Shown here: positions 1 through 64,000 of the stretch, piece after piece
How positions within the stretch are numbered: position 1 is the first letter of the stretch
How the letters are laid out: each line of letters starts with the position of its first letter
NCBI GenBank assembly: GCA_963666285.1
Contig: OY762711.1
From: Sedimentisphaerales bacterium
GTDB lineage: Bacteria; Planctomycetota; Phycisphaerae; Sedimentisphaerales; SM23-30
Reading direction: 5' to 3' (one strand)
DNA length: 64,000 nt
Translations under genes and position numbers: made by a program
The notes under the pieces: model-generated
Databases searched by the model: none
Told to the model about the DNA's origin: nothing
What the model saw: the letters and a program-made list of their open reading frames with translations, nothing else

Positions 1-557
1 CAGGAATCATCAGAGTCAAAAGCACCATGTAATAAATATAACACGGGGTATTGCTGCTTGCCTGCCTCGTATCCAGGAGGGGTATAGACATGCATTCGCC
101 GCAACCGCCCCAGAGTTTTAGAGGAATAATTAACTTCAGATACCGCACCATGAAGAACATTGCAGCTATCCATAAATTTACTGCCGGGAATATGGATCAG
201 ACTCCACATAACCTCGTTAGATTCACTTGTTGAAAGGTTTGCAGGATCAACAACAAGGACACTGTCAACAACAAATTTATACCTATAGGAACCAGACGCT
301 AATGTATCCAGTTGAATTTCCCATGTTCCACTATCATTTTTCGTCATATCCAGCCCCTGCCAGATATTTGGAATATCACTACTGGAAAGTTTGACGGATT
401 TAGCATCCGGAGCCTCAACTCTAAAGGCAACCTTGCCATCAGCCAGAATCTCAGGCGAATTTACCTGAGGCCGCTGAAACGGATTAGAATATAAGTTAAA
501 TACAAGCATTAAAATAAAAGAAAAGACACCAATCGACATTCTTTTGAATCCAGACAT
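1..557 (-). CDS. Secreted esterase (CE1/enterochelin-esterase-like with N-terminal CBM48-like domain), runs off the window
   Basis: Own translation from ATG at 557: MSGFKRMSIGVFSFILMLVFNLYSN...SPEILADGKVAFRVEAPDA...RRMHVYTPPGYE...YPVLYLLHGAFDSDDS. Not in the ORF track because it has no stop within the window. Confidence 0.85.
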   Translation of the reverse strand, partial: MSGFKRMSIGVFSFILMLVFNLYSNPFQRPQVNSPEILADGKVAFRVEAPDAKSVKLSSSDIPNIWQGLDMTKNDSGTWEIQLDTLASGSYRYKFVVDSVLVVDPANLSTSESNEVMWSLIHIPGSKFMDSCNVLHGAVSEVNYSSKTLGRLRRMHVYTPPGYEAGKQQYPVLYLLHGAFDSDDS

Positions 558-737
558 TTCCAGGCCTTTCAAAATGAGAGTTCAGATTACCGCAAATTAC
601 ATATTCTTTACTGCAAACCAATACTTTGCACGGGAAACACTTAAGACTAAAACATATTTCAGAATAAAGCCTTGCCGGACATTAGTCAACAGAAATCCAA
701 TGCACCGCAAACTGAATTTTTGACAAAATTGAAACTT

Positions 738-3700
738 TTATTGAGATATCCACTGATCAACAAAGATAGTAAGATCGTTAATATCAACAACACAATCACA
801 ATTCAGGTCTGTTTCACAAGCATCTGAGTCCTGCCAATAGAAAGCCAGAGTGGCAAAATCCTCGATATTCACCACAGTATCAGAAGTATAATCCGCAGAT
901 AACGCATCTTCATTGTAAAGCTGCAAAACATCATCGGCGTTAAGTGCACGACTATATACCCGCACTTCATCTATGGAACCTTCGAATAAATGCAGTGGAA
1001 CATCATCCATAATAAAAGCTCCAAGCACCAGGTCAGAACCCAAACCAGTATTAATTGAAAGAGAATTATTGCTGATAATACCTGCCTGAACACCGTCAAC
1101 AAATAACTTAACTTCACTAATATTCGCAGAGCCGTCATTTTCAAGAACAGCAGCAACATGATGCCAATTATTGTCATTGACTGCCTTATTACTGGTAATA
1201 ATCCCCCCCCAACATGCAACTTCAAAATAACCATCACTATTAACACGTACGAGCCATTTATTATTAATTGAATTGTCCCCCCACCCGATAATCATACAAT
1301 ACTTGTTTGAATCTGAAGTTTTAATCCAAGCAGAACAAGTACGGCTACCGGCACCAGCGATCCCCTTAAATCTACTAACATTAATATAATCATCAGTACC
1401 ATCAAAAATGACTCCGCCACACGACTTGCCATCTCCCCAGTTCTCAATTCCCATATTATTAAATGTACCATCGTATTGATTCCCGGAACAATCTAAAACT
1501 ATGTCGCCACTACCCTCATTGAACTTCCAGTGCGCAATAGGGGCAAACGGATCAGCGGTATTTACCATAGGTAAGCCAGCTAAACCTCTTTTATAAATGG
1601 AATTAATTTCAGGTGAAGTCAAAGGGCGATCCCAAAAGCCAAAATCGTCCATATTCCCCTTGTAATACGGATCAGCCCAATTGCTTTTCCCTATATAGTT
1701 ATTTGTTCTGACGATAACTGGCGGAACTGGAATCCTGCCTGTTGCAACAAGTTCTCCATTTTTGAATATCCTGGCATATCCCAAAGGATTCAATGTTGCA
1801 GTGAACAACTGCCATTTATTAAGTTCAATAACGCCATCTGCATTTATCAAGCCGCTACTGGAACCGTCGTACACCTCAAGAGTTAAAGTATTTGAAACGC
1901 CATTACGTGCAAAAATGATATTGTTATTAGCAATTCCATTGCCAAAATCAATAAAACGAATCCAATTACCAACACTAGTGGGATAAGCCCAAACAGAAAC
2001 AGTAAAACCATTAGTAAGATCAATAAAGCTATCGGGAAGGTCTATATAATCATCACTACCATCAAAAGCCAGAGCTTCAGGTAAGTATCCGGAAGACACA
2101 ACAGAGGTACCAATAAGATTACCACTTAAAATCGTTCCTGTTGAGCCATCTATTATCGACTTGCCACTGTAAAAATCTGAATCCATATTATAATAAACCA
2201 TAAGATTGTCAGTCGGCAGAACAGCAGTGGTGAAACTCCAGATATGCCCCTTTGAAATACCAGATGAAAAGACCTGGTCAATTCGCCAAAAATAAGTTGC
2301 TTCAGGTGATAAGTCAGGAGCGTACTCAGCCTGAGTTTGACGACCTTTATATTCAGATGAGCTATTATTCGCATTATCTACAGAATCATAATCAGTACCA
2401 ATATAAACATCAAAACCAATTACATCAGAATCAGGCGTCCAGCTGAAAACCTGCGATTCGACGATATTCAAATAATTGTCAGCCGGTTCAGGATTTTCAG
2501 CCTGGCCCTTATTGAGATAGAGATGAATGACATCCTCATCCGAGAGCGGATAGTTATAGATTCTGAGATCATCCATTCTGCCTTTATAATTGGCGTCATC
2601 TTCCCAGTTACTTTTTCCAATATATGCATTCGTCCGAATAATATTAACAGGTATAGCAGTCTGGCCAGAAGCTACAGGGCTGCCATTTTTATATATAACA
2701 ACGTTGCCAGACATATCCAGGGCAGCAGTGAACAGCTGCCATTTATTTAATTCTATAGCACCGGCGGCCTGAACTTTGCCACCACTTGTATCGCGATTGT
2801 AAACTTCAAAATACAGGTCGTTTGAAGAACCCCGTCTGGCCAGCATAATATTGTTATCATAAGGGCCATTACCGATATCAATTATACGGGCCCAGTTTTT
2901 GACTTCGGTGGGATATACCCACACAGAGACAGTCATGCCGGTTCTAAAATTAGCAAATCCATCCGGCAGATCAATATAATCATCGCTGCCGTCAAAATCC
3001 AAAGCACCATTCAATTTTCCGGCAACAGAACCAGTATCAAAAGAAAATGAAGAACCGGTCAGGATACCATCATTAGCAAATGAGCTGGAATCGTAAGCAA
3101 CAGTACCACCGGCCTGATCAAAAGTCCATCGCCCTGCCATCCGGCTGATAAATTCACTATTGGTTGTCCATCCGCCATTAGTACGAGCCAAGGTAAGAAA
3201 AGACCTGGCAACAGAAGCATTATCAATGAGTGCTTCACTGTAATCACCATAAGTAATATTCCATACATCCGGATATAATCCGGTTTCAGGTTCAACACAA
3301 TTGAGATATAGGAATTCCAGATATCCGGCGGCAAGATCAAGCCAATACTGGTTACCATCAAGCAGATACAGATCAACATAAGCGTTGGTCATATCATGTC
3401 CGCCCCATTTACCATGCTGATTAAGAGCATGAGTAGTACCATTGATGAACTCATCTTCCATAGAGGCAGCCATAAGCTGAGCATGACTAAAATATTGATC
3501 CTCACCTGTGATCTCAAAAAGTCGAACGGCATTCTGGGTCATAACACCGGTCTGATAGCCCAAAGGCCCCTGGTTTGTTTCGTGATAAATCCAGCGGGAT
3601 AAACGCAGATCAGAATCTACCAGCCACCAGTACAGTCTTTTGCCGTTTTGCAGATAAGAATCAATACCGGTAAATTGATATGTCATCAGGTTAGCAAGAA

Positions 3701-4268
3701 TTGTCGGAGCAGTAGAACATACAGATGCGCCGTTAGAATCGCTTTCATGCCAGCGAATACCACCTGCGGGGTTATTACCGGCACCGTTTTCACCGCTCAT
3801 ACAGAAAATGAGAATTTCACGAGCCCAGTTAAGATACTTGCTGTTATCGGTAATTTCGTAAAGTTCAAGAAATCCAAGAGCAATCCAGGCATTATCATCA
3901 TAATATCGATCGCCACAGTTATACCTGCTGGCATTATAGGCCCAGTAGCCATTGTAATAACAACGGTATGATTTATACATCTCCTGGGCCTGTTTTTCGG
4001 CAACGGCAAGCCGACCGGAGTCAAGTCTGGCAGCGGCAACATTGGCACTGAGCGTTATGCCCTGCCCCCAGGCATATTCAGCTGAATTATCGCTTACAGA
4101 TTTACCATATACGCCATCACTGCGGCCAAAATAGTTGTCAATCCTGCCTAGAACTTCATTACCCCATTGCTCAAACATTTCACCACTAATGGTTTCTGCC
4201 TGAATGCAGGAGACGCAAAAAAACGATATAATAATTAATAACAAAGTAAAGCAACGGGCATTGCTCAT
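738..4268 (-). CDS. Secreted GH76 (alpha-1,6-mannanase-like) glycoside hydrolase with three LamG domains and a C-terminal dockerin-like module
   Basis: Signal peptide; GH76 motif YYDDNAW; three repeats of F-D-G-x-DDY...MDD/IDE..IY..L; C-terminal VNIEDFATLAFYW...VDINDLTIFVDQW. Confidence 0.85.
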   Translation of the reverse strand: MSNARCFTLLLIIISFFCVSCIQAETISGEMFEQWGNEVLGRIDNYFGRSDGVYGKSVSDNSAEYAWGQGITLSANVAAARLDSGRLAVAEKQAQEMYKSYRCYYNGYWAYNASRYNCGDRYYDDNAWIALGFLELYEITDNSKYLNWAREILIFCMSGENGAGNNPAGGIRWHESDSNGASVCSTAPTILANLMTYQFTGIDSYLQNGKRLYWWLVDSDLRLSRWIYHETNQGPLGYQTGVMTQNAVRLFEITGEDQYFSHAQLMAASMEDEFINGTTHALNQHGKWGGHDMTNAYVDLYLLDGNQYWLDLAAGYLEFLYLNCVEPETGLYPDVWNITYGDYSEALIDNASVARSFLTLARTNGGWTTNSEFISRMAGRWTFDQAGGTVAYDSSSFANDGILTGSSFSFDTGSVAGKLNGALDFDGSDDYIDLPDGFANFRTGMTVSVWVYPTEVKNWARIIDIGNGPYDNNIMLARRGSSNDLYFEVYNRDTSGGKVQAAGAIELNKWQLFTAALDMSGNVVIYKNGSPVASGQTAIPVNIIRTNAYIGKSNWEDDANYKGRMDDLRIYNYPLSDEDVIHLYLNKGQAENPEPADNYLNIVESQVFSWTPDSDVIGFDVYIGTDYDSVDNANNSSSEYKGRQTQAEYAPDLSPEATYFWRIDQVFSSGISKGHIWSFTTAVLPTDNLMVYYNMDSDFYSGKSIIDGSTGTILSGNLIGTSVVSSGYLPEALAFDGSDDYIDLPDSFIDLTNGFTVSVWAYPTSVGNWIRFIDFGNGIANNNIIFARNGVSNTLTLEVYDGSSSGLINADGVIELNKWQLFTATLNPLGYARIFKNGELVATGRIPVPPVIVRTNNYIGKSNWADPYYKGNMDDFGFWDRPLTSPEINSIYKRGLAGLPMVNTADPFAPIAHWKFNEGSGDIVLDCSGNQYDGTFNNMGIENWGDGKSCGGVIFDGTDDYINVSRFKGIAGAGSRTCSAWIKTSDSNKYCMIIGWGDNSINNKWLVRVNSDGYFEVACWGGIITSNKAVNDNNWHHVAAVLENDGSANISEVKLFVDGVQAGIISNNSLSINTGLGSDLVLGAFIMDDVPLHLFEGSIDEVRVYSRALNADDVLQLYNEDALSADYTSDTVVNIEDFATLAFYWQDSDACETDLNCDCVVDINDLTIFVDQWISQ

Positions 4269-4412
4269 AATTCTCTACCTTCCATCCAATAAAAATTTTC
4301 AATGCTGGTCAAATACTATTTTTTCGTATATTGCAGATATCGTCAAAATTAATAGAGCGATTCACCAAAAACGGTAAATATTTTATAATTCATCACTTAC
4401 AGCAATAATAAT

Positions 4413-4595
4413 CAGGTGTGCGGGGAATCTACTGACAAAAGCCAGCAGATACAATCAGTTGTAACTGCATATATTAAGACAAGTTATAACTCATACGAAA
4501 ATATGCAGATATTCTGATTTAATCGTACCAAAATAATAACATATGAGTCAAGATTATTCCAATAAAGAATCAGATTCGAGTGCATCCCACACCTG
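4413..4595. repeat. Degenerate palindromic MITE-like element
   Basis: Terminal IR CAGGTGTG...CACACCTG (with GAATCT/AGATTC nearby); internal IR AATCAG..CTGCATAT / ATATGCAG..CTGATT. Confidence 0.4.
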
Positions 4596-4889
4596 TTCGG
4601 CACTAAGTTTGCTATTGTAATGCATGGTATTTCATTCTGAGATTATTTTTCAGAAAAGTGCATAAAACTACCTATCTTAACTTGCGACTTGCGCAATTTG
4701 GTGCATGATGTATGCTATGACAGCATAACGTGAAGACATACTCGAATTTCAGCTCCAAGGCTTCAAATATTTCAAAGCTATCCCAGCTATGCTGGAATGG
4801 TTGGATTATGCCGGTTACGCTTTTACAATTAAAACGTTTACCAGCTATCAATAAAGTGTAAAAGCAGCAACCATAATTCTGTTATGGTT

Positions 4890-5261
4890 TTAGTATTGCG
4901 AGACATGCTTAATAATTAGGATACTAGCACATGCCAATAAAAATAATAACATTGTTACTATAAATAAAGCAATACATGAAATCTCTTTTATAAGAACTTT
5001 AACCTTATCATCTTTATGCAAAATATAATTTCCCCGACACTGTTTACATGATGCAATAATAGTATAGAACATACTATTCCATATTAATGTTGATATAAAA
5101 ATTATAATAATGTTTGAGGGCCATTCTGTAACCTTTGACAATAAATAATTATTACTAAAAGAGGAATAAACAGCCCAACCGGGAAATAAAGTAATTATAA
5201 ACAATAATTCAACAAAATGAGATATCCATAAAATAGAAAATGTGATAATAATACAAAACAC
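4890..5261 (-). CDS. AT-rich hypothetical membrane protein
   Basis: 123-aa ORF with about 3 hydrophobic segments; overlaps the upstream ORF by 1 nt. Confidence 0.45.
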   Translation of the reverse strand: MFCIIITFSILWISHFVELLFIITLFPGWAVYSSFSNNYLLSKVTEWPSNIIIIFISTLIWNSMFYTIIASCKQCRGNYILHKDDKVKVLIKEISCIALFIVTMLLFLLACASILIIKHVSQY

Positions 5262-5500
5262 TATTTTTTATTATTAGAGATAAAATCTTTAAATCTCCAG
5301 TATTTTAACGAAAGATAAAAAATATAAGTCCAGAATAATGAAGATATTATTATTAATATCTTCTCATCGATATCACATCGAGCCAAAAAGAAAAAGAAAT
5401 GTATCGGATCAATGAAATATAAATATGAATTGGTCGATAATAAATAATTAACAAAAAGGAAAAAGAATATAAGTATAATGTTTTTTTTCATGGTAACCAT
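5261..5500 (-). CDS. Small AT-rich hypothetical membrane protein
   Basis: 79-aa ORF with two hydrophobic segments; the segment IIISSLFW resembles IFISTLIW in the neighbouring ORF. Confidence 0.45.
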   Translation of the reverse strand: MVTMKKNIILIFFFLFVNYLLSTNSYLYFIDPIHFFFFLARCDIDEKILIIISSLFWTYIFYLSLKYWRFKDFISNNKK

Positions 5501-5675
5501 AACGTCTCTTCAAATTAGTCATTTGAAAATCTAAAGCAACATAAGCAATGTCACTGCCGGTGGATTTAACAACAAAATCAATATCAATGCGATTCGCTTA
5601 AGATAACCAATCATTTTGAATAAAAATATCAAATATATGAACTCACATTATACCGGCACCACCCATTTAAACAAT

Positions 5676-5709
5676 AAAAAAACCTCCGCACATATGAACG
5701 AAGGTTTTC
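5676..5709 (-). terminator. Intrinsic terminator, probably the original tRNA-Ser terminator displaced by the island
   Basis: Minus strand AAAACCTTCG-loop-CGGAGGTTTTTTT, directly after the duplicated tRNA 3' end. Confidence 0.7.
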
Positions 5710-5712
5710 TGC

Positions 5713-5731
5713 AACGGAGAGAGGGGGATTC
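5713..5731 (-). repeat. attR-like 19-bp duplicate of the tRNA-Ser 3' end
   Basis: AACGGAGAGAGGGGGATTC is identical at 5713-5731 and 8870-8888. Confidence 0.9.
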
Positions 5732-5883
5732 TCGCTCCCCGATTTTTGTAAAATCATAAAAGAACTACACTTAGCTCTTAACTCCAAAAATGACAAAGAT
5801 TTAGATTCTCTTGTTACTTTACTATCATCCCACGGTTTTTTACTATCTTTATAACTATTTTGAGGACAGATTGAGGACAGAAT

Positions 5884-7035
5884 TTATTCAGATTTACCAA
5901 TAACAGGGATTGTATACGTCCTGATCTCACCGCTTGAAAAAACTGCTATTTTACACGAATCTGGTGAAAACACCACACAATCTCTATACCCCGGCGTTCT
6001 AATCATGAATTCCACTTTTCCTGTTTCACGATTATACAAAAATACATTACCAGATACAACCGCTATCCACTTGCCATTAGAACTTATCTGCAAATCCGCA
6101 AAACCACCCATACGCTGCCGGGTGCCTACCATTTCGACAAGATTATGTTCTGCAATCACTTTGCCATCTTTCGCATCAAACTCGTACATTATTCCATTTG
6201 TTGAGCCGCTATAAACTCGACTGCCATCAGGAGTAATTGCAACTACGGTAGTATTGTGACAACTTTCAGGTTTAACCTCCCAGCGAAGCTCTCCTGCCTT
6301 AACATCTATCAGAGATGTCCCCCATCCGCGACCGGCAAGACCAATCAAACTACCATCATCCGTAACATAAGTATCACTAACATGAGTTGTTGCCTGGCCT
6401 GTTCCTTCTTCTCCTTCCAAAACACAAGCCTCCTTAAATTCATCTTTTTTTGTATCATACAAACAAACCCTTATTGGCCAGCCAAAGTAATGTTTTTCTT
6501 TATCATCCCATGGGCCACCTTGGTAAACTGAATAGTCCATATTAAAAACAATATAATTCCCATTATTCGATAATGAATAATGAAAAATCGAACTTCCTGG
6601 ATTCCAATAATAAGGAATCCAATCATTCAATTTCCTCTCTTCTTTTAGGGTTATAATATCTATCACAGCCATTTCAGGATTATCATATAGCTGTTCCGCT
6701 GTCCGGACATATCTGGTAAATATTTTATTATTTGGCATCCAAAATCCATTTGAACAACCTTTTGGGGCAAAATAAGTCTTAAACTTAAACTCACCATCCT
6801 GCCATTGCCAAACCTCGGTATCTTTATAATATCCCCACCCTCTGTCTTGCCTGGTCGCAACCTGAATTGCATAAGCACCAGGAACATCATCTCGATAGAA
6901 ACCTCCTTTCCAAGATTTTTCCTTTCCGGCCTTAAAAATGCCAACACCATTTTCACTCTTCAGCTCTGGAACACTGGCACAAGATGTCAGCGTTACAAAA
7001 CTTAACATAATTGCAATAATTATCAGCTTTTTCAT
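5884..7035 (-). CDS. WD40/beta-propeller lipoprotein, putative immunity protein of the RHS toxin
   Basis: Lipobox LTSC; propeller-like repeats (ITPDGSRVYSG, ISSNGKWIAV, FSPDSCKIAV); starts 6 nt after the RHS stop. Confidence 0.7.
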   Translation of the reverse strand: MKKLIIIAIMLSFVTLTSCASVPELKSENGVGIFKAGKEKSWKGGFYRDDVPGAYAIQVATRQDRGWGYYKDTEVWQWQDGEFKFKTYFAPKGCSNGFWMPNNKIFTRYVRTAEQLYDNPEMAVIDIITLKEERKLNDWIPYYWNPGSSIFHYSLSNNGNYIVFNMDYSVYQGGPWDDKEKHYFGWPIRVCLYDTKKDEFKEACVLEGEEGTGQATTHVSDTYVTDDGSLIGLAGRGWGTSLIDVKAGELRWEVKPESCHNTTVVAITPDGSRVYSGSTNGIMYEFDAKDGKVIAEHNLVEMVGTRQRMGGFADLQISSNGKWIAVVSGNVFLYNRETGKVEFMIRTPGYRDCVVFSPDSCKIAVFSSGEIRTYTIPVIGKSE

Positions 7036-7041
7036 ATCTGT

Positions 7042-8869
7042 TTACCTGTATGTATTGGTTACTGGATCAAAATCTACAACATTGCGATTATCGTAAGGAA
7101 TTAAATCATCTGTTATTTTTTTTGGTTTGTTATATGGCTTTCCTCCGCAAGCACATGGACAATTTTGAGCAAATTCCAGAAACTTTTTATATAAATCATC
7201 TGCCATATCATGAACATCTGCACCAAATAAATCAGGGTCATCTGTTGATGTGGAAATCATAGTCAAAAAGCCACTTGGAATTCCAATATAAATACCAAAA
7301 ATATTCCAGACACCTCTTCCATGTCCCATGCCTATATTGCCGTCAACAGGACGTCCTTGATGAGACCAGGAATCCTGAAAAGTATGGATCCCTTCTGAAA
7401 ATAACTGCAAATCACATTTATCGATACCTTGATTCATAAATTCACTAGCATCACTACTTCCTGGATAAACTGTCCCATCACCACTTGCAGGAAAATGCCA
7501 TCTAGCTCCTTCAAGAATTTGTTGTCGAATTTCTTCTAATCTTTCTTCGCTAAAATCGGACAACGGATTAAGCCTTTTTAACCATTCCGAATAATATCGA
7601 TTCCATGCATCAATTGGCGAACGCCAATCTTCATCGGGTAGATTAGCCCATCCACTAACATCATCTACACAATTTCCAAAGCCTGCTAAATCTGCAACAA
7701 GCCCGGTTATCCCAACATGTATTCTCTCATCCCACAATCCTAGAGAATCTGTAAGAACAATAGAATTACTTCTAACATATTGATACATATTAATATCAGC
7801 TAAATATCCCAACGGATCACTACTCAAAAACCTGCCGGTTTCTGTATCATACCATCTGTTTTTATAGTAATTCATTACCAGATTTCCTTCGTCGAGAACA
7901 TCGAGTCTCTGACCGGTAAATCCTACATTAGTATAGCCGCCAACGGAAGATTTCGCAACATAATCCGCATCATAGACTGTACGTTTACCATATGCATCAT
8001 ACTCATATCTATCAAAAATTTCACCTTCACTCCAATATGAACTATTATCATAACCAGCTATTAACGCTGCTGGACTGTATAAGTGGTCATGAGCGTAATA
8101 TAAAAGACCGTCATTATGGCGATAATGATGAAAAACTGTCTCATCCAAATAATTACCATAGATAAAATCACGCATTGAACTAACTGTACCAAGTGAAATT
8201 TCTTCAGTCAACAGCTGCCAGCCATTATAAAATAAATTGAAAGTTAAACTAGCTCCAGTACTATTATACTCTATCTTCCGTACTCTGCGTCCAAAAGCGT
8301 CGTAAGCGTATTCTGCAACAGTAGTTGTGTCGTTATCCTTTGTAATCTTTGTCAAATGATTTTCATAATCCCACTGGTAGCTATACCCGCGATGGTCACG
8401 GGTAAGGTTACCGGCAAGATCGTATTCTACCTTACTTCCAAGTGAAGCGATTTCACTTTCATCCAACGCTCGATCATATATTAAGATATTGTCCATCAAT
8501 CCTTTATAATATTCCCGATTTGAATCATAAGCTGCACCAACCCTAATATCATATGTAGAAAAATCATTCCTGTCACCAGTAGCTGTACTTTGTTTATAAT
8601 ATGACACCTCCTGTCCATCAATATATAGATACGTAATCATGTTTTTATGAACAGCAGTTATATTATACCATTGTCCGGCAGTTAGAACATCATTTGACAG
8701 ACTGTCTGCCCTAACTCCTGAATAGTAAGTATATGATCTTATTTTCCCATTATAAAGGAATAGACTATCCGTCCAGACACTGGCACGAGATATTAATGGC
8801 CCATAGCCTGACAGACTATCCTGGTCAGGACAAATCCAGATAGAGTATGAATAATCTCCGGTCAAAAAG
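7042..8869 (-). pseudogene. 5'-truncated RHS-repeat protein (partial LamG + RHS core + C-terminal Zn-PLC/P1-like toxin domain)
   Basis: YDLAGNLT, YAYDAFGRR, DHLYS, YEYDAYG, GFTGQRLD, YYKNRWYDTETGRFLSSDPLG, TDSLG. The track start (8925) lies inside the tRNA, so it is not a real start; the LamG lacks its N-terminal strands. Confidence 0.8.
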
Positions 8870-8871
8870 AA

Positions 8872-8957
<86 letters not shown>

Positions 8958-9065
8958 TGATTATTTTAACTTTCATATTCATATCTCCATGTTATACATA
9001 CAGATACGAATTGTGAGAATTTAATATATTAACAATAATGATTTAAATATGCAAGAGAAAAGAAG

Positions 9066-9674
9066 TTAATTGATATGCCGCTTTATCTCCTCGGCTATAA
9101 TCGCGGCACTCTGAGCCAGCCTGAGGTCCACCGAACCGCAATCTATTCTTATTAAAGGACTTACATCCCAACCATCAAATAATTTTTCGTATTCCAGCTT
9201 CAATTTTGTTAGAAAGTCACCACTTATGCTCCTCTCAAAATCCCGGCCCCGCCTCGAAATCCGCTCCAGGCAGTTCTCAACCGTATCGTATAGATAAATC
9301 ACCACATCCGGCACTGCAACTATCTGGTTAACGGTATATTCAATCTCATCATATATGGCCATCTGCCGTTCATCCAGGCTCATAGAGGCAAAAAAACGAT
9401 TCTTCTGCATAATGTAGTCAGTTATCAGTAAATCAGAACTGTTCACATGCTCTACGGCCAGCTGATGTGCCCTCGTCAGCAAAAAGAAAAGCTCCGATGG
9501 CAATGCCGCATCTCCGCAGCCGCTAAACTGCCGGGCTAAAAAGGGATTCTCCTTAAACTTCTCATATACTACCTCACCATCCAGTTCATTCGCAAGATTA
9601 TCGGCTAGTGTTGTCTTACCAACACCAATAATGCCTGCTATCGAGATAAGGCCACGCATTTTTTTTTCCGACAT
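9066..9674 (-). CDS. Deoxynucleoside kinase
   Basis: GIIGVGKTT P-loop, NPFL, PDVVIYL, RISRRGRDFE lid. Confidence 0.9.
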   Translation of the reverse strand: MSEKKMRGLISIAGIIGVGKTTLADNLANELDGEVVYEKFKENPFLARQFSGCGDAALPSELFFLLTRAHQLAVEHVNSSDLLITDYIMQKNRFFASMSLDERQMAIYDEIEYTVNQIVAVPDVVIYLYDTVENCLERISRRGRDFERSISGDFLTKLKLEYEKLFDGWDVSPLIRIDCGSVDLRLAQSAAIIAEEIKRHIN

Positions 9675-9690
9675 AGTAACCCTTACTCTC

Positions 9691-10416
9691 CTATTTAGCT
9701 GTTCGCAATATCGCCTTCTGATACACTGGCTCCGGCTTTATCTGGTATGCCCTCTGATAGCATTTTAATGCCTGGTCATTCCGGTTCAAAGATTCATACG
9801 CCACACCCAGATTATAATATGCGGCATGATCATCCGGGCGAGCATCAATAGCAAGCTTAAAATTTTCTATCGCATTTCCAAAATCGCCCTGGGCTAACTG
9901 CTTTCTGCCTAGAGCATCATACCCTGTCCACCCCTTTGCCACCGGAACTGTCAAATCCGATGCCTGGGAAAACTGGCTGAAGAAACCTGACACCATATCT
10001 TCCACTAAACCCTGAACCTCATTTGGTGAATCTACATGACCATGTAATACTGTTTTTCTTACAGTTGAATTGGTAGTGAGATTTATAAACTCCAGTTTTA
10101 GAATAACAAATAAAAGGCTCTTTGACTTTTCCTGATCTGCATATCTTCTGGTCAAAGTAAAATCACAATTCAAACCATAGCTTGCCAATAATGGGTCAAT
10201 AGCAGCCAGGTTAGACTTTTCCAGTAAATCCTGCAATGAATGCCGGATATTCGTTGCCAGGTTTGTATCACCGGCTGTAACAAGATTTACCCTGGATTTT
10301 CCGATAAGGTCGCTGCCGGGATTCTTGATCGAAACATTCATATCAGGAGTACTGCAGCCGCTTAAATATAAAGTGAAACATACTAGCAAAATTATATGCA
10401 TTCTGGAATTTTTCAT
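9691..10416 (-). CDS. TPR-containing lipoprotein
   Basis: Lipobox LSGC; TPR AYYNLGVAYESL...ALKCYQRA. Confidence 0.8.
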   Translation of the reverse strand: MKNSRMHIILLVCFTLYLSGCSTPDMNVSIKNPGSDLIGKSRVNLVTAGDTNLATNIRHSLQDLLEKSNLAAIDPLLASYGLNCDFTLTRRYADQEKSKSLLFVILKLEFINLTTNSTVRKTVLHGHVDSPNEVQGLVEDMVSGFFSQFSQASDLTVPVAKGWTGYDALGRKQLAQGDFGNAIENFKLAIDARPDDHAAYYNLGVAYESLNRNDQALKCYQRAYQIKPEPVYQKAILRTAK

Positions 10417-10512
10417 AACTTTTCCTTTTCGTAATTATTCGTGACAAAACCAGAAACGTCTATTTCATGTTAATTATAAATATCAAATATATATATTAAA
10501 AGCATAATGTAA

Positions 10513-11910
10513 TTATTTACTGCCCAGTCTGGTCACCATATCAGGGCTTATCAGAAAATCAAACTGATCAGAGCTAAGCAGCCCTAACTCGATTACTACT
10601 TCTCGAATAGTCTTCGATTCTCTCTTAGACTGCAATGCGACCTCCTGGGCCTTCTGATATCCAATCTCTGAAACCAACGCTGTCACAACCGCAGATGATG
10701 TCTCTATGTGCTCGCGGCATTTTTCCTCATCTACCTCTATTCCAGAAACACAAAATTCTCTGAAAATCCGGCATGACTCTGTCAGAAGAGTTAAACTTTC
10801 AAGCAGCGAATCGGCTATCAGCGGCATAAATGCGTTCAACTCCAGATTACCCATCGAGGCCGCTTGTGCTATTGATTGGTCATGTGCAAATACCCTCATG
10901 GCTGCCTGCGATACCGCCTCCGGTATTACCGGATTTACCTTGCCCGGCATAACTGATGAGCCGGCCTGTCTTTCCGGCAAAGATATCTCACCTATACCGG
11001 CATCCGGGCCAGATGACATAAACCGCAAATCTGACGCTACTTTCAGCAAATTGGACGCACAGGCCTTCAATATACCGGATACCTCGACGAACACATCCGC
11101 ATTCTGGGTAACATCTATCATATTCTCTCCACGCGCCAAACCTAAACCGGTAATGGTACGCAATTCTTCTATCACATTGAATATATACTGACGCGGGGCC
11201 GACAATCCCGTACCAATTGCCGTACCGCCGATATTAACCACTCTTAACCGCTCCTCACATTTATATATTCGCCATCGATCACGGCCAAAAGTTTCCGCAT
11301 ATGCACTCATCTCACGACCTAATGTCGTCAATACCGCATCCTGCATCTGGGTGCGCCCAACCTTCACTATATTTGCGGTACGCTTTTCCAGCATCTGAAA
11401 TTCTTCAACTAGCTTTGCCACCTGCTCCTCCAATAGTCGCAGCTTCCAGATACACGCCACTTTTAACGCTGTCGGATACGTATCATTAGTTGACTGATGC
11501 AGGTTAACATGGTCAAGCGGGTCAATAATATCATAACTGCCCGGTTTCTCACCTAAAATCTGCAGCGCCCGATTTGCTATTACCTCGTTGACATTCATAT
11601 TCGTTGAGGTACCTGCCCCTCCCTGCAAGGCATCTACTATGATATGTTCGTTTAATACCCCAGAAAGCATCTCCTCACAAGCCGAACATATAGCCGACAA
11701 AATCTTTTCATCCAGCTTGCCCAGCTGACCGTTCACCCTGGCCGCCGCAAGCTTTACTGCTCCATATGCAGATATAAATTTGGCATCTATCATTTTACCG
11801 GTCAAAGGAAAATTCTCAACTGCCCGGACAGTATATATACCCCACAAAGCTTCCGCTGGAACCTGCATTTGACCTAAAAGATCTTTTTCTATTCGATATT
11901 TCTCTGACAT
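10513..11910 (-). CDS. aspA: Aspartate ammonia-lyase
   Basis: QGGAGTSTNMNVNEV, GRTQMQDAV, GSSVMPGKVNPVIPE (fumarase/aspartase signature). Confidence 0.92.
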   Translation of the reverse strand: MSEKYRIEKDLLGQMQVPAEALWGIYTVRAVENFPLTGKMIDAKFISAYGAVKLAAARVNGQLGKLDEKILSAICSACEEMLSGVLNEHIIVDALQGGAGTSTNMNVNEVIANRALQILGEKPGSYDIIDPLDHVNLHQSTNDTYPTALKVACIWKLRLLEEQVAKLVEEFQMLEKRTANIVKVGRTQMQDAVLTTLGREMSAYAETFGRDRWRIYKCEERLRVVNIGGTAIGTGLSAPRQYIFNVIEELRTITGLGLARGENMIDVTQNADVFVEVSGILKACASNLLKVASDLRFMSSGPDAGIGEISLPERQAGSSVMPGKVNPVIPEAVSQAAMRVFAHDQSIAQAASMGNLELNAFMPLIADSLLESLTLLTESCRIFREFCVSGIEVDEEKCREHIETSSAVVTALVSEIGYQKAQEVALQSKRESKTIREVVIELGLLSSDQFDFLISPDMVTRLGSK

Positions 11911-11927
11911 GTCTATACCTGACTGAC

Positions 11928-12980
11928 TTAATTCCTGGCCACAAATTTCACTGAATCACCACGCCCTTGACCAACTTTTCGGCCGATAGATTCAATTCGC
12001 TTCCTGATTTGTTCGTGAAAATGTTCCGCATCTTCATTTATACACGACTTGGCCGGATATATCTCATATAATTTTCGATATTCAAGAGGAGTAATATTTG
12101 GCATTATTACATTACCGCCGCAGTTTAAACCCTGCTCTCGACCGCTATCCGAAAGAGTTGACAGGGCCGTTGTGCTTGGCAGGTTTGTTTGCGGACACAA
12201 TATCCGCGTTAAGGCTAATACCTTACATGTCATCTCCTGAATGTTTGGTACCTGCTCACTGTCATCTAAAACAATTATATCTTCACCTCTACCCAGCGAA
12301 GTATCCGGATGAGCAATATAGGGTCCGACTCCTATCATATGCAAACCAAGCTCTTTAAATGCAAGGATATCATTTGCCAGGATATCATAACTCTGACCCG
12401 GGATACCCACCATTACGCCACTTCCGGTTTCATAGCCGATGGACTTTAGCTGTTTCAATACTTCAAAACGATCTACATGCGTCTGACCCTTTACCGGCGG
12501 ATGTATATTCTTATACAACTCCGGATCTGATGTCTCAAATCTTAGCAGATATCGGTCTGCCCCGGCTTTATGCCAGACAACAAATTCATCTTCACTTCTC
12601 TCACCCAGGCTCAACGTAATCGCCAGTTCACTGTTATCCTTCACCCATCTGATAAAACCTTCAATCATTTCCTTGGTCAAACCGTAATCTTCACCTGCCT
12701 GTACCACAATTGTACCATATCCAAATTTAACTGCCAGCTTGACACATTCCTGCATCTCGTCAACAGTCATACGATACCTGGGTATTTTTTGCCCCTGTAA
12801 CGCATTTATCCCACAATATCGACACTGACGTACACATATGTTAGACGCTTCAATCAAGCCCCGCAGATGAACCTCATCACCTACATTATCTTTGCGAACC
12901 TGGTCTGCCTTTTCCCATAACTCTTTGAGTTTAGCGGGATCGGTTTCTTTTAGCCATTGCAGAATTTCATTTTTATTCAT
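11928..12980 (-). CDS. hydE: [FeFe]-hydrogenase H-cluster radical SAM maturase HydE
   Basis: LRGLIEASNICVRQCRYC, ADRYLLRFET, GxNVIMPNITP, C-terminal YEIYP. Confidence 0.9.
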   Translation of the reverse strand: MNKNEILQWLKETDPAKLKELWEKADQVRKDNVGDEVHLRGLIEASNICVRQCRYCGINALQGQKIPRYRMTVDEMQECVKLAVKFGYGTIVVQAGEDYGLTKEMIEGFIRWVKDNSELAITLSLGERSEDEFVVWHKAGADRYLLRFETSDPELYKNIHPPVKGQTHVDRFEVLKQLKSIGYETGSGVMVGIPGQSYDILANDILAFKELGLHMIGVGPYIAHPDTSLGRGEDIIVLDDSEQVPNIQEMTCKVLALTRILCPQTNLPSTTALSTLSDSGREQGLNCGGNVIMPNITPLEYRKLYEIYPAKSCINEDAEHFHEQIRKRIESIGRKVGQGRGDSVKFVARN

Positions 12981-13142
12981 ATCTATTTGATTCTTACCTT
13001 ATGATACAAGTACCTGATTCACAATACAGGCATAAAGTGAGCCTGATAATATCAATTATTCTTACATAAAATTATATAGCAAACTAATTTAAAAGGAAAG
13101 CTGTTTGAACAACCAAATACAATTACTTGCTCAATAGCGCAT

Positions 13143-13175
13143 AAAAAAAGGCCGCATATACAAATATGCAGCCTT
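13143..13175 (-). terminator. Intrinsic terminator after rpmA
   Basis: Minus strand AAGGCTGCATAT-ttgt-ATATGCGGCCTTTTTTT. Confidence 0.8.
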
Positions 13176-13195
13176 GATATTTCTAATTCAATTCC

Positions 13196-13438
13196 TTACT
13201 GGGCAGGAATGATGTTTACTATACGATTATGAAAGTCCACTACACCGTCTTTAAGTGCAAATAGTGTATAATCTTTACCACAGCCAACATTCTTGCCGGG
13301 TTTGAAAGTCGTGCCAACCTGCCTGACAATAATACTTCCGGTTGTTACTGACTGGCCGCCATAAGCCTTGATACCACGATACTGCGGATTACTGTCACGA
13401 CCGTTTCTCGAAGAACCCTGTCCTTTTTTATGTGCCAT
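13196..13438 (-). CDS. rpmA: 50S ribosomal protein L27
   Basis: [16 protein letters not shown]...[14 protein letters not shown]. Confidence 0.98.
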
Positions 13439-13481
13439 TTTTTATTCTCGCCTATCTTATAAATTATTATATATTATTAAG

Positions 13482-14135
13482 TTAACGCATTATCCATTCC
13501 TTGCGACGAAACAACATGACTTTTTTGTCCTGATTGTTAACGTCACCGGGAACGGTATATTCTATCATTAAAGTCTTACGAAGCAAGACTTTTTTAGATT
13601 TTTTTTCATTTTTGTCATCTGCTACTTCAATTGTCTGCGTTTCATTGGAAAACCCGCTGATAAAAAGCTTTACAGATGTAGCGTTAGGATCGAAATCGTC
13701 CAAAATACATACACAATCACGGGCATTATCTTCACCCTGAAGTATCCTGCCGGCAACCTGAATTTCCGGCTCCAATAGTGGAACTGATTTCTTATAAAGC
13801 TTTTCAACTGCTTCATATACAGGTTTAGAAGGTACTTTGCCGGCCTCATACAACATGAAGGTATTTGTCATTACCTCAAATGTCGGGTAAAAATCTACAT
13901 CTTTACCTGTATTATTGGTAATAGTATACACCAAATACCAGAACCTTGTCGGAACTTCATCTCCAGGCAGCTTTACTTCCAATTGCTCTGGATTACCATG
14001 AAATTGAACATCTAACTGCCAGACATCGGTTGGCTGCAAGGCTGCCGGAACTGGAACGTCCGCTGGCACCTCAGCATAAGATACCGACATCATCACTAAC
14101 AATGCTAACAAAAAAGTGGTAAGTCTTGATTTCAT
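13482..14135 (-). CDS. Secreted hypothetical protein (planctomycete-type)
   Basis: Signal peptide; [10 protein letters not shown]...GFSNE...[12 protein letters not shown]...EWIMR. Confidence 0.7.
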
Positions 14136-14187
14136 AATGGTTTGTCCGTATATGGCAGGTATATTTATCTGATATAAACAGACATAT

Positions 14188-14216
14188 ATAATAATTACAC
14201 TCGTATATTATGTCAA
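14188..14216 (-). promoter_or_regulatory. Sigma70-type promoter for the hypothetical-rpmA unit
   Basis: TTGACA-N17-TATTAT on the minus strand. Confidence 0.6.
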
Positions 14217-14269
14217 GATTTTTACATAATTATCTGCTATTATATTATTTATATCTACTAAATCTACTC

Positions 14270-14298
14270 TTGAACATATTCTCCCAAGGCAATATAAT
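14270..14298 (+). promoter_or_regulatory. Sigma70-type promoter, divergent
   Basis: TTGAAC-N17-TATAAT. Confidence 0.55.
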
Positions 14299-14361
14299 GA
14301 TAGCCCTTTGTGAAAACTGTTAATATTTTATAACTTAAACTTTTGATTTTACACGTTTTTT

Positions 14362-14805
14362 ATGGCCCACTGCGACGAATCATTAAAACTTATCGGTGAA
14401 AAAATCGCCGAATATCAGAAAAACCATGATGGCATGTTCCCGCCTTCGCTTGACACTCTTGTCGAACTGGAAATGATTACTGTTTGGGAACTGGTATGCC
14501 CGGTTAGCCCGTTCCCGGTCGGACAATGCAGCTATTTCTACCGCGGAGCCGATTTATTTACCGGCGTTCCCAAGGAAATGGTCGTTGCCTACGACAAAGT
14601 CAACGGCCACAAAGAACGCCGTAATATACTTTTTGCTAACGGCAGAGTCCACCGACCGCCTGAAGGCGTATTCAACAGTTTCATTAGAAAAGATAACGAG
14701 TTCCGCAGACAAATGAACCTGCAGGAAATCAAAGCCGAAATCGTCTGGGTCGATCAGCTTAAACACCTGCGACCACATGACGACCTCGAAGACATCGAAG
14801 AATAG
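14362..14805 (+). CDS. Pilin-like globular domain protein with H-X9-(N)G motif and no prepilin leader
   Basis: C..SLKLIG....Y...HDGMFPPSL..L and HKERRNILFANGRV. Confidence 0.65.
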   Translation: MAHCDESLKLIGEKIAEYQKNHDGMFPPSLDTLVELEMITVWELVCPVSPFPVGQCSYFYRGADLFTGVPKEMVVAYDKVNGHKERRNILFANGRVHRPPEGVFNSFIRKDNEFRRQMNLQEIKAEIVWVDQLKHLRPHDDLEDIEE

Positions 14806-14910
14806 CTTCAGTCTATTATTATATCCAACCAAGCATATAATTGGAGTTCTTTTCTGTAATCCAATTGACATAGATATCTAATTGACAAGTAAAAAAATGT
14901 TACTCAACAT

Positions 14911-14950
14911 AAAAAAATAATGACGCCCAATCCACATTGAGCGCCATTAT
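14911..14950 (-). terminator. Intrinsic terminator between convergent genes
   Basis: ATAATGGCGCTCAAT-gtgg-ATTGGGCGTCATTATTTTTT on the minus strand. Confidence 0.65.
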
Positions 14951-15098
14951 ATAATATACATATCTGATCACACATACTTAACCAGAATGTCAAAAAGACT
15001 TACGACTGGCTATCTATACCCCTGCTATTTGTCTTCCATCCTGCTGATTATGTTTTGAATTACTAACAAATCATACCAGTCTGTTTTTAAAAAGCATC

Positions 15099-16019
15099 CT
15101 AATGTTTCTGGTAGTTCTGGCTATTGGGAAAGCGATTGAAAAGCCATTCTAGATCTTCATTATCTGTAAACGACTCAGGCCTGCCGGCTGCCCTATACGC
15201 GGAACGATCCCTGAAATAATCTGCAATATCCTTGTTTAACCATTTTCGACTTTCTACATGACCGTCAGCAAAACCAAAGGTACTGGATTTACCATGCCAT
15301 ATTGACAAAGGAACCCATAAAGTTTTGGTCGCTGAATTTTTCAAGTTCATATCAATTATAAACTGGTCAGGGTAATTTTTTTGCCAGTTATTATCATATG
15401 ATACTTCTGCAAAAATATATTTCTCACTTGAAAACTTAATTGCTGATGCCTTAGTGATAAACTTATCTGATGCTATACCGCTATTACTATTTTTAGCAGC
15501 ACCTATTCCGGATGGAATGGCATATGTCCTATACATCTGCTTATCCAAATCCCCTTCTTTTTGACGCTTATCACCAGGGCAGTGAAAAACCTCTTCTTCT
15601 TTAAGATACTTCCACATTGCACCTGCACGCAACCCTGTTTTCCTCATACCTTCAGTTACATTGCTACCTACAGCACCTCTATACCTTCCTGATGGAACTA
15701 GTGAAAAATCCGGACCTGTTGAATCACCAGGTATTTGTGGTGGCTCAACCCATGAATGTGGATTGCCGGAACCCCTCATATGACTTTCTGTTACGTAATG
15801 GGCCACAATATTGTCATTGTTAGAATCATTATATTGAATCCAGGCCAATACCAGATTCTTTTGGTTTGATGAGCACGCTACCTGATACGCCTGCTGTTTT
15901 GCCTTATTCAAAGCCGGCATAAGAATACTCACCAGCAAAGCAATGATAGAAATCACCACCAGTAACTCTATCAAAGTAAATCCTTTAAACGTTTTTTTTG
16001 TACCTTTACTTTTTGACAT
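15099..16019 (-). CDS. Prepilin-type N-methylation domain protein (DUF1559/H-X9-DG family)
   Basis: GFTLIELLVVISIIALLVSILMPAL, CSSNQK, FHCPGD, HGKSSTFGFADGHVE. Confidence 0.92.
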   Translation of the reverse strand: MSKSKGTKKTFKGFTLIELLVVISIIALLVSILMPALNKAKQQAYQVACSSNQKNLVLAWIQYNDSNNDNIVAHYVTESHMRGSGNPHSWVEPPQIPGDSTGPDFSLVPSGRYRGAVGSNVTEGMRKTGLRAGAMWKYLKEEEVFHCPGDKRQKEGDLDKQMYRTYAIPSGIGAAKNSNSGIASDKFITKASAIKFSSEKYIFAEVSYDNNWQKNYPDQFIIDMNLKNSATKTLWVPLSIWHGKSSTFGFADGHVESRKWLNKDIADYFRDRSAYRAAGRPESFTDNEDLEWLFNRFPNSQNYQKH

Positions 16020-16733
16020 TTTTTTCTCCTGTTAAAGAAATAAAAAATAATGAAAAATAAACCTGCACTAGCTCCATTTGCTTATTACAAACATTAATTT
16101 CATAAATTGCATTTTTTAAAAGGGGTTTATTTTTTCTATCTACTCTACTTACTTGTTTGTCTGCTCTACTATCCAGTTAATGCATTTTATTGTTGTTAAC
16201 TTTCGTAGTTTTTAAGTTGCAATAACGAAGTGCCTCTGGCAAATCGCCTAAAACAGTCAAAGTGCCATACCGCACTTGTTAACTCTTTGCGTAAGTAAAT
16301 TGCACTTATCAACAATATTGGAAAAACGCATTTCTATTTATTATCTGCACCAACTTGAAAAAAATGCCCTTAAAATATATTGATTTTAACCCACCCTAAA
16401 TCGACCCCAAAAATTAACTCACATAATCAGTTAAAACACATACAGTTACACTTATACTAGCAAACTTAAGTGGAGAAAAATTTTAAAACTTTTTTTAATA
16501 AATTTCTAACCACACGCCTCAAATAGAAACACATAATTGCACTATAGTGATATGCAAAACTTACAGACAACATCCCTTTAACGCGTGAATATAGGCATTA
16601 TTTTACAATTAAAACAAACATATGATGCCTGGAGAAATTAGTGAATTACATACACTAATTGCACAATAGCAATAATTCGAAAATTAAATAAACTATAATA
16701 CGAATAGAGTTCCCAAAGATATAGATATGACTT

Positions 16734-17558
16734 TTACTTGCAGGATATTCTCTGTCTTCTCGCCTCATATAACATAATCGCCCCACTGCAACTAACATTC
16801 AAACTGTCCATTTGGCCGACCATCGGTATATAAACCGAATTCTTTTCCTCTTGCAGCCACTCGTCCGGCAAACCGGTATGCTCGCTGCCAAGTACTATTG
16901 CTGTCGGGCGACAATAATCAACTTCCCAGAGACTTTTCGTAGCCGCAGGGCTGGTCAAAACAATCTGTACGCCGGATTCTTTAAGCAAAGCTATTACTTC
17001 TGCCAAAGGCAGACAAAACACCTCCAGAGTAAAGATAGAGCCCAGGCTCGAACGGATTGCGTTTGGATTGTACAGATCGGTACCGCCATTATCAGCTACC
17101 AGTACCATATCCACTCCCGCACCGTCTGCCGTCCTCAACATAGCCCCCAGGTTGCCTGGCTTCTCAACTCCCTCGATCACCAGTATCAGTGGATTCTCTG
17201 GCAATGCCTCCATAGCCGGTTCCTTTTCAGGATACCTCGCAACCGCATAAATTCCCTCGACATTCGACCGATACGCAATCTTATTATATACCGAGGCAGA
17301 AACTTCAAATATATGATCAACCGATGACGAGATTGCATCCAGCATACCCGGATACTCACTCAAGGCTTCATCATCTGCCAGTATCTCCGGACATAAATAC
17401 ACTTCACAGATATCTATCCCGCTGTTAAATGCATGGGCTATCTCTTTGCGGCCTTCAATAGGAAACAAACCAAGCTTACGCCGTTTACCACCGGTATTCA
17501 ACGACACCACCCGCTTGATATTATCATTCTTTACACTTGTTATTATTTTAACTGCCAT
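16734..17558 (-). CDS. TrmH/SpoU family RNA methyltransferase
   Basis: EKPGNLGAMLRTAD, LGSEHTGL, IPMVGQMDSLNVS. Confidence 0.92.
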   Translation of the reverse strand: MAVKIITSVKNDNIKRVVSLNTGGKRRKLGLFPIEGRKEIAHAFNSGIDICEVYLCPEILADDEALSEYPGMLDAISSSVDHIFEVSASVYNKIAYRSNVEGIYAVARYPEKEPAMEALPENPLILVIEGVEKPGNLGAMLRTADGAGVDMVLVADNGGTDLYNPNAIRSSLGSIFTLEVFCLPLAEVIALLKESGVQIVLTSPAATKSLWEVDYCRPTAIVLGSEHTGLPDEWLQEEKNSVYIPMVGQMDSLNVSCSGAIMLYEARRQRISCK

Positions 17559-17666
17559 ATAAACGGTATTTTATTATTTTATTACTCATGCGTCAGCTTG
17601 AATAGGTCGCGTAAGCGAATCCTGATTTTTCACTTTTTTGATTATTTAATCTATGATTCAATAATT

Positions 17667-17706
17667 AAAAATAGCTCATTGTCTCCGAAAAGACAAGAGC
17701 TATTTT
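17667..17706. terminator. Terminator hairpin downstream of the V-ATPase operon
   Basis: AAAATAGCTC-a-TTGTCT-ccgaaa-AGACAA-GAGCTATTTT. Confidence 0.75.
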
Positions 17707-17770
17707 AAATACTTATCATATCTGCACGGCATAAATACCATGCTTCATATTTAATACTTTCAATCTTTCA

Positions 17771-18262
17771 TTATGCTGGCAGCAGCATGAACAGGAAGAT
17801 AAAGCCTAGCAGACCTACTGATTCTACCAGACCCATCGCAATAATCAGAAATGTAAAGTTTACACCTTCTGAATCACTCAAAGCTCGACAAGCTGCAGCA
17901 CCTACTTTGCCCTGGTACCACGCTGAGAATAGCTCGATCAAACCACCTGCCAGGCCAATACCAAATAACGCTCCTGGATATGCTCCTGCAAGAGCTTCTG
18001 TACCGTCGGCACCAAATGATTTTGCTTTCATAAATACAAATGCCAGAATAAAAGCATAAAATGTCTGGGAAAGTGGCATACCTGCCAGGATAATATAATT
18101 AAAATTCAAGGCTTTGCCTGCTTTGGCTTCCTTTGCCCATGCTCCGGCAGCAGCTTGGCCTGCAATACCGATACCAAGAGCACTTCCAACGGCGCCCAAA
18201 CCCATAGCTAATGCGAGCCCCATCTGCCCCATTGTAATTGGCATTGTAGTAATAATATCCAT
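17771..18262 (-). CDS. ntpK: V/A-type ATPase proteolipid subunit K
   Basis: Four-TM c-subunit; PLSQTFY, YQG, VES. Confidence 0.92.
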   Translation of the reverse strand: MDIITTMPITMGQMGLALAMGLGAVGSALGIGIAGQAAAGAWAKEAKAGKALNFNYIILAGMPLSQTFYAFILAFVFMKAKSFGADGTEALAGAYPGALFGIGLAGGLIELFSAWYQGKVGAAACRALSDSEGVNFTFLIIAMGLVESVGLLGFIFLFMLLPA

Positions 18263-18305
18263 TTGAAATCTCCTTATAAACTAAATAAGTTAATAAATAC
18301 TTTTG

Positions 18306-20141
18306 TTATTTTTTATTTCCAAACGGCTCATACGCATAGCCGCCCCACTGAATACCGGCACCACCGGAAAATTCAAGCATATTTAAGCGGACGCCATGAG
18401 CGAGTACCGCAATTAAAGCCAAAAATATATTCAATACATGACCGAAAGCTATAACGATCGAGCCAAATACTACTCCAAATATCCCCAAGCCAAACAAGTC
18501 TGTTCCCATCTGGTTAAACGATGCCGCAAGGTAATAACTCGCCAGACCTACCGCCATCAGACGAATATAACTCATCATATCGCCGAAAGCTCCGATTGTC
18601 GGTAATATTGATGACGCCAGCCCAATTGATACTCTTACCGCTGGATTATTATGCGGATGAGTAAATATTACCGCTAACGCCAGACCCGCAGGCAGCAAAA
18701 TCAATATCATACCCCATGGTATAACCATTTTGTCTGGATAGAACAAACCCCAGATTATGCCAAACATTGCCATCATAACCAATACCCAGCCAATCTCGGC
18801 AAAAGCTCGCTTATTAGGCCAGATAAATGCAGCCTGGCATAAATGTGCCAGAACAAGATGCACACACCCGATTACAAAACTCAGTTTGGTAACTTTGTTT
18901 ATACCTTCTATTGTGTCTATATCCCAGAAAACTGCCGGCATCGCAAACAACTTGCCAAAACTGGTCAATTCACCGGCATCATTTTTAAAGTTTGCTGGTG
19001 TTACACCAAATATGTTGCCTGATAGAATTCCCCAAACAAATGTGGTAATACCAATTATCTTGATCAAATCTGCCATATCTTTTCCGGCAGCTTTAACCAG
19101 CTTATCTCTCATGCCATATGCAAGTGCTACAAATATCAGGCCATAACCGGCATCACCGATAATCATCGCTGCAAATAGTGGAAACGCCACCATAAAAAAC
19201 TTTGACAGCTCTGGCTCTCTATAACCAGGCAAGGTTCCCAATACGCCAAATAATGCCTTTATCGGTAAAGTCCATTTAGGATAATCTACCTCGGTTGGTG
19301 GAAGTTCTTCTTCACCAGTCTCGACTATCCTCATGCCGCAATGAATATGGTTCTTATCAAGATCATTGCCCAGACTTTCAAACTTTTCTGTTGGAAGCCA
19401 TCCCTGGATAGCATACAAATCTGAGTCATTTAACCCTGAATTTGCCGCGGTTGAATATTCGTGGACTGACTCCATATCGTTTACATACTTGGCAACCTTA
19501 TCAAAATGGGATGCCAGTTTGTTGATCTCTTCTTTAGCTTCTGCCTTTTTACTCTCAAGCTCAGTAATCTCGGCTTTTAATGTCGGATTATCAAATTCCG
19601 GCATATGCACCGGCTCAAAACCTGAATCTTCAGGCAGTTCTACTTTTTCCGCTCCGACAACGGCTACCAGTTTCTTTCCCAGCGGAGCTCCGCTTAATGT
19701 GGTAACATATTCTGCGTCAAAATCTATCTCTGCATTTTCCGGAGCTACAAAAAACAGGAGGCTCTTACCTGCTGTTTTCAAAAATTCCAGGTCTGCCAGG
19801 GACAAATTACCCCACATATGCTGGTTGTCTATGGCACGAAGATTTGCTGAAATCTTATGCCTGCATTCGTCAATTATTTTCTGGTTTGCCAGCACATCAG
19901 AAAATACCTCACTTACTTTGAGGGATTCACTTGATGGTACTACCGGCTGGTGATGATTCAATATAGAATAAGCATGCTGGGCGTCAGCTAACTGCTGGGC
20001 CACCTGCTCGTCCGCTGCTGCCAGATCCGCTGATACAGGAACAACGTGCAACACTCCATATTTCTGGAGTTCGGTCAGCAGGCTGTCTTTGTCAGCCATA
20101 CTTACTACTACCTGAATTTTTGACATATTTACTATTGACAT
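18306..20141 (-). CDS. ntpI: V/A-type ATPase subunit I
   Basis: GDAGYG, DMMSYIRLMAVGL, HGVRLNMLEF. Confidence 0.93.
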   Translation of the reverse strand: MSIVNMSKIQVVVSMADKDSLLTELQKYGVLHVVPVSADLAAADEQVAQQLADAQHAYSILNHHQPVVPSSESLKVSEVFSDVLANQKIIDECRHKISANLRAIDNQHMWGNLSLADLEFLKTAGKSLLFFVAPENAEIDFDAEYVTTLSGAPLGKKLVAVVGAEKVELPEDSGFEPVHMPEFDNPTLKAEITELESKKAEAKEEINKLASHFDKVAKYVNDMESVHEYSTAANSGLNDSDLYAIQGWLPTEKFESLGNDLDKNHIHCGMRIVETGEEELPPTEVDYPKWTLPIKALFGVLGTLPGYREPELSKFFMVAFPLFAAMIIGDAGYGLIFVALAYGMRDKLVKAAGKDMADLIKIIGITTFVWGILSGNIFGVTPANFKNDAGELTSFGKLFAMPAVFWDIDTIEGINKVTKLSFVIGCVHLVLAHLCQAAFIWPNKRAFAEIGWVLVMMAMFGIIWGLFYPDKMVIPWGMILILLPAGLALAVIFTHPHNNPAVRVSIGLASSILPTIGAFGDMMSYIRLMAVGLASYYLAASFNQMGTDLFGLGIFGVVFGSIVIAFGHVLNIFLALIAVLAHGVRLNMLEFSGGAGIQWGGYAYEPFGNKK

Positions 20142-20332
20142 TTATATAACCCTTTACAGTTTATAATGTCCATTCGAACTTAATAAAAGCTTTGAGCGAA
20201 GTTTATACTTCTACTTTCAACTCTTGTTTTTCACTATTTACTTATTTTGCCACGCCTCGCGAAGCTATCAATTAAGGTCGCGCCAGTGACACCTAAACTC
20301 TTCACTTAATCAAACTTGTGATGCGAGTTTGA

Positions 20333-20956
20333 TTACGATCCATTATCTATCTCTTTTTCAACCAGCTTACTCTTGGCTATCTTGGCCCGACCTACCGCTG
20401 CCGCCATCTCATCTGAAAGCTGGATCTTGATCTTGCGAATATTTTCTTTCGCTTCCGGTATCTTTACCTTTTCAAACAAATTAACTCGCTGAATCAGCTT
20501 GGTTAACTCTTTCTGCAAAAGATCAAATTGACGCTGCAAGATTTCCATACGGGCATTACAGCGATTTACTTCTCGCAAATCTTCTATCGTATCATCTACC
20601 CAGGCCGGGGTAGCAAACAAGCTGTAGCTGGCTTCTTCAAAAACTACTTCTTCATAAACCGGAACGTTCACACCAGCTATATTACTCTGATGGGTCTTTA
20701 TCTCTTTGCATTCCGCCAGAGATTTTACATTAACACCGGCAACATCATTGGTAATGGAACTATACCGATCAAAGATCGCTTCAGCCTTCTTCTTCGCTTC
20801 TTCTGCCTCGTCACGCTGTTGAGAAATCTTACGCATTGTCATCTGCAGCATCTGCTGTTTCAGCTTCAGCATAGGCAGATACCTGGCAAATCTCTTCAGA
20901 TCGTCACGCTGACGCTTTAGCTCGGGCCTGGTAAATTTTATCTTTTTCTTTGCCAT
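20333..20956 (-). CDS. ntpD: V/A-type ATPase subunit D
   Basis: RYLPMLKLKQ, QRVNLFEKVKIP. Confidence 0.93.
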   Translation of the reverse strand: MAKKKIKFTRPELKRQRDDLKRFARYLPMLKLKQQMLQMTMRKISQQRDEAEEAKKKAEAIFDRYSSITNDVAGVNVKSLAECKEIKTHQSNIAGVNVPVYEEVVFEEASYSLFATPAWVDDTIEDLREVNRCNARMEILQRQFDLLQKELTKLIQRVNLFEKVKIPEAKENIRKIKIQLSDEMAAAVGRAKIAKSKLVEKEIDNGS

Positions 20957-21095
20957 ATTTATAATACCTGGTTATCTGTTCCTGGTACTTAGTTAATACA
21001 ATTCAGTCTCAAGTCAAGTTCACTTTTGAGTTAGCTTAAAATCTGTTTCGCCTTGGCGAAATCAGCAAAACTTAACTCTTAGCTCTTCACTGACT

Positions 21096-22400
21096 TTAGC
21101 TTGCCAGTGGTTTCGGCCAGTGGTTTTCAATGATATTACGACGAATACCGATTTCTTCCGGCTCAAAACAATCCGCCAGCATTTCCCAGCAGCGATCCAA
21201 AGCGTCAAACAACGGAATATTCACTGACAGGTCCATAATACGCTCTTCAAACAGCTCACCATATCTGAGCAGACGACTATCCCATTTACTCATCTCAAAA
21301 CCCATATCGCGTTTTTCTCGAGCTTCACGACACTGTGCGTACAACTGTAAACACGCATCCATAATTGCTCGATGATCGTCACGGGTCTTGCCGTTTACCT
21401 GCTGTTTCAAACGACTCAAAGAACCAAACGGCTCGATTCGACCGTTTCGCAGGTAAAACTGACCTTCGGTAATATATCCGGTATTATCCGGTACCGGGTG
21501 TGTTACATCGTCACCAGGCATTGTTGTACATGTCAGCAGGGTCATTGAACCACTGCCGTCAAAGTCTACCGCCTTTTCATAACGACGTGCCAGCTGACTG
21601 TACAGGTCACCCGGATAACCACGGTTAGATGGAATCTGCTCCATAACAATCGCGATTTCCTTCATGGCGTCAGCAAAAGCTGTCATATCAGTAATCAGGA
21701 CAAGAACTTTCTTGTTCTGTAATGCAAAACTTTCACCTACCGCAAGGCACATGTCAGGAACCATCATACCTTCTACGATCGGGTCAGCCGCTGTATGAAT
21801 AAACATTATTGTACGGCCCAGTACGCCGCCTTCTTCAAACGCTTTTCGGAACTTCAGGTAGTCATCATTACGAAGACCTACACCGCCCAGGATAATTACA
21901 TCAGCATCAGCCTGCAGACCAACTCGGGCCAGCAGCTCATTGTACGGTTCACCCGCAACTGAGAAAATTGGTAGCTTCTGGGATTCTACCAGCGAGTTAA
22001 AGATATCGATCATTGGAATACCGGTCTGCACCATCTTGTCAGGCATACGACGCATAACTGGGTTTACCGCTGGTGAGCCTATCTCTATTCGCTCGGCTTC
22101 TACTTCCGGACGCCCGTCACGAGGCTTACCAGAACCGTCAAAAATCCGGCCCAGCAGGTCTTCGCTAAACGGTACATCCATCGCCTTGCCAAGAAAACGT
22201 ACACGGTCACCGGTCGATACGCCCTGCGTACCGCCAAAAACCTGTAAGCTCACTCGCTCACCCTGAATATGCACTACCTGTGCCATTGATGTGCCGTGGC
22301 TGCTGGTTACTATTGCAAGTTCTTCATAACTTACATTATCAGCGATTACTGTTACCACATTACCGGCAATACGTACTATTTCGTCGTAATACTTTCTCAT
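21096..22400 (-). CDS. ntpB: V/A-type ATPase subunit B
   Basis: [34 protein letters not shown]. Confidence 0.96.
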
Positions 22401-22505
22401 CGCATGAGTTTCCTGAAATTTATATTTCCAATTTTAGTCTAAAACTATATTATTCTAATCTTATCAGCCCGCCTCTGGCGGTTCTTCAACTATTAGTTAT
22501 TTAGT

Positions 22506-24236
22506 TTATCCTCGCCCTTTGCTCTCGATAAACTTCTCGATCTTGGCCAGCGACTTCTTAAATTCTTCGCTATCTGTCGCTTCATAGTTCCAGTTACGGA
22601 ACGTATCGGTAATTCCTACCATAGTCTTACGTGCTATTTCCTTATCATCGAAGTCAAAATCTGCTTCCATGATCTCCATAACTTTTCCGAACAACAGCTT
22701 CTGGCGTTCGGCAGGACAGGCTGAATCTACTTCATCAAATGAATTCTGCTGCAGGTATACCGCATCGAAAAATTCTGCTTTATGCATCGTTGTATAGTCT
22801 GAGGTACTCGTTCCTTCCTCACCTACAACTGTCATCATCTGTTTGATCTCATTTCCGCGACGAAGGATATCAACTGATCTTGTCACCATATCAGGATCAA
22901 TAATTCCGCCATACTTGGTCCATGAATCCAGCGGGTCAATCGCTGGATAACGACGGGCATCGGAACGAGCTCGGTTCAAACCTAAAAACGCTCCCACTAC
23001 CTTCAAAGTACCCTGAGTTACAGGCTCTTCAAAGTTACCACCGGCAGGTGATACTGTTCCGCCAATTGTCAGTGAACCTCTGCTGCCGTCTTTTAGTTCC
23101 AGCATTCCGGCACGTTCATAAAAACTCGCGATACGACTTTCTAGATACGCCGGGAAGGCTTCTTCACCTGGAATTTCTTCCAAACGACCTGATACTTCTC
23201 GCATCGCCTGGGCCCAACGTGATGTGGAGTCTGCCAGCAGCAGGACATTCAAGCCCATCTGGCGATAGTATTCGCCCAGAGTCGCTGCTGTATAAACCGA
23301 CGCTTCACGAGCCGCTACCGGCATAGCTGAGGTATTACAAATAATGATTGTTCGTTCCATCAATGGCTTACCAGTACGTGGGTCTTCCAGTTCTGGGAAC
23401 TCACGAAGGGTTTCCACAACCTCACCGGCACGCTCACCGCATGCCGCGACAATCACGATGTCTACATCGGCATAACGCGAGATTACCTGCTGCAATACTG
23501 TCTTACCGGCACCAAACGGACCTGGAATACAGAATGTACCGCCTAGTACCACAGGGAAAGTCGTATCGATAATACGTGTCTGCGTTACCATCGGAACTTC
23601 TGGCAGTAAACGCTCTTTACATATATTCAAAGCTCGTTTTACCGGCCACTGCTGCTGCATCGCAACTGATATTGTCTCACCTGTTGAATCTTTCAGGACC
23701 GCTATTTCCTGATCTACGGTATAATCGCCGCCAGACGATACTGATTCTACTGTCAGCTCGCCCTTAACCAGAAGGTTAAACGGTACCATTATCTTATGAG
23801 TAAACAAGCCCTCAGGTACTGTTCCCAGCATATCGCCGGCTGATACCTTGTCACCTGCTGAGACTGTCGGGGTAAATGACCATTTGACATCTTTCTTCAA
23901 ACCTGGTAGATAGTTACCTGGTTTTAGGAAAAAGCCGACTTTCTCTGACAGGGCTACCAATGGGTTCTGCAAACCGTCATAAATCTGCCCCAATAGGCCG
24001 GGACCCAATGTTACAGACAACATCTCATCCTGGAACTCGATCTTATCACCAACCTTTAGGCCGCGTGTTTCTTCAAATACCTGCAAGTCACATTGATTGC
24101 CGCGAACTCGAATTGTTTCACTTAACAGTCTTGTGCCATCCTCGCGTACACAGTATGCCGTTGAGTTCTGCACAACTTTGTCACTAGTCTCTGCAACCAC
24201 CAGGTTACCGTAAACAGCTACTATTTTGCCATCCAC
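22506..24236 (-). CDS. ntpA: V/A-type ATPase subunit A
   Basis: PGPFGAGKT, CGERAGE, GEEAFPAYL; GTG start. Confidence 0.96.
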   Translation of the reverse strand: MDGKIVAVYGNLVVAETSDKVVQNSTAYCVREDGTRLLSETIRVRGNQCDLQVFEETRGLKVGDKIEFQDEMLSVTLGPGLLGQIYDGLQNPLVALSEKVGFFLKPGNYLPGLKKDVKWSFTPTVSAGDKVSAGDMLGTVPEGLFTHKIMVPFNLLVKGELTVESVSSGGDYTVDQEIAVLKDSTGETISVAMQQQWPVKRALNICKERLLPEVPMVTQTRIIDTTFPVVLGGTFCIPGPFGAGKTVLQQVISRYADVDIVIVAACGERAGEVVETLREFPELEDPRTGKPLMERTIIICNTSAMPVAAREASVYTAATLGEYYRQMGLNVLLLADSTSRWAQAMREVSGRLEEIPGEEAFPAYLESRIASFYERAGMLELKDGSRGSLTIGGTVSPAGGNFEEPVTQGTLKVVGAFLGLNRARSDARRYPAIDPLDSWTKYGGIIDPDMVTRSVDILRRGNEIKQMMTVVGEEGTSTSDYTTMHKAEFFDAVYLQQNSFDEVDSACPAERQKLLFGKVMEIMEADFDFDDKEIARKTMVGITDTFRNWNYEATDSEEFKKSLAKIEKFIESKGRG

Positions 24237-24289
24237 TGGTCAGTACCTCACGTTATAACAGTTATAATTACTAAACAAAAAAAATGTGA

Positions 24290-24967
24290 TCAACTCGCTG
24301 CGGTTACTTTTCCACTGAGTCGTTCCCATCTCTTCAACAATAAAAGCCTGGCACCATATACTACCAGCTCATCATATGTAAACTTAAACCAGCTGTCATT
24401 TTCCGCCAGCCAGTTCCATCTTGCCTTATCCAATACCATCATACCGGCCATCGGGTTCTCCGCTCCCGACCATTCATTGATCAAAGAACTGAAATCCTGA
24501 TCTCCTGACAGATCACGGGCGACATAAAATTCTTCCGGATCCAGCGACAGCTTCCTTGCTCGGGCGGTTATCAAGGCATTTCTCAATCCCACTTCGTAAC
24601 CTATCCATAATTTCAGGAACTCACAACCATAATCGTTCGCAGTCTTCCAGGCATATCTGAAATAATCTTCCCACATCGCATCTGGTTTATCATATCCAGC
24701 TGTTATGGTAAGATATTCTGGCAGATCCTCTTCACCAATTGCCTGCATCTCGGTCAAAACTGATGGACTGACATGCTCGATTTCTTGTGCCTTTAAAGCC
24801 TGTACCTGCACCAGATCGTCACTCAACAACACTGATTTTACCAGGTCGTAGGCAACTGCACTTTCATCAACCAGATCAAGATATTCAGACCCGGTCACTG
24901 GGGCATCACTGCCAAGTTCCTCCAGTGAAGGTAATGAAGTTATCAAATAATAAAACTGGCCGGCCAT
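24290..24967 (-). CDS. DUF2764 family protein (V-ATPase subunit C-like)
   Basis: YYLITSLP N-terminus, LRNAL...RAR; located between subunits E and A. Confidence 0.8.
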   Translation of the reverse strand: MAGQFYYLITSLPSLEELGSDAPVTGSEYLDLVDESAVAYDLVKSVLLSDDLVQVQALKAQEIEHVSPSVLTEMQAIGEEDLPEYLTITAGYDKPDAMWEDYFRYAWKTANDYGCEFLKLWIGYEVGLRNALITARARKLSLDPEEFYVARDLSGDQDFSSLINEWSGAENPMAGMMVLDKARWNWLAENDSWFKFTYDELVVYGARLLLLKRWERLSGKVTAAS

Positions 24968-25034
24968 ATGACTGTTATACTCCTATAGATTACCAATTTA
25001 ACTTTCCAATTTATGCCTGAATACGAATACTCGC

Positions 25035-25652
25035 TTATTTCGCGGCATCAAATATCTCACGAAGCTTAGGACCTACCAAAGACATCAGCAATTCGGTTAC
25101 TGATTCCTGAGTCATCTCAACAGTTGCACCTGTTAAATTGTACTCAAAACCGGACTGCTTCAATGTGCCTTTAAGGTCAACACAAACACCGTCTTTCTTG
25201 GCATGTTTGCGGATCTGCTTTACCGCCCACTCTGCTAAAGCATGATATTGCTCGTCTTGAAGGGTAAGCTTTACATCGCCCGTTCCTTCAATGTCGGCTT
25301 CTACATACTTCATCATAATATCTGTAAGCACTGTCCTCAGAAACTCTGTATCATTCAATGCTTCATCTACCGGACCGGCTATTACTGCCTCCAGCGATTT
25401 TGCCAGAGTCTCACGAAGCTTCATTGCTGAATCGCGAGCAGCAAGCTCCAATTCGGTATTACTGCGAGCCAGGATATCTTCGCCCTGCTTCTTGGCGGCT
25501 GCAATTATCTTTTCAGCTTCGGATTTTGCATCTGCAACTATCTTTTCTGCTTCTGATTTTGCATCACCAACAATACTGTCAGCTTCTTTACGACCCTGCT
25601 CTACGCCTTCGGTTTTTAGTTTTGCAACAAAGGATTCAATTGTTTCGGCCAT
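25035..25652 (-). CDS. ntpE: V/A-type ATPase subunit E
   Basis: KLKTEGVE...AEKI coiled coil...LVGPKLREI; first gene of the operon. Confidence 0.85.
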   Translation of the reverse strand: MAETIESFVAKLKTEGVEQGRKEADSIVGDAKSEAEKIVADAKSEAEKIIAAAKKQGEDILARSNTELELAARDSAMKLRETLAKSLEAVIAGPVDEALNDTEFLRTVLTDIMMKYVEADIEGTGDVKLTLQDEQYHALAEWAVKQIRKHAKKDGVCVDLKGTLKQSGFEYNLTGATVEMTQESVTELLMSLVGPKLREIFDAAK

Positions 25653-26149
25653 TTTTCAGCTCCGAATACTTACATTAAGTTATTGTTATATTCTACCGGA
25701 TTATTACCCGGTACACTTGTTTATTTGCGACACCGTTCTACTATCTCGTCACTATTTCATATAACCTTTAAGGTTTCACAAAAATGTAACAGTTTCATGC
25801 ACGCTTTCACTATGTAAACGTACATTAACCCTCATATATTAAACGATTTACAGCTTAATCCCCCGATTGCTACTTTCTGTAATATTTTCTCTCTATTCTT
25901 ACTCTTAATTGTTATGGGTCTTAACTTTAGCGGTAATTTAAGTAAATTGCAATGATTATTCTGCTTATTTTGATAAATTTTTCTCAATTAAAAATACAGT
26001 AAATTATCCGGACGAATTTATACTATTGTCATATTTCTTGATAATCTTTGTTTATCGCTTTTCAGGGCTGTTTATGCAAAAATAAGCCAACCTCCATCAT
26101 TATTCATGTGAAAAGTTGGCTTTATGTTTTTATAAAAATATTTTTACTA

Positions 26150-26295
26150 CAGGGTGCTTCCGAAAATTGCTTTTGATACCATAGTTTAAGACTTTGGTTG
26201 CTGACAAGGAACATAGAATCGTGAATATTAGGCTATATTTACTGATATATTTGACGCGTGTCAGCAGGCAAAAAAAACTAGTCGCTCAAAATTAA
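26150..26295. repeat. MITE-like palindromic element, copy 1 (right end eroded)
   Basis: Aligns over about 135 bp with 30528-30694 (AAATTGCTTTTGAT...GCTGACAAGGAACAT...GTCAGCAGGCAAAA...GTCGCTCAAAAT). Confidence 0.8.
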
Positions 26296-26413
26296 TCAAT
26301 TCTTATGTGTAAGCTAACAATTAGCTTCCTGATAAACATCGGGATTTCCTTAACTTATTTCTTATTACTTTCTTTTGGTTGCGGCTTGCTCTTGTATTCA
26401 TCAAACCTGCATA

Positions 26414-27931
26414 TCAGTATCGATCGTTCCCATGCGATTCAATACCCTTAAAACCATAGCATTTGCAGATTTTATAAGTTTGTATCGCTCGCCCGTAAAT
26501 ATCTGTAATCGGACAATCCTCTACTTCAACCCGATCAAACAGCTCATATACTATATCCTTTATCCCTTTTCGAGGGATAAATATTGCGTTTTCACCTTTT
26601 TTCTCATTTAGATCCTGCCAGAGATCATATTGATTCATCCTGGTATTTCCGGTGTTAATATAATATACCTCTGGATTACCTTCACAATAAAAAGCCATCT
26701 CAGCTGTCACCATATAATAATCAGTCAGGACAAAAAACGGCGATTCCATCTCTGCCCGTTTGGCATCTGCCGCACTGGCCAGTTGCCGCCATCCGGTTAG
26801 CTTTCTTACCGGGTTAAGATCATTTGGCCACGGAACCAGCTCGACCAAAAACGGCATATGCAAAATTATCATTATTACCGCCGGAATACTCACAGCCGAA
26901 CGGGACAAATTACGCCATCGGTTCTTAACATCCAGTTCCAGGTAACCAGAAACAAAATAATCTGCCATTGGTACAATGCCCGCTATCCATGCCGTGGCAA
27001 CCCAGTTCGGCTGAACCTTACCCTGGATACTTTTTATCAGGAAACATATAAGTATGGGTATGCAAAACCAGAAACCCAGAGAGTAGCTCTTCCGTTTTAT
27101 TATCAGCAGAACAACTATCAATACCGCTGTCACCGGCGTAACTATCATTAATTGACCGCCCAGGAAACTGATTAAATAACCAAAGGAAAAACTAACCCCT
27201 TCGGCAATATTTGTATGCCCCAGGTCATGCCTGAATGTTACCCAGTTGTTTTGACTGTTCCAATATATAACCGGGATAAAAAAAACGAAACTGGACAGAA
27301 TTGATATATAAGGCCATGGCCCCCGCAAAGCCTTTCTGCCATTCTCACTAAAAAACATGTACAAAAACGCCGGTACGATAAAAAATACTATCGCATACTT
27401 ACATAACATTGCCAGCCCGATCGAGACAGTTAACCCTGCCCAATATCGCTTTCTGCCTTTCTCTACTGCCTGGTAAAAAAACAGCAAACTCCAGCACCAG
27501 AACATTATGAGCGGTGAATCCGGCGTCATACCGATTCCATATAGGCCAAAAGCCGGTACAACCTGGAATAATACTGCCGCGATACAACCAGTGCGTTCAT
27601 TATACATTTCCTTTCCCAAAAGGTACATTGCAATTGATGCAATAAAGGAACAGACTATTGCCATGAAACGAACGCCTAATTCATTATTGCCGAATATATG
27701 GGTACCTGCATATATAAGTGCTGCAACCCCCGGCGGCTTGGAATAAAAACACCAATCCATCCTGCGTGACCAGTCCCAGTATTGAGCTTCATCCCCACTG
27801 AGCTCTACCAGCCCCAACGCCTGTATCAATATCCGGAAAAAGGCTGTTATAGACAAAAATATCAACATCACTTTCAATGAGCTGTATTTTCCCAAAAATA
27901 TCTCTTTTACTTTACTATCTATTATTTTCAT
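26414..27931 (-). CDS. ArnT/PMT-like (GT39/GT83, GT-C fold) glycosyltransferase
   Basis: DEAQYWDWS, YSKPPG, TPDSPL, KYA; multiple TM segments. Confidence 0.85.
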   Translation of the reverse strand: MKIIDSKVKEIFLGKYSSLKVMLIFLSITAFFRILIQALGLVELSGDEAQYWDWSRRMDWCFYSKPPGVAALIYAGTHIFGNNELGVRFMAIVCSFIASIAMYLLGKEMYNERTGCIAAVLFQVVPAFGLYGIGMTPDSPLIMFWCWSLLFFYQAVEKGRKRYWAGLTVSIGLAMLCKYAIVFFIVPAFLYMFFSENGRKALRGPWPYISILSSFVFFIPVIYWNSQNNWVTFRHDLGHTNIAEGVSFSFGYLISFLGGQLMIVTPVTAVLIVVLLIIKRKSYSLGFWFCIPILICFLIKSIQGKVQPNWVATAWIAGIVPMADYFVSGYLELDVKNRWRNLSRSAVSIPAVIMIILHMPFLVELVPWPNDLNPVRKLTGWRQLASAADAKRAEMESPFFVLTDYYMVTAEMAFYCEGNPEVYYINTGNTRMNQYDLWQDLNEKKGENAIFIPRKGIKDIVYELFDRVEVEDCPITDIYGRAIQTYKICKCYGFKGIESHGNDRY

Positions 27932-27948
27932 TTTCTGACTGTTTCAAG

Positions 27949-29040
27949 CTATGGCATTTGCGCTTTTTGCACAACAACATTCTTCGAGACACCATTTTCC
28001 AGATTTGACAATCTGTATCTCTGGTAAATTTCTTTATCTGGTAAAACAACCAGGGTCCCTTCAAATTCAGGAGAACCCTGCCTGGCAAAACTGTGGTCTT
28101 CTTTTTCCAGCATATCTATATAGAATTCATAATTACCCGGTTCATCCGGTACCTGTATTGTATGACACACATTGACACTTTCACCAGGTTCTAGATCTTC
28201 AGATTTCAGCAGTGTACAGGTACTGTATTTCTCCCTTGGCTCCAGTATTTCATTGCTTTCTTTTATACGCGTAAACAGCCTGAACCTGCGATCTGTATCT
28301 CCCGCGGGAATTGTCTCGTCAGATAAATTTGTTACCTTCACCTGAAATTCTGACATCCCACCCGGCTCTGTATATATTACTTCTTTTGCCTTATACCCTA
28401 CATAAAAATAATCCGGATGATAGATACGCCTTGCCCATTCCTCAAAATATATTCTATCATCAATATTATGGCTGGTTTTATCGCAATATTCTTCATAATC
28501 TGCAAAGATATTACTTATATGCTGCCCGGTTCCATTCCTGTTCTTCCATGGTCCCGGCATCACGAACGATTGCTTCTTAGCTTCTGTATAAGTATCAAAG
28601 CCAAGCAGCCATGAGGCAAGAGCTGACGCCGTCCCCGACCGGTCAACACCATGATTGCAATGCAGCAAAACCGGCATCTCTATACTATCTATGACATCCA
28701 GCAGCTCTACCAGCCTGTCACTCGGTATCTTTTTATAAGCGTTAAGCTTAACGTATAATATATTTATGTTTTTACCATCACAGACTTTCGCTTCATCTTC
28801 TGCCTGCGGAGCCGTCGGCCCCCTCAGATCAACCACTGTTTTAAGTTTATATTTATCAATCCATTCTGCTAGCTGGCTCATTTCCGGCTGACCGGAACGA
28901 TAGATTTTATCCGCAACTACAACCTTAAAGTTATTGCATGTATAATATCTATAATACAATGAACTCACCGCTGCAATCACAATCAGTATTATAACTGCTT
29001 TTATATAAAATTTATACTTTGTATTAAATATCGAATTCAT
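27949..29040 (-). CDS. Membrane-anchored Cys-based (PTP/DSP-like) phosphatase with C-terminal Ig-like domain
   Basis: N-terminal TM, NF..V...IYRSGQP, HCNHGVDRSG (CX5R), C-terminal LEPGE...P..PG.Y. Confidence 0.85.
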   Translation of the reverse strand: MNSIFNTKYKFYIKAVIILIVIAAVSSLYYRYYTCNNFKVVVADKIYRSGQPEMSQLAEWIDKYKLKTVVDLRGPTAPQAEDEAKVCDGKNINILYVKLNAYKKIPSDRLVELLDVIDSIEMPVLLHCNHGVDRSGTASALASWLLGFDTYTEAKKQSFVMPGPWKNRNGTGQHISNIFADYEEYCDKTSHNIDDRIYFEEWARRIYHPDYFYVGYKAKEVIYTEPGGMSEFQVKVTNLSDETIPAGDTDRRFRLFTRIKESNEILEPREKYSTCTLLKSEDLEPGESVNVCHTIQVPDEPGNYEFYIDMLEKEDHSFARQGSPEFEGTLVVLPDKEIYQRYRLSNLENGVSKNVVVQKAQMP

Positions 29041-29075
29041 TATTCTATCAGATCAAATTTTAATCTGTCCTTTTA

Positions 29076-30524
29076 TTAGTACGATTCTATCAGAGTATAT
29101 TCCCCTTCACTTGCAATGCAGTATTTGCGTTTGCGTATTTTTTCAGGCAATTTACTGTAACTCTTCTTACTGATTACACATAATGAGTTATCTAAATTTT
29201 CGATATGATCTAAACTTTCAGATACAGATTCGTCCGGATGTGGCACAACCTTATCTTTGGCATAAAAGTACGCCGAATAAGGCACATCATGTACAAAATA
29301 TATTCTAGCTCCATCAGATATATTTTTACAAATATCAATAATATCTTTTGTTGATTTATTCTGAGATATTACCGGGGCTGCAATTAATAAGGCAATTGCC
29401 GTACCCACACATAAGACAAAAGCATGACTACTGAAGGAATGACGTTTTACATTTTTCGACTCATCCTGTTTTTGTATCAAAAACGCCAGCCAAACAGCAA
29501 ATGCCGGTACTAGCGGAAACAGATAAGTCATTAGTAACTGGCGTGCCATCGACCACAATAAAGTATCCGCTGCCACAATAAATAAGAAGAAATTCATATA
29601 CTCGTTATTGAGAATTTGTTTTATTGAATAGAATCTCCGGCAATGAAACATCCTGAATATCGCATAAAAACTCCATGGACTTGCCGCTGCCAGCATCATC
29701 AAAATCGCTGTACCGCGAATATGTTCGTGTCCGCTGCCGTATTTATCTCCATAATCACGAACAACGAACCTGAGAAAGTTCTCGTTTACAAAAAAGTACT
29801 TTATAAAACCGGGATTCTTTATCTCCGCCAAAACAAACCACGGCGCTGTTATAAGTAGAAAAATTCCAAAACCGGTCAGCCAGGCATGGTGCTTCAAATC
29901 ACCTGACCGGCGATAATATACTGTCCAGGCAAAAACAGGTACGCCAAATAAAAGTATCGCTACCGGACCTTTTACCATAAAGCCTATCGCTAGAAACAGA
30001 AATACTGTCCGACTCCATTTTTTTCGCAACTTTATATCTGGTTCCTTAATAAAAGCAAAATATGCAAAATATGCTCCTGCAACCCCCAGCGATAGCATTA
30101 AATCAACTATAACAAATCCGCTCGCCGCAAATATCACAACGCTGGATAATAACAAAAACACTGCTCGCCAGGCTATCTCTGTGCTTATATATTTCCTTAT
30201 TATAATGAACATTATTAGGAGAATGTTTACAAATGATAAAAATCCCGGTAACCTCGCGGCAAATTCGTTCTGACCAAAATATTTCATACATATTGCACTG
30301 CTCCAGAAAAACAGCGGCGGCTTTCCCAGAAATGGTACCAGCTCCCCATTATGCCATAATTTGGGTGTTATCCAGTTGTCATAATCCACTATATTCTTGG
30401 CAATACCGGCATATCGGCCCTCGGTCGTATCGACAAAAGAAAAAGCCGGCAGCGTTACTGCTCTTATCATTAACAATAGAGCAATAATATATATGTATTT
30501 TTTATGTTGTTTATTTTTTTCCAT
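29076..30524 (-). CDS. ArnT-like (GT83/GT39) lipid glycosyltransferase
   Basis: TEGRYA, FLGKPPLFFW, EFAARLP, KGPV, PWF. Confidence 0.88.
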   Translation of the reverse strand: MEKNKQHKKYIYIIALLLMIRAVTLPAFSFVDTTEGRYAGIAKNIVDYDNWITPKLWHNGELVPFLGKPPLFFWSSAICMKYFGQNEFAARLPGFLSFVNILLIMFIIIRKYISTEIAWRAVFLLLSSVVIFAASGFVIVDLMLSLGVAGAYFAYFAFIKEPDIKLRKKWSRTVFLFLAIGFMVKGPVAILLFGVPVFAWTVYYRRSGDLKHHAWLTGFGIFLLITAPWFVLAEIKNPGFIKYFFVNENFLRFVVRDYGDKYGSGHEHIRGTAILMMLAAASPWSFYAIFRMFHCRRFYSIKQILNNEYMNFFLFIVAADTLLWSMARQLLMTYLFPLVPAFAVWLAFLIQKQDESKNVKRHSFSSHAFVLCVGTAIALLIAAPVISQNKSTKDIIDICKNISDGARIYFVHDVPYSAYFYAKDKVVPHPDESVSESLDHIENLDNSLCVISKKSYSKLPEKIRKRKYCIASEGEYTLIESY

Positions 30525-30527
30525 CTT

Positions 30528-30694
30528 TAGGGGACCTCTGGAAATTGCTTTTGATGCGATAGTTTAAGATTTTGGTTGCTGACAAGGAACATAAAATCGT
30601 GCATATTGGGCTATATTCACCGTTTTATGTGACACATGTCAGCAGGCAAAAGAAAAACTTGTCGCTCAAAATGAATTTTCTGAGGTTTCCTTTA
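30528..30694. mobile_element. MITE-like element, copy 2, with imperfect terminal IRs flanked by TA
   Basis: TA-GGGGACCTCTGGAAATT ... AATTTTCTGAGGTTTCCTT-TA; internal GCTGACA/TGTCAGC palindrome. Confidence 0.7.
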
Positions 30695-30891
30695 GTTAAC
30701 TTTCGCACTTTTCAGGTTGCATAAAACGCCCAAAAGGGCCTTCCTGTTGCTTCTTGAATTAAATGCAAGTACGGTAAAAATTTAAATGCTGTCAAATTCA
30801 TTCACAAGGCCCTGTTCTGGCCTTTGCGGATAAGGTTGAACAGTTAAAAGTACGCCTTGTATAAGATGCGAAGCATAAAGCGTACCTTTAA

Positions 30892-31692
30892 TTAAAGCAT
30901 ACTTATAATTGCAAGGTATTGTTTCTTTATCCGCCTCATTATTTTTATATGTGTCAGCTTGATCATCAGGACAGTCTGTATCATTTTTAGCCCATCAGCA
31001 ATCACCCTTACTTTTGAACCGGCTATATCATTCCATGTAATACCAATCTCACGTATCCGCAGCCCCCTGATATAGGCAAGGTAAACTATATCCAGGTCAA
31101 ACTCAAACCCATCATATTTTGACAGCCTGAACAAAAGCCTGGCAACCTTCCTCTTAAAAAGTTTACATCCGCATTGAGTATCCAGGTATGGCAGCGACAG
31201 TGCCGCCTTGGTAAAAAACGAAAACAACCTTCCCAGGGTATACCTTCTGATATTCTGACGTTTGATCACCGCCCCGGGCACCCGCCTGGAACCAATAATT
31301 ACATCCGCCTTCTCCTTCTCAAGCAGTCTGACTAGTCTTATCAATTCGATTGGCGGAGTTGAACCGTCAGCATCAATAAAAGCAACAATATCACCACCTG
31401 CCGCTAACATCCCCTTTCTCACGGCATATCCCTTACCTTTATTATCCGGGTAACTGATTACCCTGATCGGCAGCCTGCCCGACCACTCTTCGATTATAGA
31501 ACCGGTATTATCTGTGCACCCATCACAAACAATTATTATCTCCAGGCTAATCTGGTCTGCAACTTCTTCGAAGAACGCCAGGGTTGAAGGCAACCGCTTC
31601 TCTTCGTTAAAAGCAGGTATTACTACCGAAAGATCCGTCTGCCCTGTAATCGCTTTTACTTGGAGATCTGTTTTTTTATAACTATCCTTCAT
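30892..31692 (-). CDS. GT2 polyprenyl/dolichyl-phosphate glycosyltransferase (DPG-synthase-like)
   Basis: SVVIPAFNEEKRL, NKGKGYAVR.G, DADGST, DTQCGCKLF. Start moved to ATG 31692 because the track start lies in a REP-like repeat. Confidence 0.88.
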   Translation of the reverse strand: MKDSYKKTDLQVKAITGQTDLSVVIPAFNEEKRLPSTLAFFEEVADQISLEIIIVCDGCTDNTGSIIEEWSGRLPIRVISYPDNKGKGYAVRKGMLAAGGDIVAFIDADGSTPPIELIRLVRLLEKEKADVIIGSRRVPGAVIKRQNIRRYTLGRLFSFFTKAALSLPYLDTQCGCKLFKRKVARLLFRLSKYDGFEFDLDIVYLAYIRGLRIREIGITWNDIAGSKVRVIADGLKMIQTVLMIKLTHIKIMRRIKKQYLAIISML

Positions 31693-31729
31693 ATTTTGCT
31701 TTTTTATTAAAAATATAACTAGCCTTCCG

Positions 31730-31776
31730 TCTGCCCTGAGTTTATCGTAGGGCTGCGGCATTCCTTGCCTAATACC
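31730..31776. repeat. REP-like repeat (second copy at about 32054-32100)
   Basis: CTGCCCTGAGTT(T/C)ATCG(T/A)AGGGCTGCGGCATTCCTTGCCTA(A/T)TACC occurs twice in the divergent intergenic region. Confidence 0.75.
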
Positions 31777-31834
31777 TAAAAACTCATACCTAATACCTTT
31801 TATTTCTTTACATACTTTTCCAGTATTTCAAAAT

Positions 31835-31889
31835 ATTCTACCAACTGAGCATTAAGATAAACTGAGCCGAACCTTAAGATTTGCTTAAT
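31835..31889 (-). promoter_or_regulatory. PmrA/QseB-like direct-repeat box with adjacent -10
   Basis: CTTAAG-N5-CTTAAT (31873-31889) plus an in-phase ATTAAG at 31851; TGG-TAGAAT -10 at 31840-31835 on the minus strand. Confidence 0.6.
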
Positions 31890-32191
31890 TTTCCGCAATA
31901 TCCGCCTTTTTTTGCATTATTTATTGAAAATCCGGATATTTAATGCTCTAATTATCTTCTGTAAATTACTCAAAGTGAACTGTTTTACTCTTTGCTTTGC
32001 TGTAACAAAAATTACATTACAATTTGTTATATTATATTTTTAATGGTATGACGCCTGCCCTGAGTTCATCGAAGGGCTGCGGCATTCCTTGCCTATTACC
32101 AAATACCAGACAACTAATAACTATCAAACTCGCTACCGGTCAGTTTGAGCAAATTACTTGGTCTTTTGTTTAGGCTTTGAGGCTTGATAAG

Positions 32192-32866
32192 ATGCGCGTT
32201 TTAGTAATAGAAGATGAACCACAGCTGGCAGATAATATTGCACAAATACTCAAGGAAGGAGCCGGTTACGCGGTAGACATTTCTAACGACGGGACCGAAG
32301 GACTTCATTTTGCCGCTACCAACCCTTATGACCTTATCGTACTCGACCTTATGCTCCCCGGCATGAGCGGCCTGGACATATTGAAACAAATCAGGGACAA
32401 AGGCAACGATACCGCCGTTCTTATTCTCACCGCCAGGGACTCCAGTGATGACATTGTTAAAGGCCTGAACTATGGCAGTGATGATTATCTGACAAAACCT
32501 TTTGATATAGGCGAACTTGTTGCCAGGTGCAAAGCTCTTATCCGACGCTCCTACAGAAAACCCAATCCGGTAATAACATTAGGCGATATTGCTATCAATA
32601 CCCTGGCAAGAACCGTTGAAATAAATAATAAATTGGTTGACCTCACCGCCACAGAGTACAAAACACTGGAATTCCTCGCGCTCCGCAAAGGTGAGGTTGT
32701 CACCAAAACTGAATTACTTGAACACTTATATGACTTCAACTGGGAAAGATTTTCAAATGTCATCGAAGTTCATATATCATCATTAAGAAGAAAACTCGAT
32801 CCCGACAAAAAAAATAATATCATCAAAACTATTCGCGGTCATGGCTACATTATCAAAGGTGAGTAA
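32192..32866 (+). CDS. OmpR-family response regulator
   Basis: MRVLVIEDE, DLMLPG, LTAR, DDYLTKPF, winged-helix IKTIRGHGY; ATG 32192 preferred over TTG 32177. Confidence 0.95.
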   Translation: MRVLVIEDEPQLADNIAQILKEGAGYAVDISNDGTEGLHFAATNPYDLIVLDLMLPGMSGLDILKQIRDKGNDTAVLILTARDSSDDIVKGLNYGSDDYLTKPFDIGELVARCKALIRRSYRKPNPVITLGDIAINTLARTVEINNKLVDLTATEYKTLEFLALRKGEVVTKTELLEHLYDFNWERFSNVIEVHISSLRRKLDPDKKNNIIKTIRGHGYIIKGE

Positions 32867-34286
32867 TTTGCAGACTTCGATCAAAAAGAAAATCAGTATT
32901 CATGTCACTGTTATGATTGTTGTTATTGTAACAATTCTGTCAGTGGTAGCTTATACCGAATTTAAGGAAGCTATGATCCGCAGCCTTGACGACCAGCTCC
33001 GTTCTTATGTCGGTTCTGTCAACACACAGCTTGGCAGCGACGCTTCCGAAACCGAAATCCGCGGCAATATCAATTCCATTCTTAACAACATGCTCGATAA
33101 GCATATAGCCGGATATGGCGTTTGGATTGGCGATCAAAATGACTTTATCGCACGCAGCGAATCATTTCAGGAAATGTTTGAGGCGATAAACTCAAAAGCT
33201 GCCTCTGATACAAACTCCGATGTTCGTAACATAAATTTTTACAATATCAATTCTAACGGCAAGCACTACCGGGCAATTCAGGCTAATTTCACTAAAAAAC
33301 TGAAAATGTTTCACGGCGACCGGGATATAAATATTGTGGTTATCATCAACAGTCATAACACCTGGCATGAAATCGGCGAACTAATTAGAGTTTTACTGCT
33401 GACAAGCATTATTGCCGTGTCCATTACTGTCGTCCTTATCTTCTTTATCCTTAAATCTGGGATGAAACCGATCCATTCTATCACCGATCAGATGGCCGAT
33501 ACTTCCGGCTCCAACTTATTCGAACTCAAATTTAACGAATCTGAATCTCCCGTTGAGCTAAAGCCTTTTATCGTCGCCTGGAACCAATTGATTGCAAAAC
33601 TCGCTAATCTGATGAGCCGGCAGAAGCAATTTACCGCTGACGCCTCACATGAGCTGAGAACTCCTCTGGCAGTTATCAAAAGCACTCTGCAAATCTCCAG
33701 GTTCAAAAAGAGATCTCCGGAATTCTACGAGTCAGCAATCGATAAATGCCTGAACGAAATGGCCAGGATGGAAAATCTCATCAACCAGCTGCTCGAACTC
33801 GCAGAATGTGATGAAAACGCACTAAATAAAAACTGGCATATCGTAAACTTAAAGGACCTGATTTCCCTTGCCTCTGACAGATTTATTGAACCGGCCAGGC
33901 AGAAGAACCAGAATATCAAACTCGATTACCTTTTCGACTTATCCGTAAACTGCAGACCAGACTATCTAACCAGGGCATTTTCAAACCTCATCGGAAACGC
34001 CGTTAAATACGGCCCGGCCAACTCTGACATAAATATCAATATGAAAATTAACGGCTCCAATGTCACTATCTCATTTCAGGACGCTGGCGGAAACATTCCT
34101 GCCCAGGAATGCGAATCGATTTTCGACCGTTTCTACAAAGCTGACAAGGCTCGCAACCATAAATCTGGCGGTGCCGGGCTGGGACTCGCTATCACCAGGG
34201 AAATTATCGAAAGACATAACGGCTCCATTAGCGTCATGTCTAACCCCGATTCCGGCACAGTCTTCACCATAACCCTACCGGCATAA
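32841..34286 (+). CDS. Sensor histidine kinase (2 TM, HAMP-like, HisKA, HATPase); true start probably 32859 or 32868
   Basis: FTADASHELRTPL, NLIGNAVKY, D.GG, FDRFY, GAGLGLAI. Confidence 0.93.
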   Translation: MATLSKVSNLQTSIKKKISIHVTVMIVVIVTILSVVAYTEFKEAMIRSLDDQLRSYVGSVNTQLGSDASETEIRGNINSILNNMLDKHIAGYGVWIGDQNDFIARSESFQEMFEAINSKAASDTNSDVRNINFYNINSNGKHYRAIQANFTKKLKMFHGDRDINIVVIINSHNTWHEIGELIRVLLLTSIIAVSITVVLIFFILKSGMKPIHSITDQMADTSGSNLFELKFNESESPVELKPFIVAWNQLIAKLANLMSRQKQFTADASHELRTPLAVIKSTLQISRFKKRSPEFYESAIDKCLNEMARMENLINQLLELAECDENALNKNWHIVNLKDLISLASDRFIEPARQKNQNIKLDYLFDLSVNCRPDYLTRAFSNLIGNAVKYGPANSDININMKINGSNVTISFQDAGGNIPAQECESIFDRFYKADKARNHKSGGAGLGLAITREIIERHNGSISVMSNPDSGTVFTITLPA

Positions 34287-34444
34287 AACCTTCAATACTG
34301 ACCACTACCTAACTCGCTTCTGACCACTGTTCGCTGATCGCTCGATACTATTCACTAATAGCACTCCGCTGTTTGCTGATTCCCGGTAGCCCCCGGTTTC
34401 AACCGGGGGAATAAACAACCCTCCCCATGATTTTAAAAGCATCC

Positions 34445-34549
34445 TCGCCGTCAGGCGATTTATGATAAGGTTGCGTAGCAACACATTCTTTACACTTTTT
34501 ATTTTACCCTTTACACTTTGATGTCGCACAGCGACATCTGGTCCGCCCA
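34445..34549. repeat. About 105-bp dispersed repeat (second copy 57973-58076)
   Basis: TCGCCG..AGGCGATTTAT.ATAAGGTTGCGTAGCAACAC..TCTTTACACTTTTTATTTTACCCTTTACACTTTGATG is shared by both copies. Confidence 0.85.
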
Positions 34550-34576
34550 AGCCAATCTCAAGCATCCCGCCCCCCC

Positions 34577-37500
34577 CTATTTAGAACTAAGTTCGGCAAT
34601 TTCAGAAGCACTTAAATCTATATCATATATCCGCACATCATCAATTGATCCTTTAAAGTTCAACGTAGCCGACTGGATACCCGCTGTTGCATCTGTATCT
34701 AATGCACCTATAATTACATCTTCTGACAAACTTGTATTAATCTCTAAATCCAGTGCAGAAGCATTAGTTGATACTTCCTGACCGTCAACGTAAAGCAGCA
34801 GCTGGTTAATATTGGTTGCTCCATATGGCAGCACAACAGCTGCATGATGCCAGTTACCATCCTCTATATCCGGGCCGCCAATTATTCTTGCTCCCCAGAC
34901 AGCTACTGAAATCTGGCCGGTTTGACCATCAGTTATCATAGCCCATTTCTTACCGTTCTCTCCAGAGCCCCATGAAATCATTGTATATACATTTGTATCC
35001 AGATTCGACAAATCCTCATCGGTCTTGACCCACATGGCAACAGTTCTCGGTTCACTGCCGGATATCCCCTGATAGTTCTCTATCTCAATATAGTCATCCA
35101 GACCGTCAAGTGCGATAGCACTCCCTGTATATCCATCAGCATCTTTTTCCGGACCATTTACTCCCAGGCAAGACCTGCCATAATTCGAACTGTCACTAAT
35201 ACTGCTGTCAGGCTCATCAAATTGTAAATGTAAATGCAGCGACCCATTTAAAAGCCATTCCGCCGCAAGAATACCAAAGTCTGAAATATCTACATCATTG
35301 TCACCGTCCAGGCTGGCTCCATCACAAGCTGGTACATCAGTGCAGTCCTGCATTAACCATTGAGCCGCAAAACCGTACAGATCTGATATCCCTAAAGCTC
35401 CGGAATATACATTGCCCACATTGATCGTCATTTGAGCTGTATCATAATAACCATCCAGGTCTGATACACGAACTGTAAATGTATTTATACCGGCATCATG
35501 ACAACCTGGAATCCCTGATAGCCCACCATCACTCGCCACTACCAGCCAATCCGGACCACTATCTTTACTAAAAATAACCGTTTCAAGCCCTTGCTTATCT
35601 TCTGCAAACTCTGCTAACGAGCTGCCTGTATAATACCTTGACTCAATACCGTCAAGATTACTAATCGGGTCTGTAGTAAAATACGGAACCAAAGGCGTGA
35701 CTGTTATCTCGTCAATATTGGCAAGATCTTCACCGGTTGATTCAAACCGGATGGTATTAACTTTTCCACCGTTCAGCGTAACCGTAATATACTTTGTCGC
35801 CCAGGCATTCCAGGCTGATGTTGAATCAAAAGTGACGCTTTGTATTACTCCATTTACAATCAGGTTTCCTGTTCGCGATCCGGCTGAACCATTTGCATAT
35901 CGAATATCGAGTATTGCAGCTCCGCCGCCGCAGCCGTCAATCCCGCCAAATTCCAGATATCCGCCGCTGCTTGGAAAGTTTACATATCCGGTTTCACTAT
36001 AACCGGAATTTTTATCTTCAAAAATCGCACCATCTCCATAAATAGCGTCTTCGGCCTGACCGCCTTCCGGATCTGGAATACCTTCATATAAGACTTCAAT
36101 TCCACAAATTAATGAGTTATCAACAATCGTAGTAAACTCTACTTCTAACTCGCCGCTTGAATCACCCAGGACAGTAAATTCTTCAACATGCGCTTTATAT
36201 CGTGCGCCTGTAATAGAATAAATATCATAGTCTGACAATACCGTTGTTCCATTAATTGCCACATCAAACACCCGACTGCCGGTTGAGCTATGATATATTT
36301 CTGCAAAATGTAAACGTACCTTATATATTACGCCATCAGCAATGCCCGGAAATATATAACTAAAGTTGCCATGACGCTCTACCTGGTAAACTGCTTCTGG
36401 TGCTGGGTCAGTTACACCGCTAAGGTCGATTGTTTCTTCTTTGGTATATGTGCCGCCGGCAGAATAATAGGCATCGGCTATATATGGACTCACTTCGTCT
36501 CCGCCGCAATTTATGGCTAAACTCAAACCTTCAACTGCTGCATATGCCTCATTGGAAGCATTAGACTCGTTAGAGGAAACATCAACTGCTGTAACTATAT
36601 AATAATAGGTCGATCCACTCGACACACTGTCATCTGTATAACCACTGGCGGTTACTAATGTGGCAATTGTTGTGTATGGTCCATCAGATTCTGTTGACCG
36701 TTTCACATTATAGCCTTCCAGGTCTGCTTCTGTATTATCGTACCAGTCCAGCGTAACCTGACCTGCACCTGACACAACTATCAGATTTGTTGGTATACTC
36801 GGTGCGATATCATCTGACCCGGCTGTTGGCGTAGCTGTCGCCTCACTGGAATAAGAAGATTCGTTACCGTCAATATCAACCGCCGTAACCACATAATAAT
36901 AATCTGTTCCATTGGTCACAGCATTATCTGTATAAGCAGGCATCTCCAAACCTGTTGCAATTACGGTATATGGTCCGCCATCGGTAATGCTTCTTTCAAC
37001 ACTATAACCGACAATATCCGGCTCGATATTATCGTACCAGTTCAGCCATACTACACTATCGCCCTGCACTGCCGACAGTTTTTCTGGTGCTGCCGGCGGT
37101 CCGTCATCAACATGGTCAGTCGTAACAAAAATTGCATATAGTTGCGTCCAACTGCTGCCATCGGCATCACTTACTGTAAAATTAAAACCGGCCCGACCGT
37201 AGAAACCTTCATCTGGTATAAATACGACAACTGGTCCGGTTGACGAAACAGTAGTACCATCTTGTTCATACTGTGTTACTGTACCGTAATAAGAAGCATC
37301 TATCGTAAATTCTGGGCTATCGGCAAAACCACGGGTATACCTGCTCAAATCTATTCTTATCGAAGACGGCTGGGAAACTGTATTCTTGTCTATCATCGCA
37401 TGCGGCATTGCACAAAAATGCAAATACTCTTCCAGGTAGGTATAGCCCGCAGGTGTATTCGCAGGAAAGTACGTTGTCGCGGTAATTACTGAACCATCAT

Positions 37501-38878
37501 TCGCAAAGACCCTATTATGGTCCTGAACTTCCGGATCTGTACCTACGATCATCTCCCAGTTATCCGGCATACCGTCTCCATCGGTATCAACCGGCGATGC
37601 CGTGGTATTCAACGTACCAAAACCGCTGTTGGTTATTCCATAATTAGTGGCCAGCAAATACTCGCCGCTAGACGGCGGAGCATCATCTACAACCGGACTA
37701 TCCTTAGCCACCATAATACATTCCTGATTTTCTACACTTTCAATCAACAGGGTATCTAGTTCATCGCGCAGTGATGTCGCACTGGCATCCAGCCGCAACG
37801 GCCCCACGCTCGAAAGAACTTTCTTATAACCTGTCAGAGCATCATCTATGGTTACTGATACCGGGGCTCCTGTAAACGGTGTCGAAGACTTATAGTAGCT
37901 CTTAGTACCCGCGGTCGTTCCCGCTTCTGGATAGGGTGATCCCTCAACAATATCATAACCTCTGTCAGTTCCATCCAGAATACCATCATTATCATTGTCA
38001 AAAAGACAATCATTGAGATAAAGACTAAAATTTGGCTCTCCATCAGAAGCGACATATGCCTTAACCAGACCCTTACTCTGGACACCAAACCGATAGCTCG
38101 GAATCGACAGGTAATAACAGCCGATAATATTCGCTTTCCAGTCTATATCTGTCTGAGAGTCACCCATGATGAAACCGGTGCCAAAGTCAAAGGTCACATT
38201 ATTAATCCATTCCAGCATACTCGGACGCGCCTTTGGATTACGAGTCGTATGATGAGCCCACAATGAATGATGACAGGTTCCCTGGTTCAGACTCCAAAGT
38301 CCGCCCGCATTATGACGCTCCATACCCCAGGATGTTGAGGTATACTGCATAGTGAAATTATCAGGGTCTGTTTCAAAAAATGAAAAATTCTCGTCAGTAC
38401 TGAACATAAGAGAAACATGGTCAACCATCGTATCACTAACACCTTCGGCAATATTAAGACAGTCACCGCCGGTACCATATTTCCCATGACGAATACGAAA
38501 ATGCCTCAGTACTGTATTATCACCAACAATATACATACGACCGCCCTGTAAACCCACACCATCGCCTGGCGCCGTCTGACCGGCAATAGTAACATTAGCT
38601 GGAACCTGAAAATTTGTGTCAGAATTGACCGGTATATATCCACTAACCGCAAAAACAATGGTACGACCACTTGAAGGAGCTGTTTCCAGGGCGTCTCGAA
38701 GTGTACCTGCTCCGCTGTTATTCAGACTTGTAACAGTGTAAACATCACCGCCTCGACCGCCCGTGGAATAAGCACCAAAACCTTCAGCTCCCGGAAATGC
38801 CGGGATTTCTGCACGGATTGATACTCCCAGGCATATCAATACCGCCGCAAATGTTAATTTCTCGATCAATCTGAGCAT
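34577..38878 (-). CDS. Secreted pectate-lyase-like (PL1-type) multidomain protein: beta-helix, 2x FN3, malectin-like, CBM35/6-like, Ig, dockerin-like, LamG
   Basis: PAFPGAEGFG..GGRGG, TIAGQTAPG, DTDGDGMPD.WE, YYYVVTAVD x2, LHFAEIY..RVFDV, dockerin-like DISDF..LA..WL. Start 38878 follows GGAGG. Confidence 0.88.
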   Translation of the reverse strand: MLRLIEKLTFAAVLICLGVSIRAEIPAFPGAEGFGAYSTGGRGGDVYTVTSLNNSGAGTLRDALETAPSSGRTIVFAVSGYIPVNSDTNFQVPANVTIAGQTAPGDGVGLQGGRMYIVGDNTVLRHFRIRHGKYGTGGDCLNIAEGVSDTMVDHVSLMFSTDENFSFFETDPDNFTMQYTSTSWGMERHNAGGLWSLNQGTCHHSLWAHHTTRNPKARPSMLEWINNVTFDFGTGFIMGDSQTDIDWKANIIGCYYLSIPSYRFGVQSKGLVKAYVASDGEPNFSLYLNDCLFDNDNDGILDGTDRGYDIVEGSPYPEAGTTAGTKSYYKSSTPFTGAPVSVTIDDALTGYKKVLSSVGPLRLDASATSLRDELDTLLIESVENQECIMVAKDSPVVDDAPPSSGEYLLATNYGITNSGFGTLNTTASPVDTDGDGMPDNWEMIVGTDPEVQDHNRVFANDGSVITATTYFPANTPAGYTYLEEYLHFCAMPHAMIDKNTVSQPSSIRIDLSRYTRGFADSPEFTIDASYYGTVTQYEQDGTTVSSTGPVVVFIPDEGFYGRAGFNFTVSDADGSSWTQLYAIFVTTDHVDDGPPAAPEKLSAVQGDSVVWLNWYDNIEPDIVGYSVERSITDGGPYTVIATGLEMPAYTDNAVTNGTDYYYVVTAVDIDGNESSYSSEATATPTAGSDDIAPSIPTNLIVVSGAGQVTLDWYDNTEADLEGYNVKRSTESDGPYTTIATLVTASGYTDDSVSSGSTYYYIVTAVDVSSNESNASNEAYAAVEGLSLAINCGGDEVSPYIADAYYSAGGTYTKEETIDLSGVTDPAPEAVYQVERHGNFSYIFPGIADGVIYKVRLHFAEIYHSSTGSRVFDVAINGTTVLSDYDIYSITGARYKAHVEEFTVLGDSSGELEVEFTTIVDNSLICGIEVLYEGIPDPEGGQAEDAIYGDGAIFEDKNSGYSETGYVNFPSSGGYLEFGGIDGCGGGAAILDIRYANGSAGSRTGNLIVNGVIQSVTFDSTSAWNAWATKYITVTLNGGKVNTIRFESTGEDLANIDEITVTPLVPYFTTDPISNLDGIESRYYTGSSLAEFAEDKQGLETVIFSKDSGPDWLVVASDGGLSGIPGCHDAGINTFTVRVSDLDGYYDTAQMTINVGNVYSGALGISDLYGFAAQWLMQDCTDVPACDGASLDGDNDVDISDFGILAAEWLLNGSLHLHLQFDEPDSSISDSSNYGRSCLGVNGPEKDADGYTGSAIALDGLDDYIEIENYQGISGSEPRTVAMWVKTDEDLSNLDTNVYTMISWGSGENGKKWAMITDGQTGQISVAVWGARIIGGPDIEDGNWHHAAVVLPYGATNINQLLLYVDGQEVSTNASALDLEINTSLSEDVIIGALDTDATAGIQSATLNFKGSIDDVRIYDIDLSASEIAELSSK

Positions 38879-39304
38879 ATATTCCTCCAAATGCTTATGC
38901 TGTAATATTCTTAATGTCAAATTCTTATGTGCTATTTTCTATTTTTCGGCTTTATACACTGGTAAAGTTATTTTAATTATTTGGCACTGATATTTGATGT
39001 AATCTAAATATATTACATCAATCTGGTACACAGCCTTACGGCTACCCTCCTCTAATACCAAAATAATAATACCTGATACCTCACAAATTGACCTATAGTC
39101 AGTTTGTGAAAGTACATAATAACATTTGAATTACAAAGAATATTTTTCCCAAATTCTACCTTTTCCTGCATTTTTACACAAAATAATCCATCGTTTTGCG
39201 CGAAATAGTCCTTTTACAGGCAAATCAGCTGTCCACTCTTTATAAATCTGGACAATACACTTATGAAACTTTTTTTGATTTATATAATTATTTTCGCTGC
39301 TATA

Positions 39305-39333
39305 TTGACTGCAAATATTTAATGTATTATAAT
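39305..39333 (+). promoter_or_regulatory. Sigma70 promoter of the TM1266-hydG unit
   Basis: TTGACT-N17-TATAAT. Confidence 0.75.
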
Positions 39334-39392
39334 TGATTAACGCAAACAGCTAAGGATTTCCTTTAATTCGTGTTATTGATTTCCTGAACTGA

Positions 39393-39512
39393 ATGCAAAA
39401 GTTTAATTTTTTATTTGTACTGATACATAAGGGTACGCCCGAATGTGAAGGCAATAGAGTTATAGACAATTGCTTTACAGCATGTTGCTGTTTTGAAATA
39501 CTAAAACCTTAA
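39393..39512 (+). CDS. Putative Cys-rich leader peptide (39 aa)
   Basis: MQKFNFLFVLIHKGTPECEGNRVIDNCFTACCCFEILKP*; 5 Cys including TGT-TGC-TGT; stop codon inside the terminator 5' arm; no obvious SD. Confidence 0.55.
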   Translation: MQKFNFLFVLIHKGTPECEGNRVIDNCFTACCCFEILKP

Positions 39513-39538
39513 GCCTTCCCTGGTTCTAAGGTTTTTTT
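39503..39538 (+). terminator. Leader (attenuator-type) intrinsic terminator ending 6 nt before the TM1266 start
   Basis: AAAACCTTA-AGCC-ttccct-GGTT-c-TAAGGTTTTTTT. Confidence 0.75.
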
Positions 39539-39544
39539 ATTATC

Positions 39545-39805
39545 ATGGAAACACGAATTGCTGCTATTAGTATTATTGTTGAAAACCCGGAATCTGCCGA
39601 GAAAATCAATAAAATCCTTCACGACTATGGTGATTTTATTATTGGCAGGATGGGAATTCCATATCACAAAAGAGATCTGTCTATCATCACTGTTGTCCTG
39701 GATGCTCCCAGCGATGCAATTAGCGCACTTTCAGGAAAACTGGGTATGCTGCCCGACATTACAGTCAAAACAGCATATTCCAAATGCTTTTCCCAGGATG
39801 AGTAA
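39545..39805 (+). CDS. TM1266-family iron-only hydrogenase system regulator (ACT/NikR-C-like)
   Basis: METRIAAISIIVE...LH.Y...IIGRMGIPY...ISALSGKLG.LP; directly upstream of hydG. Confidence 0.9.
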   Translation: METRIAAISIIVENPESAEKINKILHDYGDFIIGRMGIPYHKRDLSIITVVLDAPSDAISALSGKLGMLPDITVKTAYSKCFSQDE

Positions 39806-39992
39806 ACTACCCCTCATTTTATATCAGCACAAATATAAGTGATTAGATACGCTGCAGAATAGGTACAAAACTACTGTTGCACGATGCTACCTGCAATTAA
39901 CCCTGCCCTGCAATACCCGGCCGAAAACAAAATGACGCAATTATTATTTACTGCGTCTGATTACTTATATTTTTTTTGAAAGGTTATGTACC

Positions 39993-41417
39993 ATGTATAA
40001 TGTCAACTCAAACGACTGTAATGAGTTTATCGACAATGATGAAGTCCTTCAATCTGTGGAATACGGTAAAAACACCGTATCTGATATGGCTGAAATTGAT
40101 AGAATTCTCAAAAAGGCCGGCAATAGAGAAGGTCTAACCCATCGTGAAGCAGCCGTATTACTGGCTGTTGAAGATGACAGCACTCTGGAAAAAATGTACC
40201 ATACTGCCAGGCAGGTTAAAGAAACTATATACGGCAAAAGAGTTGTGCTGTTTGCCCCTCTTTATCTATCCAGCTATTGCGTTAATGATTGCAAATATTG
40301 CGGCTACAAATGCTCAAATACTATCGGACGCCACCAGCTCACCCAGGATGAATTGCGTGAAGAAGTCAGGGCTTTAGAGGCTCTCGGACACAAACGACTA
40401 CTGCTTGAGGCCGGCGAAGATGACAAACGATGCCCGATCGAATACATTCTCGAATGTATTAAAACCATATACGATGAAAAGTTTGAAAACGGTAGTATTA
40501 GAAGAGTTAACGTAGATATTGCCGCTACCACGGTTGAAAACTACAAAAAACTCAAAGATGCCGCCATAGGTACTTATATTCTTTTCCAGGAAACTTACCA
40601 TAAGCCAACCTATGAAAGCATACACTCCGGCCCCAAACAAGACTACCAATGGCATACCGAAGCTATGGACCGCGCCATGACCGCCGGTATTGATGATGTC
40701 GGCATAGGACCTTTATATGGACTGTATGACTATCAGTACGAAACCGTTGCACTCCTCATGCACGCTGAACATCTCGAAGCTGCATTCGGCGTCGGCCCCC
40801 ATACTATCTCTTTCCCTAGACTCCTTCCCGCTGAAGGTGTCAACTATGACAATTTCCCGCACCTGGTTAATGACCGAAACTTCAAAAAACTCGTTGCCGT
40901 CATTCGCCTGGCTGTACCTTATACCGGGATGATCGTCTCGACTCGTGAAAGCGTGGAATTTCGCAGGGAACTGCTTGAGATTGGCGTTTCGCAGATGAGT
41001 GCCGGATCTTGTGTCGGTGTCGGCGGGTATGCCGAAAGATTGAAAATGGACCTCGACGGAGTTGAAGAAAAACCGCAATTTAATCTGGCAGACCATAGAA
41101 AACCGATTGAGGTTATCAAGGATCTCGTCAACCATGGCTACATTCCTAGCTACTGCACCGCATGCTACCGCGAAGGCAGAACCGGTGACAGGTTCATGCC
41201 GCTGGCTAAATCCGGTGCTATAGGCAATATATGCCTGCCCAACGCCCTGCTTACTTTCCAGGAATACCTGATGGACTATGCCGACGATGAACTGAAACTC
41301 GCCGGTCGGGAAATGATCGACCGGCAAATGCTGGAAATTCCTAAACCTGCCAGCAGAGATAAAGCTGCACGCTTTCTTAACGATATCAGAAACGGCCAGA
41401 GAGACCTGAGATTCTAG
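39993..41417 (+). CDS. hydG: [FeFe]-hydrogenase H-cluster radical SAM maturase HydG
   Basis: FAPLYLSSYCVNDCKYC, GPHTISFPR, C-terminal CxxC-x22-C (CTAC...NIC) that distinguishes HydG from ThiH. Confidence 0.95.
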   Translation: MYNVNSNDCNEFIDNDEVLQSVEYGKNTVSDMAEIDRILKKAGNREGLTHREAAVLLAVEDDSTLEKMYHTARQVKETIYGKRVVLFAPLYLSSYCVNDCKYCGYKCSNTIGRHQLTQDELREEVRALEALGHKRLLLEAGEDDKRCPIEYILECIKTIYDEKFENGSIRRVNVDIAATTVENYKKLKDAAIGTYILFQETYHKPTYESIHSGPKQDYQWHTEAMDRAMTAGIDDVGIGPLYGLYDYQYETVALLMHAEHLEAAFGVGPHTISFPRLLPAEGVNYDNFPHLVNDRNFKKLVAVIRLAVPYTGMIVSTRESVEFRRELLEIGVSQMSAGSCVGVGGYAERLKMDLDGVEEKPQFNLADHRKPIEVIKDLVNHGYIPSYCTACYREGRTGDRFMPLAKSGAIGNICLPNALLTFQEYLMDYADDELKLAGREMIDRQMLEIPKPASRDKAARFLNDIRNGQRDLRF

Positions 41418-41446
41418 AGCACTTTAATATTTTCTGTTCCGATTTA

Positions 41447-41542
41447 TGCCTCTGTGAGGATGAGGCTAACAAAGAAGAAAACACAGTAATATTCATATAT
41501 TGCGAGTATTTCTGATGTAGTCAGCCGAAACCGCAACAGGCA
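41447..41542. repeat. Long imperfect palindrome (MITE-like class) between convergent genes
   Basis: TGCCT..GGCTAAC..GAAAACAC.GTAATAT-tcat-ATATTGC.GTATTTC..GTCAGCC..AGGCA. Confidence 0.55.
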
Positions 41543-41591
41543 AAAAGCGAACACGCCACAAAGTGATGCGAAGCATAAAAATTAAATTGCT

Positions 41592-42623
41592 CTAATCTAA
41601 CTCTGCCACTTTCGGCCAGCCGTCCGGCCAGATCATTGTAGATATCTTTAGTTCTGACCAGCCCGTCTGCCCGTCATATGCATGAAATATCAAAAAGTCT
41701 GTTTCCGGCTCCATATATATCCCATTATGACCCGGCCCCTTCCAGTTATCTCCCGTTGCCTTGATTACCTGGGTGCCGCCCCCTTCCATCATATCCCTGC
41801 CGTCTCTATCTACATACGGACCGGTTATACTCTTAGAACGTCCAACTACTACATTATATGTACTGTTCGCTCCCCGGCAGCAGAAATCAAACGAAACAAA
41901 CAAATACCAGTAATCTCCATGCCTGACAATAAACGGGGCCTCGACCGCTCCCTCAACCGGCGGTGTCTGGTGCTCCTTCTCACGCGGTCTTGATGACAGT
42001 GAATACAAAGTCGTATCTTCACTAGACAGCTTACCCGTTGTCGGATCAATTCGCTTCATCTTGATTCCACTCCAGAAACTGCCCCAGCTCAGCCACAGCT
42101 TTTCCTCATCTTCGATCACCAGGTTAGCATCAATTGCATTCCAGTCATCTTCTCCCTGCGTAGATCGCAATACCATTCCCTGGTCTTCCCATTTATAATC
42201 TGGACTATCCGGGTCGAGCGTCTTATTTGTCACTAGCCCGATAGCTGAATTATTCTTGCCAAAAGTTGACACCGAATAATACAGGTGATACTTTCCGTTA
42301 AAATATGAAATATCAGGCGCCCATGCCCCACGCGTCCCCGGTATCTCCTGCTCGCACCACTCCGGCAGCCGAGCAAACACACTACCGCAACGCTCCCAGT
42401 TATACATATCTTCTGAACGACGGATTGGGATTATACCTGACCGCCTGCCGCCGCCGGTGCAAAATACATAATATGTTTCTCCATCCCTGATCATCACCGG
42501 GTCATGTACCCGCAAATCGCCGCTTAACTCCAGCATCTCTGGCTCTACCTGCTTACATGATACTCCAAAAAATACTATCACAAAACAGATGAAAAATAAA
42601 ACAATACGTCTTAACAATTCCAT
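41592..42623 (-). CDS. GH43 arabinan endo-1,5-alpha-L-arabinosidase-like lipoprotein
   Basis: VHDP, WAPD, NAID, GSFWSGI, EAP, GPGHN; lipobox GVSC. Confidence 0.92.
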   Translation of the reverse strand: MELLRRIVLFFICFVIVFFGVSCKQVEPEMLELSGDLRVHDPVMIRDGETYYVFCTGGGRRSGIIPIRRSEDMYNWERCGSVFARLPEWCEQEIPGTRGAWAPDISYFNGKYHLYYSVSTFGKNNSAIGLVTNKTLDPDSPDYKWEDQGMVLRSTQGEDDWNAIDANLVIEDEEKLWLSWGSFWSGIKMKRIDPTTGKLSSEDTTLYSLSSRPREKEHQTPPVEGAVEAPFIVRHGDYWYLFVSFDFCCRGANSTYNVVVGRSKSITGPYVDRDGRDMMEGGGTQVIKATGDNWKGPGHNGIYMEPETDFLIFHAYDGQTGWSELKISTMIWPDGWPKVAELD

Positions 42624-42759
42624 ACTACGCTCCTATTCCAATAATATGCAATTTCCATCAAAGCTGACACTTGCGTCAGATTTAAATACGTTGTGAACCG
42701 CGATGTTAAGCTTTGCATAATCCCGATAAACATCGGGACCGGACATTAGCTCTTAACTA

Positions 42760-43707
42760 TTATTTTTCAGAGGTTGCCTTAACTTTTAACTTATCCTGCT
42801 GCTCTCCAATATGCATCAGCGGCACAGGCATCGGACTGTCACCATTTATAAAATATATCTTACTGGCAGGATCGTTTGAAATATCTGCCAGGGTTTTCAA
42901 CGCCTCAAGCTGGATATACGCGGGGTTCTGCTGGATGGCATCATTGATCTTTTCTATCTCATAAGCCTTCGCATCCGCCAGCATTTTCACCTTCTCCGCC
43001 TCTAACGACGCCGCATCTTTCTCAGCCTGGGCTTCAACTACTACCTGCTCCTGCTCGGTCTTAAACCTGTCCAGCTCGGCTTTCTGCTTCTCTACTTCCT
43101 GTTCACGTTCTTTTTTAGCTTCGATGGCTCTCAGGATAAACTCCGGCAGTTTGATATCCCTCAATAGTACTTCTTCAACTATAATACCCTTTGGAGTCAG
43201 AAATTCTTTCAGATCTTCTGTTAATTTTGACTGCAGCTTACCCTGAACCTCATCCATAAAGAAATCTTCTGCCCGCTTTATGCTTTTGCCCTGCTCCCTC
43301 AGAATTGAACGAAGCTTAGGCACCATATGTACTGATATCGCCTGTTCGGCGGTACCCGTATCCTGCCATATCTTTGGTGCCATCTCACCGTTAATTCGAT
43401 ACTGAACCGAAACTTCTACATCTGTACGCAGCTGATCCTGGCTCGGCACCGCTGCTTTCTCTAGCAAAGTCTTCTGACGGGCGTCAAACAGCTCCCACTT
43501 ATACAGAGGATTCACCGGGAAATGCAATCCCTCTTCATATGATGTCTGCTGAACCTTTCCAAACAATGAGGCCACACCTACATACCCTGGCGGTACAGTC
43601 TTGTACATCTGAAACGCCAGTATAACGACAATAATAACGACAACTGCTACTATCGGGTACCCCGGCTTTATCTTAAACTGCGGCACCTGGTTCCTGTTAT
43701 ATTCCAT
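42760..43707 (-). CDS. SPFH/prohibitin (band 7) protein
   Basis: N-terminal TM, VPPGYVGV..FG.V...EGLHF, VLLRDIKLP, coiled coil. Confidence 0.9.
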   Translation of the reverse strand: MEYNRNQVPQFKIKPGYPIVAVVVIIVVILAFQMYKTVPPGYVGVASLFGKVQQTSYEEGLHFPVNPLYKWELFDARQKTLLEKAAVPSQDQLRTDVEVSVQYRINGEMAPKIWQDTGTAEQAISVHMVPKLRSILREQGKSIKRAEDFFMDEVQGKLQSKLTEDLKEFLTPKGIIVEEVLLRDIKLPEFILRAIEAKKEREQEVEKQKAELDRFKTEQEQVVVEAQAEKDAASLEAEKVKMLADAKAYEIEKINDAIQQNPAYIQLEALKTLADISNDPASKIYFINGDSPMPVPLMHIGEQQDKLKVKATSEK

Positions 43708-43953
43708 AATAATACTCCTTCATAATTTCCATGTTTAAGTTGCAATAACGAAGCGCCTTTGGTAAAGGTCCTTCCTGCAACACAATATTTTTAACAACGC
43801 GTAAGACTATTTACGCGACAGCTTTAAAACAAGCCGTGAGCGACAGCGAATTATTCCTAATGTCAACGTACATCAGGACACCTTAACTCTTCACTCTACG
43901 TTCTTAGTTCTTCACTTTCCGCTCTGCGGCAAGCAGCCATCAGTCTGTTTGAG

Positions 43954-45189
43954 TTATTTTGCAAGATCATAGCAAAATAAATTATCCTGATCCCGCAGAT
44001 AAAGCTTCTTACCCGCTACTATCGGATGTGCCCAGGTCTGAGGCTTGCCAAATTCCGGCTGAATAAATCGGCCCTTCTCCTTATATCCTTCCGGTGTCGC
44101 TTCCAGCAGACCAACTTGCCCTTTTGTCTCCGCTCGGACATACAGCCGGCCGTCTGCATAAGCTATCGCCCCTTTTCCGATCTGTCCTTTTTCCGACCAC
44201 ATTATCTCGCCGGTATCAAACTTCTGACAGGTCCAGCCCTTCGCATCACAATGGCCGTAAATATAATCGCCAACGACTACAACTCCGCCAATCTGGTCGG
44301 CAATTGTCTTATTGGAATATACTTCCCTGGCACTGAACTGACCGCCAGACTTACTGACTTCAAACATATTGCAGCCTACACCATATCCGCTGGTAACATA
44401 TACCTTATTTCCTTTTACTACAGGAGTTGGGATAACCGCTGTACGGCCCTTACGTTCCGCCCGCCACAATACCTTGCCATCAGTACCAACACCAACCACA
44501 CTGTTCGGCGTCAACTGAACATATTGCTTTACGCCTTCTATCTCACAGATTACAATCGATGAATAATGTGCGTCATCATTGAATCCGTCCGTACGCCAGA
44601 CAACATCGCCGGTTTTCTTATTCAATGCCATTATCGCACCTTTATTTCCGCCCGGCGTACAAATAAATTTATCTCCATCAATCAGCGGCGATTCGCTATA
44701 GCCCCATTCAGGCTGCTTGCCGCCGAAATCTTCTTTCATATTCTTGGCCCATACCAATGAACCATCACTCGCTTTCAAACACGCCAGCTCGCCATACTGA
44801 CCTATAACATATACCATCCCGTCATCAACTGTCGGGGTACTTCGCGGACCCTGGAAATTACCCCACCCGGGTGCTCCCGCCTTACCAATCTTCTTACTCC
44901 ATATATGTTTGCCGTCAGCAAGGCTGTAGCAATGTGCAATACTGTCATTACCGGCATCACCCATTGTGTAGAATCTATCGCCGGATATCGCTATTCCGCA
45001 ATAGCCGATTCCCAGTCCGGTAGCTTTCCATGCCAGTGGCGGCCCGGCATTAGGCCATTCCTGCAGCAATCCCGTATCTGCTGATTTACCATCCCTCTCA
45101 GGCCCGCGCCATTGATTCCAATCAGCTCCAAAGGATACATAACTTACTACCATCAAAACGATTACAGCTATTTCCATACTTTTTTTCAT
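43954..45189 (-). CDS. PQQ-like beta-propeller protein (BamB-like, planctomycete type)
   Basis: [37 protein letters not shown]. Confidence 0.9.
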
Positions 45190-45314
45190 CTGATTACTCC
45201 GTAAATATATAAATATTGATAGAATTTCAAGAGGTCTGCTCTCCCCCTTTTATAGCCCTTAATATAGTTGGAATTCAAAATTTATGCAAGCCCCACTTAC
45301 CTTTTACCTATCCC

Positions 45315-45800
45315 CTAATTTTTATCTCTAAACGCCGCAAACCGGATCGTATCCAGCCCCGCAGCTCCAACTGCCTCTATCGCCGGACGCATATCCTCAC
45401 AAGACAAACTCCCATCCCCACGCAGCCTCACAACCGGCTCTTTCATTGCTTTTTTCAGCTCCGTTATCTGGCAGGCCAATTCAGTCGTCAAAACTTCTCG
45501 GCTGCTGTATTTACTCACCGGATAATCCTTATTATCGACCGAATATATTATACTCCCGGCATCACCGGCACGTTCTGACCACACCAGGATCTCAATCTCG
45601 TTTTCCTTACTAACCTTATCGATCACCGCTGTCTCACAATCATCCGGCACGCTCACCAGCTCTTCATCCTGGCTGATAAACTGACAGATCAGCATAAAAA
45701 ACACTATCAGCAGAAACACAACGTCAATCATCGGCGTCATATTAAACTGCGCCATCCTGTGCCTTACTTTACTATTACGTATCTTCTTAGCTAACATCAC
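45315..45800 (-). CDS. exbD: ExbD/TolR family biopolymer transporter
   Basis: NMTPMIDVVFLLIVFFML, LRGD. Confidence 0.88.
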   Translation of the reverse strand: MMLAKKIRNSKVRHRMAQFNMTPMIDVVFLLIVFFMLICQFISQDEELVSVPDDCETAVIDKVSKENEIEILVWSERAGDAGSIIYSVDNKDYPVSKYSSREVLTTELACQITELKKAMKEPVVRLRGDGSLSCEDMRPAIEAVGAAGLDTIRFAAFRDKN

Positions 45801-46171
45801 TATCTCTAATAATTTCCAAAATATTATTTTTCAATTCTTCACCATTCGCCGCCAATGTTTCCTTGGAACTTATTCTATGCTCATCTCCGCTAGAGTCAAA
45901 CACTAAACCGCCGACTACCAAATATCACACCTTCCGCTATTCACAACGCCTTTGTTATTATCTATCTTAATTGCATAATCTAACAAAGCACCATCCAATT
46001 CACCTAAAAAAATGTCCGCCAACCGACGGACATTCATATTCTTTAATTTACTTGTGCGAAGCTGTTAAAACTAGTCGCGAGCATAAGCGAGTAACCTCAA
46101 CTCTTCACCCGCTTGCGACATGCGAAGCATACTTAACTCTTCGTTCTTCACTTGTATTAGACATATAGTGT

Positions 46172-47950
46172 CTAATACAATGTCTTCTCCTTATGCAGTA
46201 TCTCTATCGATTCCAACGCACTCGGCAGCTTCTCATCGGGATACGCCTTCATCCGACCGGCAGCTACCAGCCCGACAAACATCTCCTGCGGTGCCATCGG
46301 CACACTCGTCATACAAGGATGCGCCTGCGTTCCGATATAGAAAGGATGCTCCGGCAATTCCAGTATCTGCATAATCGGTTCACCTGGTGCCGTCCCCGAA
46401 AATACCAGCCCGCCGGCCTCCAGCTTCTCGATATAATTCGGATCAACTTCCAGCCTGTGCCTGAACCTCATCCGCACCGATTCTTTCTCGCCAAACATCT
46501 TCCACGCGATCGTATCTTTCTTTATCGATACATCTCGACCGCCAAGCCGCATATTACCGCCCAGCCCCTTAATTCCCTTCTGCTCCGGCAATATACTTAT
46601 CACCGGCTCACTGCATTTCGGATCAACCTCGGTACTATTCGCTCCCTCTATACCGCACACATTCCTCGCATATTCAATCACCGCCATCTGGAACCCGAAA
46701 CATATACCCAGGTACGGCAGGTTATTCTCACGCGCATATTTCACACACGCTATTTTTCCCTCCGCTCCACGCGCTCCAAAACCGCCCGGCACAATTATGC
46801 CATGCACATCTTTAAGCTTTTCGGCTACATTCTCATCGGTTATATCTGTCGTATCGATCCAGTCGATCTTAACCTTCGTATACAGGTTCGTTCCGCTATT
46901 CTCCAGGGCATGAATAATACTCGCATAACTGTCACGCAGCGAGGTATACTTCCCTGTTATACCAATTGTTATTTCATATTTATCTTTTTCCAGCTTATCG
47001 ACAAAAGTTGTCCATTTCAGCCACTGCTGACGCTCATGCTGAAGGTTCACCCGCTGCTCCAGCTTCAACAACTTCAGCACCTCAAAGTCATAGCCCAGGT
47101 CTCGCAGCATCTGCGGGATCACATAGATACTCTCACAGTCATGCATACTAAACACCCGCCCCAGCGGCACGTTTGTATATTGGGCAATCTTCTGGCGAAC
47201 CTTCTCGTTTACCGGCCTTGATGCCCGGCATGCGATTATGTGCGGCTGAACCCCCATCTCCATCAAACGCTTAATTCCCAGCTGAGCAGCCTTGGACTTC
47301 TGCTCACCCAGGGTTTTAGGCTCCAGAACATGCGTCAACGCCACAAAACAGACAGAGTTCGGCCCTTCCTCATAGGCCAGCTCACGCATCGCCTCGATAT
47401 AATATGCATTCTCAACGTCACCAACCGTACCGCCGATCTCGACAAACACCACATCAGACTGAGACTGAACCGCCAGCTCGCGCAAACGGAACTTCACCTC
47501 ACCGGTAACATGCGGGATCATCTGCACATCTCGGCCCAGGTAATCGCCATGCCGCTCCCTGTTAAGTACCGTCGTATATATCTGGCCGCTGGTAGTAAAG
47601 TTCTTACCACTCAGGTTCTTATTCAGCATACGTTCATAAGTACCCAGGTCCATATCACATTCCATACCGTCATCCAGCACATATACCTCGCCATGACGGA
47701 ACGGGTTCAACGTACCGGAATCGATATTCAGATACCCTTCCAGCTTAATCGGCGAAATATTCAGCCCCTTATCCTGCAGCAGCTTCGCCAGCGAAGATGA
47801 AAATATCCCCTTGCCAAGCCCGCTGATTACCGTACCCATAATCACAACATACTTACAGCGGCCTCGTATATAGCCGTCAGGCATAAGTGTATAAAATTCT
47901 GTATCATCTGACGCCTGGCTTACACTATTTAGCAATTCTTCCGTGTTCAA
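46172..47950 (-). CDS. pyrG: CTP synthase
   Basis: GTVISGLGKG, HGEVYVLDDG.ECDMDLGTYER, EIGGTVGD, PGGFG.RG, GICFG; TTG start. Confidence 0.96.
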   Translation of the reverse strand: MNTEELLNSVSQASDDTEFYTLMPDGYIRGRCKYVVIMGTVISGLGKGIFSSSLAKLLQDKGLNISPIKLEGYLNIDSGTLNPFRHGEVYVLDDGMECDMDLGTYERMLNKNLSGKNFTTSGQIYTTVLNRERHGDYLGRDVQMIPHVTGEVKFRLRELAVQSQSDVVFVEIGGTVGDVENAYYIEAMRELAYEEGPNSVCFVALTHVLEPKTLGEQKSKAAQLGIKRLMEMGVQPHIIACRASRPVNEKVRQKIAQYTNVPLGRVFSMHDCESIYVIPQMLRDLGYDFEVLKLLKLEQRVNLQHERQQWLKWTTFVDKLEKDKYEITIGITGKYTSLRDSYASIIHALENSGTNLYTKVKIDWIDTTDITDENVAEKLKDVHGIIVPGGFGARGAEGKIACVKYARENNLPYLGICFGFQMAVIEYARNVCGIEGANSTEVDPKCSEPVISILPEQKGIKGLGGNMRLGGRDVSIKKDTIAWKMFGEKESVRMRFRHRLEVDPNYIEKLEAGGLVFSGTAPGEPIMQILELPEHPFYIGTQAHPCMTSVPMAPQEMFVGLVAAGRMKAYPDEKLPSALESIEILHKEKTLY

Positions 47951-48158
47951 ATTCTAATATCCTTATCTTATTATTTTATCCTAAATATAACTGGTTTCTA
48001 AACTTTACTTCTACCAAATACCAACTTACCATACCTTAAACTTTAATTTACTCTCGGCAAAACCATTTCTCCCCTCATCCCATTTTATGCCTACGTTTTT
48101 TTATTAATTAATTCATGAGCGTTAGCGAATACCTTCTTTACACTTTTTATTTTACACT

Positions 48159-48896
48159 TTACTCTTTATTCTGAATTCGTTTCACGAATTCAGAATATTG
48201 TTCGGGAGTGTCTATCCCCACCGCCGTATGCTTAACCTCGCCCACCGCGATCGTAAAGCCATTCTCCAAAGCTCGCAGCTGCTCCAGCTTCTCGCTCATC
48301 TCCAGTGGAGTCTGCGCCAGCTTACTGAACTTCAGCAAGGCATCTCGTCTATATGCATATATCCCCAAATGTTTCCGATACATTCCCTGCCAATCCGCCC
48401 CATCTCGATTATAGGGGATCGTACTGCGTGAAAAGTACAATGCATGACTTTTTTTATCCAATACTACCTTTACAACATTCGGATCGGTTACTTCTCTTTC
48501 ATTCTCTATCACCGCACACAGCGTCGCTATATCAACCAATTCATCATTCCGGATCAAGTCCACCAGCAGATCGATACTGCCAGGGTCAATCTCTGGCTCA
48601 TCTCCCTGAACGTTCACGATCAGCTCGATCTCTGGCCGCTTCTCGGCAACCTCCGCCAACCGGTCAGTTCCGCACTGATGGTCATCTCGGGTCATCTCAT
48701 ACACTCCACCAAAGCTCTCACACGCCTCGGCAATACGTACATCATCCGTTGCTATCAATACCGAATCCAGGCTTTTAGCTTTACTTACCTGTTCATAGAC
48801 ATGCTCGATCAGATATTTTCCGGTCTCTTTTGCCAGCGGCTTACCCGGAAATCTGGTCGATGCATAGCGGGCGGGTATAATCGCAGTAATACTCAC
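48159..48896 (-). CDS. kdsB: 3-deoxy-manno-octulosonate cytidylyltransferase
   Basis: IIPARYASTRFPGKPL, NVQGDEP, ALYFSR, EKLEQLRALE. Confidence 0.96.
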   Translation of the reverse strand: MSITAIIPARYASTRFPGKPLAKETGKYLIEHVYEQVSKAKSLDSVLIATDDVRIAEACESFGGVYEMTRDDHQCGTDRLAEVAEKRPEIELIVNVQGDEPEIDPGSIDLLVDLIRNDELVDIATLCAVIENEREVTDPNVVKVVLDKKSHALYFSRSTIPYNRDGADWQGMYRKHLGIYAYRRDALLKFSKLAQTPLEMSEKLEQLRALENGFTIAVGEVKHTAVGIDTPEQYSEFVKRIQNKE

Positions 48897-49382
48897 AAAA
48901 ACATTTCCTAACTAAAAAATAATACTTTAAAAGTATCAAATTACATAATTTATGAGTAAAAAAATAAAGCAATCTTGCAAGCTACTTATTCATAAGTACT
49001 TAAATCAGACTCTGTGTCAACAGAAACCTTAAATTATTACTTATATCTTGTATCTTATCACTTTATTTTCCTCTTTTTTACTGCCCGAATATCTTAACCG
49101 AAACCCATCCCAATGTCAAAATCTATACTTATCATAAAAAAATTTACCCATCTAATCCAAAATCGGCATAATAAAACTATTTAATACGTTAAAACATAAA
49201 TAGTTAGATTCTAATCGCCAATCGACCTTTCTCCTGACCTAATCTCTAACACGACCTTTGATAGTTTACTCCCCGTTCTTTCTCCTCGATCGCCGCTGTT
49301 CTTTTTTTCATTTTCTTCCAATATTTTGCGGTTATAATATTATTTACCGTATTTTCCAAGATTCAAATGATTTACGATAATT

Positions 49383-51053
49383 GTGTTTAAGAAGAATGCC
49401 CTTATGTTAAATATACAAAAAAATCCCATAAACTTATTTTCTTACGGCATACTATGTCTGGTTTTATCTGTCTTTATCAATGGCTGTAATACTCCTGCAG
49501 ATACCATCATCGAAACTCATGATTCTGCTGCTGTTGCCCCTTCATTATTCATCGCCGGTGATTCTACCGCCAGCAACGGACAGGACTTCGGATGGGGCAG
49601 CCATCTCCAGAAATTCTTCGATCAAAACCAATTAACTGTCTTCAACCGGGCACGCGGCGGACGCAGCAGTCGTACTTTTATTACCGAAGGCATCTGGGAC
49701 ACTATCAAAAAACAACTTAAACCCGGCGATACCGTTATTATCCAATTTGGACATAACGATGCAGGAAAAATCAATGACAGCAGGCGTGCCAGGGCCTCAA
49801 TCGCAACCCTCGGCGATGAAACTATCGAGATTGATAATCAGACCACCGGCAAACATGAAGTAGTCCATACTTTCGGCTGGTACATGCGAAAAATGATTAA
49901 CGATACCAGGGCAAAAGGGGCAACTCCAATCGTAATGAGCATGACCGCACGCAACGTCTGGCATAAAGACCTGATCGAACGTACAAATACATTTTGCAGC
50001 CTGGCAAAAGAACTGGCAACACAGGAAAATGTAACCTTCATAGACCTGCGGAATATGATTGCCGACCAATACCAGCTGCTCGGCCCCGTACGCGTCCGCC
50101 AACTATTCCCCAAAGACCATACACACACCGGCCCGGACTGTGCATTTATCAATGCGGCAATGGTAGTTTCCGGGCTCAAAGCTATCGATAGCCCGCTAAC
50201 TGACAAGCTCTCAGAGTTGGGCCGGAGTGTTACCCCTTATAATCCGCCTGTTATCGTAGAGCAAGTCAGGCAATGGCTGATCGCACCTTGGATGCCGAAA
50301 GCTCAACCTGTCTCTGACCCGGCCTTACCCGCCCTTTATGCTATCGGCGATTCAACTGTTCGCAACGGCACCCGCGGAGATGGCTCCAACGGCCAATGGG
50401 GCTGGGCTGCTCCTATCGCTGATTTCTTCGATCGAACCAGACTGAACGTCGAAAACCATGCGCTCGGCGGCACCAGCAGCAGAAGTTATCGTTCTTTGGG
50501 ACTATGGCAGCCCGTCCTGGCCAAAGTCAAACCCGGAGATTTCGTCATTATGCAGTTTGGACATAATGATAGCGGACCGCTTAACGATCGGAGACGTGCT
50601 CGGGGAACTATAAAGGGCTATGGCGAAGAATCAGAAGAGATTGACAATATGCTGACAGGTAAGCATGAAACGGTCCATTCCTACGGCTGGTATATCAGGC
50701 AGTATATCAAAGAAACAAAAGCCAAAGGGGCCGTTCCAATTGTCTGTTCACCTATCCCTCGCAACCGCTGGGCCGCTGGCAAAATCAACCGGGATATCAA
50801 CAGCTATACACAATGGGCCGCCCAGGTAGCACAACAGGAAAACGTGCCATTTATCAACCTGAACCAGTTGGTTTGCGACCACTTCGACGAGGTCGGCCAG
50901 GATACCGTTACCGCTCTTTACTTTGACAAAGGCGAAACAACTCATCCCAACGCTGCCGGGGCACAAACAATTGCAACCATTGTCGCAAAAGCTGTTAAGT
51001 CACTACCCGACTGCCAACTGTCCGATTATCTCATCATCGTCAAACCCCAATAA
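49383..51053 (+). CDS. Tandem-domain rhamnogalacturonan acetylesterase (CE12, SGNH) lipoprotein
   Basis: Two GDST...GGxSSR...QFGHND...(D/E)xxH domains; lipobox INGC; start may be 49404. Confidence 0.88.
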   Translation: MFKKNALMLNIQKNPINLFSYGILCLVLSVFINGCNTPADTIIETHDSAAVAPSLFIAGDSTASNGQDFGWGSHLQKFFDQNQLTVFNRARGGRSSRTFITEGIWDTIKKQLKPGDTVIIQFGHNDAGKINDSRRARASIATLGDETIEIDNQTTGKHEVVHTFGWYMRKMINDTRAKGATPIVMSMTARNVWHKDLIERTNTFCSLAKELATQENVTFIDLRNMIADQYQLLGPVRVRQLFPKDHTHTGPDCAFINAAMVVSGLKAIDSPLTDKLSELGRSVTPYNPPVIVEQVRQWLIAPWMPKAQPVSDPALPALYAIGDSTVRNGTRGDGSNGQWGWAAPIADFFDRTRLNVENHALGGTSSRSYRSLGLWQPVLAKVKPGDFVIMQFGHNDSGPLNDRRRARGTIKGYGEESEEIDNMLTGKHETVHSYGWYIRQYIKETKAKGAVPIVCSPIPRNRWAAGKINRDINSYTQWAAQVAQQENVPFINLNQLVCDHFDEVGQDTVTALYFDKGETTHPNAAGAQTIATIVAKAVKSLPDCQLSDYLIIVKPQ

Positions 51054-51496
51054 ACTCACCTATTGAAACAACTGAAATATTAAAGACAGCTTAGCCGTCC
51101 CCGTCGTTCCTATCCTGAGTAAGTCAAAAGAAGTCGCTTAAGATATGTCATCTTAAACTCTCTCTTCTCGCTTCTATCTCCTAACTCTTCTCATCCTTCA
51201 GGTGCCGCAATTATGATTGAACTTTACCTACGCGTCAGCTTTAAAATAAGCCGTGAGCCGCCGGGCGATACCTTCACATCATTGGACTTGTCCAATGATG
51301 TGCCCCAGTGCGAAGCACGTATTTCTTCTTCACTGAACGCTGGCCGCTCGTAGCTCGTAGCTGATTGCCTGTTCTACTGCTCATCTGCTCTAAGCTCTAG
51401 CCATAATCATAAAATATACACCTTCATTAAAAAACATACAGGCTCCCAATCCATTGCAGATCAGGAGCCAAAAGCCTTATGTATAGAAGTTGAGTG

Positions 51497-52099
51497 TCAC
51501 ATCCTTCTAATTAATAATCCACCTAATCCTAGTAGAACTAAGGAGCAAGGTTCAGGGACTATAGTAAACTTAATGTTGTCAATCACTGGGTCATAGCCTG
51601 TTTGATTTTTCAATTCAATAGAAAAAGTATCATAGGAACCATCCCCATCATTATCAACATCCCAAATGCCAGTAATTAAGTTAGCAACAGAATCATCATA
51701 TTCCCTACAAATGATTTCAATATGAGGTTGATAAACTTGATTAGGAGAATATGCATCTTGATAGCTAAATATTTTATTTATTGAACCACCTGATAGTGTA
51801 GCTTTTGAGTATTCTTCTAAATACAATCTATCTATATATCCTCCAAGGACTGAAAGAGTAGTATTGTCATTTAGAGTAATAGCTTCAATGCCACCAATAT
51901 TAGCCTGAAGAGGAGCCGTATCGATAATGTTAATTGTTGCATAATTAAATGCTTCAATATGGTCTGCACCTCCTCCCGTTACTTCTATGGAATCGTTACC
52001 ATATAAACTTACTTCGTACTCGTAACTATCAGAAATAGCATAAGCAGCAGCATTAGTAATACCTGCTAACAATAACAATATACATAACATCTTTTTCAT
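51497..52099 (-). CDS. PEP-CTERM protein, paralogue C
   Basis: Signal peptide; C-terminal VPEPCSLVLLGLGGLLIRRM. Confidence 0.92.
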   Translation of the reverse strand: MKKMLCILLLLAGITNAAAYAISDSYEYEVSLYGNDSIEVTGGGADHIEAFNYATINIIDTAPLQANIGGIEAITLNDNTTLSVLGGYIDRLYLEEYSKATLSGGSINKIFSYQDAYSPNQVYQPHIEIICREYDDSVANLITGIWDVDNDGDGSYDTFSIELKNQTGYDPVIDNIKFTIVPEPCSLVLLGLGGLLIRRM

Positions 52100-52170
52100 A
52101 ATTTACTCCTTGAATAAGGCTCCCAGTCCCAAGGGACAAGGAGCCTTAATCTTAATGGATAGAAGTTGAG

Positions 52171-52767
52171 TTACTTCTTTCTAATCAATAATCCACCTAA
52201 TCCTAGTAGAACTAAAGAACAAGGTTCAGGGACTATAGTAAACTTAATATTCTCAATAACAGGGTCATAGCCTGTTTGATTTTTCAATTCAATAGAAAAA
52301 GTATCATAGGAACCGTCTCCATCATTATCAACATCCCATACTCCAGTAATTAAGTTAGCAATAGAATCATCATATTCCCTGCATTTGATTTCAATATGAG
52401 GTTGATGAACTTGATTAGGAGAATATGCATCTTGATAGCTAAAGATTTTATTGATTGAGCCACCTGATAGTGTAGCTGTTGAATAGCTATAAATATTAAA
52501 ATCATTAATATCTCCACCCAAGACACCAAGCATGCTATTTCCTGAAATTGATATAGATGCTATTCCACCGACTCCAAATTCATATTCGGCTGTGTTTTGA
52601 ATAGTTATTTCACTGTTTCCATTAGCTATTATTGATTCAGCTCCGCCACCAGTTACAAGTAGAGTATCATTATTATCAAGGATTACACTATACTCATAAG
52701 TTTCAGATATGACCATAGCATTTATTGAGCAAGTAAGCAAAAACAATATACATAACATCTTTTTCAT
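52171..52767 (-). CDS. PEP-CTERM protein, paralogue B
   Basis: Signal peptide; VPEPCSLVLLGLGGLLIRKK. Confidence 0.92.
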   Translation of the reverse strand: MKKMLCILFLLTCSINAMVISETYEYSVILDNNDTLLVTGGGAESIIANGNSEITIQNTAEYEFGVGGIASISISGNSMLGVLGGDINDFNIYSYSTATLSGGSINKIFSYQDAYSPNQVHQPHIEIKCREYDDSIANLITGVWDVDNDGDGSYDTFSIELKNQTGYDPVIENIKFTIVPEPCSLVLLGLGGLLIRKK

Positions 52768-52780
52768 AACTTTATTCTCC

Positions 52781-53917
52781 TTATTTAGTTTTATCTTTCT
52801 TAGTTTTTTTATCGTCTATTGAATAATAATCATTATACATTTCAGTTAGAATTTCTTCTAACTTGGCTTTCTCTGCATCTATATTTTCAATGGATATTTC
52901 AGAGTCTGGATTATATTTAGCTTCATCTAACATATCCATAATTTGATATATGCCTATTACAAGCATAGTCATATTTTCTTTTTCTGTAGTTTCATCAATA
53001 CTATACTCTTCATCAATTGAGAGACTTGTTGTTTCTAATGACAAAGACATAGAGACCATCATCAAAGCCTCACCACCCAAAGGAGCAGTAATATTCTCAA
53101 ATCTACTATCATAGCTATCTTTCCAACAGGCAGTCCAAAGCCACTCAGGAGTAAATAATGTAAGGTCTGATATGTCTATTTTGTAATCAAGATATAAATT
53201 ACATGCCTCATTCCAGTTATCACAATAGTTAGATGGGAATGAATTAGGGTCAGCCACGTAAGCAGGGTTGTTTGGACTATTGGTTAACCATGCTTCAGAC
53301 ATCAATGCAAACTCATACAGGCTTACAACCCCATCTCCATTTAAATCTCTTTCATTATAAATATCATCTTCACTTAAATCATCGTCACAGGAATAGGCTT
53401 CATCGGCTCCAATATCAATCCAACTTCCCTCAATCCTATTTTCACTGTCAATGTCTTCATAACCGATTTCCGAATTAGTGAAAGATATATTTCCTCTATC
53501 TATCAATTCTGAATTATATGCGAGATGGATATTATTGGGGTCCCCAAAATAGGCAAACATTGGCTTACCAGAGACATTACCATCCCCATAATCAATGTAA
53601 TCAAGTCCATTTGGGTCATTTACAGGGTCATAGATACAACAGTATTCAGGATACTCAATCCCAGACATTTGCTCTCCACCATCGTTATTGTAATATATAA
53701 TACAATTTTGAACATCAGCAAAAGCATTAGGGTCAGATTTTACATAAGATAAGCCTTCATTATAATTATATGCAATAGTATTGTTGTATAATACTGGAGG
53801 TTCATTAGGGTCATATATTCTAACTCCATAATATAATTGATTTTCAGTTCCATTTTTTGTAATAACACAGTTCTTTAAAGTTAAACTGAATTTTTCATCA
53901 ACATAAAAATACACCAT
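52781..53917 (-). pseudogene. 5'-truncated duplicate of the 54597-57515 beta-helix gene (open frame, no signal peptide)
   Basis: 53039-53812 matches 54858-55631 almost exactly (offset 1819); homology begins just after the hairpin at 53926-53966. Confidence 0.7.
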
Positions 53918-53983
53918 AACTAAAAACTCAAGGCTCCCAATCTATTACTGATCAGGAGCCTTGAGTGCGTTACAAAGTAGCAA

Positions 53984-54583
53984 TTACTTTTTTCTTAATA
54001 TCAATCCACCTAGACTCAATAACATCAATGAGCAAGGTTCAGGGACTATAGTAAATTTAATATTATCAATTACAGGGTCATAGCCTGATTGATTTTTCAA
54101 TTCAATAGAAAAAGTATCATAGGAACCGTCTCCATCATTATCAACATCCCATACTCCAGTAATTAAGTTAGCAACAGAATCATCATATTCCCTACAAATG
54201 ATTTCAATATGAGGTTGGTGAACTTGATTAGGAGAATAAGCATCTTGATAACTAAAGATTTTATTGATTGAGCCACCAGATAGTGTGGCTGTTGAATAAT
54301 CTTCGATATATAGACTATTCATCTCTCCACCATCAAAAAATAATTGACTGTAATCATCAAGGGTAATTGTTTCAATCCCACCAACATCGATTTGGAGATG
54401 AGCAGTATTTTCAACTTCAATGATACTATGATTATGAGCATCTATCTCATCAGCTCCTCCACCTGTTACTAAAAGGGTATCGTTATTGTATAGGCTAACT
54501 CCATACTCATATGTGTCAGAAATAACCATAGCATTTAACGAACAAGTAAACATTAAAAACATAAATAACATCATCTTTTTCAT
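53984..54583 (-). CDS. PEP-CTERM protein, paralogue A
   Basis: Signal peptide; VPEPCSLMLLSLGGLILRKK. Confidence 0.92.
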   Translation of the reverse strand: MKKMMLFMFLMFTCSLNAMVISDTYEYGVSLYNNDTLLVTGGGADEIDAHNHSIIEVENTAHLQIDVGGIETITLDDYSQLFFDGGEMNSLYIEDYSTATLSGGSINKIFSYQDAYSPNQVHQPHIEIICREYDDSVANLITGVWDVDNDGDGSYDTFSIELKNQSGYDPVIDNIKFTIVPEPCSLMLLSLGGLILRKK

Positions 54584-54596
54584 AACTTAATTCTCC

Positions 54597-57515
54597 TTAT
54601 TTAGATTTATCTTTCTTAGTTTTTTTATAATCTATGGAATAATAATCATTATACATTTCCCAAAGAATTTCTTCCAGTTTAGCTTTCTCTGCATCGATAT
54701 CTTCAATAGCAAAATCAGGGCTTGGATTAGATTGTTGCTCATCCAGTATGTCCATTAGTTGATAAATAGCAAGGACAAGCATAGCAAGGTTTTCTTTTTC
54801 TGTTTGTTCATCAATGGTGGTTTCTTCTACACTTGTTATACTTGATGTTGTATCTAGTGACAAAGACATAGAGACCATCATCAAAGCCTCACCACCCAAA
54901 GGAGCAGTAACATTCTCAAATCTACTATCATAGCTATCTTTCCAACAGGCAGTCCAAAGCCACTCAGGAGTAAATAATGTAAGGTCTGATATGTCTATTT
55001 TGTAATCAACATATAAATTACATGCCTCATTCCAGTTATCACAGTAGTTAGATGGGAATGAATTAGGGTCAGCCACGTAAGCAGGGTTGTTTGGACTATT
55101 GGTTAACCATGCTTCAGACATCAATGCAAACTCATACAGGCTTACAACCCCATCTCCATTTAAATCTCTTTCATTATAAATATCATCTTCACTTAAATCA
55201 TCGTCACAGGAATAGGCTTCATCGGCTCCAATATCAATCCAACTTCCCTCAATCCTATTTTCACTGTCAATGTCTTCATAACCGATTTCCGAATTAGTGA
55301 AAGATATATTTCCTCTATCTATCAATTCTGAATTATATGCGAGATGGATATTATTGGGGTCCCCAAAATAGGCAAACATTGGCTTACCAGAGACATTACC
55401 ATCCCCATAATCAATGTAATCAAGTCCATTTGGGTCATTTACAGGGTCATAGATACAACAGTATTCAGGATACTCAATCCCAGACATTTGCTCTCCACCA
55501 TCGTTATTGTAATATATAATACAATTTTGAACATCTGCAAAAATATTAGGGTCTGATTTTACATAAGATAAGCCTTCATTATAATTATATGCAATAGTAT
55601 TGTTGTATAATACTGGAGGTTCATTAGGGTCTATTATTCTTATTCCATATCTAAGCTCTTCATTGTTGCCATTTTTAGTAATAACACTATTTTTTAATAT
55701 CAAGCTAGAATTTTCAACATAGACACCATGCCCACCATTTTGAGAAGAAATACTATTTAAAATTGAAAGGGCATTACTTGCTCCTTCATGCCTTATTCCA
55801 TGTAAAATATTATTTGCAATTTTTGACCATTGCAAACTAATGTTACCATTTATAATACGAATCCCATATTGAGATTCTTTGATATAACAATTATTAATCT
55901 CACAATCAGAGTTATTTCCGTAAACTCCATAATCATTTCCATGCTCAACAACAAAACCATCTATAATACAATCATCTCCCATAGTCACAACAGTATCATT
56001 TATAATATTATCCCCAATTTCCCCAGTTAAAATTGTTTTATATTTATCAGGATTCCTATCTGCAAAATCACATCCGCCTTTCTTAAAACCACCATACATC
56101 TCAGTTTCATAAGGTAATTCAAAACTTAAAGCAGAACCATTACCAGGATTATAGATTCCCTCCGCAACATATATCTTATATCCTGTTGCAGAACAATTGG
56201 CTTCCCTTGCTCTAGTTAATGCATCTTGCAAATCAGTATAAGCATGAGTCCAAGAAATACCCGTATCAAATCCTATTGCATTTTTATCAACATAAATAAT
56301 ATCAGCATCCTCTGTCTGCCAGCAACAAACAGGTGTATCAACTTCTGCAATGCCTATTAGAATATCTCCAGTATAAATATAAGCCTTATTATGTATAAAC
56401 ATTCCTGCTGGAGCAGTTTCATTAACTCTTACTGTCAATGAAACACAACCTGTTAGATTATTTGGGTCTAATGTCCCGATGTTCCACGTATAAGTATTGT
56501 CCATGATATTATAGCTAGTATCAAACGGGTCAAAATCATAGTCAACACTATAAGGTAAGACATCAACAATTGTTACATCTTCAAAAGTTCGACTATCTAT
56601 ATTATCCCAGCAAATAGTATATTCTATTTCATCGTTTGGGTCACAGCAATCAGTTCCTGTATTGTCATGGTCTATTATAGTGAAATCCTTAGTGAATCCT
56701 AATCGTTCAAAAGGATAAACATCAGCTGCTATAGTAATAGTATCAATAATCTCTTCACCATTAGCTTCATATTCATTAAGTTCAAAAGGAACAAAACTTT
56801 CTCCCCAACTATCAAAAGTATTATGATAAGATGCTTTCCATCCATCCATATATTCTGGTTCTAAATCATCAAAAACCCCACTATTCTCACCCTCTACTGT
56901 AAATGATGAAACATCATCACCAGCATTGATTTGAGCAACAATTTCCCACTTATTGGGAATCCATGGGAACCCCCTTACATCTCCTAACGCCAACATACCT
57001 GTCCCTGTCCCTTGTAAGATATACTCTATAGATTGAGCCAAAAATCTATCAGCAGGTTCATAGTCAGAGTAGGCATTACTTACACCACCTACAGTATGAA
57101 AATCTGCGTCATGACCAGTTAATATCACTCTTCCTAATATACCATCTTCTATAATTGATTGTGATAAACTGTGAACAGTGCTTTCCTCATTCCATCCTAC
57201 AATAAATATATCATGATTATTTAAGTCTTCTACTGTGATAGGAGTTGAGTTTATAGTTTTATAGGTATAATCAACATTAGGTCTATAATCAAATAATGAA
57301 TCCATAGCTGCGACTATATCAGTATCATTCCCAAGATTATCTTTAGAGCCATAATCATAAACTATAAACGAATAGTCATCTGGATTAAAATCTATTGGAA
57401 TATCTGCTGCAGAAGAACTCCCAAGCTCATTATCTAAAGTATCTGCCCATACCCCTGATGTAACTAACATTAAAGTAACTATTCCCAGAAAATACCTTGT
57501 GAAAACATTCCTCAT
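54597..57515 (-). CDS. Large secreted protein: DUF11-like domain, right-handed beta-helix, DIGADE (choice-of-anchor-Q-like) motif, dockerin-like module
   Basis: Signal peptide from ATG 57515 (AAGGA upstream); IYVD...G.SW..AYTDLQDAL; DIGADE; DLNGDGVV..EF..SEAWL...IDISDL..F..EWL. Confidence 0.8.
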   Translation of the reverse strand: MRNVFTRYFLGIVTLMLVTSGVWADTLDNELGSSSAADIPIDFNPDDYSFIVYDYGSKDNLGNDTDIVAAMDSLFDYRPNVDYTYKTINSTPITVEDLNNHDIFIVGWNEESTVHSLSQSIIEDGILGRVILTGHDADFHTVGGVSNAYSDYEPADRFLAQSIEYILQGTGTGMLALGDVRGFPWIPNKWEIVAQINAGDDVSSFTVEGENSGVFDDLEPEYMDGWKASYHNTFDSWGESFVPFELNEYEANGEEIIDTITIAADVYPFERLGFTKDFTIIDHDNTGTDCCDPNDEIEYTICWDNIDSRTFEDVTIVDVLPYSVDYDFDPFDTSYNIMDNTYTWNIGTLDPNNLTGCVSLTVRVNETAPAGMFIHNKAYIYTGDILIGIAEVDTPVCCWQTEDADIIYVDKNAIGFDTGISWTHAYTDLQDALTRAREANCSATGYKIYVAEGIYNPGNGSALSFELPYETEMYGGFKKGGCDFADRNPDKYKTILTGEIGDNIINDTVVTMGDDCIIDGFVVEHGNDYGVYGNNSDCEINNCYIKESQYGIRIINGNISLQWSKIANNILHGIRHEGASNALSILNSISSQNGGHGVYVENSSLILKNSVITKNGNNEELRYGIRIIDPNEPPVLYNNTIAYNYNEGLSYVKSDPNIFADVQNCIIYYNNDGGEQMSGIEYPEYCCIYDPVNDPNGLDYIDYGDGNVSGKPMFAYFGDPNNIHLAYNSELIDRGNISFTNSEIGYEDIDSENRIEGSWIDIGADEAYSCDDDLSEDDIYNERDLNGDGVVSLYEFALMSEAWLTNSPNNPAYVADPNSFPSNYCDNWNEACNLYVDYKIDISDLTLFTPEWLWTACWKDSYDSRFENVTAPLGGEALMMVSMSLSLDTTSSITSVEETTIDEQTEKENLAMLVLAIYQLMDILDEQQSNPSPDFAIEDIDAEKAKLEEILWEMYNDYYSIDYKKTKKDKSK

Positions 57516-57679
57516 TATACCATTCTTCCTTTCGTAACACTTAACAACTTCTATCCTCAAAACTGTTCACATTGAACAGCCTTTATGTAATCAAAGGCAG
57601 TCAATAAATGTGGGAGAAATAACAAGGAATAATTTAGACTTTCTCCCTATATATAAGTCCCAAATATTTACCAGTCTTT

Positions 57680-57709
57680 ATTTTATGAAATTTAGGGTGG
57701 TTATGTCAA
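57680..57709 (-). promoter_or_regulatory. Possible sigma70 promoter of the beta-helix/PEP-CTERM cluster
   Basis: TTGACA-N18-TAAAAT on the minus strand. Confidence 0.5.
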
Positions 57710-57972
57710 TGGATATGTGTAATTATTAAAATTTCCCAATTATCCCATATCTTCAAAATAGGCTATATTTCCCCTTGTTTTGCATACAAGCATACAAGAA
57801 ATTATGCATTAAATCCTTGTTTTTACACCTTTTATGTGGTATATTCCACTTATAAAAGCTCTTTAAAAGTACAGATTTTAGTACAGACAACGGAAGAAAT
57901 GACCCCTTATAATAGCTCAAAAATGAGTTTTTTTTGAGAGATTTGGGAACGCCGAGCTCCAGCTCGGCACAT

Positions 57973-58076
57973 TCGCCGTAGGCGATTTATAATAAGGTTG
58001 CGTAGCAACACTTTCTTTACACTTTTTATTTTACCCTTTACACTTTGATGCCGCTTCGCGGCATCTGGTCTGCCCA
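57973..58076. repeat. About 105-bp dispersed repeat, copy 2, preceded by REP hairpin GCCGAGCTCCAGCTCGGC
   Basis: Near-identical to 34445-34549. Confidence 0.85.
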
Positions 58077-58669
58077 CAAATCAAAAATAACAACTTACAA
58101 AAAAACTCACAATATCCCCTGCCCGCCGCGCCCCCTCCGTTCGCCGCCGTTCTCGTTTATCGCCCGCCGTAAGGGCTCAATTCCCCGCCGTTCGCCGACA
58201 TTTCCCGAAGCTGCCCGACCTTTCGCCGCTGCTCTCCCGCACACCCTCCGTCCATCCTCTATATAGCTCCGCTCCACCGCCGTCGCCAACCTTTATTCCC
58301 GCCGTAACAATCCACAGCATTTCCCACCGCCAACCCTCTCCAAAATGCAAAAGCTAAATTTTCTTTACTTCACCATAAACTCTTATTTACTCCATCTAAC
58401 GCCCAACCCCACACAAACTTAACCATATTTTTATCTCACTTACCGCCAGGCATAAACTCAAAAAATAAGTCCCGATACACTTCCCAACACCTCAATTTTT
58501 CACTTAGCAAATCTTGCCGCAACGCGGCTTTCCTCACTAAATACCTCTAATACCACTCAAACTGCCTATCAATCAGTTTGAATTATCAATTGACTTTACC
58601 ACCAAAAACTATGATAATCAAAACATAACAAAAGACATAAATATCGATTTTAATTAAGGTTACTGATAT

Positions 58670-60202
58670 ATGGCCAAAAAGACCAACACTAAACCAACTC
58701 CGGGCATCGCATACCTCGTTGGCGCCGGTCCCGGCGACCCGGGACTTATCACCGTACGCGGCCGGGAACTCATACAATCCGCCGACACAATCGTTTACGA
58801 CTATCTAGCCGACAAACAACTGCTAAACCTCGCTTCTGACGATGCTGAGCTAATATACGTCGGCAAACAGGCTGGCAAACACACAATGCCGCAGGATGAC
58901 ATCAACGAACTGCTCGTAAAACTCGTTACCCAAGGAAAATGCGTCGTTAGACTCAAAGGCGGCGACCCGTTCATTTTCGGACGCGGCGGCGAAGAGGCAC
59001 TCGCACTCGCCCAGAATAATCTGCCGTTCGAAATCGTTCCTGGCGTTACCGCTGGTGCCGCCGTCCCGGCATACGCAGGCATTCCCGTTACCCACCGAGG
59101 CATGGCAACTAACCTCACTTTCATTACCGGCCATGAAGACCCCACCAAAGACGAATCTCAAATCAACTGGAACGCTCTAGCAAACATCGGAGGCACACTT
59201 GTTTTCTATATGGGCGTCAAAAACCTGCCCAATATCACCAAACAGCTTATAGACAATGGACTTACAATAGATACACCAGCCGCAATCATCGCTAACGGCA
59301 CCAAACCCAACCAGGTCTCCGTTACCGGCACACTCAATGATATCGCCCATATCGCCAAAAAGGCCAATATTGCCCCTCCGGCAATCATTGTTATCGGCCA
59401 GGTAGCTTCTCTCAAACAGCAGCTTAAATGGTACGAAAATAAACCGCTGCTAGGCAAAAAGATTGCTATCACACGTGCCCGCGCCCAGGCCAGCTCACTC
59501 GCCGAAAACCTGATTAGCCTCGGCGCTGAAGTCATCGAATTCCCCACTATCAAAATTGAACCGCCTATAAATACCGAACCGCTTGAAGTCGCAATCGTCG
59601 ACATTCACAATTACGACTGGATTGTTTTCACCAGCATTAACGGTGTAGACGCTTTCTTCGAAACACTTTACGAGCTCGGACTCGATATACGACGCATAAG
59701 CAGTCAACAGTTCTGTGCTATCGGCCCTGCCACCGCCGACAGGCTCAAAGACCATGGCATTATCGCTGACCTCGTTCCTGAGAAATTCATCGCAGAATCT
59801 ATCGCCGACGCGTTCCTCGCCAAAGGCGGACTGAAAGACAAAAACGTCCTGCTGCCCCGTGCCGATATCGCCCGACCGACCCTGGTCGAACTACTGGAGG
59901 CCATGGACGCTTGTGTCACCAATATCCAGGCATACAGAACCGTTCCGGACACCGGCAACAAGGACCTGCTCATTGATCTACTTCAAAGCGATTCGCTCGA
60001 CTGGATCACTTTCAGCAGCTCATCTACCGTCAAAAATTTCTTCGATGTCATCGCCCCAGAACTACTAAAAGGCAAAAAAGTTCAAATCGCTAGCATTGGC
60101 CCTATAACCTCCAAAACGATAAAGGAATACGGCATAAACCAATTCGCAGAAGCAAATGAATACACTCTGGACGGAGTAATCGATATCATTTGCGCAAACT
60201 AG
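58670..60202 (+). CDS. cobA: Uroporphyrinogen-III C-methyltransferase / uroporphyrinogen-III synthase fusion (CobA-HemD)
   Basis: LVGAGPGDPGLIT, RLKGGDPFIFGRGGEE; HemD part FTSING, IGPAT, FSSSSTV, SIGPIT. Confidence 0.95.
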   Translation: MAKKTNTKPTPGIAYLVGAGPGDPGLITVRGRELIQSADTIVYDYLADKQLLNLASDDAELIYVGKQAGKHTMPQDDINELLVKLVTQGKCVVRLKGGDPFIFGRGGEEALALAQNNLPFEIVPGVTAGAAVPAYAGIPVTHRGMATNLTFITGHEDPTKDESQINWNALANIGGTLVFYMGVKNLPNITKQLIDNGLTIDTPAAIIANGTKPNQVSVTGTLNDIAHIAKKANIAPPAIIVIGQVASLKQQLKWYENKPLLGKKIAITRARAQASSLAENLISLGAEVIEFPTIKIEPPINTEPLEVAIVDIHNYDWIVFTSINGVDAFFETLYELGLDIRRISSQQFCAIGPATADRLKDHGIIADLVPEKFIAESIADAFLAKGGLKDKNVLLPRADIARPTLVELLEAMDACVTNIQAYRTVPDTGNKDLLIDLLQSDSLDWITFSSSSTVKNFFDVIAPELLKGKKVQIASIGPITSKTIKEYGINQFAEANEYTLDGVIDIICAN

Positions 60203-60432
60203 CCCAAAACATCCATAATTCACTGGAATTACGGTAAATCACTATGGAATACTACCCGGATTTGATATAATTAACCTATCAAACAAATAAATATCCATAT
60301 TTAAACCACACCTGCTGAAAATTTAGTACACTTTTTTTAATTTCATACTCTAATTTCATTCGTCAGACGGGTTTATTTATAGTAATTCATTTTTCTGTAT
60401 TATTATTGTAAATATCTGAAATTTCTATACTA

Positions 60433-60987
60433 ATGAAAAATTCGTCAAATAATGAAATCCCTCTGGTAAAATACGAAGAGTTTTTGCAATTATTTGTTAA
60501 TCATCAGAGTAAAATTTTTGGCTATATCATCACCATGGTACCATGCCGAAGCATCGCCGAAGACATCCTACAGGACACTCTACTGGTTATGTGGCGAAAA
60601 TTCTCGGATTTCACGCCCGGCACAAACTTCGCAGCATGGGGTGTCAAAATCGCCAGGCTTAATATTCTCAAATTTTACGAACGGGAACGCAATAGTCACA
60701 TCAAGTTCAACAGCGAAGCGGTCGAAAATATATCTGAGTGCCTCAGTGATTTGAACAAGAAGGATGACTCTAACAATACTGAAATTAAAGCGTTACGAAG
60801 CTGTATGAATAAACTGACTGAAATTGACCAGAAAATGATTACTTTCAGATACATGCGGAAATACTCGATCAAGGAAATCGGTATCCACTTTGGCAGGTCC
60901 GCACATGGAATATACAAAACCATGGCCAGGATACACAACCTGCTTCAAAAATGCGTCGAACGTGAAGTGTCAATTTCGCAGCACTAA
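60433..60987 (+). CDS. ECF sigma-70 factor (planctomycete/verrucomicrobial type)
   Basis: AEDILQDT..MWRKFSDF.PGTNFAAW, LRSCMNKL, RIH..LQKCV. Confidence 0.92.
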   Translation: MKNSSNNEIPLVKYEEFLQLFVNHQSKIFGYIITMVPCRSIAEDILQDTLLVMWRKFSDFTPGTNFAAWGVKIARLNILKFYERERNSHIKFNSEAVENISECLSDLNKKDDSNNTEIKALRSCMNKLTEIDQKMITFRYMRKYSIKEIGIHFGRSAHGIYKTMARIHNLLQKCVEREVSISQH

Positions 60988-61031
60988 GCACTTCAAAACT
61001 GAAATTTTGAAAAAATGTATTGTATATTATT

Positions 61032-62747
61032 ATGAACGATAGAATTAAAATCAGAATCAACGAGCTGGCTCTCAAATCGCTGGAAAATAATGTCACTCCG
61101 GAAGAATTTGCCGAGCTTAACAATTACGTGGCCGAAAGCAAAGAATCTGCCGGACATTATATCAACTTTATTAGAACATATAATAATATTTCTGATACAG
61201 GCGACATAATAGAATCGGCACAATCATTCTTAAATGAAGCCATGAACGAAATGCTTTGGCAAAACCTTGTGGAATCTGAAAACAATGCCCAGGCACTAAT
61301 AGAGGAACCTGAAGAACAAGTCGATAATACCATACGAATAGAAAGAAAGGCTCCTGACAGGTCATCAACAATCAAAGTTCTGGTCCGGATCGCCGCTGTG
61401 CTGATTATTGGTTTTGTTATTATCTGGTTTGACAGCATAGCACGCAGGCAGGCTGCAAATGAAAATCTGATTAAGATTGCTAAATTGGATTCTACTTCAA
61501 ATGCAGTATGGCAGCGTGAATCAAATTTCCCGGTTAAAGGCGAATGGCTCTGGACTGGCAACTATTACCTTAAACAGGGTTTTGTTGAACTTACATTTTC
61601 AAATAACGAAACTGTCGTGGTTGAAGCTCCAACTAAATTTTCTTTACGAACTCCTGATAGTATCTTTTTACATCATGGACAGGTATACGCTACTGTACCC
61701 AAAGAAGCGATTGGATTTACGATTGATACCGAAAATGCTAAAATTGTTGATTTAGGGACTGAGTTTGGGGTTTATTCCGATATAAACGGCAACACAGACC
61801 TGCACGTATTAAAGGGCAAAACCCAATTGCTGGCAAGAAAGGCTGAAAGCAGCAACAATACAGAAATCGTTGTTGCTGGCAAAGCCAGAAGAATACGACC
61901 GGAAACTGAAGATATTAAAGAAATTAAGCTTAATGACCAGTTGTTTGTCAGGGAATTTGATGACACTACCGGCAAATTATGGAAAGGTGAAAACCTGAAC
62001 CTTGCCGATATCGTTAGCGGAGGAAATGGCTTTGGCGAGGGCATACCAGATAAAGGCGTCGATATCCAGAGCGGCCACTTAGTACAGGTACTCGATACCA
62101 GTGATATGATCGATGGAACTCCGTTTTACGTCGTTGTAGAAGGCAGCCCTTATATCGACGGAGTATTTGTTCCAGGCGTTATTGCTGATTCAACCCAAAT
62201 CACGTCATCCGGTATTAAAGTTAAGGATATACCAAAGACAGACGGTAAATACTGGGGTTATATATTTAACGGGGCATGGCATGACTCACACAATGTTGCG
62301 AGACATAATCTCGTCTTGGATGGGCGGCCCATACCGAATGATATACCCGCTATTACCATGCACTCTAATCTTGGCATTACCTTTGACCTTTCTGAATTAA
62401 GAAAAAATCTGCCAAACGTTGACATAAAAAGCTTTAAAACGGATTTCGGCATCTCTGAAACTATGTCTATACTCATCGATGACAAAGATTTTGATTTCGG
62501 CGAAGGCCCGGCTGCTATGAATCTTAAGAAAACTAGAAAACCGTCCGTTGACCTTTGGGTATTTCTTGACGGGAAAAATATCTATAAAGAACGTATTAGC
62601 TGTTTCTCTCCACTCTATGATATAGAAGTCGAGATCGACAATGCCGGCCAGTATTTGACTATCGTGGTCTCTGAGTCCGACGATGGATGGGGACTCGACT
62701 GGGCCGTATTTAAGAACCCTCAGCTGGTATTAAGCAAAAAGCATTAA
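61032..62747 (+). CDS. FecR-like anti-sigma factor with C-terminal NPCBM-like domain
   Basis: TM segment; GFTIDTE..IVDLGTEFGV..LHV.KG; MHSNLGITFDL, YLTIVV...DWAVFKNP. ATG 61032 preferred. Confidence 0.85.
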   Translation: MNDRIKIRINELALKSLENNVTPEEFAELNNYVAESKESAGHYINFIRTYNNISDTGDIIESAQSFLNEAMNEMLWQNLVESENNAQALIEEPEEQVDNTIRIERKAPDRSSTIKVLVRIAAVLIIGFVIIWFDSIARRQAANENLIKIAKLDSTSNAVWQRESNFPVKGEWLWTGNYYLKQGFVELTFSNNETVVVEAPTKFSLRTPDSIFLHHGQVYATVPKEAIGFTIDTENAKIVDLGTEFGVYSDINGNTDLHVLKGKTQLLARKAESSNNTEIVVAGKARRIRPETEDIKEIKLNDQLFVREFDDTTGKLWKGENLNLADIVSGGNGFGEGIPDKGVDIQSGHLVQVLDTSDMIDGTPFYVVVEGSPYIDGVFVPGVIADSTQITSSGIKVKDIPKTDGKYWGYIFNGAWHDSHNVARHNLVLDGRPIPNDIPAITMHSNLGITFDLSELRKNLPNVDIKSFKTDFGISETMSILIDDKDFDFGEGPAAMNLKKTRKPSVDLWVFLDGKNIYKERISCFSPLYDIEVEIDNAGQYLTIVVSESDDGWGLDWAVFKNPQLVLSKKH

Positions 62748-63129
62748 CCATACAACCTAAGGAAACCAAATTTACAATAACCCACTTGAAATCCAAAGTA
62801 TATTTTTGATAAAATATATTTAATATGTCTTAGATAAAATACTAAACCTAAACCTCACGTAATACAAAACTTATATCTTATATATAATACTAAGCATAAA
62901 TATTATGTAAAATACAAAACCTGAATTTGCTTAATATGCCATGTAAAACTGAATTAATAGTTAATGTTGTTTTAAGATTGTAATTAATGTTATTTAAGCT
63001 TTTAGTTAATACTGTTTTAAAATTACAGTTAAATTATTTTTAGTTAGTAGTTAAGATTTATTTGAGTGCTGACATATTGATTCCACGGCAATATGTCACA
63101 TATAATCCCGTGGTTTGGAGAGGTCAAAG

Positions 63130-64000
63130 ATGAAAAATGTGTTTGTTTCATTGTTTGTGATGTTATTGGCAGTTTCGTCCGCACATGCCGTCATTATCGG
63201 CTCAGAATCATTTGATTATCCTGATGATGCTGTTGCCGGCAAAAATGAAGGGTACGGCTGGTCCTGGGTAAGTGCGACTCAATCTCAGGACGGTAATCCT
63301 TCTGCTTGGCAGAATCTGGCCGGAGGAACGGCAAATATTGTCGATGGTAAACTGGAGTTATACGGCGGTAGCGGCTGGAATGCTGTAAGACGTATATTTT
63401 CCAAAACTGATGAATGGGGAAACTCTTTTCAGAATGCCGGAATTGTTTATTTTGCAGCAGATGTAACAATTGATGAATGGCAAAACTGGCTTGGACTAAG
63501 TGCCCAGGACGGTGAATGGGATGAACGTATTAAATTCGGTATCCCTTATCAACCGAATGTAGCTGTTTCTTATTTTGGTATCAATAACGAAGTTACCGGA
63601 ACCCCTGTTTATTCCGATATCCCGGTTGTTGTCGGCCAGACTTACAGACTAGTCGGCGTAGTTGACTTTGAAAATAACCAGGCAAGAATGTGGGTTGATC
63701 CAGACACAGGAGACTATGATCTATCACCCGAAATTACATCTGCTGATGTTGTATTAGATCCGTTAAATATGACTAACTGGATATCAGGTGTCAGACTCGG
63801 CAATGACGTTAAAGCAACCTGGGACGACGTTGTAACGGCAACAGATTTTATTGATACCTTCATTCCAGAAGATATTATGGGCAAGGCTCACAACCCTAAT
63901 CCGGCAGTTGCTCAAGAGGATGTTGAGGTTGACAATCTTGTATTATCGTGGGACATCGCACGCGACCCATCTGATACCGCAAACGCCGCCCCGGACCTTG
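63130..64000 (+). CDS. Secreted protein, runs off the window; probable ECF target
   Basis: Own translation MKNVFVSLFVMLLAVSSAHAVIIGSESFDYP...KAHNPNPA...LSW; GGAGAGG upstream. Confidence 0.8.
   Translation, partial: MKNVFVSLFVMLLAVSSAHAVIIGSESFDYPDDAVAGKNEGYGWSWVSATQSQDGNPSAWQNLAGGTANIVDGKLELYGGSGWNAVRRIFSKTDEWGNSFQNAGIVYFAADVTIDEWQNWLGLSAQDGEWDERIKFGIPYQPNVAVSYFGINNEVTGTPVYSDIPVVVGQTYRLVGVVDFENNQARMWVDPDTGDYDLSPEITSADVVLDPLNMTNWISGVRLGNDVKATWDDVVTATDFIDTFIPEDIMGKAHNPNPAVAQEDVEVDNLVLSWDIARDPSDTANAAPDL

Follow-up and report, generated by a model that had tools for sequence, protein, structure and literature searches.

A conserved attenuator RNA in front of TM1266 genes and a possible feedback role for TM1266 in hydrogenase maturation

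How is transcription of the TM1266-hydG pair controlled in this planctomycete genome, and by what signal? The pair lies in a window of 64,000 nt (the whole stretch of DNA analysed, to which all positions refer), and both genes and their leader are on the plus strand. The first gene (39545-39805) encodes an 86-residue protein of the TM1266 family, with the NikR metal-binding/ACT fold (TIGR03959, 116.8 bits, cut-off 60.8; PF21699). The second (39993-41417) encodes a Clostridia-like radical-SAM maturase HydG, a second copy in this genome (TIGR03955, 679.9 bits, cut-off 312); against the ThiH model it scores 299, under the ThiH cut-off of 380. The gene identities assigned in the initial annotation are therefore confirmed. 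That annotation had also read the leader as an attenuator governed by a cysteine-rich leader peptide, and the two parts of this proposal fared differently.

The leader starts from a sigma-70-type promoter (39305-39333) that matches 11 of 12 consensus positions with a 17-nt spacer. It is the best of nine promoter-like sites in 1.5 kb, where shuffled sequences give 5.9. Transcription probably begins near 39340, which would make the leader about 205 nt long. An intrinsic terminator is predicted at 39503-39538 (-12.7 kcal/mol, 7 T), ending 6 nt ahead of the TM1266 start; it is weak and bulged, and it is absent from the output of a simple terminator scanner. Promoter and terminator had both been placed correctly by the initial annotation, as had every other feature for which it gave coordinates. 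A 5' hairpin (39342-39397, -12.9 kcal/mol) carries one half-site resembling those of the core hairpin described below, and the leader as a whole has a lower folding energy than all 200 of its shuffles (z -3.4). With Rfam 15 at gathering score, the sole match in the whole window was a tRNA (8872-8957, minus strand). Between 39000 and 40000, no cis-regulatory family (riboswitch, T-box or PyrR site) was retrieved at E-values up to 10, leaving no known riboswitch of relevance in the leader. No clear Shine-Dalgarno (SD) sequence precedes TM1266 in the window, no good Rex box lies near the promoter (the best has four mismatches) and the rest of the genome yielded no other strong copy of this leader. 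The 187-nt spacer between TM1266 and hydG (39806-39992) contains no match to the leader motif; it harbours a perfect 8-bp hairpin (39934-39957) that is terminator-like on the minus strand.

A search with the TM1266 of the window as query found no homologue in 60 relatives of this genome, 38 of which have HydG above the cut-off. The HydG of the window is 48% identical to the other HydG of the genome and 73-76% identical to some Bacillota-type loci, while identity to the best TM1266 relatives is 62-78%, the named ones among them being mostly of Clostridia type. The cassette thus looks as if it was acquired together with its leader, a reading drawn from sequence similarity and a poorly resolved tree. 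For this reason, the comparison drew on two collections; from each of them, the 80 best of about 600 TM1266 loci were taken, giving 160. Viral contigs provided one weak TM1266 locus. Elsewhere, the genome encodes a second HydG, HydE, HydF and hydrogenase-like genes. One hydE gene is present in the window (11928-12980, minus strand; TIGR03956, 317.8 bits), 27 kb from TM1266-hydG; this hydE is followed by a gene for a 465-residue protein (10513-11910, minus strand) that, by eye, has the look of an aspartase-family lyase. Another HydE-like gene is also encoded in the genome.

A hairpin some 35-40 nt long is common to the leaders; it is composed of a lower stem, a purine internal loop, a variable stem of 3-5 bp, a second purine loop and a top stem. 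In the window, this core, which the initial annotation had missed, spans 39415-39454 and scores 53.5 bits with RNA model R1, of which it is a seed member. Its lower stem pairs 39415-39421 with 39449-39454, its mid stem 39425-39428 with 39443-39446 and its top stem 39431-39433 with 39438-39440, one purine loop lying above the lower stem and the other above the mid stem. The conserved partner of 39447-39454 is thus located upstream, at 39415-39421. Both strands carry the same half-site (CYGA, 3-5 nt, RARG), making the core two-fold symmetric; the loop purines are invariant, and the stems are free to vary. Double-changed cells numbered 52 in the core versus 12.4 after shuffling, 12 versus 5.2 in a second alignment and 49 versus 14.4 in a mixed-type alignment (0/500 shuffles each time). 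These alignments were made with MAFFT and not fitted to structure, their seeds came from the motif search and related sequences inflate the shuffle test. In the alignments, 95-97% of core cells pair, compared with at most 58% in slid controls, and a structural descriptor, itself tuned on these leaders, matched 90 of 184 distinct leaders versus 1 of 1030 shuffled ones.

Further copies and variants of the core were observed. Several Clostridiales leaders (L211, L212, L214, L220 and L068) have a full second copy as their 5' hairpin, and eight related 5' hairpins show double changes in 5 of 11 pairs. The 5' hairpin of the window, out of register in that eight-hairpin alignment, appears homologous to the core by eye. 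In three other leaders (L229, L235 and L246) a symmetric 5' hairpin has, by eye, UU replacing the purine pair of each half-site. A core copy ends directly before the SD of hydG in 6 of 110 hydG upstream regions (L058, L065:1779-1821, L099:2067-2107, L107, L143 and L154), and the two of these printed in full show no terminator; such copies are likely translational operators. Known RNA classes were also considered. A kink-turn has, on its bulged strand, a three-base bulge that lies 5' of tandem G-A pairs. No such bulge occurs in the core, where the extra bases are on the other strand or absent, and an assignment to kink-turn or box C/D RNA was rejected. T-box, TPP, glycine, lysine and c-di-AMP riboswitches and the hammerhead were set aside because they gave no Rfam match or their defining motifs are absent.

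The 3' base of the core overlaps the 5' strand of an antiterminator (39447-39460), which pairs with 39505-39518 in the terminator 5' arm with a predicted probability of 0.995 in a transcript ending at 39522. The pairing between 39447-39452 and 39513-39518 that the initial annotation had pointed out is therefore real, and it is conserved. Across 79 distinct leaders, the 14-nt duplex between the hairpin 3' base and the terminator 5' arm averages -10.0 kcal/mol, versus -8.6 with permuted partners (0/10000 as good, a test inflated by related sequences) and -6.3 with shuffled strands, and several pair types occur at a single position. The segment to which it had assigned the sequestration of this strand (39469-39478) plays no such part, the pair 39449-39474 having a probability of 0.0 in the nascent-transcript ensemble. 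In the predicted folding pathway, the core is formed when the transcript reaches 39460 and the antiterminator dominates at 39520-39526. The full-length minimum combines core and terminator (-49.5 kcal/mol), and the forced ON form has -42.2 kcal/mol. A hairpin with a U-tract lies downstream of 88 out of 92 motif matches, a few of these calls being a neighbouring hairpin; in the window, the terminator arm departs from the consensus but has kept its pairing with the core. With a terminator and a conserved, exclusive antiterminator pairing, the attenuator half of the initial proposal stands. We are confident that the element is a real, widespread and uncatalogued attenuator RNA. Since the antiterminator displaces the core as the terminator arm emerges, the predicted default is read-through.

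Models R1 and R2 matched within 320 nt of the start in 90 of the 160 leaders, 54 of which were seeds. Among the 70 loci with no model match, 16 seem operon-internal, four have less than 150 nt upstream and several are visible variants. Across 117 scored Clostridiales genomes, R1 gave 23 matches, and all 22 new ones were directly before TM1266, which was followed by hydG in 20 cases and by a hydE-like gene in two. Of 114 Clostridiales genomes, 97 have a TM1266 that passes the cut-off; R1 matched 23 of 117 and R3 20 of 118. That many TM1266 genes have no detected motif is partly explained by divergent motif types and by filters that lose matches: of 17 missed leaders examined, 11 were picked up by a looser descriptor, and R3, built without the Clostridiales type-C and hydG-SD copies, under-detects them. 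In the 60 relatives lacking TM1266, R1 produced three matches of 21-22 bits in unrelated places, none of them before a hyd gene, and 29 hydG loci of TM1266-less relatives gave no credible match. Weak model matches in G020, G006, G039, G064 and G156, all inside or close to unrelated genes, are attributed to chance. The element and TM1266 are hence tightly linked (22 of 22 new matches before TM1266, none credible in 60 TM1266-less genomes). Linkage is not binding, and it could have arisen from co-inheritance of neighbouring DNA.

What could read such an element? Its small size, its symmetry, its tandem copies and its two modes of use point to a protein operator, and TM1266 is a candidate reader. 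The predicted model of the protein (pLDDT 93) has PDB 2nzc, a TM1266 relative with four chains in the solved structure, as its best fold match (Z 15.3, rmsd 0.9, 79 residues), followed by the C-terminal metal-binding domain of NikR (Z 12.9, rmsd 1.5 over 79 residues). Unlike NikR, the 86-residue TM1266 of the window has no ribbon-helix-helix domain or other DNA-binding domain; the name 'CopG family', applied in PMC6391272, therefore does not imply a DNA target for it. No known RNA-binding motif was detected either, and no residue separates 125 motif-linked TM1266 proteins from 48 motif-less ones, in a comparison limited by a rapidly built tree of poor resolution and by labels that kin have in common.

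The element is probably a protein-read attenuator with end-product feedback, TM1266 being its most likely reader, a view we hold with modest confidence. During leader synthesis, the core hairpin would fold first; the emerging 5' arm of the terminator would then strip away its 3' base to form the antiterminator, leaving read-through as the default. A factor clamping the core shut would let the terminator form and stop transcription of TM1266-hydG. That factor would most likely be TM1266, acting as a homo-oligomer on the two-fold symmetric hairpin once plentiful H-cluster diiron precursor is signalled. The conserved structure, the mutually exclusive pairings and the tight linkage to TM1266 are computed; we infer the repressive sign, the binding by TM1266 and the identity of the signal.

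A precedent exists in the pyr operon of Bacillus subtilis, where PyrR binds an anti-antiterminator hairpin that blocks the antiterminator, providing end-product feedback. As in that system, the anti-antiterminator hairpin lies upstream of the antiterminator, operators are repeated and the binder, here a presumed one, is the product of the operon's first gene. The differences are that the symmetric hairpin with two purine loops does not match the Rfam PyrR model, that its binder is only a candidate and that TM1266 has the NikR/ACT fold, not the phosphoribosyltransferase fold.

The genes under the switch point to its signal. After 90 motif-bearing TM1266 genes, the next gene is hydE-like in 45 cases, hydG in 21, another gene in 18 and unreadable in six. 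The 18 include nine genes similar to ECF S-components (seven with a Pfam match), three NMT1-like binding proteins, FecCD-type ABC genes, one NifH/NifD-like pair and hydF. In all seven available genomes with the order leader, TM1266 and ECF gene, [FeFe]-hydrogenase genes are present and HydG and HydF gave no match; these genomes, which may be incomplete, belong to one clade. The 13 further genomes with the ECF gene all have hydrogenase genes, none has HydF and none has HydG, so that 20 of the 20 checked ECF genomes carry [FeFe]-hydrogenase genes without HydG or HydF. In 111 genomes of the family (110 drawn at a completeness of at least 92%, plus the centre), the ECF gene occurs in 14 and HydG in 19, with no overlap (p 0.06); because only 17% of the family has HydG, this exclusion is weak and not significant alone. 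The ECF gene abuts that of the hydrogenase large subunit in 4 of 13 cases, in a fifth it is followed by a NuoF-like gene, a hydrogenase gene lying some 2.6 kb downstream, and the remaining eight have unrelated neighbours where examined. Members of this S-component family beside TM1266 or [FeFe]-hydrogenase genes are found at L038:2778-3320 and L285-L297. From this gene context, the family is a candidate importer of an H-cluster precursor.

TM1266 also heads FecCD uptake operons (L069, L100, L134, L156 and L166) and NMT1-like ones (L057, L116, L157 and L187). In the genomes of L069 and L100, HydF is present and HydG was not found. The L057 genome gave five matches to hydrogenases and none to HydG or HydF. 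At two loci (L135:2148-4619 and L180:2767-3519), a NifH-like gene directly follows TM1266, L135 having in addition a NifD/E-like gene and the leader RNA; all these Nif-like genes fall under the nitrogenase, CfbC and DPOR cut-offs.

Repressive control over synthesis together with uptake is the pattern of end-product-controlled vitamin and cofactor regulons. One repressive switch over both kinds of gene makes a late precursor of the H-cluster the more likely signal, as does the consideration that cells without HydEFG have no need of HydG substrates such as cysteine. The main rival to the precursor is iron, which could link hydEFG, FecCD and the NifH-like genes. Taken together, the gene neighbourhoods suggest that an H-cluster precursor both exerts feedback and is salvaged. 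In its full form, this proposal is tentative, and we put it forward as no better than possible: TM1266 would sense the precursor and shut its own leader, while bacteria without hydEFG would import it through the dedicated ECF S-component, and perhaps through NMT1-like or FecCD ABC transporters, encoded under the same switch or beside hydrogenase genes.

The same gene content would also suit a riboswitch, in which the hairpin or a hairpin pair binds Fe(II) or the H-cluster precursor directly and gates the same terminator, TM1266 being merely co-regulated. The layout of anti-antiterminator, antiterminator and terminator would be identical, the loop purines are invariant and, like vitamin riboswitches, the element precedes genes of both synthesis and uptake. 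In TPP, FMN and cobalamin riboswitch regulons with ECF or ABC salvage, one leader element likewise heads the synthesis genes in some genomes, and here the element heads ECF, NMT1-like and FecCD transporter genes where synthesis genes were not found. It differs from those riboswitches in being small, in having no Rfam match and in being tied to a protein gene. A single two-fold symmetric hairpin of only about 35-40 nt, in which no junction or pseudoknot was seen, argues against direct sensing, as does its absence before the hyd genes of TM1266-less relatives. The core element was not found beside the 13 ECF genes that lack TM1266 either, and we regard a riboswitch as unlikely.

Operator-like traits do not name the binder, and no RNA-specific residues were recognised in TM1266, so the hairpin might instead be bound by HydG, HydE, HydF or some host factor, TM1266 then being an accessory or uninvolved. 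However, seven genomes without a detected HydG or HydF keep the element together with TM1266, and the two occur together here in a lineage whose 60 searched relatives have neither, which makes another binder quite improbable. Decay is a further alternative: after transfer, the switch may have been reduced here to a fixed, leaky terminator. A second, apparently acquired hydG copy, a weak and bulged terminator and the lack of a clear SD before TM1266 would agree with this; the score of the core, two intact ORFs and a terminator arm that is off consensus but still core-pairing make it very unlikely.

There remains the cysteine peptide. The ORF itself is as described in the initial annotation (39393-39512, 39 codons, 5 Cys, three of them consecutive at 39483-39491), its stop codon (39510-39512) lies inside the terminator 5' arm, and cysteine is used by HydG according to published abstracts. 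In 5000 shuffles of the window leader, a run of three Cys arose in 0.4% and at least five Cys in 0.4%. In a separate shuffle count, however, three-residue runs of any kind appeared in 19%, and runs of a residue typical of attenuators in 6%. Trp-, his- and thr-type ribosome-mediated attenuators resemble this leader in their alternative terminator and antiterminator and in a short ORF that overlaps the leader in this one genome; they differ in having a conserved peptide, codon run and SD. We counted Cys codons in 84 distinct element-bearing leaders, including the window and omitting four matches without a detected terminator, leaders with less than 80 nt upstream and duplicates. Adjacent Cys codons occur in only one of them, the window itself (shuffles expect 6.1), and ORFs with at least three Cys in seven (shuffles expect 10.6). 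Of 79 leaders, 17 keep the homologous frame open all the way between core and terminator and 62 have it closed, and no Cys run is shared. The start codon of the ORF is within a stem, its Cys codons overlap paired RNA, it has no NCBIfam match and, as the initial annotation had cautioned, no SD precedes 39393; TM1266 likewise has no clear SD, and this host may not need one. The orthologous leaders therefore hold no conserved Cys-rich ORF, a finding by which the initial annotation itself would abandon the leader peptide, and we judge the ORF incidental. Although no close relative of the window leader was found, so that a recent, lineage-unique gain atop the conserved RNA is conceivable, gating of the terminator by ribosomes stalled at these Cys codons is highly improbable given that none of the 83 other leaders has adjacent Cys codons.

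The literature describes one other layer of control. Rex controls the TM1266-hydG operon, its site in C. bescii lying 181 bp before the start of 'CopG'-hydG according to a passage of PMC6391272, and Table 4 of PMC8457756 reports Rex control of the same two-gene unit. A site at that distance fits a long leader. Rex acts on DNA, at initiation, and the passages on it in these two papers do not mention a leader RNA. In our set, Rex-like boxes were found in 17 of 180 TM1266 leaders versus 26 of 1800 shuffles, often over the -10 element. Neither this RNA nor the uptake of an H-cluster precursor, or a transporter for it, is described in the titles and abstract openings surveyed, mostly of papers outside subscription journals. 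Term searches for the motif found nothing in the main text and supplement of PMC6429828, in PMC9431212, in one supplement of PMC8632094 or in the main texts of PMC11109978 and PMC5737381, whose supplements may include it. An attenuator for hydG thus appears to be undescribed, as the initial annotation had supposed.

As Rex is the only control of the TM1266-hydG operon found in the literature surveyed, the conserved attenuator adds a second layer. If TM1266 reads it, the attenuator suggests a concrete job for a protein annotated as a 'putative regulator' without a DNA-binding domain. If the signal is an importable H-cluster precursor, the finding would bear on how maturase-less anaerobes obtain an active hydrogenase, on hydrogen cross-feeding in the gut and on the engineering of hydrogenase maturation. 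The salvage proposal, if true, would give TM1266 a function and the leaders a new RNA operator, and it would explain the gut Oscillospiraceae that have hydrogenases without maturases.
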